Shown: in pieces, positions 1-62,000 of the stretch
How the letters are laid out: each line of letters opens with the position of its first letter
Position numbering within the stretch: position 1 is the first letter of the stretch
DNA from: Octopus vulgaris
Taxonomy: Eukaryota
DNA: 62,000 nt
Direction of reading: 5' to 3'
NCBI GenBank assembly: GCA_951406725.2
Contig: OX597814.1
Span: 169,156,001-169,218,000, forward strand
Notes under the pieces: model-generated
Told to the model about the DNA's origin: nothing
The model's database searches: none
Seen by the model: only the letters and a program-made list of their open reading frames with translations
Translations under genes and position numbers: made by a program

Positions 1-279
1 AATACTGTTTGCTGCTTCTCTGGTGGTTGCACTTAATTAATAAACACACTAAACTGAAATAATCCTAGTTATTGCTATTACAGTCTGGCAAAGTTCTGGA
101 ACCATAGATATCATAGGAATGAATTTCTGTGCTCTACTCCCGGAACAGACAGGCCAACCAGTGCTTTAAAATCAGCACACTTGATTGACTGACAATGTAT
201 GCAGTATCTTACAGCTAGCCAATAGAGAACAGCCTGTATTTGTGATGCATAAACTGAAGGCACACTCACATACAATGTT

Positions 280-965
280 ATCATCATCATCATCGTTTAA
301 CATCTGCTTTCCATGCTAGCATGGGTTGGACAATTTGACTGAGGGCTGGCGAACCAGGTTGTTGCACCAGGCTCCAATCTTGATCTAGCAGAGTTTCTAC
401 AGCCGGATGCCCTTCCTAACGCCAACCACTCCGAGAGTGTAGTGGGTGCTTTTATGTGCCACCGGCACTGGGGCCAGTCAGGCAGTACTGGCAACAACCT
501 TGCTCGAATCGTTTTACACATGCCACCGGCACAGGTGCCAGTAAGGCGATGCTGGTAATGATCATGCTTAAATGGTGCCTCTTGTGTGCCACCGGCATGG
601 AAGCCAGTTAGCTGCTCTGACAATGATCATGCTCAGATGGTGCTCTTAGCACCCTACTAGCACAGGGCTTGAGTGCCAGTAAGGCAACGCTGGTAACGAT
701 CACACTCAAATGGTGCCTTTTATGTGCCACTGGCACGGAAGCTAGTTAGCCACTCTGGCAATGATCACGCTTGGATGTTGCTCTTAGCACCCTACTAGCA
801 CGGGGCTCAAGTGCCAGTAAGGTGACGCTGATAACGATCACACTCGAATGGTGCCTTTTATGTGTCACTGGCACGCAAGCCGGTTAGCCGCTCTGTCAAC
901 GATCACACTCGTATGGTGCTCTTTGCACCCTGCTAGCACGGACACTAGTCATCGAATTTGATATG
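280..965 (-). mobile_element. 5'-truncated RTE-type LINE 3' end or tail-sharing SINE, with internal tandem modules
   Basis: (CAT)n-CGTTTAACATCTGCTTTCCATGCTAGCATGGGTTGGAC terminus matches the 3' end of the RTE element at 9052; GTGCCACCGGCAC modules repeated. Confidence 0.8.
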
Positions 966-983
966 GATATGTATCAGTGACAG

Positions 984-1275
984 CATGTGGCTTAATGATT
1001 AGAATATTCGACATATGATTCTAAGGTCATGGGTTCAATTTCCGGCGGTGCATTGTGCCACATTTTATTTTCTGTTGCTCTTGTCCACTCAGCTGGCAAA
1101 AGTGATTTGTTCATGTATTTCAAAGGGCCAGCCTTGTTATACTGAATCTCCCTGAAGACTACACGAAGGGTACACATGTCTGTGTAGTGCTCCACCGCTT
1201 GCATGTTAATTCCACCAGCAGGCTGTTCTGTTGATTGGATCAACTGGAACCATCATCGTCATAACTGATGGAGTG
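984..1275 (+). mobile_element. tRNA-derived SINE (family F, CORE-like middle)
   Basis: Degenerate A box TGGCTTAATG and B box GGTTCAATTTCC; body matches 30600-30860. Confidence 0.6.
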
Positions 1276-1315
1276 TAAGTAGAATGTGTATGCATGCAGA
1301 TATGCAGCTATATAT

Positions 1316-1353
<38 letters not shown>

Positions 1354-1389
1354 CTTTACGAGAGTGTATTAAGATTAAGTAAACATTTA

Positions 1390-1607
1390 TTCTTTTATTT
1401 GTTTCAGTCATTTGACTGTGTCCATGCTGGGGTACCGCCTTTAGTTGAGCAAATCAAGCCCAGGGCTTATTCTTTGAAACCTGGTACTTATTCTTATCAG
1501 TCTCTTTTGCTGTGAACATACCAGCATCGGTTGTCAAGTGATGTTGGGATTACAAACACAGATGCACAAACATACACCCACATATATATGTGTACATATC
1601 TATCTAC

Positions 1608-1672
<65 letters not shown>

Positions 1673-2085
1673 AATCTATCTATCTATCTGTCTGTCTGTC
1701 TATATCGCTTCTATTTTCTTTCCTCCACCTCACTCTCTATTTTGTATCCTATCTAAATTAACTTTTACTTAACCATCCTCTCACACCATCTCTGATGAAG
1801 AGATATAATTAATAAATATCCTGGAAACAGCTGTAAGACTTTATATCTATAAATGTTCTAATACCTACACAGCCTTGGTTTTTTATTATTACGCAAAAAA
1901 TTCTTATATATATATATATACGATGAGTTTACTTTCAGTTTCTGTCTGCCAAATCCACTCACAAGGCATTGGTTGGCCTGAGGCTATAGTAGAAGACACT
2001 TGCCCAAGGTGCCATGCAGTGAGACTGAGCCCGGAACCATGTGGTTGGTAAGCAAGCTACTTACCACACAGCCACTCTTGCACCT
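1390..2085 (-). mobile_element. tRNA-derived SINE (family A) split at its internal microsatellite by an insertion
   Basis: 3' part at 1390-1575 and 5' head at 1918-2085 match intact copies at 28617 and 36186; (TATC)n and a hammerhead-bearing segment lie between. Confidence 0.75.
1789..1838 (+). ncRNA. Minimal type I hammerhead ribozyme (Penelope-type)
   Basis: tct-CTGATGA-..GATAT/ATATC..-GAAA-C-AGCT-G-TA|aga; palindromic stem III, 3-bp stem I. Confidence 0.65.
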
Positions 2086-2888
2086 ATTTATGAATTGAAT
2101 TTAATAAACTTCATCAAAAATGCATTTATAATATCCACACAATAACTTGAGCAAACGCTTACTACTTCTTTGCTGATTTGATGCTAGTCCATTTCTGTTC
2201 CTGAATTTCGTTTGCTATCCAACTGAAATGTATAACTTTGTGTAATATCATACTTACTTGTATCTATGGATAGCTTTAAGCTGTCATTGGATAATTGTAA
2301 GCTATCTTTTAGCTTTTGTTCTAACAGACATGTGAATGATAAGTCTTTCCTGTATATGCACATGACCAAGTATATAAATCGTTCATAAATTTTCTAAAGA
2401 AGCAATTTAACATGTTTTGTTGTATTTTCTTAAGGATTGTTATTATTATTTTTTTTTTGTATGTGTTTCTAGCTGTCTTTCATTCATTTTCCAACACAAA
2501 ACTCACTTACAGCACAACATTTATTCTCTTCAGCATACATGATAACATGCTACTTAAACTGAGCCTCATAATTTTTGTCTTTTTATATTAGAGCTCATGC
2601 TTTAGCAGCTACTCATCTATTTTTTCTACCGGAAATATAATGAAGTTTTGCAACACTTTTGCTAACAAACCTATGTATACACAGGTGAAAAGTTTAGTTT
2701 AGATTGATATGAACAATATAACAGACATTGTCATTACATGCTCCTTTTGTTTTATAATAAAACCAAATACTCTGAAAGTGGTTATGTTTGTTTTCATCTA
2801 ACATCATCAGCATATAGACTGTGTAATAATATGACCAACTTGCTTTAGATACTTAATTATTTGCGGCAGGTGAGTGATGGTATATGTA

Positions 2889-3446
2889 TTGGGTTGCTCG
2901 GAAAGTTCGTGCCGATTTATAGTAGCTTACTGTTCAACTTATTTTAGAACATGGTTGATTCCATAAAATAGGATTTGACTACACCTCCATTTAGAGCACA
3001 GTTTAAGCTATCTTTTCGTGGAAGAAGGTTTATGTTCCTATAACCTGTGTTAATTCTGTAACCTTTAAAATGGAAGATAAGAAAGTTCATTTTCGGCACT
3101 TCATGCTTTGGGAACCAGACAAAAATTGCTGCAGCTTGGCTAGGATGTGTTACCCCACCCTCACCAGATATTGTTCCTTCGGATTTTCACTTATTCAGGT
3201 CTCTGCAGAATAGTCTTAATGGTAAAACTTTCAATTCCTTGGATGACATAAAAAGATACCTTGATGAATTGTTTGACATGAAACCACCTCAATTCTGGGA
3301 AGAGGGTATTTTCAAGTTAAAGGAAAGATGGAGACGCATTGTGCAACAAAATGGTTCATATTTGGTTGATTAAAAATGTAATGGTAAGTATTTATTTACC
3401 TTTTCCTTTCCTTTAAAAATTGGCATGAACTTTTCGGACAACCCAA
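2889..3446 (+). mobile_element. Non-autonomous mariner (internal deletion derivative)
   Basis: TIRs TTGGGTTG..GAAAGTTC / GAACTTTTCGGACAACCCAA, TA on both sides, transposase N- and C-terminal remnants; sister copy at 16940. Confidence 0.9.
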
Positions 3447-3620
3447 TACTACTGTGTGCTGCAAATTTCAGGCCTGGAGTGAAGTTTAGATGATTTACAG
3501 GCAGTTTTTCATGCCCATGTACAAATAGCATGGGTATTATACTTATCATGCAAAAACATAACTTTATTATAATAATTTGAATGCTTAGTTATACATTAGT
3601 TAACTTGGACAATAGATATA

Positions 3621-3818
3621 CAGTACTTAATGTCATATAAGACACATTCCCTTTTTTTTGCCAAAGAAAATCTCCGAAAACACACCCTGGTTTCTATGTG
3701 TCTAGTTGGGTCTGTATGTCATGCATTAAGGCAATAAATCTTTTTTTCCCTGAATATGCACTGCTGAAATTGAGATGCATTTAATGTATCTGTGCATCTT
3801 TTATGCCATCAAGTACAG
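3621..3818. mobile_element. Tc2/pogo-like MITE, decayed
   Basis: Imperfect ~26-bp TIRs (CAGTACTTAATGTCATATAAGACAC / GTGCATCTTTTATGCCATCAAGTACAG) flanked by TA. Confidence 0.5.
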
Positions 3819-4223
3819 TAACTTCCTTCTGGTCATGCTGTCAGAATTATGGCTACACACTTGGAACCAGGTAAACAATAGGTAACATTTAATTCTTGTG
3901 TATATGCACATGTGTAATGTACAATACACACTTCTGGAAAAAGTGACTATTGTACATGGTTATCATGTTTGGTTTCAAGTTGGCTCATGAACTCAAAACT
4001 GCAGTGAGCATTTTCATCCATCTCCCCACAATACTTATCTCATTTTACTACCTTACAATACACAGACATTCCTTCAGTTCATTCATTTATCTTCTGTCTA
4101 CTTTGTCTACGAATAACTGCTAGCATTAATTTCTTTACGTAGAAAGGAAGGAATTTCAACCATGTTTCATGGTCTGCTACCACAACAGCTCCTTTATAGG
4201 ATCTAGTTCACTCAAGACATCAT

Positions 4224-4316
4224 CCAGAGGAACCACGTCCAGTTTCGCCCCCTACTCCTCTACCGTTTTGATGTGGTGGGCCCCCGCCCCTCTTTCGGGG
4301 GTGTCTTCAGCTCTGG
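4224..4316 (-). ncRNA. Hammerhead-like motif with long loop II, stem III damaged
   Basis: CCAGAG/CTCTGG 6-bp stem I, CTGAAGA, CCCCC/GGGGG stem II, CGAAA. Confidence 0.5.
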
Positions 4317-4397
4317 TGTTGGGTGCATGTCTTCTTTCTTCTTCTTTCTTCTGTTCCCTGGCCTCTTTGATGTAGCATCAATGAGTGTCAGCGGGCG

Positions 4398-4558
4398 ACT
4401 GACTGTCTTGTCAAATTTCCCTTTAAATACCTGCTGCTAGGCTCCAGCAGGCAGCCCCAGCAAGTTGTCATGTAACAGTGTCTCAACTTTAACTGACCAA
4501 TGAAGGTGCGTAGTCTTAGCCCAGGCATTCTCTAAATGAGACCGTCACCTGTCAATCA
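4398..4558 (-). promoter_or_regulatory. Pol II core promoter-like module, probably element-borne
   Basis: TATTTAAA (4429-4422) 29 nt upstream of the A of Inr TCAGT (4400); ATTGG at 4501-4497; TGATTGACAG at 4558-4549. Confidence 0.4.
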
Positions 4559-4924
4559 GCGAAGCTAATTCAGTGTCAGCTTGTCTCACCTAGTGATGTT
4601 ATTTTCTTGCTGGTATGTTATGACTTTCAAGCCATTTTTGGTCTTCCCGCTTCAGTCACTCAATCCCTACCCTTTTACTGTACCCTTTATCTCATGTGCT
4701 CTTTCTGTTGAATTATGCCCTAAGTCTGTCTGAATTATGTTTTCATGGATGACAAACCAATCATACACTTTTAGTTATCTACCATCCATTGTTCAATCAA
4801 TTACATTGTGTAACACTATTTTTGTCCTTGAGTAGCAACTGTTATTTCCTACTTGCTTACCTCTAGAAAGTATGAAAAATTGCTAATATTTCCTTCAAAC
4901 TTTGCTTCTATTACATTTATTCAA

Positions 4925-5090
4925 ACCCCAAAGAATCCCTCTCATTGCATGGCTATGATGTTCTCTCACTATCCCTGTTCATCAGCAGAGATACACATAT
5001 TATCAGCCATTAAGGGGCATGCTGAAGTGGTTAAGGTCAAGTAACTGACAAGCAAATCTGTGGTATTGAGCAGAATATTTGCTATAACAA
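4925..5090 (-). mobile_element. Fragment of interspersed repeat family D (putative LINE 3' UTR)
   Basis: Similar to 19230-19385 and 30010-30160. Confidence 0.6.
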
Positions 5091-5112
5091 TATTTCTGCT
5101 CCATTCTGCTAT

Positions 5113-5345
5113 AAGGCGGCAAGCTGGCAGAAACATTAGCATGCCGGACGGAATGCTTAGCGGTATTTCGTCTGCCACTATGTTCTGAGTTCAAATTCTG
5201 CCAAGGTCGTCTTTGCCTTTCATCCCTTTCAGGGTCGATAAATTAAGTACTAGTTACACACTGGGGTCGATGTAATCGACTTAATCCCTTTATCTGTCCT
5301 TGTTTGTCCCCTCTATATTTAGCCCCTTGTGAGCAATAAAGAAAT
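5113..5345 (+). mobile_element. tRNA-related SINE (family B)
   Basis: GGCGGCAAGCTGGCAGAAAC head, GAGTTCAAATTC B box; more than 15 copies in the window. Confidence 0.85.
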
Positions 5346-5391
5346 AAATATTTCTGCTTCAGCAACTGAATGCTAAATCTGTCTGAAATAA

Positions 5392-5535
5392 TCATCACCA
5401 TTTAACATCTACCTTCCATGCTGGCATGGGTTGGTTGGTTTGATAGGGGCCGGCCAGGCAGAAGCTTGCACCAGACCTCTGTGTCTGTTTTAGCAACATT
5501 TTTATAGCTGGATGTATTTCCTGACACCAACCACC
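5392..5535 (-). mobile_element. Short RTE-type 3' end
   Basis: CATCACCATTTAACATC..CCATGCTGGCATGGGTTGG terminus. Confidence 0.6.
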
Positions 5536-5760
5536 CAGCACTAAATGCAATGGAAAACAGATTAGTTTCAAAGCATTGATGTCCAGGTGACAAAAGCAAA
5601 GTTTGAAGGGAATAGTAGTCATTTCCTTTGATTTCTTGATAGAAGCAAATAGGAAATAACACTTACTGATGAAAGACAAAAAAAGGAAAACTTTTATTAC
5701 ACTGTATTATATGCTCCTACCCATCTACTGATGTGGTAAGTGGTCTATGATCTTGTTTAT

Positions 5761-5808
5761 ACTATCTGATGAAGCAACATGATGTTGGGGAAACTCCAGA
5801 GTAGCTAT
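5761..5808 (+). ncRNA. Decayed hammerhead-like motif
   Basis: CTGATGA, CAACA/TGTTG stem II, GAAA, CTC/GAG stem III, GTA; stem I does not pair. Confidence 0.35.
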
Positions 5809-6834
5809 CAACTGGATAAGTCAAAGCAAAGTGTGTCTGTATGTGTGTGTATATATGTATATGCATAATCAAAGGAATGGAAAAACAGAAAAAAATTCTG
5901 CTGAAGAAAACTTAATAGTATTAACAATGACAACATTACATAGCAATGACTAAAAGGAATTTCAAAAGTCACTTTTACAACCACAGTTCATTCCTCTGAA
6001 ATGAAGAAACGAGGAACTATATATGGTAAATTAAAGACAATGAAATTAATAATTTTAATGCCTTTTGAACAATACTGAATTCACAGAAACCATGCACCAG
6101 TGATTCCAATGTGCTTCAGAGTTTTTCATTCTAAATTAACTTGTGACCTCAAATGATTACTTAAATAAGAGATCTGAATGTTCACCAAATGCAGACATAT
6201 TAAGAAATTCCTTCTGGCTATTTTTAATTGAACAATAGAATTCAATTAATTGCATAACACACTACTGTTGATTTCTGTACGTGTATTTATGGGCATGTGC
6301 CAACATAAACCTCTTATCCAACAGCCTCTTCTGCTGCCATCACACCACGTACATTACATGCTAAACAGGAATTGATTATATGCTGCCTCAGATAAAGAAT
6401 TCTTGAGTAAACACACCGTTCTAGAGAAAATCTTCATTCTGCTAAATATTGCATCAGCAGAATGCAATATTTAGCAGGAAATGTAAATTCATTCATTAAA
6501 AAAACCCCCGCTAACATCTCTCTCTTTCTCTCTCACAATCTATCTATCTACCTATCTATCTGTCGGCCTGTCTGTCTATTATTTATCATCTATCTGTCCG
6601 CCTAACGATCCCTATTGATCAATTTTTTTCCTCTCCCCCTTTTTTTTACCCCCCCCCCTTTTTTGTCCTCTTTCTCTCCCTTTATGATCCCTTTTGATCG
6701 ACCCGCCCTTTTTTATTTTTATTTTTATTTTTTATTTTTTTTACCTTCAAAAGAAAAGCTCTACCTTGTAATTTGTTCTATCTGTGTGCAGCCCTGTGTG
6801 GCTAATAAAGAAACATATCTACCTGTCTGCCTAT

Positions 6835-6873
6835 CTTATCCTATCCTATCTATCTATCTGTCTGTCTGTCTGT

Positions 6874-6967
<94 letters not shown>

Positions 6968-6995
6968 GCCTGTCTATCTACCTGCCTGTCTGTCT
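6835..6995. repeat. Compound (TATC)(TGTC)(TGCC)n microsatellite
   Basis: Seen directly. Confidence 0.95.
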
Positions 6996-7131
6996 GTCAT
7001 TACCCTTCCCTTCTGCTTCCCCACCTCTTCCATTATTCTTCTCAATGCTGTTCCCTCTGTTATTCCCTCCACTACTATCTTCGTGCAACAATAAATCCCT
7101 TTCTTCCTTCATGTCTTTTATTATCATTTAC

Positions 7132-7490
7132 TTGTTTTAGTCATTAGACTCTGGCCACACTGTGGCACTGCCTTGAACAATTTTATTTGAATTAATCAAC
7201 CCAGTACTTATTTATTATTATTTCAAAGTCTGGTACTTATTCTACTGGTCTCCTTAGCTGAACTACTAAGTTATAGGGATGTAAACACACCAACACTGGT
7301 TGTCAAGCAGTGGTAGGACATGGGGACGCACACACACATACACACACACGGGCTGCTTTCAGTTTCCTTCTTCCGTATCCACTCACAAGGTTTTGGTCAG
7401 CCTAAGTCACTTGCCCAAGGTGACATGCTATGGAACTGAACCCAGAACCTTGTGGTTGGGAAGCAAGCTTCTTACCATACAACCCTGCCT
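7132..7490 (-). mobile_element. SINE family A
   Basis: Reverse-complement match to 28617-29040. Confidence 0.75.
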
Positions 7491-7639
7491 GTACTTATGT
7501 GTATAAATGGTTAAATTATGCTTTAAAACCACGATTTGGGGTTCAAATTCTCTATGTGGCAATTTGAGAAATTATTTCCAAGTTCAGGGTGAACCAAAAT
7601 CTTGTGAGTGGATTGGTAGTTGGAAACTAAAAAAGGGCC

Positions 7640-7880
7640 CATCTTATTTTGCAAGTGCACATGTGCTATGATTGTGTCCCTTGTCTTGACCATGTGTGAT
7701 CGTTTTAAAACTAACATCACCATCATAAAACGGTGTCCTTTGTTTCCAGTCTTCCATGAAAACATACCTAACCAAAGGGGCTTACTTTGGAAATAGGTAG
7801 GGGTTGGTAATAGGAGGGAGAAACAGCTGTAGAAAATCTGGTTCAACAAATTCCGTCTGACCCATACAAATATGGAATAC
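7640..7880 (+). mobile_element. Decayed SINE with RTE-type tail
   Basis: Ends GTAGAAAATCTG..TCTGACCCAT; similar to 56620-56690 and 57000-57135. Confidence 0.45.
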
Positions 7881-8094
7881 ATATTTATATACACACGCAT
7901 ATAGACTTTATATTTATACATTTTATATTTCTATGTGCACATATACACATACATATTTATTTATATAAATTTTATACACACACACATGCATGTCTGTATA
8001 TATGTATGTACACACATATATATCATATCTGAGATTTAAAAGAACTGAATAACATTTAATTCTCATGCATATGCATCCTTAAATTTTGCTTATA

Positions 8095-8188
8095 AACCTG
8101 GAAAAAAAAGTTTGTTTCCATGATTTTGTTTTTGTTTTCGTTTCTCATAGTGTTCAAAATTTTTTGGGTGTCCTGTACCCATATATGC

Positions 8189-8223
<35 letters not shown>

Positions 8224-9045
8224 TGTAGGTATGAACATATATGTATATATGCATATATTTATATATTATTTATGTTATTTTATGATCGAACACCACGCAT
8301 CCATTTCCAAGTAAGTTTTATCTTAATAATTATGATGCACACTCTTAACTTTTACTAATTCTCCTCTGTCTGTCTCTCTCCCTCTCTTGTTCTTCATCCT
8401 TTCTGGTTTTCTCTCCCACCCTTCCCTATTCTTCTCCTCTCCCTTTCACCGTTCCCTCTCTCTCACTCCTCCTCCTCCCTCTCATCACTGACACGTGACC
8501 AGACGGAAGCCATCTTTCCGACTGCTATCTTCAACAAGTCAAGACGGCTTATCCCGTCCTTCTCATAAGCTGTCTCCTCTATGCATTCAAAATAATTTTT
8601 CCATCGTCTTGGCTTAACAGCTCTCATCATTTGTTTTTACTGTGTTATTCCCCGTGTCCTGTCTTCTACTGTTTTTATTTTTATTGTTTTACTGTCTTGT
8701 TTTGCTTTTACTGTCCTGTTCTTGTTACCACTTTTACCCCTCCACAAAAAATCCCAAATTTTATTTAATTTGCTTTGCAGGAAGGCCTCTTTCAACGAAG
8801 TCGCGTCTTGTCCTTACCTTCAAAACGCGGAGTAGACGAAACAGGGACAACTGAAGAAGGGGACTATTCCTTATGTTGTATGTCTTGTACTCTGTTCTTT
8901 CGTTGTTTGAAAAATAGTTCGTTTCTGTGTTTTTGTTTTTATGTTTTCGTTTCTCATTGTGTTCAACGTTTTTTTTTGTGTCCTGTACCCATATATGCAT
9001 GTATATATACATATAGATGTAGGTATGTACATATAAGTATGTATA
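8095..9045 (+). mobile_element. Penelope-type non-autonomous element: ~120-bp direct repeats around an intron-like segment
   Basis: Direct repeats 8120-8240 and 8925-9040; donor CAA|GTAAGT at 8311, acceptor TTTGCAG| at 8780; CTGAAGA plus hairpin at 8851 with GAAA lost. Confidence 0.45.
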
Positions 9046-9199
9046 TATGCATCATCATCATCATCATCATCATCATTTAACGTCCGCTTTCCATGCTAGC
9101 ATGGGTTGGACGGTTCAACTGGGGTCTGGGGAGCCCGAAGGCTGCACCAGGCCAGTCAGATCTGGCAGTGTTTCTACAGCTGGATGCCCTTCCTAACGC

Positions 9200-11330
9200 C
9201 AACCACTCCGAGAGTGTAGTGGGTGATTTTATGTGCCACCGACACAGGTGCCAGACGAGGCTGGCGAACGGCCACGCTCGGATGGTGTTTTTATGTGCCA
9301 CCGACACAGGTGCCAGACGAGGCTGGCGAACGGCCACGCTCGGATGGTGTTTTTATGTGCCACCGACACAGGTGCCAGACGAGGCTGGCGAACGGCCACG
9401 ATCGGATGGTGTTTCTTACGTGCCCACAGCACGGAGGCCAGTCGATGCGGTACTGGCTACGGCCACGTTCGGATGGCTTTCTTGTGTGCCACCGGCACTG
9501 GTACCACAAAGATACAAATTCCATTGATGTTCATCTATTTTGATTTGATTTGATTTGATTTTCACTTGCCTCAACAGGTCTTCACAAGTGTCACAAGAAG
9601 GAAGGAAGGTATGCACAGGTGAACTGACAACGTCCCAGGTAGGGGACCACGGGTTATGGCCTGACTAGTCTTGCCGGGTCTTCGGATGATGTTTTTATGT
9701 GCCTCCGACACAGGTGCCAGATGGATGGTGTTTGTTACGTGCCCACAGCACGGAGGCCAGTCGATGCGGTACTGTCTACGGCCACGTTCGGATGGTTTTC
9801 TTGTGTGCCACCGGCACTGGTACCACAAAGATACAAATTCCATTGATGTTCATCTATTTTGATTTGATTTGATTTCATTTGATTTGATCACTTGTCTCAA
9901 CAGGTCTTCACAAGTGTCACAAGAAGGAAGGTATGCACAGGCGGACTGACTACGTCCCAGGTAGGGGCCACGGGTTATGGCCTGACTAGTCTTGCTGGGT
10001 CTTCAGATCATGTTTTTATGTGCCTCCGACACAGGTGCCAGATGGATGGTGTTTGTTACGTGCCCACAGCACGGAGGCCAGTCGATGCGGTACTGTCTAC
10101 GGCCACGTTCGGATGGTTTTCTTGTGTTCCACCGGCCCTGGTACCACAAAGATACAAATTCCATTGATGTTCATCTATTTTGATTTGTTTTGATTTGATC
10201 ACTTGCCTCAACAGGTCTTCACAAGTGTCACAAGAAGGAAGGTATGCACAGGCGGACTGACTACGTCCCAGGTAGGGGCCACGGGTTATGGCCTGACTAG
10301 TCTTGCCGGGTCTTCAGATGGTGTTTTTACGTGCCACCGACACAGGTGCCAGATGAGGCTGGCGAACGGCCACGATCGGATGGTGTTTGTTATGAGCCCA
10401 CAGCACAGAGGCCAGTCGATGCGGTACTGTCTACGGCCACGTTCGGATGGTTTTCTTGTGTGCCACCGGCACTGGTACCACAAAGATACAAATTCCATTG
10501 ATGTTCATCTATTTTGATTTGATTTGATTTGATTTGATCACTTGCCTCAACAGGTCTTCACAAGTGTCACAAGAAGGAAGGTATGCAGGCGGACTGACTA
10601 CGTCCCAGGTAGGGGCCACGGGTTATGGCCTGACTAGTCTTGCCGGGTCTTCAGATGGTGTTTTTACGTGCCACCGACACAGGTGCCAGATGAGGCTGGC
10701 GAACGGCCACGATCGGATGGTGTTTGTTATGAGCCCACAGCACAGAGGCCAGTCGATGCGGTACTGTCTACGGCCACGTTCGGATGGTTTTCTTGTGTGC
10801 CACCGGCACTGGTACCACAAAGATACAAATTCCATTGATGTTCATCTATTTTGATTTGATTTGATTTGATTTGATCACTTGTCTCAACAGGTCTTCACAA
10901 GTGTCACAAGAAGGGAGGTATGCACAGGTGGACTGACTACGTCCCAGGTAGGGGCCACGGGTTATGGCCTGACTAGTCTTGCCGGGTCTTCGGATGGTGT
11001 CTTTATGTGCCACCGACACAGGTGCCAGATGAGGCTGGCGAACGGCCACGATCGGATGGTGTTTGCTATGTGCCCACAGCACGGAGGCCAGTCAATGCGG
11101 CACTGGCTACGGCCACGTTCGGATGGTTTTCTTGTGTGCCACCGGCACTGGTAACAAAGATACAAATTCCATTGATGATCATCTATTTTATTTTGATTTT
11201 CACTTTCACTTGCCTCAACAGGTCTTCACAAGTGTCACAAGAAGGAAGGTATGCACAGGTGGACTGACTACGTCCCAGGTAGGGGCCACGGGTTATGGCC
11301 TGACTACTCTTGCCGGGTCTTCTCATGCAC
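9200..11330 (-). repeat. Tandem array of the RTE 3' UTR: five full 319-337 bp units plus partial, and 3 x 62-bp modules
   Basis: Marker GATACAAATTCC at 9511, 9830, 10151, 10485, 10822, 11159; 62-bp period at 9234, 9296, 9358. Confidence 0.95.
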
Positions 11331-12950
11331 AGCATACTTCCATAGGTCTCGGTCTCTAGTCATTTCCTTGGTGAGACCTAAAGTTCGAAGGTCGTGCTTC
11401 ACCACCTCGTCCCAGGTTTTCCTGGGTCTACCTCTTCCACAGGTTCCCTCAACTGCTAGGGTGTAGCACTTTTGCACACAACTATCTACAGCCATTCTCG
11501 TCACATGACCATACCAGCGCAGCCGTCTCTCTTGCACACCACAATTGACGCTTCTTAGGTTCAACTTTTCTCTCAAGGTACTTACACTCTGACGATTATG
11601 AACACTGACATTACACATCCATCGGAGCATACTGGCTTCATTTCTTGCAAGCTTACGCATATCCTCAGCAGTCACGGCCCATGTTTCACTACCATGTAGC
11701 ATGGCTGTACGTACACATGCATCATACAGTCTGCCTTTTACTCTGAGCGAGAGGCCTTTTGTCACCAGCAGGGGTAAGAGCTCTCTAAACTTTGCCCAAG
11801 CTATTCTTACTCTAGCAGTTACACTTTCAGCACACCCACCCCCGCTCCTGACTTGGTCTCCTAGGTAGCGGAAGCTATCAACTACTTCTAGTTTGTCTCC
11901 CTGGAACGTGGTAGAAGTTGGTCTCTGCACATTTCCAGTGTTTATTGCTCCTGAGCATCTGCCACGGACAAAAACTATTTTCTTAGTTAGCCTTCCTTTG
12001 ACATTGCTGCACCTCTTATGTGTCCATAGCTTACACTTGGTGCACCTTATAGAGTTTCTACCTACACCTTTTTTACAGATCGAGCAGGGCCATCTACCTG
12101 AAGTCGTTTGTGATTGGTCCACCTTCCTACTTATTAGGACTTTGGTTTTGGCTAGGTTGATTCTAAGGCCCTTCGATTCTAATCCTTGTTTCCACACCTG
12201 AAACTTCTCCTCCAGTTCTGATAGTGACTCAGCAATTAGAGCAAGGTCATCAGCATAGAGGAGCTCCCAGGGGCATCCTGTCTTGAATTCCTCCGTTATT
12301 GCTTGGAGGACTATGATAAATAGGAGGGGACTGAGGACTGAACCTTGGTGGACCCCAACCTCTACCCGGAATTCTTCACTGTACTCGTTGCCAACCCTCA
12401 CCTTACTAGCAGCGTCTCTGTACATGGCTTGCACAGCTCTCACTAACCATTCATCTATCCCTAGTTTCCTCATTGACCACCAGATAAGGGATCGGGGGAC
12501 CCTGTCAAAGGCTTTCTCCAAGTCAACAAAAGCCAGGTACAAGGGCTTGTCTTTGGCTAGGTATTTCTCCTGCAGCTGTCTTACCAGGAATATAGCATCA
12601 CTAGTACTTTTCCCTGGCACGAACCCAAACTGCATATCATCTAAGCTGACACTCTCTCTAATTAGTTGGGCTATAACCCTCTCCGTAACCTTCATTACCT
12701 GATCCAGCAGCTTGATGCCTCTGTAGTTATTTGTATCTAGGGCGTCGCCTTTACCTTTGTAGCAGTTGACTATTATGCTGCTACACCAGTCATTGGGTAT
12801 GACTCCCTCGTGTATCACCTGGTTAACTATACGGGTGACTAAGCTATAGCCGACACCACCAGATATTTTGAGCATCTCTGCAGTAATTCCTGATGGGCCT
12901 GGAGCTTTCCCTGTTTTCATGCTTCTAATTGCCTTATCTACTAAGGAACT
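11304..12950 (-). CDS. Reverse transcriptase of RTE-clade LINE (no endonuclease, 5'-truncated), with Cys/His finger insert
   Basis: Motifs KAPGPSG, NYRGIKLL, QFGFVPG, FVDLEKAFDRV, GVHQGSVLSPLLF, LLYADDL, RLRWYGHV, RGRPRKTW; ORF-track upstream of 12950 is flanking microsatellite. Confidence 0.93.
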   Translation of the reverse strand, partial: SSLVDKAIRSMKTGKAPGPSGITAEMLKISGGVGYSLVTRIVNQVIHEGVIPNDWCSSIIVNCYKGKGDALDTNNYRGIKLLDQVMKVTERVIAQLIRESVSLDDMQFGFVPGKSTSDAIFLVRQLQEKYLAKDKPLYLAFVDLEKAFDRVPRSLIWWSMRKLGIDEWLVRAVQAMYRDAASKVRVGNEYSEEFRVEVGVHQGSVLSPLLFIIVLQAITEEFKTGCPWELLYADDLALIAESLSELEEKFQVWKQGLESKGLRINLAKTKVLISRKVDQSQTTSGRWPCSICKKGVGRNSIRCTKCKLWTHKRCSNVKGRLTKKIVFVRGRCSGAINTGNVQRPTSTTFQGDKLEVVDSFRYLGDQVRSGGGCAESVTARVRIAWAKFRELLPLLVTKGLSLRVKGRLYDACVRTAMLHGSETWAVTAEDMRKLARNEASMLRWMCNVSVHNRQSVSTLREKLNLRSVNCGVQERRLRWYGHVTRMAVDSCVQKCYTLAVEGTCGRGRPRKTWDEVVKHDLRTLGLTKEMTRDRDLWKYAVHEKTRQE

Positions 12951-13199
12951 GTTACACACACATACATATGTATGTAAGGATGCTGATGAGTTAATTATGA
13001 TTTTATTGAACATATTCACCATGTCAGATTCATACACTTATTGCAGCAGTCCTTCAGCTTTTCATAGCCCTGTAAAAGAACTCGGAAGTTTTGACCTTCA
13101 GCCCGACCTTTTGTGATATCCTTAAAACCCGGAGCTTTTTAGTACCTTCTCTTATATACATATATATTTTCATTATTTTTTGGTGGGGCTGATTCTCCA

Positions 13200-13354
13200 C
13201 TGATTCCTACACCTGATTTTCTCCCCTCCATACACACGCAAGCATATATCTGACTCATACACTGTTCACTTTCCAGGCATTTGTACATTACTGCATAAGC
13301 TTTATATGCACTTTTGACAAGTTGTGGTGCACCTGAGCACTGTATACAATAATT

Positions 13355-13419
<65 letters not shown>

Positions 13420-13420
13420 G
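13200..13420 (+). mobile_element. CR1-like LINE 3' UTR with (TTA)n tail
   Basis: GTGCACCTGAGCACTGTATACAA terminus shared in reverse with 14510-14535. Confidence 0.5.
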
Positions 13421-14087
13421 TTCTTTAGACAAGGAAAACAAAGTAACGCATGACAGTAGATAGATGGAGATGCATGGCTGACTGAACTCCCACACAGGTT
13501 GGTATTGCCAAATGTTCATAGAAAACATGAAGTGAAAGAAGGTGGCTTCTTAATAGCTATTAATCACTTATTCATGCATGCTCTCCCAAACACAAAACTC
13601 ACAAAGCCACATGTAAATCCATACACACAAATGCACATACATAGGGCTCATACATGTCATAGGTTTTCTTAGAAAGTAGAAAAAAAGGGTGCAGCACAGG
13701 AAGTAAGATATAAGTCGGAAGGACTAGCAGCTCACAGTTCATCCATCTCACATACATGCATACATGCATGCATTTATGCAACGCAATTTAGTATGCTGTT
13801 AGCCAGCAGTTAATAGATGCACAGGAGAGAGGAATGAGAAAGCATGTGTGGACATACAATATCGTGCTAAAATTACAGAACCAAAGTCAATAAATGCATA
13901 TATTTCTTTTTCCTTTTTTTTCTCCTCTATCTCTTTCTCTCTCATTTTTTTGCTTGTTTGTTTTTTGCAATCTTCGTTTTCTCCATCACCAACCTAAAAT
14001 CCATATGTGTGTATGTATATGAAAGAAATTGTTGTATAACTGTTGAAACAATTATACAAAATATATATGAAAGAAATTGTTGTAAAA

Positions 14088-14502
14088 AGGCGGCGAGCTG
14101 GCAGAAACGTTAGCACGCCAGGCGAAATGCTTACCAGTATTTCATCTGCCGTTACGTTCTGAGTTCAAATTCCGCCGAGGTCGACTTTGCCTTTCGTCCT
14201 TTTAGGGTCAATAAATTAAGTACCAGTTATGCACTGGAGTCGATGTAATCGACTTAATCTGTTTGACTGTCCTTGTTTGTCCTCTCTGTGTTTAGCCCCT
14301 TGTGGGTAGTAAAGAAATAGGTATTTCGTCTGCCATTACGTTCTGAGTTCAAATTCCATCGAGGTCGACTTTGCCTTTCATCCTTTCAGGGTCGATAAAT
14401 TAAGCACCAGTTATGCACTGAGGTCGATGTAATTGACTTAATCCCTTTGTCTGTCCTTGTTTGTCCCTTCTATGTTTAGCCCCCTGTGGGCAATAAAGAA
14501 AT
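14088..14502 (+). mobile_element. SINE family B with internal tandem duplication and 14-bp TSD
   Basis: AAGAAATTGTTGTA at 14071-14084 and 14503-14516. Confidence 0.9.
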
Positions 14503-14900
14503 AAGAAATTGTTGTATACAGTGCTCAGGTGCACTACAATTAACGAGAAAAGAAAAAAATGCCATCAGTTGTACTGTGGGCAGATTTCAGGAAGTATGGA
14601 AAATTTGAAGGACATAGTGGCTTGACAGCTAACAACTGATGCAGGTAGCATATTCCATGTTTCAAGAATTGTGAGCGTGAAAAAGTATTTCTGAAAGTCA
14701 TGGGTGCTGTGTTGTTTTTTGATTCTTGGAACAGAAGAGGAATAAATATTTAGGAGCCAATCTCTTTCATTGTCTTGCATAGTTCTCTGCTGACACTGAT
14801 TGGCTGAAACTGACCAGTGTTGGTGTGTATGAAGTTCAGCCAATCTTGTGTCCCTATCTATTTGCCTTAACTGTAAGAAGTTTTTGTTTTTCTGTAAAAT
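14503..14900 (-). pseudogene. Decayed CR1/L2-type RT C-terminus and 3' UTR
   Basis: FFTLTILETWNMLPASVVSCQATMSFK matches the FF..R...WN.LP..VV......FK signature. Confidence 0.7.
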
Positions 14901-15020
14901 ATTTAGTTTTTCCCTTCCTAGGGAACCATCTCCGGAGTAACAAGTCACTGGATCAGCCAAAATAGGCTACTGTATTCTTTTGTAATGTCGAGTATTTTTC
15001 TCCACTGGCTTTAAACCAAT

Positions 15021-15081
<61 letters not shown>

Positions 15082-15259
15082 TACATATGGAGCCTTGAAT
15101 CTAGGTTAGAAACTGGCTCTTTCTCTATTGGCAAGAAATCTTGAAATAAAAATGAACAATGACATACATACATACATACATACATACATACATACATACA
15201 TACATACATACATACATAAATACATACATACATTCATATGTGTGTGTGTGTGTGTGTGT

Positions 15260-15610
15260 GTAGGCACAACTATGGTTAATGGTTAAGAAGCTTGTTTTGC
15301 AATGACATGGTTCATGGTTCAGTTCCTTTGCATGGCACTTTGAACACGTGTTTTCCACAAATTCCTTGGGCCAACCAATGTCTTGTGAGTGAATTTGGTT
15401 GATACGTGTTTGTGTTTGTGCCCCATCACTACTTGACATCTAGTGCTGATTTGTTTACATTCCTTTAACTCAGTGGTTCAGCAAAAGAGACCAGTAGATT
15501 ATGCTCCAGACTAAAAATAAAATAACTTGCATCAATTTGTTCACTTAAACCCTTCAAAGCAGTGTTCCACTATGGCCACAATCCAATGACTGAAATAAGT
15601 AAAAGATATA
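15260..15610 (+). mobile_element. SINE family A, diverged
   Basis: Head ATGGTTAATGG / GGTTCAGTTCC; tail GACTGAAATAAGTAAAAG. Confidence 0.65.
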
Positions 15611-15800
15611 TATAATAATTAATAGCAACAGAAGTAGAATTAAACCCAAAAGGCAATCTTTATATCCAACTTAATGTAGATGTCTTGTTATAACACTGAA
15701 TGCTACATTATTTACTTTGAGAGAACCTCTCATATGGTGCCTATAAAGCACTGATATTTACATCGGTGACAGATGAGAATCATATGCTATGCATGCTGGA

Positions 15801-15848
15801 ACTGCCAGACCATGTGATTTCCACCTGCTTGGCCTCTTCAGTGGCAGT
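15801..15848 (-). ncRNA. Type I hammerhead ribozyme, core intact
   Basis: ACTGCCA/TGGCAGT 7-bp stem I, CTGAAGA, GCC/GGT stem II, GAAA, stem III, GTC| cleavage triplet. Confidence 0.8.
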
Positions 15849-15946
15849 GATCCAGTAGCAGCATAACAGTTGAAACTGATTGTCAATGATACATAGAATT
15901 TCAGTGTGTTTTCAGGCACTAATTTGACAAATAGCCATACAGGGAC

Positions 15947-15996
15947 AACTGCTACTGAAGAGATCAAGCAGGTCAAAATCATGTGATCTGACAGTT
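15947..15996 (+). ncRNA. Type I hammerhead ribozyme, G12A decayed, inverted partner of 15801-15848
   Basis: CTGAAGA 15955-15961, GATC/GGTC stem II, AAAA instead of GAAA, ATC-ATGT-GAT stem III, C| at 15988, stem I 7 of 8 paired. Confidence 0.75.
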
Positions 15997-16107
15997 CTGG
16001 CACCCATAGCAGATAATTTTTTTAATCTGCCAGTGATATAAATATGAGTGCTTTTATGCATCATTCCTTCATAAGAGAGGTCCTCTCAAAATAAATAATG
16101 CAATATT

Positions 16108-16440
16108 CAGTTTTTGCATTTGGTTTGCAAGATTCTTTATGTGAGCTTGTGTGTTGAAGCATATTTTGTTGTATCTGGGGAGAGTCATTCTCTTTTGGCG
16201 CCTTATAGTTTAACACACTCTCCGGTAAAATTTCCACTTATTTCTTTTTTCTTTTTTTTTCTTTTTCTAAAATTTTATCATTGTGTCTTGCAACCTTTTC
16301 AATAGTTTTGAAAAGGTTACAAGGCACAATGAAAATTTTAGAATAATAAAAAAATAAAATAAAAAAGAAATAAGTGGAAATTTTACCAGTGAGTGTGTTA
16401 AATTATAAGCCACCAAAAGAGAATGACTCTCCCCAGATAC
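16108..16440. mobile_element. Fold-back repeat, ~132-bp arms, 5-nt loop
   Basis: 16171-16302 reverse-complements 16308-16440; family also at 18395-18800 and 54125-54195. Confidence 0.8.
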
Positions 16441-16503
16441 AGAGGTATTTAGTGTTCTAACACAACCTCCATGTTAAGTTGTATATAAAGTTTGCATTTT
16501 GAC

Positions 16504-16536
<33 letters not shown>

Positions 16537-16939
16537 TCACATGATCACATGACTGACCAGACTATCAAATGTTGTTACTCATCACTGGTCACGATGTGTT
16601 TTACATCGCCTGGCTAAGTGAGAAGCTAACATTCTCCTGCTGATTGAAAAGGGGACTGAATGAATGTGAAACAAATTGTTTTGCCTAAGAGCACAATATA
16701 CCACCTGGTCTGGGAATCGATCCCATGAATCTAGTGATCATCAGTGCAAAGGCCTAACCACTAGTTCACATATATGTGTGTGCGTGTACACACACTTCCT
16801 GAATATACTTACTTATATAGCCAGGTATACATCATCATCTTCAGCATTTTTACCTCCACTTTTCCATAGTATGAGTTGGAGGGGCTCTTTTATGGCACAG
16901 TTTTATAACCAGATTCCTTTACCCACACCAGCCTTTCTA

Positions 16940-17506
16940 TTGGGTTGTCCAGAAAGTTCATGCCGATTTATTGTAGCTTACCTCTCGACTTCAATTTAGA
17001 ACATGGTTGAGTCCATAAAATAGAATTTGGCTACACCTCCATTTAGAGAACAGTTTAAGCTATGTTTTCATGGAAGAAGGTTTATGTTCCTATGACCTGT
17101 GTTAATTCTGTAACCCTTTAAAATGGAAGATAAGAAAGTTCATTTCCGGCACTTGATGCTTTGGGAACCAGACAAAAATTGATGCAGCTCGGCTAGGATG
17201 TGTTACCCCACCCTCCATATTCACCAGATATTGCTCCTTTGGATTTCTACTTATTCAGGTCTCTGCAGAATAGTCTTAATGGTAAAAATTTCAATTCCTT
17301 GGATGACGTAAAAAAATACCTTGATGAATTCTTTGCCATGAAACCACCTCAATTCTGTGAAGAGGGTATTTTCAAGTTAAAGGAAAGATGGAGACACATT
17401 GTGCAACAAAATGGTTCATATTTGGTTGATTAAAAATGTAATGGTAAGTATTTATTTACCTTTTTCTTTCCTTTAAAAATTGGCATGAACTTTTCGGACA
17501 ACCCAA
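16940..17506 (+). mobile_element. Non-autonomous mariner (internal deletion derivative)
   Basis: TIRs and TA TSD; MEDKKVHFRHLMLWE fused out of frame to LPHPPYSPDIAPLDF...ERWRHIVQQNGSY. Confidence 0.93.
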
Positions 17507-17927
17507 TAGTTTGCTCTTAAGACTTGTTATATAAGTAAATCAATATGAATGTTTACATTCATTTAATCATTTTATGCAAGGATATATTTATACCTGTAGG
17601 TATGTATGAAGATGTTGACATTTGTTAACTAATATTTTTTTTAGCAACTTAGTGTAAAAAGCTTGCTTTATATTTTAATTGATTAATATGTAAGAGAAAT
17701 AATGAGGATAAAGAGAAATGGAGGTGAGAAGGAAAGATCAGGGATAGGATGATAAATAAGGATGAGAAAGAGAGATAAAGAATAGTCAGAGAAATAAGAG
17801 GGAGAAAGAGAAACGTGGGAGGAGGGGAAAGAAAAAAGTTGAAACAAGTTGAAAATGATAAGGGGCAAGAGAAACAAGAGAGGAGCAGGGGGAGTAAGAG
17901 ACACAAATGAAATAGAAATAGCTCACA

Positions 17928-17959
<32 letters not shown>

Positions 17960-18394
17960 TACACACGCACACATGCATGCACATGCACATACACTCTCAT
18001 TCACTCACTTGTACAATTTGACAATTCCTGAGGGTCTCTTCATAGACTGAAAAACATTCCATTAAAACTGTTAGCACTTGCAAAACAGTCATGCTTATCC
18101 TTCATCAATTTACCTTTTCTCTCATTCTCTTTTCTCTCTTTTTTTCCTCCTTACTCTCTCTCTCTCTCTCACTAGTTCTCTCATCATTCACTCACTCCAC
18201 ATTCACACATAATATACACACATAACAATGGATTGTTTAAACAAATGTTATTCTATTCATTATTATACTATGTTTTATTGACCTTTTAGCTGTGATACTA
18301 TTGAATAATTGTTGCTATTATTCCGAATTATTGATCTTATGAAGTTATTTTTCATTTTTCTTTTTATATAATCTTTGCTGCTCTAATAAGCATT

Positions 18395-18800
18395 TCTTTC
18401 CTCTCTACCTATATATCTATCAAGTCTTATTCTGTTGTGTCTGGGGAGAGTCATTTTCTTTTTGTACCTTATTTAACACTTCACCGGTAGAATTTCTACT
18501 TGTTTCTTATTTTTATTTTCAGAGACTATTGAAAAGGTTGCAAGACACAATGATAAAATTTTAGGAAAATAAAAATAAGAAATAAGTGGAAATTTTACCG
18601 GTGAGAGTGTTAAATTATAAGGCCCAAAAAGAAAATGGCTCTCCCCAGAGACAACAGAATATGCTTCAACACACGAACTCACATAAAGAATCTTGCAAAC
18701 CAAATCCAAAAACGAAATATGTCTTTCCTCTCTACTCTTATTCTGTTGTGTCTGGGGAGAGTCATTTTCTTTTTGTGCCTTATAATTTAATACACTTTGC
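18395..18800. mobile_element. Rearranged copy of the 16.1-kb fold-back family (forward, inverted, forward segments)
   Basis: TCTGGGGAGAGTCATT at ~18440 and ~18750, inverted at ~18640. Confidence 0.7.
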
Positions 18801-18965
18801 AAAGCATTTTTGCTGGACATACTAACAATTCTGCCAACTTACTGCCTTAATAATAATTATAATCCTTTCTACCAAAGGTACAAGGCCTGAAATTTGGGGA
18901 AGGGGACTAGTCGATTACGTCAACCCTAGTGTTTCACTGATACTTAATTTATCGACCCCAAAAGG

Positions 18966-19400
18966 ATGCTGGGTTACAAATATACGAACCCCAATAAACC
19001 CATCATGACTACTTATGTGATAAGGGTACACCAGATACATGCATCACAACCATTTTGTATGCAACATAGTGATTTCATACTAAGATAAGAAGCTCGTAAC
19101 TTTACTGGGGGGGGGGGGGCAAGTTAGAATTTTCTTCAGGCTGCGTAGCCCATCCTACTGAAAAGGTCCCTGGACAAGGGTTGCTTAAGGTTGATGAACA
19201 TTTAATCTATGTTTCCAGAGGTGAATTATTCAAGCTCCAAAGAATTCTTCAACACATGATTATGATCCTCCCCCACTATTCCTGCTCATGATCAGAGATG
19301 AACACATAGTGTCAACCACTGAGGGTCATTCTCAACTGGTTAAGGTCAAGTCACTGACAAGCAAATCTGCAGAATATTTGCCATAACCAATCTTTTACAC
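18966..19400 (-). mobile_element. Repeat family D
   Basis: Match to 29417-29778. Confidence 0.75.
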
Positions 19401-19402
19401 CA

Positions 19403-19439
<37 letters not shown>

Positions 19440-19655
19440 TGTTTCTTTATTACCCACAAGGGGCTAAGCACAGAGGGGACAAACAAGGACAGACAAACGA
19501 ATTAAGTCGATTACATCAACCCCAATGCGTAACTGGTACTTAATTTATCGACCCTGAAAGGATGAAAGGCAAAGTCGACCTCGGCGGAGTTTGAACTCAG
19601 AACGTAACGACAGACGAAATACGGCTACGCATTTCGCTGCCAGCTCGTCGCAATT
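19440..19655 (-). mobile_element. SINE family B, internally deleted
   Basis: Reverse match to 14088. Confidence 0.8.
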
Positions 19656-20189
19656 ATAATAATGACACCAAATATCTAAGAGTACATTATTCAGTATGTC
19701 TGGAAAGAAAAATGTACCAAACACTCATGGCTGGTATAACTTTGATCTTAGATCTTTTCACTTTTGGTGGTCTTCTGGCTGGCTGAACAACAACAATTAC
19801 AATTTACAAACAATGAGAGAGCATTTACATAGACGTGTGGAATCTATTTAGTATCAGGAGCAAGTTGTAAGTTCATTTGTATGTGTGTGTGTGTCTGTAT
19901 GTGGGGGGAGGTGTTGCTTGTGTGCTGAGAAGAATAATGAATCTTTAATTTTACAAATTCATTGGTAAGTCTCTTAGTTAAATTATTGTGTTAGTCATGC
20001 ACTGTGGTCAGTTAAATCAAATAAACCTCTTTCTCCCAAATTGTAAGGCCTTCTGCTTATGTTTATAAATTAGAATTAGTAGTAGCTTGCTAGTCAGCAA
20101 GCTGGTAGGATTGCTAGCATGTTGCACAAAATGCTTAGCAGTATTTCTTTAGGTTTGTTATATTTTGATTGAGTTCAAATTCTATCACA

Positions 20190-20262
20190 GGAATGGCTGT
20201 GTGGTAAGTAGCTTGCTTACCAACCACATGGTTCCGGGTTCAGTCCCACTGCGTGGCATCTT
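20190..20262 (+). mobile_element. 5' head of a family A SINE broken by an inversion
   Basis: Ends at GCGTGGCATCTT; continuation found reversed at 22881. Confidence 0.8.
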
Positions 20263-20647
20263 ATATGTGCTATATGACTCCTGTCATCTACCACCTTGCT
20301 AAATAATAGGGATTTCTAAGACTGATACAGAGCTGCATATTTTATGTGAGGGCTTTGTCAAATTGAACCCAGTTTATTGTTAGAATTGGGTTCAATTTTA
20401 TAGTTTATAGTTTATAGTTATAAACCCAGTTATAGCTGATTAATAGTTATTTTATCAACTCCCCAAAAACATAAAATGTGAAGTCAACATTTGACATGGC
20501 TTGAACTGAGAATTTAAAAGAAAATTACAAAATATCATAAGGAATTTAGTCTGAAATTCTACCAATTTTGTCATTTACCATGTTGCATATAATGGTTTCA
20601 AATTTTGAAACATGGCCAGCAGTTTTAGGAGAAGGGATAAATCAATT

Positions 20648-21185
20648 ATCATCATCATCATCATCGTTTAACGTCCGCTTTCCATGCTAGCATGGATTGG
20701 ACGATTTGACTAGGGACTGGCGAACCAAATGGCTGCACCAGACTCCAATCTGATCTGGCAGAGTTTCTACAGCTGGATGCCCTTCCTAACGCCAAACAGT
20801 CCGAGAGTGTAGTGGGTGCTTTTACGTGCCACCAGCACGAGGGCCAGTCAGGTGGTACTGGCAACGGCCATGCTCAAATGGTGCTTTTTATGTGCCACCT
20901 GCACAGGAGCCAGTCCAGCAGCTCTGGCAATGACCTTGCTCCAATGTTTTTTCACGTGCCACCAGCACAAGTGCCAGTAAGGTGGCGCAGGTAATGATCA
21001 CGCTCGAATGGTGTTCTTAACGTGCCACCGGCACAGAGGCCAGCTTGTTACTCTGGCAACGATCTCACTCATATCGTACTCTTAGCGCTCCACTAGCACG
21101 GATGCCAGTCATCGAATTTGATTTCGATTTCAATTTCACTTGTCTCAACAAGTCTTCGCAAGCAGAGTTTAGTGTCCAATGAAGG
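20648..21185 (-). mobile_element. RTE-type 3' end
   Basis: Same terminus and modules as 280-965. Confidence 0.8.
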
Positions 21186-21654
21186 AAAGAAAATTTATCC
21201 TAATGCTCAGCTGGTACTATAAGGTAAGCAATAATAATGAGACTCATTTTAAATGCTAGTGTCTTAGATTATAAAAATGACATAGAGTACCAAATACATT
21301 TATTACAAACTGATATACAGGATTTAAACATATAATCTAAGATTTTACTACTCTTTATGGGTAGTTGGTGTTGGTGACTCTTATAATGTCATGAACTCCA
21401 AAACAAATTACATACATATTTGAAGCATACATCATCAGCCAAAGATCCATCATTGCAGCCCAAAGAAAATTCCGACAGTCTTTTGGAAAGCAATGGGCAC
21501 CATTTCTGTGAGAAAGGCAATTGCAGCCATTCCAGTTGATATACTAAGCCACAATGTGCTTGATATGAGAAAGCGAACTCAAGAATGTTCTATTCATGGT
21601 AATGACCATCTCCAAGATGTATATTCAAATCTTAGATATGTTGAACTGTATATC

Positions 21655-22295
21655 ATCATCATCATCATCATCATCATTGCTTAACGTCCGCTTTCCATGC
21701 TAGCATGGGTTGGATGATTTGACAGAGGTCTGGTGAACCAGATGGCTGCACCAGGCTCCAATCTGATCTGGCAGAGTTTCTACAGCTGGATGCCCTTCCA
21801 CTCCAAGAGTGTAGTGGGTGCTTTTATGTGCCACCGGCATGAGGACTAGTCAGCGGTACTGGCAATGGCCATGCTCAAATGGTGCTTTTTATGTGCCATC
21901 TGCACAGGATCCACATACTCACACACATATATATATAGCACCAACTGTTCGTGGTCGTTGCCAGCCTACCCTGGCACCTAAAAAGCACCATCCGTATGTG
22001 GCCAATGCCAGCGTCGCCTTGACTGGCTTCCGTGTCGGTGGCACGTAAAAACCACCAACTGATTGTGGCCGTTGCCTGCCTTCCCTGACACCTGTGCCAG
22101 TGGCATGTAAAAAAGCACCCACTACACTCACGGAGTGGTTGGTGTTAGGAAGGGCATCCAGCTGTAGAAACACTGCCAGATCAGACTGGAGCCTGGTGCA
22201 GCCTCCTGGTGTAGCCTCCTGGCTTCCCAGACCCCGGTCAAACCGTCCAACCCATGCTAGCATGGAAAGCGGACATTAAATGATGAGTATGATGA
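21655..22295. mobile_element. Two RTE-type 3' ends in opposite orientation (21655-21905 minus, 21940-22295 plus)
   Basis: Both carry the CCATGCTAGCATGG terminus and (GAT)n tail. Confidence 0.8.
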
Positions 22296-22321
22296 TATAT
22301 ATATATAAATATATATATAGC

Positions 22322-22397
22322 ACCAGGTGGTGCTATTAAGTTAGATATGGCCTGGGCCAATAATGGCCGAAACCTATCAAAGTATCAAAGTATCAAA

Positions 22398-22400
<3 letters not shown>
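22322..22400 (+). mobile_element. Terminal fragment of CR1/L2-type LINE with (TATCAAAG)n tail
   Basis: Matches 59868-59945. Confidence 0.6.
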
Positions 22401-22442
<42 letters not shown>

Positions 22443-22557
22443 TTATGCAATAAATATATTTGGTACTCTATATCATTTTTATAATCCAAGATACTAGCAT
22501 TTAAATCATGTACCATCATTATTTTATCACCATCATGTGCAAGAAAGCCAAAATTGA

Positions 22558-22881
22558 CTCTTTTTACTCTTTTACTTGTTTCAGTCATTTGACTGTGGCC
22601 ATGCTGGAGCACCGCCTTTAGTCGAGCAAATCGACCCCGGGACTTATTCTTTGTAAGCCCAGTACTTATTCTATCGGTCTCTTTTGCTGAACCGCTAAGT
22701 GACGAGGACGTAAACACACCAGCATCGGTTGTCAAGCAATGCTAGGGGGACAAACACAGACACACAAACACACACACACACATATATATATATATACATA
22801 TATACAACGGGCTTCTTTCAGTTTCCGTCTACCAAATCCACTCACAAGGCTTTGGTCGGCCCGGGGCTATAGCAGAAGACA
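22558..22881 (-). mobile_element. 3' part of the family A SINE whose head is at 20190
   Basis: Begins (minus) GTGTCTTCTGCTATAGCC, 6 nt after the point where the head stops in intact copies. Confidence 0.85.
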
Positions 22882-23509
22882 CTAGCATGGAAAGCGGACG
22901 TTAAACGATGATGATAATTGACTTATCCCTTCTCCTAAAACTGCTGGCCATGTTTCAAAATTTGAAACCATTATATGCAACATGGTAAATGACAAAATTG
23001 GTAGAATTTCAGACTAAATTCCTTATGATATTTTGTAATTTTCTTTTAAATTCTCAGTTCAAGCCATGTCAAATGTTGACTTCATATTTTATGTTTTTGG
23101 GGAGTTGATAAAATAACTATTAATCAGCTATAACTGGGTTTATAACTATAAACTATAAACTATAAAATTGAACCCAATTCTAACAATAAACTGGGTTCAA
23201 TTTGACAAAGCCCTCACATAAAATATGCAGCTCTGTATCAGTCTTAGAAATCCCTATTATTTAGCAAGGTGGTAGATGACAGGGGTCATATAGCACTAAA
23301 CAAAATACAAGATATTTTGTTCTCTCCTACTTGCATGAGTCAGATGGAATTTGTTGAAGTAGAATTTTCTACAGCCAGATGCCCTTCCTGCCACCAATCT
23401 TCACCTATTTCCAAAAACAAGGTATGATTTTATGGAAGATTGGAAATGAAGGACTCTATTTGCATCATGGTGACATTTGTTTACCACTATCACATGAAGC
23501 GAAGGCAAG

Positions 23510-23550
<41 letters not shown>

Positions 23551-23641
23551 AATATAAGGATGGTATTATTAAAATACCATCACAAGTGGTAAGCGAATTA
23601 TCAGCCGTACAGGCAAATTGATAAAATATATACATACAATA

Positions 23642-24009
23642 TTAGATATGTACATATATACACAAACGTACTACATGAGTACCTATATCGCTAATGATAG
23701 AAGTCAAAAAATACTTCTGTACCTACCGAATAGTCACAAAAGATAGGAAAAAATATCAGTGAACAATAATAATGTCTTACCTCTACTGGGTCAGAACAAG
23801 TAAATTTCGAAAACGGTAGCAAGTTAACCAGCATTTACTTGTTCTGACCCATTTGAGGCAAGACATTATTATTGTTCACTGATATTTTTTCCTATCTTGT
23901 CTCTAAATAGATTTGTGACTATTTGGTGGTACAGAAATATTTTTTGACTTCTATCATTAGCGATATAGGTACTCATGTAGTACCCTTGTGTATGTATGTA
24001 CATATCTAA
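23642..24009. mobile_element. Fold-back element, ~165-bp arms, 27-nt loop
   Basis: 23642-23805 reverse-complements 23833-24009, with a short insertion in the right arm. Confidence 0.85.
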
Positions 24010-24054
24010 CATATGTATATATTTTATATATATGTATGTATAAGAGTATTCAGC

Positions 24055-24605
24055 AGACTTTTTTCAGTTTCATTCTACCAAATCCACTCACAAAGCTTTG
24101 GTCAGCTTGAGGCTATAGTAGAAGATACTTGCCTGAGGTACCACACATTGGGATTGAACCTGAGACTATGTGGTTTAGAAGCTAACCTCTCACCACAAAG
24201 CCATACTTGTGCTTATTATATATATTTGAACTCGGCGGAGTTTAAATTCCGCTGAGGTTGACTTTGCCTTTCATCCTTTCGGGGTCAATAAATAAAGTAC
24301 CAGTTTCGCACTGGAGTCGATATAATCAACTTAATCCGTTTGTCTGTCCTTGTTTGTCCCCTCTATGTTTAGCCTCTTGTGGTTAGTAAAGAAATATATA
24401 TATATATATGTGTGTTATGTGTATGTGTATTTGTGTGTGTGTGTGGCTTGACAATCAGCGTTGGCTTGTTTACATTCTCATGACTTAGTGGTTCAGCAAA
24501 AGATACCAGTAGAATAAATACTGGGGTCATTTTTTTTGACTAAACCCTTCAAGATGGTGCCCCAGCATGGCTGCAGTTCAATGACTGAAACAAGTAAAAG
24601 ATACA
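24055..24605. mobile_element. SINE cluster (A minus 24055-24215, B plus 24232-24395, A 3' part 24440-24605)
   Basis: Matches to families A and B. Confidence 0.7.
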
Positions 24606-25526
24606 GAGATTCCCTTTTTTGGCTAATAAAATTTGGGGAGTCCTATGATCCCTTAATCAAAAAATATATATTTTTTAAAAAATACTTTTGTTGTTTTTGT
24701 AAAATCTCAGACGATAATTAAAAATTCACATTTTTTGTCAAAATTATTTCGTTATATTTGTCTATCTATCCAACTGTAAACATTTTAAATAGTTCTAGAT
24801 ATTTTTGTCAATCACTGGAATTTTTGAGATTGTGAATTTCTCTCCCGATTTTCTGGTAGGAATTAACAGTTCAAGTTTCTATTTGATGTAGGAGGTGCCT
24901 ATTTGTATAACCATGTTCTTGCCTCTTTGTGTGGGCTTTTGATGAGTGTGCTAACTGAATTTCCTTGATGTGGGAGTGTTGGCAGGCAACTTGAAGCTAA
25001 CAAGATGCGTGGTGTGACAGTTCTTGTCGATGATTCTAATTACATTGTATATATAGCATCACAGCCTGTTTTGTGGTTTATGTTGTATATGGATGTTTGC
25101 AAGTGTTTTGTTTCTCTTTGGATTATTTCACTGTTATTTCCATATTTAGTTCGCTTGTTGCTTAGACGCCTTTATGCTGTGCTGGATGTATGTATGCATT
25201 TGTCTGCACATCAGCACACATGTGAATGCTTGCTATATATTCTTTGTCTCTATGAGTATATACAAACATGTACATGCACACACACAAATACAAACATACT
25301 CACATACACACACTCACATACACAATTGGTATCCAGCTGTGATATTACGCTTTAATGTTTTATATTGATGATATCACTTTTCTTCACTCTTCTTTGAAGA
25401 TATTTATATTTATATTAATTCTTGTAGTTGCAATTTTCAGATTACATCATATCTACAAAATATTTCTTGTCCATTTAGAAAACTGTTCTAAGACAATAAT
25501 CTATGACACTTTACTAATTATATTAA

Positions 25527-25918
25527 ATAGGAGTGGCTGTGTGGTAAGTAGCTTGCTTACCAACCACATGGTTCTGAGTTCAGTCCTACTGCATGGCACC
25601 TTGGGCAAGTGTCTTCTACTATAGCCTAGGGCCGACCAAAGCCTTGTGAGTGGATTTGGTAGACGGAAACTGAAGGAAGCCCGTCGTATATATGTATATG
25701 TATGTGTGTGTGTTTGAGTATCTGTCTTTGTCCCCCCAACATTGCTTGACAACCGATGCTGGTGTGTTTATGTCCCCATAACTTAGGGGTTCAGAAAAAG
25801 TGACCGATAGAATAAGTATTAGGCTTACAAAGAATAAGTCCTGGGTCGAGTTGGTTGACTAAAGGCGGTGCTCCAGAATAGTCGCAGTCAGTTGACTGAA
25901 ACAAATAAAAGAGTAAAA
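25527..25918 (+). mobile_element. SINE family A, full length
   Basis: A box TGGCTGTGTGG, B box GAGTTCAGTCC, tail (AAAAGAGT)n. Confidence 0.85.
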
Positions 25919-26222
25919 GGGCATTCTAACAGTACATCTTATAGTCTATGAGTTAAACATTTCCAGAGAGACTCTGCTACTGACATCTTCTCTGAGAGCT
26001 TATTCATCTAAGTGTTTTAAATGAAAATCTGGGGCTACTAATAGATTAACCCCATTAAAATCTAGAGCTACTGGCAGGTGACATAAAGGTTAGAAATGTA
26101 ACTGAAAACTAGGGATTAGTGAGGGGAAAGGAAACAACAGCATGGCAAATTATATGATATGGTCATTTAGACCTGGACCCAGTTTTCAGGGATTTTTATT
26201 TTTAGGTCAAAGTGGGTTTTAA

Positions 26223-26614
26223 TCTACATGTATATATAAAGCAGAAGTTGTCTGTGTATGGCAGATTTGGTAGCCTTCAACTAACACTATCTCCTCTGAG
26301 ATCCTGCAGCGCTAGTTGACCAAAATTGAGAGTATGATAGAAGGGTTGCTCTTCCTTCTATAGAAGAAAAAATTCAAATCGAACCATGTTAAGATCAAAA
26401 ATTATTTACATCAAAAAGGTGCTTTTTTTTCTATGAAAATCCCTAATTTTTACGATTTTTTTACTGCTGCGTCGCCATTTTTTGGTGTATTTCAACCAGA
26501 AAAATGTTCACTTAAAGAGAATAACAAGCTACATAATGCCAAAGTTTTACTTTTCAAAAATTCCAATTCTAAAGGGTTGAAACAAACCCGAGCAACGCCG
26601 GGTGATACTGCTAG
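26223..26614 (+). mobile_element. Non-autonomous Helitron
   Basis: A|TC start, ACCCG/CGGGT hairpin at 26586-26603, CTAG|T end; second copy at 54960. Confidence 0.85.
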
Positions 26615-27105
26615 TTATATGATATGGTCATTTAGTCCTGGACTCAGTTTTCAGGGATTTTTTTCTTTTATAGGTCAAAGTTGGTTTTAATTTCGATAAA
26701 ATTTTAAATTGTTTCTATCCTGTTCACAACTGCAACAGTAGAATATCTTTCAAAATTACAATTCCGTGAGTAAAATAACAGAAAAAAAAGCTTCTCAATA
26801 TAAATAACATCTTTTAGTCATGCTCTTGACATATATCTATTTAATTGCAGCCAGTGTTATTTACAACAAACTAACTACTACCAATGTTTGAAGAAGACTA
26901 CGAGCATAGGATGGCAATCGGTTGCAATGCACAGACATATTCTGTCTGCTTGTGATGGATTATTAAAGGCTGTCAATAAAACATTGCTAGTTAAATACTT
27001 GAGTCAGAGCTTGGTTAATTTGTACAGAGTGAAGAGTTTGTTATATTCAGAATGCATATGAAATATGCATTCTCCATTGTTACTGGTATGTCTTGCTTAT
27101 TGATA

Positions 27106-27446
27106 TCATCATCATCATCATCATCATCATCATTATTATTATTATTACTTTATTTTTCTTCTTTCAAATTTGCTTCCATTTCTTGCCGAGTGTCTTCCCG
27201 ACTCCTAGGGCAAAGAAACTCATAGTATACATTGGTAGGCCATTAAACCAAACTCAGTAGTTCGTTCATTTAAAAAAATTTTTTTTATGTTAAATTAAAA
27301 TACATGAGCAGCAACAGTTCTCACATCGACAATGCTCTTCTCAATATGTGTGATGTACCAGTTAAGACAATCTTTTGCACTTCTTGCAGGGATGGTAAGC
27401 CAGGGATCATTCTCATATAATTTTCGGTTCCCTTCTTGATCATTCC

Positions 27447-27447
<1 letters not shown>
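27106..27447 (-). mobile_element. R4/Dong-clade LINE 3' end (subfamily ending ILRRALSM*) with (TAA)(TGA)n tail
   Basis: GMIKKGTENYMRMIPGLPSLQEVQKIVLTGTSHILRRALSM* read manually. Confidence 0.8.
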
Positions 27448-27538
<91 letters not shown>

Positions 27539-27873
27539 TAGTTTTATTTTTATAGCGTGTTTCACTTCACTACTGAGCCCAGCTCTGTGTGCCTTGGGTA
27601 TGTGCTGTGATTTGTTGTGATGCTCTGATGATTACTGTATTGAAAGTGTTCTGCGTAGGATGTGTGCAGTGCCTAGTAGTGCAATTTTCTGTATGTTATA
27701 CGTGTTTGTAAGTTCTGGTGTTTTTGTTATGTATTTGTCTGAATATTTTTTTTATCATACCTAATGCACCTACTATGATAGGAATTGTTTCTGTTTTTAC
27801 TTTCCACATTCTAGTTACCTCTATTTCCAGGTCTTTGTATTTTGAAAGTTTCTCCATTTCTTTTAGAGACACA
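27448..27873 (-). mobile_element. R4/Dong-clade LINE 3' end (subfamily ending ILRRTLSIQ*) with (TAA)n tail
   Basis: EKLSKYKDLEIEVTRMW...GALG...QKIALLGTAHILRR. Confidence 0.85.
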
Positions 27874-27944
27874 TTGTTGTTGTTGTTGTTTTTGTTTGTG
27901 TTGTTGTTGTGTGTTGTTGTTGTTGTTGTTGTTGTTGCTGTAAT

Positions 27945-29368
27945 TAAGGTGGAGAGCTGGCAGAATTGTTAGCACACTGGATGAAACACTGGATGAAATT
28001 GTATTTTGTCTGTTACTACATTCTGAGTTCAAATTCAGCCGAGGTTGACATTGCCTATCATTCTTTCAGGGTCAATAAACTAAGTATCAGTTAAGTACTG
28101 GGGTTGATGTAATCGACTAGCCCCTCCCCCAAATTTCTGGCCTTGTGCCTTTAGTAGAAAGGATTATTATTATTATTACTATTATTATTATTATTAAGGT
28201 TGCAAGCTGGCAAAATTGTAAGCACACTGGACAAAATGCTCGGCAGCATTCCATCCATCTGAGTTCAAATTCTGCAGAAGTCAACTTTGCCTTTCATCTT
28301 TTCGGGTTGATAAAATAAGTACCAGTTGAACACTGGGGTCGATGTATTTGACTCTTCTCCTCCCCCAAAATTGCTACCCTTGTGGCAAAAATTTGAAACC
28401 ATTATTATTATTAAGGTGGCAACATAACAGAATCATTAGTATGCTGGGCAAAATGCTTAGTGGCATTTTGTCCATCCTTACATTCTGAGTTCAAATTCCA
28501 CCGAGGTTGATTTGCATTTCTTTCTTTCTAGGTTGATGAAATAAGTACCAGTTACACACTAGGGTTGATATAATCAACTAGTCCCCTTCCCCAAAATTTC
28601 AAGCCTTGTGCCTATAGGTGTAGGAGTGGCTGTGTGGTAAGTAGCTTGCTTACAAACCACATGGTTCCGGGTTCAGTCCCACTGTGCAGCACCTTGGGCA
28701 AGTGTCTTCTACTATAGCCTCGGACCGACCAAAGCCTTGTGAGTGAATTTGGTAAACAGAAACTGAAAGAAGCCCATCATATATATGTATATATGTATGT
28801 GTGTGTGTGTATATGTTTGTATACCTGTGTTTGTTCCCCCAACATCGTTTGACAACCGATGGTGGTGTGTTTACGTCCCCATAACTTAGCAGTTTGGCAA
28901 AAGAGACCGATAGAATAAGTACTAGGCATACAAAAAATAAATCCCGGGGTCGATTTGCTCGACTAAAGGCAGTGCTCCAGCATGGCCACAATCAAATGGC
29001 TGAAACAAGTAAAAGAGTAAAAGAGAGAGTAAAAGAGAGTATAGTGGAAAGGATTAATAATATCATGTTTTATCATCATCATTATAATTATAGGTGCCTG
29101 TTGTTGTTTATTATTATCATTATTATTATTATTATGTTATTATTACGTACCATTAAGGCAGTGAACTGACTGAATCATTAGCACAGCAGGCAATAATGTT
29201 TAGCAGTATTTCGTCTGTCTTCAAGAACAAATTATGTCGAGGTCAAGTTTGCCTATCATCCTTTCGGTATCGATGAAAGAAGGGACAGTTGAACACTGGG
29301 ATCAATTTAATTGACTAAACCCCACCACCATGAATTTGCTGGCCTTGTACCAAAATTTGAAACCGCTA
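27945..29368 (+). mobile_element. SINE cluster: three family B copies (27945-28615), family A (28617-29040), family B (29150-29368)
   Basis: Repeated GAGTTCAAATTC heads and AAATTT..GGCCTTGTG tails. Confidence 0.8.
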
Positions 29369-29369
29369 T

Positions 29370-30180
29370 TGTTATTATTGTTGTTGAGTGAGAGAGCAGC
29401 ACACATTCTCAAAAGATGCTGGATTACAAATATACAAAGCCCAATAAACCCATCATGACTACCTATGTGATAAGGGTACACCAGATACATGCATCACAAC
29501 CATATTGTATGCAACATAGTGATCTCATACCAAGAAAACCAGCACGTGACTTTACTGGTGGGGCCCAGTTAGAATTTTCTTCAGGCCATGTATCCCACCC
29601 TACTGAAAAGGTCCCTGAACAAGGGTTGCTTAAGGTTGTTGAACATTTAATCTGTTTCCAGAGGTGAATTATTCAAGCTACAAACAATTCCTCAACACAT
29701 GATTATGATCCTCCCCCACTATTCATGCTCATGATCAGAGATGCACATAGTGTCAACCACTGAGGGACATTCTCAACAATAAACCCATCATGACTACCTA
29801 TGTGATAAGGGTACACCAGGTACATGCATCACAACCATATTGTATGCAACATAGTGATCTCACACCAAGATAAACAGCACATGACTTTATTGGTGGGGCC
29901 CAGTTAGAATTTTCTTCAGGTCGTGTATCCCACCCTACTGAAAAGGTCCCTGAACAAGGGTTGCTTAAGGTTGATGAACATTTAATCTATGTTTCCAGAG
30001 GTGAATTATTCAAGCTACAAAGAATTCCTCAACACATGATTAATATCCTCCCCCACTATTCATGCTCATGATCAGAGATGCACATAGTGTCAACCACTAA
30101 GGGTCATTCTTAACTGGTTAAGGTCAAGCAACTGATAAGCAAATCTGCAGAATATTTGCCATAACCCATCTTTTACACCA
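29370..30180 (-). mobile_element. Repeat family D with 335-bp internal tandem duplication
   Basis: CAATAAACCCATCATGACTACC at 29442 and 29777; minus-strand end CTGCTCTCTCACTC(AAC/AAT)n. Confidence 0.8.
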
Positions 30181-30599
30181 AAACAAAACATGTACATGTT
30201 ATCACTCCCAATCAGTTAAGATCAGAAGCCACGAGAGCCACTGCCTGGTCCTGCATCAGCTCATTCCATCATGTGGTGTCCATTTTCATTGATGCATTTT
30301 TGAAGGTGATCTTCGAAGTTAACCTCTTGGAAGTTAACCTTGAAAAGAAAAAAATACTAAGACACCGTGGACCAAATGGTACCTGCCAGACATATGTCCC
30401 TCTCCCTGGGGTTGAGTAATAGCCATTTCAAAAACCGTCCACCTCTCTGCCCCACCTTGTAATATCGGGTGGATATGAAGAGTTTGTGCTACATGGATTT
30501 GACTTAGATTTGTTGGGCTCAGGGTGATTCCGTAAAGTATGTTAATTTTAATCATCTTATTGCCTTGTAGTAATATGGTTCATTTGATATAGCATGATG

Positions 30600-30860
30600 T
30601 AAAGGCGTATGGCTTAGTGGTTAGGGTATTTGGCTTACAATCACAAGGTTGAGAGTTCAGTTCCTGGTGATGCGTTGTGTCCTTGAGCAAGAAACTTTAT
30701 TTCACATTGCTCCAGTCCACTTAGCCAGCAAAAATGAGTAGTATGTGTATTTCAAAGGGCCAGCCTTGTCACATTCTGTGTTACATTGAATCTCCCTGAG
30801 AACTATGTTAAGGGTGCATGTGTCTGTGGAGTGCTCAGCTGAATGCACATTAATTTCATG
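30600..30860 (+). mobile_element. tRNA-derived SINE (family F)
   Basis: TGGCTTAGTGG A box, GAGTTCAGTTCC B box, TGTGTCCTTGAGCAAG core. Confidence 0.75.
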
Positions 30861-31044
30861 AACCAGCTGTTTTATTGTAAGCGATGGAGTGCTAGATATG
30901 GCATGGCTGGTGAACTTTATTAGTATTGGAGCTGTTATATTTATGTGGGAAATTTGACTGGCAACTATTGGTGCCACCAGCTAGTTGCTTTTGAAGTAAA
31001 AGTGGAAGAGAAAGAGAGTTTATTGAGAAATAAGAGGGAGGGTC

Positions 31045-31628
31045 ATCATCATCGTTTAACGTCCGTTCTCCATGCTAGCATGGGTTGGACGGTTCGACTG
31101 GGGATCTGGGAAGCCAGAAGGCTGCACCAGGCTCCAGTCTTATCTGGCAATGTTTCTACAGCTGGATGCCCTTCCTAACGCCAACCACTCCGTGAGTGTA
31201 GTGGGTGCTTTTTACGTGCCACCTGCACAGGTGCCAGGCGAGGCTGGCAACGGCCACAGTCGGACTGGTATATTTTACGTGCCACCGGCACGGAAGCCAG
31301 TCGAGGCGGCGCTGGCATCGGCCATGAGTCGGATAGTGCTTTTTACGTACCACCAGACCAGGGATCCTGGCTGGTGTTATATTTATATTCAGTGAAAGGT
31401 GGCGAGCTGGCAGAAGCGTTAGTGCGCTGGGCGAAATGCTTAGCGGTATTTCGTCTGTCGTTACGTTCTGAGTTCAAATTCCGCCGAGGTCAACTTTGCC
31501 TTTCATCCTTTCAGGGTTGATAAATAAAGTACCAGTTTCGCACTGGGGTCAATGTAATCGACTTAATCCCTTTGTCTGGCCTTGTTTGTCCCCACTATGT
31601 TTAGCTCCTTGTGGGTAGTAAAGAAATA
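31045..31628. mobile_element. RTE-type 3' end (minus, 31045-31375) and SINE B (plus, 31397-31628)
   Basis: Family matches. Confidence 0.8.
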
Positions 31629-32311
31629 TATATTCAGTTTCTACCATCTGAAAATGTGGTACCCTGTCAAATGCTTTTCAGTAATCAATCCAGAACATAC
31701 TAAAGCCTTTTTTTTTTTGTTCTATGCTTCCATAGCCCTGTTAACTTATAACTGTCTCTACACTACAACAATACATCTTTTTTCTGGTACGTTTTCTGTT
31801 CATCTGCTCTGTAAATAACCAAGTCAACCAGCTGTAGCATATGAATGTAAGTGCTTTGTATGTTGTTGAAAATCAAATTATAAGGTTTGTAGTTTTGTGG
31901 GTGTCTTGTGCTTTTGATTTGGAGGATTAACGTTGTTCTCCCCTCCATCATCCATTTGGATGTTAATTCTTGTCTACTTTATCAATTTATTAGATTCTGT
32001 TGCTATAGAATCATGAATTTTGGAGGAGAGGTACTTCAGTCAGAAATTGGCAACTTTTTTCAATTGTTGGAGCTTTCCTATTACTTAAAAAATTTTAATG
32101 TTGATAAATTCTTTGCTGGCTGCATAGGAAGTCATTTTTGCAGAGTTGTTTAGGTTTTAGCCTTTCTTTTCCATCTAACCTACTGTATATTTTTTTTATT
32201 GAACTGAATATTTCTGTTGCATTCTTCTATCTCAGTGTTCTTTATCCTCTGGCGTTGTTTTGTAAGTATCTCCATAAAATCTTTTGGTACTTGATTCAAA
32301 GCATTCATCAT

Positions 32312-32555
32312 ATCATCATCATCATCGTTTAACGTCCGCTTTCCATGCTAGCATGGGTTGGACGATTTTTGACTGAGGGCTGGCGAACCAGATGGCTGCA
32401 CCAGGCTCCAATCTTGATTTGGCAGAGTTTCTACAGCTGGATGCCCTTCCTAATGCCAACCACTCCGAGAGTGTAGTGGGTGCTTTTTGTGTGCCACCAG
32501 CACGGGGGCCAGTCAGGCAGCACTGGCAACGACCTCGCTCGAATCTTTTTACACA
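32312..32555 (-). mobile_element. RTE-type 3' end
   Basis: Family match. Confidence 0.8.
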
Positions 32556-33364
32556 TAGCATTATTCTAGAAAAAGCTTGCTTTTAGTTATGATTTGCCCA
32601 AGCTTTTCTTTTGCTTTCTGGGTACCTTTTTGGTTAATGCTATAATATCTTTTAGATATTTGGGTTTTTTTTCATGTTGGACATATTTTTCTTCATTTCA
32701 TTTGGTAAAAATACATTTTTCTCTTTAAATCTTTCCCAAATTTAATGAAAGTTATTCATCATCATCATCATCATCATTGTTGTCATTTTAACCTCCCACT
32801 TTTCCATGCTTGTATTGGTTGGAAGAAGTTTATTGAAGCACATATTTTATGGCTGGATGCCTTTCCTGTTGCTAACCCTCACCTATCTCCGAGTAAGGTA
32901 ATATTTCTCTCTGAGCAGACAAGCCTTTGAAGAATAATGAATATGAATGATACTGATTTTATGGTAGTGATTCTCATTTGCAACTATCATGTGATGTCAT
33001 GTCAAGGATCCCCCCCACACACACACACACAAAACAGGATTCTTTCAGTTTCATTTTACTAAATTCAACGACAAGTTTTGAATCAGCCTGGTATTCTACA
33101 GAACCCATGACTAAGTTGCCATGCAGTAGAAATGAACCTGAAACTATGTGGGTGGAAAGAAACTACTTAAACACACAGCCATACTTACACCGAACTGTGC
33201 CTGCACAACTAGAGATAAGTTTGACTGAGAAGTGTCTGATTGTATATGAATCAAATTTAGCTTCTGTTAATACTTTATTGAATAGACTAGATAATTTAAT
33301 CAGTTGATATTTGAATAATTGGTTCGGACAGAATTTCTTGGAGGACCTTATTGCATTTATATAT

Positions 33365-34331
33365 ACTAATTACCCGTAGGGAAACCATATTTTGTCATGC
33401 AACCATAATATACTAACTACAAAGTATAGTAAAAGCTTTATAAGTCAATGCTGTGTCCTACTGTGTTAGCAGTGATATTAATTCATTTGTTAAGGTTCTT
33501 TCTACAGATTTTCTATAGGAATTAGAGCCAGCACAGATTTGTTATGACATTTTGTATACAAAAAAATATGCTTATGTGAACAATATGATTGAAGATGGAA
33601 AAATGGGTAATGGGTGTATATGCATGTTTCGAGAGTTCTTGCTCCTTCATCAGTAACCACATCCAACCCATTAAACATCCACAAACTCATTGCTTAAATA
33701 TCTACTAGATATAGCGATGTAACACACACTACTGGATATACCAATTTTATTCATTAAACACATTCCTGACAACAGGTACATCATTATTATCATCATCATC
33801 ATCATAATCATCATGATCATCATTTAATGTCTGCTTTCCATACTGTCATGGGTTGGACAGATTGACTGAAAACTAGTAAGCTGGGGAGCTACACTAGTTT
33901 CCAGTCTGATTTGGCATGGTTTCTACAGCTGGATGTCCTTCCTAAAGCCAACCACTCCAAGAGTGTAGTGGGTGCTTTTTCATGTGCCACCGTGCTAGTT
34001 ACAAAACACCAGCATTAGCCATGACTATGATCTTACTTGGTTTGGTAGGTCTTCTCAAGAAGCATGGTGCATTGCCAAAGGTCTCAGCCATATGTCGCTG
34101 CCTCTGTGAGACCCAAGTTTGAACGGTGCTTTTTATGCACCATCGGCACAGGTGCCAGATATGCGACACTGTAATTAATATGTACATACATATTAATTAC
34201 TTGTAGGGACTCCGTATTTCGTTATGTGACCATAAGATACTATAAAGCACATTAAATGTTTTATAAGTCAATACTGTGTACTACTGTGTTAGCAGTGCTC
34301 TTACATCACTTGCTAAGGTTCCCTCTACAGA
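33365..34331. repeat. Diverged ~140-bp direct repeats (33365-33508, 34193-34331) around a hammerhead and an RTE 3' end (33785-34170)
   Basis: Shared TTTATAAGTCAAT.CTGTGT.CTACTGTGTTAGCAGTG...TAAGGTTC..TCTACAGA. Confidence 0.7.
33612..33658 (-). ncRNA. Decayed minimal hammerhead
   Basis: CTGATGA-A-GGAG/CTCT-C-GAAA-C-ATGC-A-TA; stem III G lost, consistent with CpG to CpA. Confidence 0.55.
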
Positions 34332-34771
34332 CATATATACTTTATATATACTTTCATGGAGCTGCCTGGACACATGCAACTTGGACAGTTAACCATGTTA
34401 TGTCTCTTTTTCTGTGTCATTGTTTCTGTTAGGTTTTCCTCAATGTTAACTCTGGTTAATTTGCATGCTGCTGTGTGCTCTTCAGTTTGTTGTTAAGTGT
34501 GTGGCAGTTGAGGGTATATTTTTCTCACTGCTGTGTATTGGTTGAAGGTTATATAGGAACTTCTAAGATATTCACCATTAATTTGAATTGAAGTTCTTTT
34601 CTATTCACAACTCTTTTTTTTTATAGGTTGTTATGTCTTGTTTGATTTTTTTTTTTTATTTGCTTGGTTTGCTCAGTAGTATTTTCATTGTATTTTAAAG
34701 ATTCCTTTGTTATATGAGCAGTCGTTTTGTTACATTATTTTCTTTTACCTTTTATGAAGTTTTACATGTTT

Positions 34772-34809
<38 letters not shown>

Positions 34810-36185
34810 CGTGTGATGAGATTTGTTGTGATGCTGTCATTAGTTTATAGTAGGTGTTCTTTTTGTATATAGTTGGTTGTTTTGTTTTCAGTGTGTATTT
34901 GTTACATGAGTTCTATTCCAATTTTTGGAATCTCGGTTTTGTTTTATTATAAATCTTTATACATTCTCAAGTGTATTACATTCAAATTTTTCTCATTTCT
35001 TCCTTTTCTCCTCGATAATGCATATGCCTCTTTTATAGTGCTCATGTGTATTATATGCGTAATAGGAATTAAACACTTCATTGTATTGTAAATTGTTCCA
35101 ATGTTTTCTTTCGATTTTGTCATTATTTTGGATCCTAGCAGTAAGAGATAAGATTTTTTGTTTGATGTTGTCCTTTTGGTAAAATGGTGCTTCTCAAAAA
35201 ATACGTTACATTATCTTCGTTTCAACCTCACATTAAACTCACACTGGGAAATCCTTTATACATTCTAACTTGCAGGTTGTGTTTTTGTTGCTGCTTGAAT
35301 TTTTTTTTTAATGGACATAATTGATGTTTTTAAATAGCATAACGGTTGTACTTACAAGAACTCTTATAGAATCTTTTACTATATTATTTTTTTTTGTGGT
35401 TAATTTTGGTTTTGAACTGGTTGTATTATTGGATTTATATCAGTATTTATGAAGAGCTATGTTTTCACAGTTATGCTGTTATTCAGTTTGGTCCAGTTCT
35501 AGGGTAGAAAATTGGGAAATTTGTGTGGTGGCAGATGAAATATCTTCCAGTTACTAAGTCATCTCTCCTTACATTCTATTGTCATATCTGATGGGGTCAA
35601 AATAAATATCAGTCCACTAGTTGAGTTGATTTAAGTTGACCATAGCCCACTTACAAAATGTGTGGAGTTGTTGTTCCTAAGTTAGAAATTAATAGATATT
35701 ATTGTTATTGCATTGCTTTGGTCATTCCTGCTTGAATAAACCTTATAGCACAGACGTAGCTGATCAATAAATTGGTTTGATCATACTGACCTAATGGTTA
35801 ATACTTGAAATATATTGTAGGGAACTTGTTGAAGCAGAGGGAGAGAGATTAGATGCTCCATTGAGCAGGTAAATGCTGTTGATCAGTTATGCTTGAGTAG
35901 CAGTCCTATGACACTAAGATACCAAATCAAAGAATTATTTAATCAGCATTGTAGCTGTGGTTAATTGGTTGGAACAATTGACACCTCCTACATGCACAGC
36001 TGTCTTCATAGTTTGACATTAATTTTTAAAAACAAAAACCTGTTTCAATGTTACAATGTCTAATTACAATTAAAAAAACCTGGATGTGAATAATCCAATA
36101 TTATTGCTAAGAATGTACCACAAGTTAATACAAAATCCCATTCTTTACAGACGTGATGGTGCTAGCATAATATCTAATTATGTTA

Positions 36186-36358
36186 GGTGTAGGAGTGGCT
36201 GTGGGGTAAGTAGCTCGCTTACTAACCACTTGGTTACAGGTTCAGTCCCACTGCGTGGCACCTTGAGCAAGTGTCTTCTACTATATCCTCGGGCCGACCA
36301 AAACCTTGTGAGTGGATTTGGTAGACGGAAACTGAAAGAAGCCCGTCATATATATGTC

Positions 36359-36419
<61 letters not shown>

Positions 36420-37490
36420 GTGTGTATATGTTTGTCCTCCCAACATCGCTTGTCAACCGATGCTGGTGTGTTTACGTCCCTGTAACTTAGCGGTTCAGCA
36501 AAAGAGACCGATAGAATATGTACTAGGCTTACAAAGAATAAGTCCTGGGATTGATTTGCTCGACTAAAGGCAGTGCTCCAGCATGGCCACAGTCAAATAA
36601 CTGAGACAAGTAAAAGAGTAAAAGAGGTATCTAGTTGTATCCTAACTATTTGGTAAGTTGTTACAAGATTTTGGACTTTGTTGCAATCCTTACTTTACAG
36701 ATAGTATTGAGTTTCTTGACGGAGTTTATTACTCTGTTTCTGCCTGTCCATGGATATGCATGAGAGAAGCTCTTATATTGGCTTATAAATATCCAAGCAA
36801 TATGATGCATGTATTTGATATTACATAATCTCTGGTAGCAATTAGATCAAGACTGAGAATATAATATGGATAGAAGTAAAATATGTGATTTGATAAATAT
36901 TGATTTCTCAGTTCAGTCCATGGCTGGCTAATGTTCATTCTTGGTGTTGTTGTTTAGTCATCGAACTGTCCTGATTGAGCATGCCTATGCTCAAAGATAT
37001 TTTATTGTGTGAAGTGAAATATACAGTCTTTGGAGCTACACACTTCTGCCATCAGAATACAAATAGCAGATAGTGTGTGTCACTCAACACCTTTCCCTGT
37101 TTAGATTCACTTTTCTTTTATTTGTTTCAGTCATTTGCGGCCATGCTGAAGCACTGCCTTTAATCGAGCAAATCGACCCCAGGACTTATTCTTTGTAAGC
37201 CTAGTATCAGTCTCTTTAACCAAACCAGCATCGGATGTCAAGCGATGTTTGGGGGACAAACACAGACACACAAACATATACACAGACATACATACATATA
37301 TATATACCTATATACATATGTACGACGGGCTTCTTTCAGTTTCCGTCTGCCAAATCCACTCACAAGGCTTTGGTTGGCCCGAGGCTATAGTAGAAGACAC
37401 TTGCCCAAGGTGCCACACAGTGGGACTGTACCTGGAACCATGTGGTTGGTAAGCAAGCTACTTACCCCACAGCCACTCCTGTGCCTATGT
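36186..37490. mobile_element. Two family A SINEs in inverted orientation (plus 36186-36625, minus 37108-37490)
   Basis: Family matches. Confidence 0.85.
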
Positions 37491-37594
37491 TAACATAGGG
37501 AAAATTTGATTGTAGGATCTAAACTGAAGGAATTTACTATTGGAGTAGATTTAAGTTTTAGCCCAACAGTCTTGGCTGTTTTCAACACTGGAAT

Positions 37595-37905
37595 CCTCCT
37601 CATTGTCATCATCATTATTGTCATCATCGTCATCGTCATTGTCACCATCATCGTTATCATCATCATCTTAATCGTCATCGGCATCGCTGTCGTCATTGTC
37701 GTTATTGTTGTCAATGTCATCTTCATCATCATTATTGTCATTGTTGTCGTCATTGTCGTTGTTATCATCATCATCATCATTGTCGTTGTAGTTGTCATCA
37801 CTATCATCATTATCATCATCATCATTGTTGTTGTCATCATCGTTGTCATCATAATTGTCATCATCATCGTCGTCGTCTTCATCATTGTCGTCATTATCAT
37901 TGTAT
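37595..37905. repeat. Degenerate (RTY)n triplet microsatellite
   Basis: ATC/GTC/ATT/GTT mosaic. Confidence 0.9.
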
Positions 37906-38619
37906 CATCAACATATATACATGTAAGTGTAGGAGTGGCTGTCTGGTAAGTAGCTTGCTTACAAACTACATGGTTCCGGGTTCAGTCCCACTGCATGGCA
38001 CCTTGGGCAAGGTGGTAAGCTGGCTGAACCGTTAGTATGCCAGACAAATTGCTTAGCCGCATTTCATCCATCTTAATGTTCTGAGCTCAAATTCTACCGA
38101 GGTCGACTTTGCCTTTCATCCTTTTAGAGTTGGTAAAATAGGTACTAGTTAATTACTCAGGTCAATCATATTGACTTTCCTCTCCTCTCAAAATCTGCTG
38201 GCTCAGTGCCAAAATTTGAAACCATTATTTAACCTCTGCAGAAATTGTTTCACTTATGGTGAATGAACCTGATGACTTCTTTGTTTCACATTTATCCATG
38301 CATTTTTATCTAGTAGAGTGAGATACATGGAATATCAGGCTGCTTTTTCTAGCAGGTTAAGTGACCGCATATAAAAGGCTCCCTTGTTGGCTTGTATCAT
38401 CATCTGTTGTTTCATCTGACACTTGATAGCAACTCTGTATTGATCTTCTACATCAGATTTCACATGAGCAAGAACTGCTTGTATGTATGTATGTGTGTGT
38501 GGATGCATCAATGTGTGTGTGTATGTGTGTGTGTGTGTGCTTTACAATCTTTCATCAGTACAGCAGCTGTCTACTGAAGCTATTAGCTGATCTATAATAG
38601 ATATTTATATCTCTCCAGT

Positions 38620-39060
38620 CCTCATATATACACACTCACACATACACTTTGACACACTTGAACTCTCACATATACATACACGCTCCTATACACACTTGCA
38701 CACACACATGCACTCACACTCACATATGTACTCATAATTGCACTTGTGCACTCACACTCACTCATGCACTCTATTCACACTCACATGTGCACTCATACTT
38801 GCTCTCACACATGCACTCACAATTACACTCATGCTCATAAGTACATTTGCACCAACAATTACACTTGCACTTACAGTTACACTCGCACTCACAATTACCT
38901 TCACACTCACACTTGCACTCCTAGTTACTCTTGCACTCCCAATTACAATCACCCTCCCAATTACACTTGCACTCCCAATTACACTTCCACTCGCAATTAT
39001 ACTTGCACTCACAATCACACTCACACTTGCAATTGCACTCACCCTCACACTCACACATAC
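38620..39060. repeat. Degenerate 6/18-bp minisatellite (ACACTTGCACTCACAATT-like)
   Basis: Seen directly; (CA)n grades into a hexamer-based unit. Confidence 0.8.
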
Positions 39061-39183
39061 ACTTCCTCAGTATCAACAGAAGCTGTTGCAGTATTAGAAC
39101 TGTAAGGTAAACTTATAAGTATGTGCTTTAAGTCAAAACATGTTTTTAGACTCATTTTGAAAAGTAGTGGTTAGATAAAGATG

Positions 39184-39226
39184 GATCTTACTAGTTTCAA
39201 GATTTATTAAAGGTTTCATCAGAGCT
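39184..39226 (-). ncRNA. Decayed minimal hammerhead
   Basis: CTGATGA ... GAAA-CTAG-TA with ACTAGT palindrome; stems I and II partly mismatched. Confidence 0.45.
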
Positions 39227-39544
39227 TGGTTGTCACTTCCTAATCACAAGCATCATAATTGGCTTAAAGTAATTCATAATATGCATAAACTTAGACAGAA
39301 GTAAATTTGTCTGACTATTTTAGCATAACAGTGCAAGTGTTGCCAATAAGAATGAATTAATGAATAGCGTAGCACTATTTTGAATTATTTAATGCAGGAC
39401 TATGAATAAAAGCAAAGACTTTGGCTCCAATAACCAAATAATTGAAGAATAAAGAAATGATTAATGAGAATGATGATCATGGTGATGGTGGTGACGATAT
39501 TAACAACAACAACAACAACAATAATGATAATAAGAATAATGATA

Positions 39545-39868
39545 ATTGCCCTGATGCAGTTGTTTTTATTTGTTCCTTCTCGTGCCATGCCTGGCTCATA
39601 GGGTCGGTTTCCCAGTTTCCTTAGCGTATAGGTTCTCCACCTGGATGGGACGCTGGTCCATCACAGGTAAGCTGCAAGATGCAAGAGGAAAGAGTAAGAG
39701 AAAGTTGTGGCAAAAGAGTCAGCAGAAGTTCACCTTTACTTTCTGCCAGAGCCGCGTGGAGCTTAGGTGTTTCGCTCATAAACACACACATCGCCCAGTC
39801 TGAGATTCGAACCTGCAATCCCTCGACCATGAGTCCGCTGCTCTAACCACTAGGCCATGTGCCTTCAC
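39545..39868 (-). mobile_element. tRNA-derived SINE (family E)
   Basis: Head TGGCCTAGTGGTTAGAGC...GGTTCGAATCTC; no CCA end, continues into SINE body. Confidence 0.8.
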
Positions 39869-40290
39869 CCTGATGCAGTACCAGGCACTGGCTCCTATGG
39901 CTTCGGATCTTAAACTGAATGAAAGTGCTATCATGTACATGTTTTGTCTTGGTATAAAAGACGGGCTACCACAAATATTCTTTGGTCAGCCTGAGGCTAT
40001 AGCAGAAGGCATTCGCGCAAGGTGCCACACAGTGGGACTGAACCCAGCACCATGTGGTTGGGAAGCAAACCTCTTACCACACAGCCATTCCTGGATTTTG
40101 TTTATTTGCTGCTAGTTTGATCTTCAAAGGTTGGTGAATCTCAGGCCATCATCCTCCTTTGCATTCTCCTTATCAGTACTTTCAGGAGAGATCTCATTTT
40201 TGCTTTGAAGAGGTTGCTCTTTCTTGCTCAATTTTGTTGTTTTCTGTTGCTGGTTACTATTCTTTTTATTTAATGACTTTTATTTTTCTC

Positions 40291-40292
<2 letters not shown>

Positions 40293-40355
<63 letters not shown>

Positions 40356-40571
40356 TATGTTTGACTTTTGCTTTACATTATTTGCACAAGCTGGCTCCAA
40401 GTCTCACCCAGAGACCTCAAGAGACAACAAGTTGGAAGTTCATGTTGGTGTTATGCCTAGGGTGCCATATATTTGGTTTTGTACTTAGTGTTGTACTAGT
40501 GAATGCCTAAAAAAGACCATACGAAAATTATGTTTGTTTTAAAACTTGAGATTACATAGAAAGTATTTTGC

Positions 40572-40574
<3 letters not shown>
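40293..40574 (-). mobile_element. Short R4/Dong 3' end (last codons, 3' UTR, (TAA)n)
   Basis: Duplicates 40575-40990 with substitutions and indels. Confidence 0.85.
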
Positions 40575-40635
<61 letters not shown>

Positions 40636-40677
40636 TATTATTATTATTATTATTATTACTATTATTATTATTATTAC

Positions 40678-40718
<41 letters not shown>

Positions 40719-42882
40719 TATGTTTGACTTTTGCTTTATATTTGTACAAGTTGGCTCCAAGTCTCACCCAGAGACCTCAAGAGACAACAGGTTGGAAGTT
40801 CATGTTGTTGTTATGCCTAGTGTGCCATATATTTGGGGGGCAGTTTTTGGTGTTGTACTAATGAATGTCTAAAAAAATAAATAAATAAATAAATAAATAA
40901 AAATAAAAATTTTTTTTTTTTCCTTTCTCTTAAAAACCGAAAATTATGTTTGTTTTAAACCTTGAGATTACATAGAAAGTATTTTGCGTAGGATATGAGC
41001 AGTTCCCATGAGCACTATCTTTTGAATTTCTGCCATTTTTGGGTTTCCTGGTATCTGAGTTAGGTAGCTATCAGCCCCTTTTGCTATCATTCCCAGGGCA
41101 CCTATGACAACAGGTAATGTTTTAGTCTTCAGGTTCCACATTTTGCTGATTTCTATTTCAAGATCTTTATACTTGCTCAGTTTTTGGTAGGTCTTGACAC
41201 ATACGTTTATATCGATTGGGACAGTCATATCAATGAGGAGGCATGTTCTTTGTTTGAAGTCTTTCAATATGATATCTGGCCTATTTGCATCTATCTTTCT
41301 GTCAGTTTGAATGGTGAAGTTCCAGAGGAGTGAGATGTGGTCATTTTCAAGCACTGGGGGTGGTTTGTGTTCCCACCAGTTTTTTTCATGGGGCAAATCC
41401 AAGTTTTTGCAGATTACCCAGTGAATATATTGTGCAGCTCTATCGTGTCTGTTGAGATACTCTGTAGGCGCTAGAAGACTGCACTTGGAGACCACATGGT
41501 CAATGGCTTCATTTTGTTGCTGGCATACACGACACGTTGGACTACTTCTGATCTTTAATATGTTGGCCAGGTAGTTTCTTGTTGGTAGGCTTGAGCTGCT
41601 ATGATAAACCCCTCTGTTTCAGATTTTAAGCCAGAGGCCTTTAGCCATTGATGGGTCAGGGCTTTGTCAACATCTGCATTATTTGGGTATTTGCCATAGA
41701 GAGGTTTTTCTTGCCATTTATCATTCAGAATATCTAAGGCCGCAGATTTAGCACGGGTTTTCATGCGCTTAGCTTTTTCTGTGCCTGTTTCTTGTATGTC
41801 TATCTCTAATTCCGAAATTTGTTGTATTCGGAATTCACTTAGATATTCCATTGCCTATTTTGTTACTGAGTATGATGCTTTCTTGTTTTCATGTTTTGAG
41901 ACAAGTTTTAACATCCAGTCCTCAGAGTTTTTCAGGTAGGTGTCTAGGCCAATTGTAGCAATCTTCATTGTTACTGCCAGTTGAAAAGTCCACGGCCTCC
42001 CTCTTTTCTTGGCAGATAAAGTCGTTCTGTATCTGCCTTAGGGTGGTGCATTCTATGCATTGTCAACAGTTTTCGTATATTCCTGTCAAGATTACATATT
42101 TCAGTAATTGACCAGTTAACGATATTGAAACTGTAAGTCACAACTGGTATGGCCAATGCATTGATCGCTTCGATCCTGTTTCTCGCATTCAGCTCTGTCT
42201 TGAGTATTGCTCTTACTCTGCGATAACATTCTCTCCTGATCCTTTCCTTCATCTCTGAATGCCTTATTCCTTCTCCTTCAATTACCCCTAGATACTTGTA
42301 GTTCTCTGCTGGGTCTAATTCTTTTATGACATTCTGCTGGTCAAGGTTAACATTAGATGTTTCTGTAATTTTTCCTTTGATAAAGGTAGCTTTTGCACAC
42401 TTATCGAGGCCAAATTGCATTCTGATGTCATCACTGAATTGTTTGACAATCGCTAGTAAGGCCTTGAGTTGTTGGTCATTTTTTGCAAAGAGCTTTAAAT
42501 CATCCATGGAAATGAGATGATTTATATTTTTATCAAACATTTTATACCCGTACTGCGCATCATTGAGCAGTTTTGAGAGAGGTATTAAGGCTAAACAGAA
42601 GAGGAGTGGTGATAGTGAGTCACCCTGGAAAATGCCACATGAAATTTTTACATCACTAGCATTTAGAGATTCATTGTCACTGTTCAAAGTTAGTGTGGTT
42701 CTCCATGATCTCATACTTACAGACAAAAAGTTTCGCAGAGCAGGTGCTATCTTATACATTTCTAGGCATTTCTTAATCCAGCTATGTGGTAGGCTATCAA
42801 AAGCCTTTTTATAGTCTATCCAGGCTATCGATAAGTTTTTGTGTCGTTTGTAACAATCTTCTAAGATCATCTTATTGATGAG
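40575..42882 (-). mobile_element. R4/Dong-clade non-LTR retrotransposon, 5'-truncated, between (TAA)n tracts
   Basis: RT followed by zinc knuckle and restriction-like endonuclease; (TAA)n at 40575-40717 and 42883-43035. Confidence 0.9.
40968..42882 (-). pseudogene. Disrupted RT / zinc knuckle / RLE endonuclease ORF
   Basis: WIDYKKAFDS, GIFQGDSLSPLLF, HLISMDD (Y of YMDD replaced), WLKASGLKSETEG, RHD, NRPDII...LLID, KY.DL; split over three ORFs. Confidence 0.9.
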
Positions 42883-42945
42883 TATTATTATTATTATTAC
42901 TATTATTATTACTATTATTATTATTACTATTATTATTATTATTAC

Positions 42946-42999
<54 letters not shown>

Positions 43000-43620
43000 T
43001 ACTATTATTATTGTTATTGTTATTATTATCATTATTTTGTATTTCTCTCCAGTTTAGTTAAATTCCTTTCTAACCATTATCTCTTTCTCATTCACACATC
43101 AATAGATTAGTGCAACTGGTTGCTACTTTAAAGAGATTGAATGTCTGCTTGCTTGTTTTTAAGACTGGGAACATAGTTTTTTTTCTTGCCATTCTCAGAG
43201 TTGTGGCTAATGTTATTCTGGAAATTGAGGATTGCTGTCTTGGATGGTTTCTATTGCTTCCTCTTCTTGTTTTCTTGCCCAGTCTTTCTAGTTCTTCAAG
43301 GCAGAAGGCTCTGACGTGGCTCTTACTATGATGACCTGTGTATCAATGAAGCTATTTTCCCCTTCGCCATTCATCTCAACACTTTCAACAATGGCATTGT
43401 GGTCTAGGGTATCATTAGAACTTGCAAATCTATTTTGATGCCATTTAGCTCCATATCACCTGTCACCAGTCCAGCTAAAATCACCTGCTCATACAGCAAT
43501 ATAAAAATGATGACCAGCCATTGTTTTACATTATTTTCAATGTCCTCTTCTCATTACCCTTGTATTTTTCTACCCCATACACTGGAGTACAAGATAATCA
43601 GTCCTTATATTTTTTGTGTA

Positions 43621-44123
43621 CCATAAATCCTCGAGTATAATCTGCAATTTTTTCCCCAAAATTTGAAGTTCAAAATCCCTAGTGCATACTATATATGAGG
43701 TTAAAAATGAAAAATATTTTCTAAGCAATGTCTGAGTCTCTAATTGCTGTCCAACAATGTTTATTCAGACACATTTTGTGATGTTGGGCGCGAAAATACC
43801 TTAAGCTAAGCCTGAAAGCAATGAAGTCATAAAAGAATCATCCATAACTTGCAGTAAGTGACATTTATTAAATGTTATTACTGTTATTTCTTTATTTTCT
43901 GCAAACAAAAATGCACACGTTTGCATTATGTTATATATAAAATAATAATAAAGGATGTTACTGTATACATTTTTACAAATCAGGGACGTTATATAGACCT
44001 CCTTGACTCAAGCTAGAGAAGGGGTGTATATTATACACAAGGTTTAGGTTTTTCAGAGGTACAGCCCCCTAAAAATCCCCTGCGTATTATACTCAAGGGC
44101 AGACTATACTCGAGAATTTATGG
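43621..44123. mobile_element. Tc2/pogo-like MITE
   Basis: 25-bp TIRs CCATAAATCCTCGAGTATAATCTGC / GCAGACTATACTCGAGAATTTATGG, TA on both sides. Confidence 0.85.
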
Positions 44124-45941
44124 TATGTGTGTGCATGTATGTATGCATCTCCATTTAATAATGGTTTCAAATTTTGGCACAAGGCCACCAAGTTCAGAGG
44201 AAGGGACAAGTTGATTATATTGACCCCAAAGTTTAACTGGTATTTATTTTATCGATCCAATCTTGGCAGAATTTGAACTCAGAACATAAACTGATATAAC
44301 TGTTGGCTGGTTGAAAGTGTAGTTAATAATTTCCGCCTCAAAAGTGCAGCAAGCAGCACCATATCAGTTTTCCCTTCCAATTGAGAGATTTTCTTCTGAA
44401 ATTTCTTGTCATGCATGTTCTAGATACTGCTTTAATGGTAATTTGATACTGCCACCTTCCTTTATAAAACACAGGTAAATTATTTTTTACTTTGCTCTCT
44501 CTTGGATGACATCCTGCAGCAAAAGAGACATTGTCTGGTTTTACATAATTTTCTCAACTAATTTTATTCCAACAACTGTTAAATATAAAATTTTCTGTTT
44601 GTCATGATAGAAGCAAGATTATCTTTAACACAGCTGCTATATGAATGATTTAAAGTGTTTGTCTCTGTACAAGTGTTGTTGCAGTTATTGCTATCTTCAA
44701 AAGTATTTGTTAAACTCTTCAAAAATTTTTTTATTTTATTAATTGCTCATTAAAATGTTAATTCTTTTTTCCTGTTTTTTATTTGAAAGTGCAGTTTGTT
44801 TTAGAGCTTTTTTTTGTTGACATTTATTGGTGTTGTCTTTTGTATATTGAGGATATCTGCCAGACATTTTAAATATAAAATTTAGTTAAAATGTGTAAGC
44901 AAATGAAATAAAGACTGTAAAGGCAAAGCTTTATTTCTGCCTCTCCCTGGGTAGTGATGCCCTTAGGTGTTTAAAATTCATTTTGGGTGAGTGATCCAAA
45001 GAAATTTTCAAAGTTGAATAAAGATGTGTCTCAAAGAGAGAAGATAAAACATGTGTTCACATATTGAGAGTAAAAAACTGTAGCACAAGGAAGGAAAAAG
45101 ACAAAAGAAAAAGTAGCCAATGGGAGAATGAAATACAGAGACCTTATCTGTTGACCTAGGTGGGATGAGCAATCAGTCTTAAGAAGTAAACAAGTCCTTG
45201 CATGCTGCTGCCTCTTATTGAACTGCCTTTTACACGTGCTTCCGGCCCATACATGCCCTGTGGCTGTTCTGCTGGCCCCTGCAGTCTTCACTTCCATCTA
45301 CCTCATCTGCAATCCTCTCCACCAACACCACATAGCTCATCACAGCCCATAACACCACAAACACCACAAAAACAATTACAATAATCATAATAAAATGTTC
45401 TTTTATTTCTCAAATGGAACTAAATGGGATTTATATGATAACAAAGTATAGAATGGTGGTAGTTTGCATTGAGTATAAGAGGAAACAGCAAATATGAAAT
45501 ATATGTTAAAACTGATGTGAAAAATATTGTATGTGTCCCAAAAGGGAGACAACCTCATTGGGTGGTTAACTTAATCTATTACCTGGTTTAATACTACCAC
45601 ATGCTCCCTGTCCTTTAACAGAGTCCACTGTGTTGCAAGCATTTAGGCCAGGCCTCCAGTTTAAGGATACTTTTCTCCCTCCCTTTCATTAGTCTCAGAA
45701 TCTCTGTAAAAAATTCTGGGAAATTGCCTGCTGTTATTTGTACTGTCTAGCCAAGTTCTTCATTCTAAATTGCTCATTCACACATACTTACCACTTATGT
45801 TTATATATTTGTTTTGCAAGATTCTTATTGTTGTATTTAGGGATGGTCATGTTGCCAGTTTAGCCAATGAAAACACAAGCACTATATGTTTGGTGCTAAT
45901 TTGCTTCAGCTTTATTATATTTTTTACATTAATCTTATTTC

Positions 45942-45985
45942 GGCCAGAGTTCTTTCGTCCATTTCTGTGACCTCATCAGTGGTCC
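45942..45985 (-). ncRNA. Candidate decayed hammerhead
   Basis: CCA/TGG stem I, CTGATGA-G-GTC/GAC, GAAA-GAAC-TC (one change from palindrome AGATCT). Confidence 0.45.
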
Positions 45986-46374
45986 TGTGCTTTCTTCTTT
46001 CTTATTTGTGTGTCTCTCCTTACTAACGATTAGCCATTTTTGTATGTGTCATTATTTGTGCTATTGTATGTGTCTTTATTTGTGCATGCGTATACCCCTA
46101 TGTGTGTCTATGTTTAGTAAGTGTGTGTGTGTGTGTGGGGGGGCAAGTGCCTGTATTATTTGTATCTCCTATTTATACATGTTCCTGTAATTTGTTTTTA
46201 TGCTTAAAGACACATACAATAGGAATACAAAATACAAAATGACCATCCCTAAATACAACAAATACTTACCACCCTTATTCACCTTTCAGCACTTCTCTCT
46301 CTTTCCCTACTCCCACCTTCCATCTCCATCCTTACTTCCCTCATTGGGTGACTCTTGAAATATTGGTTTCAAAT

Positions 46375-46720
46375 TGGCAAAGTTGATCCCGATGGAATTT
46401 GAACTCAGAACATAAAAATGGACAAAATGTTGCTAAGCAGTTTACCTGGCATGCTAACAACTTTGCGTGCTTGCCACTTTGGCTCTTGAAATATTGGTTT
46501 CAAATTTTGGCACAAGTCCAGCAATTTGGAGGGAAGAGACAAGTCAATTAAATCAACCTCAGTGTTCAAATGGTACTTATTGTATTAACCTTGAAAGGAT
46601 GAAAAGCAAAGTCAACCACAGCAGAATTTGAACTCAGAACATATAGATGAACAAAATGTTTCTAAGCATTTTGTCCAGCTTGCTAATTATTCTTCAGCTT
46701 ACCACCTTGGCCCTTGAAAT
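46375..46720 (-). mobile_element. Two partial family B SINEs
   Basis: GAATTTGAACTCAGAAC twice. Confidence 0.65.
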
Positions 46721-47109
46721 ATTGATGAAGGTTGGCAAGAGAAAATGAAAGGAAAAAATGGCATCAACCTTCTCAATCTTATCCATCGCACTACCTTTTT
46801 ACCATAACAATTTAGAAATAAAAAAACTGCTTGCACTTCCCTGCCAAGTGAATGTGGCTGAGCAATACAGGTGCAACCCTACTGAGCCATTGTTGGCTTT
46901 TACTTAGGCTCACTTCCACTTTGTCAAACCTTGCAGGGTATTGACCATGGAGTGATTCAGACCAACAAAGAAATAAAAACTAATTACTCAGACATAGTAA
47001 TCAAGTACAGGGTGTATTCAATTGTATTAAACTCTATACTTAATTTGTATTTTATTTTATTGACTCTGTTTTGTTAGCTGCTCCTCCTATTCTGCTGTCC
47101 ATCATCCCC

Positions 47110-47280
47110 TAGAAGGTGATGAAGGCTGAAGTGGTAGGCAGCAGAACTAGAGGAAGACCTCAGTTTGTGTGGATCGATGGATTGAGGAAAGCTTTGGTAG
47201 TTAGAGGTGTTGGAGTGAGAGAGGCAAGAGAGTTTATTAATGGTAGGAAAACTTGGAGAGTTTGTGGACAGATGAGTGAA
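47110..47280 (+). pseudogene. Old RTE RT C-terminal fragment
   Basis: GSRTRGRPQFVWIDGLRKAL...RKTWR. Confidence 0.65.
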
Positions 47281-47489
47281 TTTGATGTTGCTCAAAGGGG
47301 TACGGAACATAACAATTAAAATAATAATAAGGAGAAGAATCCTTTCTAGTATAGGCACAATGCCTGAAATTTTGTGGGTTGAGGCTAATTAATTACATTA
47401 ACCCTGAAAGGATGAAGAGCAAAGTCAACCTTGGCAGAATCTGAACTTAGAACATAAAGCCAGATTCACCACCTTAATAATAATGATGA

Positions 47490-48850
47490 TGATGATGATG
47501 GGTCAAAGAGACAAAAACAACATGATAAATAGAATTACAAAAGATACTGAAGGAGAAATGGAGAGAAAAATCACTCCATGGCCAATACCCTGCAAGGTTT
47601 GACAAAGTGGAAGTGAGCCTAAGTAAAAGCCAACAATGGCTCAAAAGCTCTGGTCTAAAAGTTGAAACCGAAGGACTGATTTTCCCTGCACAAGACCAAT
47701 ACCTGGTTACAAACAATTATAAAAGCAAAATAATGAAAAGCAGCCTGAACACCAAATGCAGTGTCTGCAACCAGCACAGTGAGACTGTAAACCACATCAT
47801 CTTAGGCTGCCCAGTCCTTGCCAAATCTGGATATATATACTGTATACAGACACATCAGAGTAAGCAGTTATATCCATTAGACAAGATGCCAACATTACAG
47901 CATTAAAGCTGACAACAAGTGGCAGAAACGTTAACGCACCAGGCGAAATGCTTAGCGGTATTTCATCTGCCGTTACGTTCTGAGTTCAAATTCCGCTGGG
48001 GTCGACTTTGCCTTTCATCCTTTCGGGGTCGATAAATAAAGTACCAGTTACGCACTGGGGTCGATATAATCGACTTAATCCGTTTGTCTGTCCTTGTTTG
48101 TCCTCTCTGTGTTTAGCCCCTTGTGGGTAGTAAAGAAATAGGTATAAACATGTGCTAAACAAGGTCCAAGACAACAACCAGGTCACAATCATCTGGGATA
48201 TGCCAGTTCAAAACAACAAAGAAACAAAAGCTAATCACCCAGACATAGTAATCAAGAATTGGAAAAGAAATACCAGCTTACTGATAGACATTGCAGTCCC
48301 TTTTGATCAAAATATTATCTAGAAGGAAATGGAGAAATAGTCAAAGTACAAAGACCTCAAAATTGAAATATTCAAGATGTAGAGCATGAAGGTAAAAACA
48401 ATATCAATAATAATTGAAGCATTGGGCATGATAAAAAGACATATGAACAAAAACATAGAAGCTATACCTGGGTCCTCAACACTACACACTATCCAAAAAA
48501 TAGCCCTGCTAGGAACAGCACACATCCTATGCAAGACTATCAATTCAATAATACAACCTAAACAAAACAACCCACAAACACAAGATGCTCTATACAGCAA
48601 TTACCCAATAAAATAAACTTACACCAGCAAACTAGATAACCAAAGCATTACACACTCAACATACAATACAAGCAGTAATGCAAAAATGCTAACACTATAC
48701 AATACTGGGAAAAGTTTGTGCATTCCCCAAAGCAGAAAAGAACGCACAATGCTGTGCACACCCCAGCAACACGAATGTGCAGCAGGTGATGCAGTAGAAA
48801 TTTGCCTCAAACTACCAAATGTTGAACAATTATAAAATAATAATAACCAT
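47490..48850 (+). mobile_element. Older R4/Dong copy interrupted by SINE B (47908-48143)
   Basis: WLKSSGLKVETEGLI, CSVC..HSETVNHIILGC, HPDIVI...LLID, QKIALLGTAHIL; (TAA) runs at both ends. Confidence 0.85.
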
Positions 48851-49781
48851 GCTGGTAATGATAATAATGATAATTTTATTGCTAGCAGGACCCATTCATA
48901 CATACAAAACAAAATGAGTTAGAAGAGTAGGCAAAGTGGTATGACAAACACAGGACAATATATTAAAGATAATAGAATCTTTTTTTTTATAAATAACACT
49001 AAGTAAATGAATATATAACACTCATTCATTTCTTTGTCTGATTTTCCATGCTAGCATGGGTTAGATGAATACGAATTATTGAAGTGTTTTAAAGCTGGGT
49101 CTAAACCTGAAACCATGTGGTTGGTTAGAAAGCATACGTCTTAACTACACAACCATAGCTGTGTCTAGATAGATGAATGAATATATACATGTGTGTGTGT
49201 GTGTAAAAGGAGAGAGAGGGAATTAAATGAAATATAAATAAAAACTGATAACAAATGAATAGTAAACCCACTTCCACATGGTTGAGGAGATACCACCTGG
49301 GTTTGATCACAGCACTCCATGACCCTGGTCACGTGCCACTCATCTACTCCACATTCATGTCTTGAAAAATGCTCAGTTCCTTAAAAATATATATGAATGA
49401 ACTTATTTTCTACTATCACGTTTGTTCTCTTTGATATAAATATAGTAAGCTATATATACATATGAACACTTCACTTTAAAATTGCACTGCATAACCTACA
49501 AACACAACTCTTCTGTCTCACAGACTTATGACATGATTTGTGCAATAAACAAATGATAATAAATAAATAAATGGAAAAATATAAAAAAAAAAGTAAGTTT
49601 TGCTCTCCTAATTCAGCTGATGTCTGGCTTTACTAAATGTGCACTGCCTCAACTTTGAAACTCAAATTTCATTCATATGTCATACAGTATAATACACATA
49701 GCCACACATGAACACACACATATAGACACGTGTGTGTGTGTGTGTGTGTGTGTGTATGTATCTATATTTGTGTGTGTGTTA

Positions 49782-49834
<53 letters not shown>

Positions 49835-49854
49835 TACACACGTGTGTGTGTATA

Positions 49855-50620
<766 letters not shown>

Positions 50621-50783
50621 TATATAATGTATGTGTGTGTGTACATATATATAAAATGCATGTGTGTATATATATCTAAATAATATGTGTATATTTATAT
50701 ATATATATATATATAATGTATGTGCGTGTGTGTGTGTGTGTGTATATATATACACACACACACACAATGAAGCATTGTGTAAA

Positions 50784-51633
50784 ATATATATTGTATAAAG
50801 GATCGTGGGTAAGGCCAAAACAATGCGAAGTAAATGCAAGGCAAATCACAAGAAAACAAATATGTGAATTAATGTAGACTTACCTTGTATTCAATATTTC
50901 GGGATTATGACCCCATTTTCAAGAAATAAATGAATGTTGCTGATGTTCGTGCATGTGAGTGTGTGTGGAGTGGACATGCACAGAAAGGTGTTGCTATAGC
51001 AACCAGTTAGTTTCTTGTAACTCTCTTCTGTTGTTGATCTTGGGTTTCTTTTGGTGTATGAGGATGGCCTCAGAGATTCTAAGATTGCTCCTGTTCCACT
51101 GTGTTGCCTTGATATGCACTGTGAATTCCTGGGTCTGGCATTTCTGTAGATGTTTCTTCATGGAAGTGTCTGTCTGCATGTGTTCCTTAATGCGTACATG
51201 CTGTTTTCTTATCATGCTTCCGATGTAGGATGCACCACATTTGCCACAGATGATCTCATATACAACATACGTCCTCTGTACAATTCAGGGTCATTGATGG
51301 CGCAGTTCGACAATGTGCACTCCTCGGAGAAGCGAGAGGTATTGTTCTTGGACAGAGCTTTTCTCAGGGAAGAGCTGGTGCGCACTATCTGTATGTCAAG
51401 TCCTTTTCTGCAGACTGTGTGTTGTATCGCTGCAGTAGTTCTGTCATCAAAGTGTGGTAACTTTAGAAAGCATGTGCTGGACTTGGGAGTATGATGGTTC
51501 TTCCGGGGTTTATTGACCCAGAAATATTGAATACAAGGTAAGTCTACATTAATTCACATATTTTCTTGTGATTTACCTTGCATTTACTTTGCATTGTTTT
51601 GGCCTTACCCACAATCCTTTATACAATATATAT
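50784..51633 (-). mobile_element. Penelope-like element 3' fragment with ~115-bp inverted terminal segments
   Basis: 50784-50900 reverse-complements 51521-51633; GIY-YIG remnant inside; decayed hammerhead at 50889-50928; (TA)n flanks. Confidence 0.85.
50994..51515 (-). pseudogene. Penelope linker and GIY-YIG endonuclease, one frameshift near 51280
   Basis: CFLKLPHFDD...CTLSNC / VVYEIICGKCGASYIGS..R...RIKEH...ISEAILI..KKPKIN. Confidence 0.85.
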
Positions 51634-53109
51634 ATATATATATATATATAAATACAGGTTAAATCCAATTTGATCAATATCCAAAGAGATTTATTTCGTT
51701 ATTATTTTATAATTAGCCTTTATTTATTTATAAAATTAATCTAATTTTTGTATCTCTATAAATTCATATAATAAGTTAATATTTAGATAAGTAATAAGTA
51801 AATAAATATTAAACTATTTCTTTGCAATTTTCTTTTCCTCCCTCTATTATGGTAAAAATTTGGTATATACTCAAAATATTCAAAGAAGTTTTATCCTTTT
51901 ATTAAAATTTAATTCTTAATAATCTTCTTGATTACCCTAAATTTTAACTTTATACAATAAGACAATATTGCTTGAAATTATCTTTAGAAATTACTTGATT
52001 TATCTCTTTCTCAAATGGGTCTACCCTCCTGAACTTAGTATTTACAAGGGCCTTTATATAAACAACCCTTCTAAACAAGTACAACTAAGAAACCATAAAT
52101 ATCATGTAAAGGAGTAACAATAATAACTTCTTAAACCTATAATATGACTCTAAGTTTTTAAAAAAAGATTAGTTTAAAATATGATTGTTCCATAACTTAA
52201 ACATTCCTTTAGCTGATACCAGACACCAGTCTTTTATTGATATTTGCTAAATAAGTGAATATATAATTTTTAGTCTAATATATTTTGAATTATTATACTT
52301 TTTCTAAAAATCTTCTCTATTGGTGTTAATAAGCTACATATACTTTAACATAGTATTAGTAATTAAGCTATTTTATTTCCTTTTCTATGGTGTTCTGCCC
52401 TACTTGATTATTTTATTTTATTTCTTTATTATTTTATAACTAGCCTTTATTTATAAAATTAATCTACTTTTTGTATCTCTATAAATCCATACTTAGCTTA
52501 TATATAAAACTATACTGGTATATTCACTACTTATAAAAAATACTGCTTAGATTATAATTTTATTAATATATAATTAGCATGTTCCTTTACCTCAATACTC
52601 CTTTATTAATACCAGTATATACCAATTAATCAATATTCACAGATACCATCTGATGAGTTAGTATTTAAGTGTACAATATGTATAAATATTAAACTATTTC
52701 AGGATAATTTCTTTTCCTCCCTCTATTGTGGTAATAGTTTGGTATATACTCAAAAGTATTCATAAATTTCTATTCTTTTGTTATAATATTCTTCTTAATA
52801 ATCCTCTGAATAACCCTAAACTTTAACTGTATACAATATAGCAACATTGTTTAAAATATTTAACTATAGTACTATATGATAAGACTTCCCCTGTTTCATT
52901 ATCAATGATCTACTAGTGGGCGACCCCCTTAAAGCAAACATCTTTACCTTTACCAAACCTCATGATATTGCTTCTAATAAATCTTGATTTTTATGACTAT
53001 ACCAACTAAAATGTTATCGCTTAACAGTTGTCCTTGTTATTAATAGACAACTGTAATAGGTGGGTTGTTAAGAGTACAGGGAGGGTTTTAAAAGTCCAAA
53101 TACACGTTA

Positions 53110-53205
53110 AATAAATGCTGTAAATATGGTGTCCCTACTTCGTGGAAATTCAGTTATCGTGGCCATTCTCAGAACCAATCTACCACGATAAACGAGGGAT
53201 CACTG
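53110..53205 (+). mobile_element. Tigger/pogo-like right end
   Basis: CGATAAACGAGGGATCACTG followed by TA; subterminal CCCTACTTCGTGGA. Confidence 0.6.
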
Positions 53206-53209
53206 TATT

Positions 53210-53745
53210 TATGTTCTAAATGAATTTAATAAAAGCATCTAAATATGAAACATGAAAATTGTTCAAACTGAAATCCTTCTTGAACGACACATTTTCCCAT
53301 TCGAGTCAATACAGAATAACAGATAGTATTTCTGGAATTTTGATTTGCTGTCGGGTGACTTTTGGCCACACAGTACATATTCTATTATATACTACAGTTC
53401 TAAGGCCATGCTGGAGCACAACCAGAGTAATCACCTTTCAAATAGCCAATCTTATGTAATTAGCTTTTGGTGAAAGAAGGTTTTCAACACTGCTGCCCTC
53501 TTTTGAGGTGGACCAAAAATCATGCATAAATTAACTTCAATACGCTCTGGAATTATGAGACTGGCTTCAATTTTTCTAAAACCAAATAAAATAAATAAAA
53601 TAATGGTGAATACTAATGTACTTGTTCATGATGAATAAAATTAATAGTAATAACAACATAATTTGAATTAAATGCCAAATGCTTTGATGAGTGACTTTTG
53701 GGCCCACCCTGCATGTGTGTGTGACTTTTGGCCCACCCTGCATAT
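53210..53745 (+). mobile_element. Tc1/mariner-type terminal remnants, three same-orientation TIRs
   Basis: GTGACTTTTGG(G)CC(C)AC at ~53355, ~53692 and ~53721. Confidence 0.5.
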
Positions 53746-54267
53746 GTTTACTCTCACAAGCACTCACACATTCACACACACAAATAAACAAAAGAACTGG
53801 AATGATAAAACCTGTCAGAATTAACCCAAAACAAAGGCAACATTTATATGAGCATCATTGCTGATCTAGTTTATATTATACAAAACAAAAGAAAAAAAAC
53901 ACAAAGGAAACAGTCTTTAATTTATTTTTTACTGACACTTATTGTTGGCTAGCATATGAGTAATGATTTTCATTGAGGCATATAATTTTACTACTGAATG
54001 TACTTCTTATCATTAACCACCCAACTGTAAGAGTGATATTTGTTATTCAGGTAAAATTTCTATGGGCCTGTCTAGGGCAGTGGTATATTAACTGTATATA
54101 AAAAAAAAAAAGCATTAATGCCTCATTTTTGTATCTGGTTTGCAAAATTCTTCATGTGAGCTCATGTGTTGAAACATATTTTGTTGTATTTTAGGAAGTC
54201 ACTGTGCCAATAATAAACACAAGTACAGGTTCTATTTCACTTCCATTTATTATTATTTATCAATTAA

Positions 54268-54487
54268 CCCTTTGGCATACAGATTACTCTGTCAAATGTA
54301 ATGCTTATTTATTCACATTATTTGAAATTAATCATGCACTATCTTATAGCTTTGAGATTTCAGTGATGTGATTGCTTATTTTTGGAATGACATTGTAGGG
54401 TAGGTGTGAGATTCTGAATCTGGCAAATTTGACCATAAAACAGGTAGAATATTAGGGCCAGATATAACCGGTTTAAAAACTAAAGGC
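54268..54487. mobile_element. piggyBac-like MITE
   Basis: TTAA|CCCTTT ... TAAAGGC|TTAA. Confidence 0.65.
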
Positions 54488-54494
54488 TTAAAGA

Positions 54495-54920
54495 TGACAA
54501 ACTAGCAGAATCATTAACATACTGTGCAAAATGCTTAGCAGCATTTCGTCTGCCTTTACGTTCTGAGTTCAAATTCTGCCATGGTTGACTTTCATGGTTG
54601 ACTTTCAGGGTTGACACAATAAGTACCAGTTGAGCACTGGGGTCAATGTAATTGACTAACTCCTCCCCCAAAATTTGAGGTCTTATGCCTAAAGTAGAAA
54701 GGATTAGTATTTATCAATTGAGGATGGCAAGTTAGTAAATAGTTAGCATGCTGAACAAAATTCTGAGTGGCATATCCCCTGGCTTTGCATTCTGAGTTCA
54801 AATTCTGTCAAGGTCAGTTTGCTTTTCAACCTTTCAAGGTCAATAAAATAGGTACCAGTCTAACACTAGGGTTGATACAATCAACTAGCCCCCTACAAAT
54901 TTCAGACCTTGTGCCTATTG
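54495..54920. mobile_element. Two family B SINEs (minus 54495-54710, plus 54720-54920)
   Basis: Family matches. Confidence 0.6.
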
Positions 54921-54959
54921 TACATATATACACTCTCATACATAGATACAGGATTATTA

Positions 54960-55351
54960 TCTCTATATATATAAAGCTGAAGTTGTCTGTGTATGGCAGG
55001 TTTGGTAGCCTTCAACTAACACTATCTCATCCGAGACCCTACAGTGCAAGTTGACTAAAATTGAGAATATGATAGAAGCAGGCTTGCTCCTCCTTCTATA
55101 GAAGAAAAAATTCAAATCGGACCATGTTAACACCAAAAATTATTTACATCAAAAAAGTGCTTTTTTTCTATGAAAATCCCTATTTTTTATGATTTTTTTA
55201 CTGCTGTGTCGCCAATTCTCGGTGTATTTCAACCAGAAAAATGTTCACTTAAAGAGAATAACAAGCTACATAATGCAAAATTTTTACTTTTCAAAAATTC
55301 CAATTCTAAAGGGTCGAAACAAACCCGAGCAACACTGGGCGATACTGCTAG
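54960..55351 (+). mobile_element. Non-autonomous Helitron, second copy
   Basis: A|TC...CCCGAGCAACACTGGG...CTAG|T; closely similar to 26223-26614. Confidence 0.85.
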
Positions 55352-55375
55352 TATCTTATTATAGTAGAAATTATC

Positions 55376-55605
55376 ATTAGTCCATTGGTTAACCATTTAA
55401 CCAATCAGTTGTTTGATTAATCACTTGGTCAATCCATCAATCAATCAGCTAGGTTTATTGAAGTCCTTTTGTTGCTATTCATGGCCATATCAGTAACATG
55501 CCCCCTCTACTTCAGGTGACAAAGATATCTGAGTGAGTGGTTAACCGAAAGATTAATCAAACAATCGATTAGTTAACTGGTTAAATAATTAACCAATAGA
55601 CTAAT
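55376..55605. mobile_element. MITE-like element with ~50-bp imperfect inverted ends
   Basis: ATTAGTCCATTGGTTAA... vs ...TTAACCAATAGACTAAT. Confidence 0.6.
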
Positions 55606-55934
55606 AAGAAGAATAAATGGATTGTAATAGAACTAGTGTGTGCATGTGCTTATTAATGCCATAATGACCCTCCTGAGGTAAAACACTAATGCTTTTGGAT
55701 AAACTGAGAACATCACAGTCATATCTTCCTTGACTTTTTCTTTTTTCATATATATTTTTCAGGATCCACACTTTAGTTAAGAAACCAATATTTTAACTAA
55801 TAATCAAGGAAGGATAAGAGAAAAAAATATAAAGAAGTAATATTTGTTATGTAATGTATTTATACAAATCTTTCTCTCTCTTTCATACACATACACATAT
55901 ATATATAAACTGCACAGATGCACAAATTTATATG

Positions 55935-56543
55935 TTTTTCCAGTTCCTGATACACATTCAGTTGTGACTGCTTTTGATCTTCTGTGAGCAAATGAGGCAC
56001 AGATTTTGCTGCAATTCTTTTCATTTGCAATTCCTCACTCAAAATTCGTTGGCAGGAGTTCCAGGACACACCAGTCATATCAACAAGTTCGTCAATTGTT
56101 TGGTGACGGTCCTCCAAGATCAGTTCATGAATTTTTATGATGTTTTGATTCGTTTGGGAGGTCAACGGTCATCCTGAATGAGGTTGGTCTTCAAGCAACA
56201 AGTGACCATTCTTAAAGCATGAAACCACTTGTAAACTTGCGTTTTGCTCATGACAGCATTCTTGTAAGCAGTTTGAAGCATGACAACTGTTTTGGCCACC
56301 GTTTTCCCCAGCAGAAAACAGAATTTCACAGAAGCACATTGTTCCTTCATTTCAGCCATTGCAAAAATTGACAAATAGGGGAGAAGCACCGTAAAACCCA
56401 AACCCACCACATGGAAGTATGACTTCACTGGTTGGCATACTGATGCCTGAGGATCGCTTCAAGTAGCTTCTAGTGGCAGAAGCCTGAACTACAATGGGCT
56501 TGTCCCACAGAGAACAATCTGGTTACTTTTGGGTACCACCTTG
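55935..56543 (-). pseudogene. Mariner 5' half (TIR and DNA-binding domain), decayed
   Basis: QCASVKFCFLLGKT, ILEDRHQTIDEL, IAAKSVPHLLTEDQK; TA|CAAGGTGGTACCCAAAAGT end. Confidence 0.85.
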
Positions 56544-57283
56544 TAGAAACTGAAAGAAGCTCATGTATGTGCGTGTATATTTGTGTCTCTTTGTCTTAAC
56601 ATCATGCACTAGTTGTAAACGAACCTCACCATCATACAAGTGGTGGTGTTCATTTCCAGTCTTCTATGTAAGCATGTCTGGTCAAGTGGAGATATTATGT
56701 AGTGAAATTGATAAAAAGAATACAGTGAATTTGCTGTGAGGAGTGGAAAATCCAACATTTCAGACACAGTCTTTCTTCAAGGGAAAAGTTGAAAAGAGAG
56801 AAATTGATGAGATACAGCAGAGTGTTACATCCTCTAAGTTAAAAAAAAAAAAAAACTGGCTGCAGCTGATAAGGAACACAGGACATTTGAGTATCATATG
56901 TGAACAAGAAGTGGTAGGAGAAAATATGCAGGAAGGAAGAAGAAAAGAGTAATGAAGTGAGAAGAAGCAGGCAAAGTCAAGAATGAGTTGGAGAAATATT
57001 ACCTTGCTTTGAAACAGGTCATGGTTGATATCAGGAAGGCCATCTGGCCATTGAAAATCTGCCTCAAACAAACTCTGCCTGATTCATACATGCTTGGAAA
57101 AAGAGTATGTTAAAATGATGATGATGATGATGATGATGATGAATTATGTTGATGATTACTCTTTAAGAAAGGTGAAACACTTCTGAGATTATCTTCTTTA
57201 CCTGCCAAAGAAAATATCTTATCAATTAATAATTTCCTACTGATTTGCTTTTGAATAGATTTTTTATTTTAATTGCTTTAGTA

Positions 57284-57505
57284 CCCTTTCGTTACCAACC
57301 CGGCTGAAACCGGCTCTGGCTCTGTAGTACAAATGTCTTGTTTTCATAAGTTTTGAATTAAAATCTTCCATCAAACCTAAGTCACAATTTATATTCCTAA
57401 CACTAACTGAAAGATAGCTAAGCTATTTTACTAAATTCTTTGTTATATTTAAAATTAATTGAAAGAAACACAGAGCATCTCAAAATAAATACAGTAATGA
57501 AAGGG
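57284..57505. mobile_element. piggyBac-like MITE
   Basis: CCCTTTCGTTAC / GTAATGAAAGGG|TTAA; left TTAA is imperfect. Confidence 0.65.
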
Positions 57506-57631
57506 TTAAATAACATTTCACCTGTAATATATAGATCTTAATGTATGTGGTTTTTAGTTCCTTGATCCTGCATATGAATCCTGGTTGAAAAGATCTAAGG
57601 TAAAAGATATTCATGCCATGAACCTTTTTTC

Positions 57632-58015
57632 TTGTTTCAGTCATTTGACTGCTGCCATGCTGGAGTACCTCCTTGAAAAATTTTAGTTGAGCAAATCGAC
57701 CTGAGGACTTATTTTTTTCTAAAGCCTAGTACTTATTCTATCGGTTTCTTTTTCTGAACTGCCATGTTACGGGGATACAAACACACCAACACCGGTTGTT
57801 AAGCAGTGGTGAGCGACAAACACAGACACACATACACACACACATAAGATATAAATATATATATATATATATATATTATAGATGATGGCCTTCTTTCAGT
57901 ATCCATCCGCCAAATCCATTCATAAGGCTTCGGTCAGCCCAAGGATATAGCAGAAGACATTTGCCCAAGGTGCCACACAGTGGGACTGAACCTAGAAACA
58001 TGTAGTTGAGAAGCA
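57632..58015 (-). mobile_element. SINE family A
   Basis: Family match. Confidence 0.75.
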
Positions 58016-58519
58016 TGTGTACCTAATTAATTTTTGTTTTCTAGGAATAATTTATCCTGGACTACATTATCCAAATATTTTCCTTTAAAAATCCAAAAAT
58101 GTGATTTGAGGAAGATTTTGCTGTTATTTCTTGCTAGACTAGGAGTGACTATGTAAAGGCTCTCACAGTGGTTGGTTTGAACTGTCTAATTATCTTGCAG
58201 TTGGTGTCATGGTTAATTATATTGCAATAAATACATCGACTGCAATTTCATCGCCTGGTAATTTCATTGCAATGTAATTAATTACATTGTAAGCCAACAC
58301 ACCACCATCATCATCCTCATTATCATCATCACCATTATCATTATCATCTTTCTCATGATGATGATGATGATCATCATCATCATCAGCAGCAGCAGCAGCA
58401 ATGGTACCTTTTACCACAATAACTTGAGTTAGCTGAGACTACCTGAAGAAGTATTCGGCAGCCTGATACCTGTCCTGCTATTAATTCTTACTTGATTCTA
58501 AATAAGATGCATGTTACCT

Positions 58520-58753
58520 ATTCCTTTACTACCCACAAGGGGCTAAACACAGAGGCGACAAACAAGGACAGACAAACGGATTAAGTCGATTATATCGACC
58601 CCAGTGCGTAACTGGTACTTAATTTATTGACCCCAAAAGGATGAAAGGCAAAGTTGACCTCAGCAGAATTTGAACTCAGAATGTAACGGCAGACAAAATA
58701 CGGCTACACATTTCGCCCGGTGTGCTAACGTTTCTGCCAGCTCACTGCCCTAT
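58520..58753 (-). mobile_element. SINE family B with 18-bp TSD
   Basis: ATAAGAT(G/A)CATGTTACCT at 58502-58519 and 58754-58771. Confidence 0.9.
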
Positions 58754-58974
58754 ATAAGATACATGTTACCTCGATCTTTCAATCTCCTGAGTGGCTGGGC
58801 ATGTTTTTACATGTAAACAGTGACACTCCAGCATAAGCAGCAATCTTGTTTCATGCTAAGTGTGTAATCAATGCCAAGACACACACACACACACATGCAC
58901 ATGCACACACACACACATACACACACGTATATATTATCAGTTAGTTGCACATATATCAGACAAAATGCACAGTA

Positions 58975-59140
58975 TGATTTGGCATTAGGAAGGGCATCCA
59001 GCTGTAGAAACTCTGCCAGATCAAGATTGAAGCCTGGTGCAGCCATCTGGTTTGCCAGTCCTCAGTCAAATCGTCCAACCCATGCTAGCATGGAAAGTGG
59101 ACTTTAAATGATGATGAGGATGATAATGATGATGATGATG
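58975..59140 (+). mobile_element. RTE-type 3' end
   Basis: Family match with (GAT)n tail. Confidence 0.8.
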
Positions 59141-59204
59141 ATTAATAGAGCAGTTATATATTTTTTTTATATTGTCAAACAGTGTACTACTAGTTGTGTC
59201 ATAT

Positions 59205-59445
59205 AAAGAGTAAAGACCCCCTTCAGTCATAAGCCATAGGATTACACCTAGAAAGTTCCCCTCCAATGCACAAGTCTGGGCAAGGTTGTTTAAAGAAGAC
59301 CAGCAGTCACCCATGCATACAAGCCTCCCCTCTCCACACCACTGACATTGTCCAAGGGAAAAGCAAAGGCCAATTCAGCTTGACCACCAGTGACATTGCA
59401 ACTCATTTCTTCAGCTGAGTGAACTGGAGCAACCTGAAATAAAGT
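59205..59445 (-). mobile_element. SINE fragment with CORE-like segment
   Basis: Minus strand TTGCTCCAGTTCACTCAGCTG resembles the family F core; different 3' domain. Confidence 0.5.
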
Positions 59446-59699
59446 GTCTTAACTGACCTGGTTATTACTGTTAGTTTTGTGCTGACTGTTGCACTTGGCA
59501 GTATTGATAACTCTTCAGACTTGCTGGCTGGGAGTGCATTGCATCTTTTATACTGGAGGCATATATAGACCCTAACAAGGGTCTATGTATATATAATAAT
59601 AACAATAATAATAATAATAATAATAATAATATGAGGGAATATTATTCCAAACTTACAGGGAAAAATTCAATTTAGAAATACTAAGTCAAATTTCACAAA

Positions 59700-59751
<52 letters not shown>

Positions 59752-59753
<2 letters not shown>

Positions 59754-59945
59754 TGGATAGATTCCTTCAAAGAATACCAGATAAGCCACCCATAATTGGA
59801 TACAACTCACCCAACAAGAACTCACTACTTGAACAAAACTTGACTTAAACAGGATTCGAATAATCCTATCAGGTGGTGCTATTAAGTTAGACATGGCCTG
59901 GACCAATCTTTGGTCGAAACATATCTAAGTTTTATCTAAGTTTTA
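59752..59945 (+). mobile_element. CR1/L2-type LINE 3' end
   Basis: LDRFLQRIPDKPPIIGYNSPNKNSLLE, stem-loop, (TATCTAAGTT)n tail. Confidence 0.7.
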
Positions 59946-60049
59946 TATAAATATATATAGGGAGAGTTTATGAAAAAAACAAAAGACAAAGACAGTTGGT
60001 GTACAAAACAAACATATGTATTAGTATAACGCTCAGGAATAGAAAAAGT

Positions 60050-60085
60050 CTTTTACGTTTCGAGCCTACGCTCTTCTACAGAAAG
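60050..60085 (-). ncRNA. Minimal hammerhead, core variant CUGUAGA, in a ~200-bp element between (TA)n tracts
   Basis: CTTT/AAAG stem I, CTGTAGA-A, GAGC-GTAG-GCTC stem II, GAA-ACGT-A. Confidence 0.6.
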
Positions 60086-60147
60086 GGACACAGAATAAAC
60101 AAAGAGAGAAAAAAAATGTGTGTAGTGGCTAACGATCTATCATGGCA

Positions 60148-60179
<32 letters not shown>

Positions 60180-60181
<2 letters not shown>

Positions 60182-60784
60182 ATCATCATCATCATCATCG
60201 TTTAACGTCCGCTTTCCATGCTAGCATGGGTTGGACGGTTCAACTGGGGTCTGGCAAGCCCAAAGGCTACACCAGGCCAGTCAGATCTGGCAGTGTTTCT
60301 ACAGCTGGTGCCCTTCCTAACGCCAACCACTCCGAGAGTGTAGTGGGTGATTTTATGTGCCACCGACACAGGTGCCAGACGAGGCTGGCAGACGGCCACA
60401 CTCGGATGGTGCTTTTTATGTGCCACCGACACAGGTTCCAGACGAGGCTGGCAGACGGCCACACTCGGATATGGTGTTTTCGGTGTTTTTCTTATGTGCC
60501 ACCGACACAGGTGCCAGACGAGGCTGGCGAGCGGCTACGATCGGATGGTGTTTGTTACGTGCCCACGGCACGGAAGCCAGTCGATGCGGTACTGGCTACG
60601 GTCCCGTTCGGATGGTTTTTCTTATGTGCCACCGGCACTGGTACCACAAGGATACAAATTCCATTGATGTTCATCTATTTGATTTGGTTTGACTTGATTC
60701 GATTTGACTTTGATTTGACTTGCCTCAACAGGTCTTCACAAGTGTGATTCGATTTGACTTTGATTTGACTTGCCTCAACAGGTC
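60180..60784 (-). mobile_element. RTE 3' UTR, single-unit sister of the 9052 element
   Basis: Same modules and GATACAAATTCCATTGATG; ~44-bp tandem duplication at the truncation point. Confidence 0.9.
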
Positions 60785-60952
60785 ATGTAAATTAGAAAAA
60801 AAAACACCTTTTATCAATTCAACAAGGAAAAAATTAAATTATACCATTTAGAAAAAATTACATTTTATAGAAAAATTAAATATAAAATAAAACATATATC
60901 AATGATTAAGTAATGTGCAAAATAATAAATGAAACGTATGTATTTGGTAGAA

Positions 60953-60980
<28 letters not shown>

Positions 60981-60990
<10 letters not shown>

Positions 60991-61270
60991 TATTAGAGAC
61001 AAAACCACTATTTTGCAAAACAAACAAGGAAAGACTTAATCAATACATAAAATTTTAATAAATAGTCAAAAAAACCGCCACTACAATTGTTTCTTGTCTT
61101 GATCGACAATCTTCAGATGGACTTCCAATAAGTCAGTTTCAAATTATGTGACTGAATTTGCAAAATAGTGGTTTTGTCTCTAATAATATTTTATAATATT
61201 TTACTATAAAATTGGATTTAATCCTAAATCTGATTTTTTCCCTGTAAATTTGGATTTATTCCCTAATATT
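60981..61270 (-). mobile_element. Miniature Penelope-type element with 39-bp perfect inverted repeat
   Basis: 60981-61019 reverse-complements 61157-61195; (TA)n on both sides; right segment resembles 59630-59700. Confidence 0.75.
61078..61120 (-). ncRNA. Minimal type I hammerhead ribozyme, fully intact
   Basis: CCAT-CTGAAGA-TTGTC-gatcaa-GACAA-GAAA-CAATTG-TA|GTGG; cleavage between 61082 and 61081. Confidence 0.85.
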
Positions 61271-61273
61271 TAT

Positions 61274-61313
<40 letters not shown>

Positions 61314-61789
61314 ATCATAAAAGTTGCTGTGAATTTCAAGCCAGCATGTTTGAAGAGTTATTAATACTGCTAAGGATGCAATAGTCAGCACAAAACTGAT
61401 AGTAACATTCAGACCAGTTATATGCCATAACCAAAAATAGACTCCTTGATGATACATACACAATAGGTTTTTTTCACTATCTCTGTCAACCAGTTTCATT
61501 CACAATGCATTAGTCAGCTCATAGCTGTAGCAGAAGATGTTTGTCAACAATGCCACACAGCAAGAATGAAACTAGAAATCACATGATTTTAAAACAAACT
61601 TCCTAATCAAACTACTGGTAAATTCCTCATCATGCCATATAGTTTGTCCCTAAATTCAGTCACATGTTTTATCTCCAGAGGAGATGCATTGCTAAACATT
61701 ATGAGAGCACATTCAAAATGAGATAATTTGAGAATGGTACAGAGTAAATGATGTAAAATAAAAAGTAAAGTTTCCTTGAGTCATACTGA

Positions 61790-62000
61790 CTTATAATGGC
61801 CAGTTTCCTGGTTACTATGGATAATATATTCTCCATCTGGATGAGACACTAATTCATTGTAGGATTACTCATTTTTACCAGCTGAGTGAAATGAAGTGTT
61901 TTGCTCAAGAACACAATGTGTCATCCGGTCCAGGAATTGAAACCACAATCTTATGATCATAAGTCCAACACCCGAACCACTAAGCCACATGCCTACCCGA
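61790..62000 (-). mobile_element. tRNA-derived SINE (family F-like), cut by window end
   Basis: Minus strand TGGCTTAGTGG and GGTTTCAATTCC boxes, core-like CACTCAGCTGG. Confidence 0.6.

Follow-up and report, generated by a model that had tools for sequence, protein, structure and literature searches.

Facing hammerhead motifs in the Octopus vulgaris genome as the probable relic of a non-autonomous, retrozyme-like element with Penelope-type insertion architecture

We found that two facing type I hammerhead (HHR) motifs in the genome of Octopus vulgaris lie in the opposite arms of a composite repeat insertion, and we conclude, with a rough probability of 0.78, that this composite is a single old insertion of a short retroelement, non-autonomous and HHR-bearing, of the non-LTR retrozyme or Penelope-like element (PLE) passenger kind. 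The insertion would have been made by a PLE enzyme in a single event, and the ribozyme would have been active and had its role in the source element. The motifs, the repeat family, the covariation of its stems, its insertion architecture and its CpG decay were observed directly. The element is of a known kind, and the locus is an ordinary instance of it.

The window, by which we mean the whole 62,000-nt stretch of DNA that was analysed, contains the complete composite at 15614-16501. Its inverted repeat arms, at 15692-15853 and 15943-16114, form an imperfect palindrome of ~420 bp, and the span of 15795-16000 given in the initial annotation was therefore too short. The features of the composite and its flanks are as follows.

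15606-15613, unstranded: (TA)4 microsatellite remnant of the left flank, read directly; it matches the (TA)n of the right flank.
15614-15631, minus: 'tail' after the 3′ end of the left copy, unit positions 1-18 (blastn against the family consensus, 18/18).
15632-15937, minus: left copy of a 346-nt repeat, unit positions 34-346, with 33 nt missing at the 5′ end (84.4% identity to the consensus).
15786-15859, minus: left-copy hammerhead (family covariance model R1, 83.9 bits, this copy being among the sequences that built R1; Hammerhead_HH9, 20.8 bits; lenient HHR descriptor passed).
15938-15948, unstranded: 11-nt junction of the abutting 5′ ends (consensus annotation).
15936-16010, plus: right-copy hammerhead (R1, 63.7 bits; Hammerhead_HH9, 12.5 bits; lenient descriptor failed, owing to G12).
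15949-16114, plus: right copy, part one, unit positions 124-286 (86.1% identity to the consensus).
16115-16444, unstranded: later insertion splitting the right copy, with an inverted repeat inside it; the consensus resumes at 16445.
16445-16501, plus: right copy, part two, unit positions 275-331, with a 'short' 3′ terminus that has no tail (89.5% identity to the consensus).
16503-16537, unstranded: (TA)n(CA)n microsatellite of the right flank, read directly.

The composite thus carries a tail on its left end and a short end on its right, with (TA)n at both flanks. The right copy is truncated at the ribozyme's 5′ edge and therefore lacks the outer extension of helix I. The later insertion consists of a 272-bp hairpin element (16170-16441) and 58 nt of unassigned sequence; the hairpin element has 97-nt terminal inverted repeats that are 91% complementary, and Rfam plant-miRNA models score far below threshold on it. 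A possible 7-nt duplication (TATTCAG / TATTTAG) accompanies this insertion. Matches of the window to plant and animal miRNA models of Rfam at the E-value level were rejected as hairpin or microsatellite artefacts.

The head-to-head hammerhead pair reported by the initial annotation is present, with both motifs legible by direct reading. Read from 15859 to 15786, the minus motif is GCUACUGGAUCA CUGCCA CUGAAGA GGCCAAGCAGGUG GAA AUCACAUGGU C/UGGCAG, in which the slash marks the predicted cut after C17 at 15808. It has a helix I of 7 bp and a GUC site, as described before, and its core of CUGAAGA, GAAA and GUC is kept whole. The description of this copy as near-canonical overlooked, however, a C11.1-to-G change at 15822, through which a G10.1-G11.1 mismatch replaces the conserved G10.1-C11.1 pair. 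Disruption of pair 10.1-11.1 is expected from established hammerhead mutagenesis to cut activity strongly, and by this standard the minus ribozyme is probably crippled, with strongly reduced activity. The CpG of its stem III loop is now CA.

The plus motif at 15936-16010 reads CUGCUA CUGAAGA GAUCAAGCAGGUC AAA AUCAUGUGAU C/UGACAG, with C17 at 15988. The change of CGAAA to CAAAA that had been noticed in this copy is correct; it is a G12-to-A substitution at 15975, and it breaks the conserved core. Because the catalytic G12 is gone, the plus ribozyme is, judged from its sequence, dead. Its helix I contains one C-A mismatch, and the CpG of its stem III loop is now TG. Overall, the locus is an old, inactive relic, and it shows no sign of a host function.

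To place the locus in its genome, the region 15690-16115 was used as a query against the genome to which the window belongs (227 sequences, 2.80 Gb), which returned at least 93 matches of 67-86% identity on many chromosomes. From the aligned matches we derived a consensus unit of 346 nt with 39% GC. The median identity to this consensus is 80%, and the Jukes-Cantor distance is 0.23 (61 copies of at least 150 nt), close to the value of 0.2 at which a published repeat study of O. vulgaris dated a burst of PLEs and LINEs. The two arms in the window are 5′-truncated copies of this dispersed, non-coding repeat.

The genome-wide number of HHR-bearing copies, counted by pattern search, is at least 1,291. 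This is the number of matches (650 plus, 641 minus) to a 23-nt pattern that spans the GAAA of the family, its helix III and the 3′ half of its helix I, with as many as 3 mismatches permitted; the reversed control gave 0, and the motifs thus lie far above chance. A 27-position core pattern (CTGANGA, a gap, then GAAATCAYRTGATCTGGCAG) gave 44 matches, against 0 in its reversed control. Copies are dispersed across all chromosomes and about equally over both strands.

The longest stop-to-stop frame in 15600-16520 does not exceed 87 aa, and a tblastn comparison of a PLE ORF with the window gave no match. The initial annotation stated that no ORF remains, but the 346-nt unit never carried one. Accordingly, of the two identities initially offered for the locus, the distinct non-coding ribozyme element is upheld, whereas the inverted-pLTR relic of a coding PLE is not.

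With its CpGs restored from the mixture of CG, TG and CA states, the family consensus is GCUACCGGAUGU-CUGCCA-CUGAAGA-GACCAGGCAGGUC-GAA-AUCACGUGAU-C/UGGCAG-UUCCGGCACCCGUAGC. It folds on paper into a helix I of 6 bp, which continues beyond an internal loop into a pair of outer helices, a helix II of 4 bp without a bulge, and a helix III of 3 bp closed by an ACGU loop. The core is complete, and the consensus can be read as a canonical type I hammerhead. Helix III and its loop together form the 10-nt palindrome AUCACGUGAU. The whole HHR core, as judged by the lenient descriptor, is kept in 12 of 37 copies that were sampled irrespective of the ribozyme.

The reported stem III strings, ATCACATGGT in one window copy and ATCATGTGAT in the other, are as described, and the palindromic ancestor ATCACGTGAT proposed for them is confirmed by the relatives: in 64 copies the central dinucleotide of stem III is CG in 14, TG in 20, CA in 20 and TA in 5. 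The two window copies have indeed decayed in opposite ways. Because ~15 ancestral CpG sites of the unit show the same scatter of TG and CA, this reciprocal decay is ordinary CpG loss and has no special meaning. A surplus of TG relative to CA at the C11.1-G12 CpG was considered as a trace of selection and rejected, 30 of the loci having been chosen by a pattern that requires G12.

Covariation among the genomic copies, which the initial annotation had set as a test of the stems, is present. Helix II differs between subfamilies (GACC/GGUC, ACCC/GGGU, AGCG/CGCU and GACG/CGUC). In 65 copies aligned to the model, 82% of cells are paired, compared with 14-46% when the partners are slid, and double changes occur in 18 of 21 pairs; pair 10.2-11.2, for example, is AU in 25 copies, CG in 17 and GC in 8. 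All five covariation measures exceeded 500 of 500 shuffles and every slid control, in an alignment that was fitted to the model and in which a small number of subfamily splits supplies much of the signal.

In predicted folds, a two-ribozyme dimer reaches -37.7 kcal/mol, compared with -25.4 for two monomers, and helix III of the dimer has 10 bp. A circular unit is predicted to fold at -103, compared with -72.5 for shuffles (z = -5.7). This predicted dimer preference and strong self-pairing fit what has been published on metazoan type I HHRs and on the RNAs of retrozymes (PMC4209133, PMC7229834). The initial annotation named a palindromic stem III as a hallmark of Penelope-type hammerheads; in metazoan type I HHRs, a helix III that is small and palindromic is general (PMC4209133).

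Rfam at gathering thresholds gave no hammerhead match in the window, and the best model for both copies was Hammerhead_HH9 (RF02275, clan CL00010). This model has the same layout as the consensus, with an outer helix, an internal loop and helices of 6, 4 and 3 bp. Because even intact family members reach just 33-44.6 bits against HH9, under its gathering score of 52, an Rfam-based annotation would miss the family. The genome's best HH9 match, at 44.6 bits, is a locus of 30% GC on the minus strand (L031, C2:95134973-95135062); its sequence is unrelated to the 346-nt unit and marks a separate hammerhead lineage.

We annotated 52 non-redundant loci with the consensus and found an inverted, 5′-truncated copy adjoining the 5′ end of the main copy in 19 of them and, in a tail-to-tail arrangement at the 3′ end, in none. 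The gap at the junction, taken from 20 head-to-head pairs, is mostly 2-18 nt (median ~6), with outliers of 26 and 42 nt and one overlapping pair. The same layout would carry no mechanistic meaning if two insertions of an abundant repeat had landed side by side in opposite orientations by chance, and the family is abundant enough to invite that explanation; nested insertion also does happen at this locus, an example being the hairpin element inside the right copy. We nevertheless consider independent insertions quite improbable, since the pairs share one polarity with abutting 5′ ends while the opposite polarity was never seen, and since some 10^3-10^4 copies in 2.8 Gb make adjacency within 20 nt negligible by chance.

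The two window arms speak to the same question. They are about equally diverged at non-CpG sites (11.3% and 11.8%), which argues against independent insertions, but they have only 3 derived sites in common where ~0.8 would be expected, slightly above chance, a point in favour of independent insertions. We rejected these common mutations as proof of one event because the signal is too weak. With so small an excess over chance, the case for a single event at the window locus is drawn from the architecture of the family as a whole and not from this locus alone.

Inverted partners are one of several arrangements. A partial, direct, 5′-truncated tandem copy lies upstream in 24 of the 52 loci, often in inverted-direct-full triplets. 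Twenty loci hold solo copies, and 12 hold direct partial tandems without an inverted partner. These two classes are not what a foldback or MITE-type DNA transposon with a hammerhead-like sequence inside its terminal inverted repeats would produce, even though the window locus is a ~420-bp imperfect palindrome and MITE-like hairpins are common nearby. Such an element should also have fixed termini, whereas the inverted arm of this family starts anywhere from unit position 38 to 303, depending on the locus, and the outer ends are the 3′ ends of the unit with two alternative termini. A target-site duplication is not definable, and we saw none of fixed length flanking constant inverted termini. 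We therefore regard a DNA transposon as extremely improbable.

The 3′ ends fall into two groups ~40 nt apart: 23 are short (unit 317-335), 29 carry a tail (353-381) and 6 lie in between. The tail ends run past unit position 346 into the first 7-35 nt of a next unit. Among the ~10 head-to-head composites in which both ends could be scored, 7 combine one long and one short end, which suggests that the two DNA strands were primed at different RNA start sites. A dinucleotide microsatellite adjoins 13 of 58 terminal ends.

Mobilisation of the unit as a SINE by a LINE, with the inversion arising through twin priming during target-primed reverse transcription, would draw on an abundant source, as LINE reverse transcriptases are abundant both in the window and beside other copies of the family, and SINEs make up ~11.6% of the O. 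vulgaris genome according to the published repeat study. Twin priming, however, gives two non-overlapping parts of a single RNA, whereas both window arms carry the same unit region, 124-331. The unit also has neither poly(A) nor a LINE-type simple-repeat tail, and partial tandems together with a 40-nt alternative terminus are traits of PLEs and not of LINEs (PMC8557442). Taken together, these points make a LINE-mobilised SINE unlikely.

Most copies comprise 1 to 1.9 units, a few loci contain two ribozymes (e.g. L021 and L052), and no long tandem arrays of the family were seen at the 52 loci. These lengths bear on the idea that the locus was left by a tandem array, of retrozyme or satellite type, that was amplified by local unequal crossing-over and then rearranged by an inversion. 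In its favour, related HHR families do form exact tandem dimers of 361-373 nt, dimers occur within the family itself (as at L021), and local amplification of retrozymes has been proposed (bioRxiv 10.64898/2026.07.22.740005). Against it, the copies are spread over all chromosomes with 650 on one strand and 641 on the other, almost all of them are shorter than 2 units, and the inverted copy is always on the same side, which random inversions would not yield. An inverted array remnant is, on this evidence, very improbable.

The related exact tandem dimers, with a spacing of 361-373 nt, are located at C3:37682771-37683131, C14:62021441-62021803, C25:20213462-20213832 and C26:13402575-13402947. These four belong to HHR families with the same helix III palindrome and with UGGUG in place of UGGCAG in helix I, and they resemble retrozyme arrays.

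Each of the arrangements described for the octopus family has a counterpart in PLEs. PLE insertions show a high rate of 5′ truncation, partial tandems that form pLTRs and an inverted 5′-truncated copy at the 5′ end, as well as a 30-40-bp tail that is often single-ended and a bias towards microsatellites (PMC8557442); their preferred targets are reportedly AT-rich or microsatellite sequences (PMC8557442, PMC11167929). In work with a purified PLE enzyme, both strands of the DNA were cleaved and extended, and reverse transcription began at two internal sites, which determine the tail (PMC11167929). The octopus family displays the full PLE insertion signature, and the window locus contributes an inverted pair, a tail end combined with a short end, and (TA)n flanks. 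The head-to-head layout is thus most likely the insertion signature of a PLE-type mechanism and not a coincidence.

Under the PLE-passenger reading, the origin of the window locus can be outlined as follows. In the source element, the predicted type I HHR would have cut multimeric transcripts to unit length, and the 10-nt palindromic helix III may have favoured a fold of two ribozymes, as the modelled dimer indicates. A PLE RT/GIY-YIG enzyme would then have cleaved a (TA)n target on both strands, and cDNA synthesis on the element RNA would have been primed from both 3′ ends. The two cDNAs would have converged, ended prematurely at positions 34 and 124 of the unit, and been joined 5′ end to 5′ end. 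One of them presumably began at the distal RT start site, which would account for the 18-nt tail, and the other at the proximal site, which would leave the short end. After insertion, the copies decayed neutrally, reaching ~20% divergence with heavy CpG loss, and the hairpin element entered the right arm.

Because RT and GIY-YIG frames are abundant in the genome, PLE machinery is available to such an element. We counted at least 148 GIY-YIG matches, many of them inside open frames of 781 aa with RVT_1 and GIY-YIG. A linked reverse transcriptase had been suggested as something to look for once the family was retrieved; the family was recovered, but no link emerged at 30 PLE loci, each covering the EN domain ±1.5 kb. 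In these loci, the 346-nt unit found no similarity, the family model and the Rfam hammerheads found no match, and our own HHR descriptor found no consistent match. Beside other copies of the family we found no PLE ORFs, and the frames present there are LINE reverse transcriptases or low-complexity.

Three of the PLE loci (L071, L076 and L090; e.g. C16:20838796) belong to a young, abundant PLE with many 781-aa frames of RVT_1 and GIY-YIG. Identity between its copies is 91-98% across 2.2 kb or more, its 3′ UTR has internal repeats ~105 nt apart, and the 1.2 kb past its stop codon contain no hammerhead core.

We compared the family with known systems that it resembles. With non-LTR retrozymes (Cervera and de la Pena 2020, PMC7229834), which have been described in mussel, a mollusc, among other animals, it has in common a non-coding unit whose 346 nt lie within the range of 170-400 nt, a low GC content (39%), one canonical type I HHR per unit, head-to-tail repeats (here mostly partial) and an RNA that is here predicted to be strongly self-paired. 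It differs in that retrozymes form multimer arrays, whereas octopus copies mostly have a single unit or 1.1-1.9 units, and in that about a third of the octopus loci have an inverted 5′-truncated partner, which is not described in PMC7229834.

The likeness to PLEs in insertion architecture (Craig et al. 2021, PMC8557442; PMC11167929) extends over 5′ truncation, pLTR-like partial tandems, an inverted copy at the 5′ end, an optional ~40-nt tail that is mostly single-ended, AT-rich or microsatellite targets and the presence of the HHR in the repeated part. Unlike a PLE, the octopus unit lacks an RT/GIY-YIG ORF, and its length is a tenth of that of a PLE; because the ORF is absent, the unit is not an autonomous PLE.

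The minimal hammerheads of PLEs (min-HHRs) share with the octopus ribozyme the type I topology, a palindromic helix III, the G10.1-C11.1 pair that is ancestral in the octopus family, the presence in one genome of many diverging families that bear compensatory changes, and a dimeric fold as the predicted preference. Their helix III, however, is absent or 1 bp long and their helix II is longer and bulged, whereas the octopus HHR has helices of 6, 4 and 3 bp with a tetraloop. Because its helix III has 3 bp, the octopus ribozyme is not a PLE min-HHR. The connection to Penelope elements that had been drawn from the ribozymes is supported; the hammerhead is of the canonical and not the minimal Penelope type.

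On balance, the family is best classed as a non-LTR retrozyme-like, PLE-dependent, non-autonomous element with a canonical type I hammerhead. Because most copies have 1 to 1.9 units and do not form long tandem arrays, the retrozyme label is imperfect.

Retrozymes have been regarded as dependants of PLEs before (PMC7229834, bioRxiv 10.64898/2026.07.22.740005), and in vertebrates this link was proposed from common sequence and co-occurrence; insertion architecture was not used as an argument (bioRxiv 10.64898/2026.07.22.740005). We tentatively propose, at slightly under even odds, that the octopus family is a canonical-HHR retrozyme whose full PLE insertion signature reflects copying in trans by a PLE RT/EN primed on both strands, with a template that was perhaps circular or multimeric RNA and with local array amplification not being the main route. 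If true, this would provide direct structural evidence, in a mollusc, for the copying of retrozymes in trans by PLE RT/EN, and a circular or multimeric template would explain insertions that exceed one unit.

The insertion architecture is a modest new element and lends mechanistic support to the proposed PLE dependence of animal retrozymes. The locus also shows that two ribozymes which face each other in raw sequence are explicable by a known mechanism of retroelement insertion. The analysis further documents an HHR repeat family that Rfam thresholds miss, with over 1,000 copies, several subfamilies and an intact canonical ancestor; a literature search found no characterisation of hammerheads in Octopus vulgaris.

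Several further features were seen elsewhere in the window. A 577-aa frame on the minus strand (11304-13037) matches RVT_1 with 114.6 bits and has a weak PHD finger; it comes from a reverse transcriptase of LINE type. The minus strand has additional RT-like frames at 40968-41618 and 41971-43053. A two-copy tandem duplication with a 184-nt unit and 89% identity occupies 14137-14504. Finally, a 33-nt inverted repeat (16937-16969 / 17477-17509), 91% complementary and with its copies 507 nt apart, possibly represents the ends of a small DNA element.

What the first reader, a model, noticed from the sequence alone, without database searches (positions are those of the whole stretch)
60981..61270. 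290-bp element consisting of an intact hammerhead and a perfect 39-bp inverted repeat
All core nucleotides and three stems are present, with the palindrome ACAATTGT suited to dimer cleavage. The perfect inverted repeat implies recent origin. The element sits between (TA)n tracts and related ends occur at 59630-59700 and ~51660. It is the best candidate for an active, ORF-less ribozyme retroelement here.
Basis: partly seen in the sequence, partly recalled or inferred. Interest (0 to 1): 0.75.

Follow-up and report, generated by a model that had tools for sequence, protein, structure and literature searches.

The report
Penelope-like retroelement stub with hammerhead
The 290-bp element is a short, dead-end insertion left by a young Penelope-like retrotransposon of a probable octopus genome, and its hammerhead-like motif is most likely that transposon's own unusual ribozyme, so this is a known kind of element rather than a new ORF-less ribozyme retroelement.

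Summary
There is a perfect 39-bp inverted repeat, a motif with every hammerhead core nucleotide on the minus strand, and (TA)n tracts on both sides.

The element is not a free-standing ORF-less retrozyme or a MITE. It is one insertion of a Penelope-like element (PLE).
- Full copies elsewhere in the genome carry an 840-aa ORF. Its predicted fold is a telomerase-like reverse transcriptase plus a GIY-YIG endonuclease.
- The ORF sits between 3.1-kb direct pseudo-LTRs, each holding the hammerhead motif on the ORF strand.
- The pseudo-LTR holds a 1.83-kb GT..AG intron. Its acceptor lies 13 nt upstream of the hammerhead core.

The window copy carries the exact spliced junction, which shows it passed through RNA. 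It consists of two head-to-head 5'-truncated cDNA copies (168 nt and 39 nt) plus an 83-bp tail, set in a (TA)n microsatellite. All of these are published PLE hallmarks.

The hammerhead sits where PLE hammerheads sit, but it has U-A instead of G-C at positions 10.1-11.1, gets no Rfam score and shows no covariation. Retrocopies show no excess of ends at the predicted cut site. I consider the motif probably genuine, its activity unproven, and this copy inert.

The parts
60957..60980 (.). (TA)n microsatellite on the left side, the inferred insertion target
   Evidence: TRF reports 60957-60984. Every copy examined lies inside A/T-only tracts on both sides, 5-104 nt on the left and 8-97 nt on the right, with no target-site duplication outside them.
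60981..61129 (-). Inverted cDNA copy, exon-2 part. It equals the last ~150 nt of the PLE unit (the 'arm', the 3' end of the pseudo-LTR).
   Evidence: Unit positions 6158-6311 of the full element align to window 61129..60976 at 98.7% identity. The same arm lies at the end of both pseudo-LTRs of the full copy.
61078..61120 (-). Hammerhead-like motif, type I: helix I CCAU/GUGG, CUGAAGA, helix II UUGUC/GACAA, GAAA, palindrome ACAAUUGU, A17. The predicted cut lies between 61082 and 61081.
   Evidence: The family consensus has C where this copy has U (window 61117, helix I position 2.1). The 43-nt consensus occurs 492 times exactly in the genome. It is the only CUGANGA core on either strand of the 6.3-kb unit.
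61130..61148 (-). 19 nt derived from exon 1 of the pseudo-LTR transcript. The exon-exon junction lies between 61130 and 61129.
   Evidence: In full copies this sequence is followed by GTAAGT, then 1828 nt, then TTTTAG, then the arm. The exact spliced junction occurs 319 times in the genome, including window 61140..61119.
61149..61156 (.). 8-nt junction filler between the two head-to-head copies; origin not resolved
   Evidence: Read directly from the sequence. It matches neither exon 1 nor the arm in register.
61157..61195 (+). Direct cDNA copy, 5'-truncated to the last 39 nt of the arm. It is the partner of 60981-61019 in the perfect inverted repeat.
   Evidence: In other copies either arm can be the short one, with different inner end points.
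61196..61278 (+). One-sided 83-bp 'tail'. It equals the first ~83 nt that follow the pseudo-LTR in full copies, upstream of the ORF start.
   Evidence: The tail is conserved at 95-99% on the same side in all 26 copies aligned. In full copies it is contiguous with the arm and lies 45 nt upstream of the ATG.
61279..61311 (.). (TA)n microsatellite on the right side
   Evidence: TRF reports 61266-61311. Unique sequence begins at about 61320 according to read contigs.

Best explanation
Window 60981-61278 is a short insertion made by a young Penelope-like retrotransposon (PLE) of a cephalopod, probably octopod, genome.

Shown:
1. The full element is about 6.3 kb per unit. In order it holds an 83-nt leader (the 'tail'), an 840-aa ORF, a 3' UTR, and a terminal ~150-nt 'arm' that carries the hammerhead motif on the ORF strand.
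2. The ORF folds as a telomerase-like reverse transcriptase followed by a GIY-YIG endonuclease.
3. Full copies have 3.1-kb direct pseudo-LTRs and sit in (TA)n tracts.
4. The pseudo-LTR holds a GT..AG interval of 1828 nt. It is precisely absent from the window copy and from hundreds of other short copies, so those passed through spliced RNA.
5. Each insertion consists of two head-to-head copies that share the element's 3' end and are cut short independently at their 5' ends. Only one side carries the tail.

Inferred, from the published in vitro behaviour of a PLE protein:
1. The endonuclease cuts both strands of an AT-rich target, and both 3' ends prime cDNA.
2. Reverse transcription starts at two internal sites of the RNA. 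Here these are the arm end and the tail end, which would explain a one-sided tail.
3. Both start sites lie close to the 5' end of the spliced mRNA. Copying an ordinary mRNA to its cap therefore yields only about 170 nt (about 19 nt of exon 1 plus the arm).
4. In the window, one copy is such a complete leader copy (168 nt, minus sense). The other stopped after 39 nt, which gives the 39-bp perfect inverted repeat.

The hammerhead-like motif is the PLE's own pseudo-LTR hammerhead. It is a minimal type-I variant with a palindromic helix III that would pair between two copies. The window copy is a dead end, not a source element.
For: Family and anatomy:
- At least 1266 first-look candidates for the element; 492 exact copies of the 43-nt motif; 319 exact spliced junctions.
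- All aligned copies share (TA)n on both sides and the same one-sided tail.
- Long versions (L053-L059, L062) are two unspliced copies joined head to head and truncated at different unit positions, for example 958 vs 2860 nt and 4569 vs 2621 nt.

Full copy on contig C4:
- The direct repeat 3134-6275 equals 9464-12586 at 98.4% identity.
- Hammerhead motifs lie on the plus strand 6310 nt apart, on the ORF strand.
- (TA)n tracts lie at both ends.

Intron:
- Exon 1 ends CTT|GTAAGT and the arm starts after TTTTAG|.
- A ladder of 5' truncations appears among ORF copies, many with open frames of about 840 aa at 97-99% identity.

Protein:
- The AlphaFold model has mean pLDDT 80.6.
- The best Foldseek hits are telomerase reverse transcriptases, with E down to 5.5e-10.
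- VIA-align gives Z 16 to reverse transcriptases. Model residues 708-820 match the I-TevI GIY-YIG catalytic domain at Z 10.3, rmsd 2.5 over 90 of 92 residues.
- Y712, Y733, G735, R744, H748, E803, N817 and two cysteine clusters are invariant among 16 homologues.
- hhalign places RT motifs A, B and C in register with a Pfam-confirmed RT from the window.

Literature:
- PLE insertions are 5'-truncated, form pseudo-LTRs, often carry an adjacent inverted 5'-truncated copy and a one-sided tail, and favour (TA)n (PMC8557442).
- A PLE protein cuts and extends both strands. It starts reverse transcription at two internal sites, and the tail is the sequence between them (PMC11167929).
- PLE hammerheads lie in pseudo-LTRs, have a short helix I and a palindromic helix III, and in D. 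virilis the intron ends at the 5' end of helix I (PMC4209133).

Chance: the descriptor's chance rate of about 0.002 per 124 kb searched implies roughly 5e-5 for one strand of a 3-kb pseudo-LTR.
Against: Against the hammerhead being functional:
- No Rfam hammerhead model scores the motif at gathering threshold, at E<=10 on 601 nt or 73 nt around the window motif, or at E<=10 over 4.3 kb spanning the 3' pseudo-LTR of the full copy. Canonical type-I hammerheads elsewhere in this genome score 34-45 bits.
- Positions 10.1-11.1 are U-A. PLE hammerheads are reported to keep G-C there (PMC4209133). All but one of the other hammerhead-like motifs found incidentally in held sequence have G-C.
- No covariation could be tested, because the copies are nearly identical.
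- The isolated motif does not fold as a hammerhead by MFE (z-score 0.12). In the 174-nt leader the hammerhead fold is 4.4 kcal/mol above the MFE.
- Retrocopies show no excess of 5' ends at the predicted cut site: 6 copies break there against 5 at the neighbouring position.
- A sister family with the same build has no CUGANGA core in its arms.

Against other parts of the explanation:
- Pfam finds neither RVT_1 nor GIY-YIG in the ORF.
- The tail is 83 bp, against 30-40 bp in the literature.
- No run on record as RNA holds the element, so transcription and splicing are inferred from DNA alone.
Confidence: 0.82

Rival explanations
1. The hammerhead-like string is a chance or decayed motif with no catalytic role. 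The PLE reading of the element stands, but this family, like the Naiad and Chlamys PLE clades, has no working hammerhead.
For: - No Rfam score.
- U-A at positions 10.1-11.1.
- The MFE fold is not the hammerhead.
- No excess of retrocopy ends at the predicted cut site.
- The sister family lacks the core.
- Some PLE clades are reported to lack canonical hammerheads (PMC8557442).
Against: - It is the only CUGANGA core in the 6.3-kb unit. It lies on the sense strand, in the pseudo-LTR, 13 nt after the splice acceptor. That is where PLE hammerheads lie (PMC4209133).
- The chance rate for the full descriptor is about 0.002 per window, and no shuffle produced an 8-nt palindromic helix III.
- The change from G-C to U-A keeps the base pair.
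Confidence: 0.18
2. The ~330-bp palindrome plus tail is a separate non-autonomous lineage, retrozyme-like or SINE-like. It would be copied as a unit from its own master copies and mobilised in trans by the PLE protein, rather than made afresh from PLE mRNA leaders at each event.
For: - Hundreds of copies have very similar centres. Most spacings between the two spliced junctions are 28-30 nt.
- Animal retrozymes have been proposed to derive from PLE pseudo-LTRs (preprint 10.64898/2026.07.22.740005).
Against: - Short copies are as similar to the pseudo-LTRs of ORF-bearing copies (98-99%) as those copies are to each other.
- Centres vary: junction spacings of 23, 27-32, 36, 39, 42, 50, 51 and 95 nt occur, and both loop orientations are seen 4:3.
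- Either arm can be the truncated one.
- Short copies hold none of the sequence upstream of the inferred start site.
- Copies are dispersed inverted pairs, not direct tandem arrays. Among the 30 loci, only L029 holds a second, partial element beside the main one, and none holds a direct tandem array. Same-strand neighbours do occur elsewhere, in L060 and L061.
Confidence: 0.1
3. A foldback or MITE-type DNA transposon that targets (TA)n microsatellites, like rice Micron and the plant SaTar elements. The long inverted repeats would be its terminal repeats.
For: - Near-perfect palindromes of about 327 bp sit in (TA)n tracts with no visible target duplication.
- Plant SaTar elements of 380-500 bp with 50-250-bp terminal repeats behave this way (PMC5907723).
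- This was my own reading up.
Against: - The short form lacks exactly a GT..AG interval present in the long form, and this junction occurs 319 times.
- The arms are the 3' end of an RT/GIY-YIG element and occur as direct repeats around its ORF.
- The arms show independent 5' truncation ladders.
- The tail is one-sided, which terminal repeats do not explain.
Confidence: 0.03

Closest known systems
Endonuclease-positive Penelope-like elements with a C-terminal GIY-YIG domain (Penelope/Poseidon, Neptune, Nematis, Hydra clades; Arkhipova and colleagues, PMC8557442)
   Same: - Telomerase-like RT fused to a GIY-YIG endonuclease, with a cysteine motif upstream of it.
- Pseudo-LTRs formed by partial tandems.
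- An inverted 5'-truncated copy next to the insertion, and a one-sided tail.
- Insertion into (TA)n or AT-rich DNA.
- An intron in the pseudo-LTR.
- A hammerhead motif in the pseudo-LTR on the sense strand.
   Different: - The clade was not determined.
- Pfam RVT_1 and GIY-YIG models do not score the ORF. Its homologues carry only PF26215 and PF28514.
- The ORF has an asparagine-rich linker of about 110 aa.
- The tail is 83 bp, not 30-40 bp.
- The intron is 1.83 kb (75 bp in D. virilis Penelope).
- The pseudo-LTR is 3.1 kb.
Minimal hammerheads of PLEs (Cervera and de la Pena 2014, PMC4209133), including the D. virilis Penelope variant
   Same: - Type I topology, with a helix I of 4 bp.
- A 2-bp helix III with a palindromic loop, which forms an 8-nt palindrome usable in a dimer.
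- Location in the pseudo-LTR.
- The intron acceptor maps next to the 5' side of helix I, as described for D. virilis.
   Different: - Positions 10.1-11.1 are U-A, not the highly conserved G-C.
- Helix II is 5 bp, not 7-8 bp.
- There is no unpaired nucleotide after A9.
- No covariation is available.
- The motif falls below the detection limit of every Rfam hammerhead model.
Poseidon element PAc of Anolis carolinensis, studied in vitro (Frangieh et al. 2024, PMC11167929)
   Same: The in vitro behaviour predicts this insertion's build:
- both target strands are cut and extended;
- the target is AT-rich;
- reverse transcription starts at two internal sites, with the tail as the sequence between them;
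- 5' truncation shortens the product.
   Different: - In PAc the start sites lie 111-118 nt inside the ORF, and the hammerhead overlaps the start codon.
- Here both inferred start sites lie upstream of the ATG (128 and 45 nt), and the hammerhead lies about 230 nt upstream.
- Nothing here was tested biochemically.
Metazoan non-LTR retrozymes (Cervera and de la Pena 2020, PMC7229834; proposed PLE origin in preprint 10.64898/2026.07.22.740005)
   Same: Short ORF-less AT-rich repeats that carry a type-I hammerhead with a short helix III and are probably dependent on PLE machinery.
   Different: - Retrozymes are direct tandem arrays of 150-450-bp monomers. Two hammerheads on one strand release a unit that circularises.
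- These copies are dispersed inverted pairs. They have one sense hammerhead per strand, or one in total as in the window.
- Cleavage here therefore cannot release a unit-length RNA.
Microsatellite-targeted class II elements of plants (rice Micron / SaTar, PMC5907723)
   Same: Small ORF-less elements with very long inverted repeats, set in (TA)n tracts without a target duplication.
   Different: Those are Mutator-derived DNA elements. Here a spliced junction and an RT/GIY-YIG parent show an RNA route.

Membership tests
Penelope-like element (EN+) | Reverse transcriptase of the telomerase-related type | tested here: met
   The model of the 840-aa ORF has mean pLDDT 80.6. The best Foldseek PDB hits are TERTs (6zdq at 5.5e-10, also 3du5, 6usr, 7lma). 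VIA-align gives Z 16.0 to DGR RT and TERT over residues 1-498. hhalign puts motifs A, B and C in register with an RVT_1 protein. The Pfam RVT_1 model itself does not score the ORF.
Penelope-like element (EN+) | GIY-YIG endonuclease fused to the RT | tested here: met
   Model residues 708-820 match the I-TevI catalytic domain (1ln0_A) at Z 10.3, rmsd 2.5 over 90 of 92 residues. Y712, Y733, G735, R744, H748, E803 and N817 are invariant, as are the cysteines C691/C693/C699/C705 and the residues C797/C800/C826/H828. The Pfam GIY-YIG model gives no hit. A single-sequence fold of the domain alone failed, with pLDDT 32.
Penelope-like element (EN+) | Pseudo-LTRs: direct repeats made by a 5'-truncated tandem copy | tested here: met
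   In the C4 copy, positions 3134-6275 equal 9464-12586 at 98.4% identity over 3.14 kb and flank the ORF.
Penelope-like element (EN+) | Adjacent inverted 5'-truncated copy, giving inverted repeats | tested here: met
   The window copy has arms of 168 nt and 39 nt. In the 26 aligned short copies either arm can be truncated. Eight long copies have arms that end at different unit positions.
Penelope-like element (EN+) | [quoted passage not shown] | tested here: met
   An 83-bp tail lies on one side in all copies. It equals the sequence that follows the pseudo-LTR in full copies. It is longer than the published 30-40 bp.
Penelope-like element (EN+) | Insertion bias for microsatellites or AT-rich DNA, with the target duplication obscured | tested here: met
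   All 26 copies lie within A/T-only tracts on both sides, and no duplication lies outside them. The full copy is also bounded by (TA)n.
Penelope-like element (EN+) | Spliceosomal intron in the pseudo-LTR / 5' UTR, retained or removed in copies | tested here: met
   An interval of 1828 nt with GTAAGT..TTTTAG borders is present in long copies and precisely absent in short ones. The exact junction occurs 319 times. No RNA reads were available to show the splicing directly.
Hammerhead ribozyme, type I (Rfam RF00163) | Core nucleotides C3-A9 (CUGANGA), G12-A14, the A15.1-U16.1 pair, and a non-G at position 17 | tested here: met
   CUGAAGA, GAA, A..U and A17 are all present, read from the minus strand 61116..61082.
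Hammerhead ribozyme, type I (Rfam RF00163) | Three helices around the core | tested here: met
   Helix I has 4 bp (G-U at positions 1.1-2.1 in the window, G-C in the family consensus). Helix II has 5 bp. Helix III has 2 bp plus a tetraloop, or 8 bp between two copies. Thermodynamics do not favour this fold in a monomer.
Hammerhead ribozyme, type I (Rfam RF00163) | Conserved G10.1-C11.1 pair | tested here: not met
   The pair is U-A in all family copies. G-C is described as highly conserved in PLE hammerheads (PMC4209133).
Hammerhead ribozyme, type I (Rfam RF00163) | Covariance-model score at or above the gathering threshold | tested here: not met
   No hammerhead family is listed at gathering threshold, at E<=10 on 601 nt or 73 nt around the window motif, or at E<=10 over 4.3 kb spanning the 3' pseudo-LTR of the full copy. 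Eight other sites in the genome pass the 34-bit threshold.
Hammerhead ribozyme, type I (Rfam RF00163) | Helices supported by compensatory changes | tested here: inconclusive
   Copies are near-identical. The only frequent variants in the motif are in loop 3 (61088) and at position 2.1 (61117).
Hammerhead ribozyme, type I (Rfam RF00163) | Site-specific self-cleavage | not testable with these tools
   There is only an indirect test. Genomic retrocopies show no excess of 5' ends at the predicted site, 6 against 5 at the control position.
Metazoan non-LTR retrozyme | Direct tandem repeats of 150-450 bp, each with a hammerhead on the same strand | tested here: not met
   Copies are dispersed inverted pairs. 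None of the 30 loci holds a direct tandem array. Exact motifs occur mostly as convergent pairs about 100 nt apart, although same-strand neighbours exist at L060 and L061.
MITE / foldback DNA transposon (including the Micron/SaTar type) | DNA-mediated mobility with terminal inverted repeats as transposase substrates | tested here: not met
   The spliced junction and the RT-bearing parent show an RNA route. The inverted repeats are unequal 5'-truncated copies.

The most novel reading that the evidence does not exclude
In this octopod PLE the two inferred reverse-transcription start sites lie within about 260 nt of the cap of the spliced mRNA. The commonest retrotransposition product would then be a ~170-nt copy of the spliced leader, not the element itself.

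This would have seeded hundreds of hairpin-forming palindromes in (TA)n tracts, and those copies would record the transcription start site and the splice junction in DNA.

The hammerhead variant (U-A at positions 10.1-11.1) begins 9 nt after the splice acceptor. Splicing, which replaces the intron with exon 1 just upstream of helix I, could therefore decide whether the ribozyme folds. That would be a splicing-gated hammerhead shared between Drosophila Penelope and a cephalopod.
Probability: 0.2. Interest if true: 0.6.

Novelty: new member of a known kind. Interest (0 to 1): 0.4.

Why it matters
Penelope-like elements are the least understood class of eukaryotic retrotransposons. What their hammerheads do and how their odd insertions form are both open questions.

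This family offers a clean natural data set:
- many near-identical ORF-bearing copies;
- hundreds of short copies that record, in DNA, the inferred mRNA start, a 1.83-kb splice, both inferred reverse-transcription start sites, and the head-to-head joining of two cDNAs;
- a hammerhead that departs from the conserved G10.1-C11.1 pair.

It could be used to test whether PLE hammerheads cleave in vivo, and whether splicing and cleavage are linked.

The short copies are also a warning for annotation. They look like (TA)n-targeted foldback MITEs and would be misfiled as DNA transposons.

None of this changes the known picture of PLEs. It adds a well-resolved cephalopod example.

Tried and rejected
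1. MITE / foldback DNA transposon. This was my working reading up, based on the palindromes, the (TA)n flanks, the absence of a target duplication, and the analogy with Micron/SaTar. I dropped it once the long copies, the ORF and the spliced junction appeared.

2. Central deletions of an unstable palindrome, as the reason for unequal arms. Independent 5' truncation of two cDNA copies replaces this, because the long unspliced copies show the same asymmetry.

3. Helitron-like ends. There is a CTAA|T and a small hairpin in the tail, but no 5' TC end, and the sister family ends differently.

4. Rfam, at gathering threshold and at permissive E-values on 601 nt and 73 nt around the window motif and over 4.3 kb spanning the 3' pseudo-LTR of the full copy. 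No hammerhead family was listed.

5. Reads.
- No listed run is on record as RNA, and all are kept as contigs.
- Read laying on window 60300-61800 (1501 letters, four organism labels) showed only that 60300-61268 is highly repeated, gave two frequent variants, and showed that contigs break at the (TA)n tracts.
- It gave no empty site, no start or end information, and no circular joints that could be interpreted.

6. Footprint of in vivo cleavage. Arms that begin exactly at G1.1 were not enriched: 6 against 5 at a control position.

7. Pfam on the ORF and on homologues gave no RT or GIY-YIG hit. A profile search of PDB sequences found nothing. A single-sequence fold of the endonuclease domain was useless, with pLDDT 32.

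9. The search of earlier findings failed on all four tries. The Lunse et al. 2017 paper is not held.
Full report
**What is at the coordinates**

Window 60981-61019 and 61157-61195 form a perfect 39-bp inverted repeat, 137 nt apart. On the minus strand, 61120..61078 reads as a type-I hammerhead:
- helix I CCAU/GUGG
- the core CUGAAGA
- helix II UUGUC/GACAA, closed by the loop GAUCAA
- GAAA, then the palindrome ACAAUUGU

(TA)n tracts lie at 60957-60984 and 61266-61311.

A defined descriptor finds only this site in the window. It requires CUGANGA, a helix II of at least 4 bp, GAAA, a helix III of at least 2 bp, UH, and a helix I of at least 4 bp. The descriptor found 4 sites in 2262 dinucleotide-preserving shuffles, about 0.002 per window. 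None of those had an 8-nt palindromic helix III.

Against it, no Rfam hammerhead model lists the site at gathering threshold or at E<=10, even when only 73 nt are searched. The isolated motif also folds no better than shuffles and does not fold as a hammerhead.

**A multicopy family that first looked like a foldback MITE**

The 215-bp core has at least 1266 first-look candidates in a 2.8-Gb genome of 227 contigs. The commonest form is a near-perfect palindrome of about 327 bp. Its arms correspond to positions 1-178 of the window copy.

Every copy has (TA)n on both sides and the same ~83-bp extension on one side only. No target duplication lies outside the A/T tracts.

In the short forms, either arm can be the short one, and the inner end points differ between copies.

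A sister family has the same build: a (TA)n tract, a palindrome, a tail, then a microsatellite. It includes window 59585-59707 (a solo tail) and 60788-60946 (a half arm). The outer ~70 nt of its arms are homologous to this family, but it has no CUGANGA core.

At this stage the best analogy was the (TA)n-targeted, long-repeat class II elements of plants, Micron and SaTar (PMC5907723).

**The turn: long copies, an ORF and pseudo-LTRs**

The 43-nt family consensus of the motif occurs 492 times exactly in the genome. Most occurrences are convergent pairs about 100 nt apart. Some pairs lie 0.5-9 kb apart.

Fetching those wider pairs showed the same outer arms and tail, but with the arms extending inward for 0.06-4.6 kb. 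Mapped on a full unit, the two arms of each insertion stop at different positions, for example 958 vs 2860 nt and 4569 vs 2621 nt. They are two independently 5'-truncated copies joined head to head.

One arm of L058 reaches into an open frame. Searching the genome with that frame found many copies at 97-99% identity with open frames of about 840 aa, plus a ladder of 5' truncations.

A full copy on contig C4 has this order:
1. (TA)n
2. a 3.14-kb repeat
3. the 83-nt 'tail'
4. 45 nt
5. ATG and the 840-aa ORF
6. the 3' UTR
7. the same 3.14-kb repeat (98.4% identical)
8. (TA)n

The hammerhead motif lies near the end of each repeat, on the ORF strand, and the two motifs are 6310 nt apart. It is the only CUGANGA core on either strand of the 6.3-kb unit.

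**What the ORF is**

Pfam does not score it. Word-based homology search finds proteins of about 700 aa that carry only PF26215 and PF28514. They include proteins of Argonauta hians and one of Octopus bimaculoides. Together with the genome size, the 31 or more large contigs and about 36% GC, this suggests an octopod. That is an inference.

An AlphaFold model built on 16 homologues has mean pLDDT 80.6.
- Its best Foldseek matches are telomerase reverse transcriptases (E down to 5.5e-10). DRT, retron, LINE-1 and R2 reverse transcriptases follow.
- VIA-align gives Z 16 to reverse transcriptases over residues 1-498.
- VIA-align also matches residues 708-820 to the GIY-YIG catalytic domain of I-TevI, at Z 10.3, rmsd 2.5 over 90 of 92 residues.
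- The usual GIY-YIG residues and two cysteine clusters are invariant among the homologues.
- hhalign puts RT motifs A, B and C in register with a Pfam-confirmed RT from the window.

A telomerase-like RT fused to a C-terminal GIY-YIG endonuclease is the defining architecture of endonuclease-positive Penelope-like elements.

**Proof of an RNA route**

In full and long copies, the sequence just inside the arm is ...TTTTAG|ATTGGAAG. In the short copies it is ...GAAACTGACTT|ATTGGAAG.

The full unit holds GAAACTGACTT 1.83 kb upstream of the arm, followed by GTAAGT. The short form therefore lacks exactly a GT..AG interval of 1828 nt.

The exact spliced junction occurs 319 times in the genome, including window 61140..61119 on the minus strand. 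The exon-1 part retained in short copies is 11-23 nt, which suggests a start site about 20 nt upstream of the donor. That is an inference.

Spacings between the two junctions of a palindrome vary. Values of 23, 27-32, 36, 39, 42, 50, 51 and 95 nt occur, and both loop orientations are seen 4:3. This argues for many independent joining events.

One copy (L063) joins a different, unrelated sequence at exactly the acceptor position, as expected if another upstream exon was spliced on.

**How the insertion formed (inferred from the literature)**

Published descriptions of PLE insertions list these features (PMC8557442):
- strong 5' truncation
- pseudo-LTRs from partial tandems
- an adjacent inverted 5'-truncated copy that creates inverted repeats
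- a short tail at one end only
- a bias for (TA)n that hides target duplications

In vitro, a PLE protein cuts and extends both DNA strands at AT-rich sites. It starts reverse transcription at two internal RNA sites, and the tail is the sequence between them (PMC11167929).

Applied here, the two start sites would be the arm end and the tail end, 128 and 45 nt upstream of the ATG. Both lie near the 5' end of the spliced mRNA. Copying an ordinary mRNA to its cap would therefore yield only about 170 nt.

The window insertion then reads as follows:
- a complete minus-sense leader copy, 60981-61148 (149 nt of arm plus 19 nt of exon 1)
- 8 nt of filler, 61149-61156
- a plus-sense copy that stopped after 39 nt, 61157-61195
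- the tail, 61196-61278

This matches the alignment of the full unit to the window. The 39-bp perfect repeat is simply the overlap of the two copies.

**The hammerhead**

Points in its favour:
- PLE hammerheads lie in pseudo-LTRs on the sense strand. They have a short helix I and a tiny palindromic helix III, are thought to act as dimers, and cleave poorly in vitro (PMC4209133; PMC6765202).
- In D. virilis Penelope the intron ends at the 5' end of helix I. Here the acceptor lies 13 nt upstream of the core and 9 nt upstream of helix I.
- The chance rate of the descriptor implies roughly 5e-5 for one strand of a 3-kb pseudo-LTR. Hammerheads, by contrast, are expected in such elements.
- The genome holds canonical PLE-type hammerheads. 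Eight pass the Rfam threshold. Several sit 40-45 nt from a (TA)n-abutting end, and one of those has an inverted copy beside it.

Points against it:
- Positions 10.1-11.1 are U-A, where G-C is described as highly conserved. All but one of the other motifs found in held sequence have G-C there.
- No covariance-model score.
- The copies are too similar for covariation. The only frequent variants are in loop 3 and at position 2.1.
- The hammerhead fold is 4.4 kcal/mol above the MFE in the 174-nt leader.
- Retrocopies show no excess of 5' ends at the predicted cut site, 6 against 5 at a control position. Template RNAs were therefore mostly uncut.

I put the odds that this is the element's evolved hammerhead at about 0.8. 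Detectable self-cleavage is less certain. The window copy has G-U at positions 1.1-2.1 and no partner copy on the same strand.

**Verdict**

The object, however, is a by-product stub of an ORF-bearing Penelope-like element. It is not an active ORF-less ribozyme retroelement, and it fails the retrozyme definition of direct tandem monomers.

It is a new member of a known kind. Its unusual details are a 1.83-kb pseudo-LTR intron, hundreds of spliced-leader retrocopies, an 83-bp tail, and a U-A variant hammerhead.

**Limits of this work**
- No RNA data were available.
- Diverged subfamilies could not be fetched.
- The PLE clade was not assigned.
- The earlier-findings tool never opened.

Noticed in passing
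window 60788-60946: A half-palindrome arm of a sister family ('B'). Its outer ~70 nt are homologous to the arm studied here, and it lies directly left of the (TA)n tract. Two PLE-type stubs therefore sit back to back, joined by a microsatellite. Read contigs show (TA)n directly before 60788 in other copies.
   Followed up: partly
window 59585-59707: A solo 'tail' of the sister family on the minus strand (about 75% identical to 61192-61315), lying between an (ATA)n and a (TA)n tract. The genome holds at least 40 copies at 90-100% identity. Most of the 12 copies fetched as loci follow a ~280-bp palindrome that has no hammerhead core.
   Followed up: yes
window 60300-60785: A very highly repeated stretch in contigs of all four organism labels. 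It includes a 63-bp unit repeated 1.9 times (60351-60470) and an exact 35-nt repeat at 50-bp spacing (60700-60784). About 300 bp of it recur near two other copies of the element (L018, L019) at a different distance. The family was not identified.
   Followed up: no
window 11304-13037 (-) and 41971-43032 (-): Two reverse-transcriptase ORFs of a different kind. The first is 577 aa and scores RVT_1 at 6e-33, with a PHD-like finger. The second is 353 aa and scores RVT_1 at 1.5e-18. They are probably LINE-type elements unrelated to the finding.
   Followed up: partly
G000, e.g. L031-L040 (C5:6546758, C9:40298314, C13:76097724 and others): The genome holds canonical type-I hammerheads; eight pass the Rfam threshold. 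Several have the PLE build: GUAC-CUGAUGA-GACC..GGUC-GAAAC-AUGU-GUC-GUAC, 40-45 nt from an end that abuts (TA)n. L038 also has an inverted copy of the hammerhead just upstream.
   Followed up: partly
G000, 63 places listed (e.g. C27:15433926-15436037): A second, very uniform family of the same protein type. At least 60 copies have open frames of about 727 aa, all about 44% identical to a metagenomic homologue.
   Followed up: no
L063 (G000:C2:52884600-52886100), inner 376 bp: A copy in which an unrelated sequence, palindromic at least at its ends, joins both arms exactly at the splice-acceptor position. It may come from a transcript in which a foreign upstream exon was spliced onto the element's acceptor.
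   Followed up: no
G000:C6:116842844-116842899: The one case seen of a head-to-head pair whose arms both begin at the predicted hammerhead cut site, with 4 nt between them. It could be a retrocopy of a cleaved RNA. It could not be fetched.
   Followed up: no
L060 (G000:C1:21587400-21589000) and L061 (G000:C1:40386300-40387800): Neighbouring insertions of the family that place two hammerhead motifs on the same strand, 439 and 323 nt apart. This is the only arrangement seen that could in principle release a unit-length RNA.
   Followed up: no
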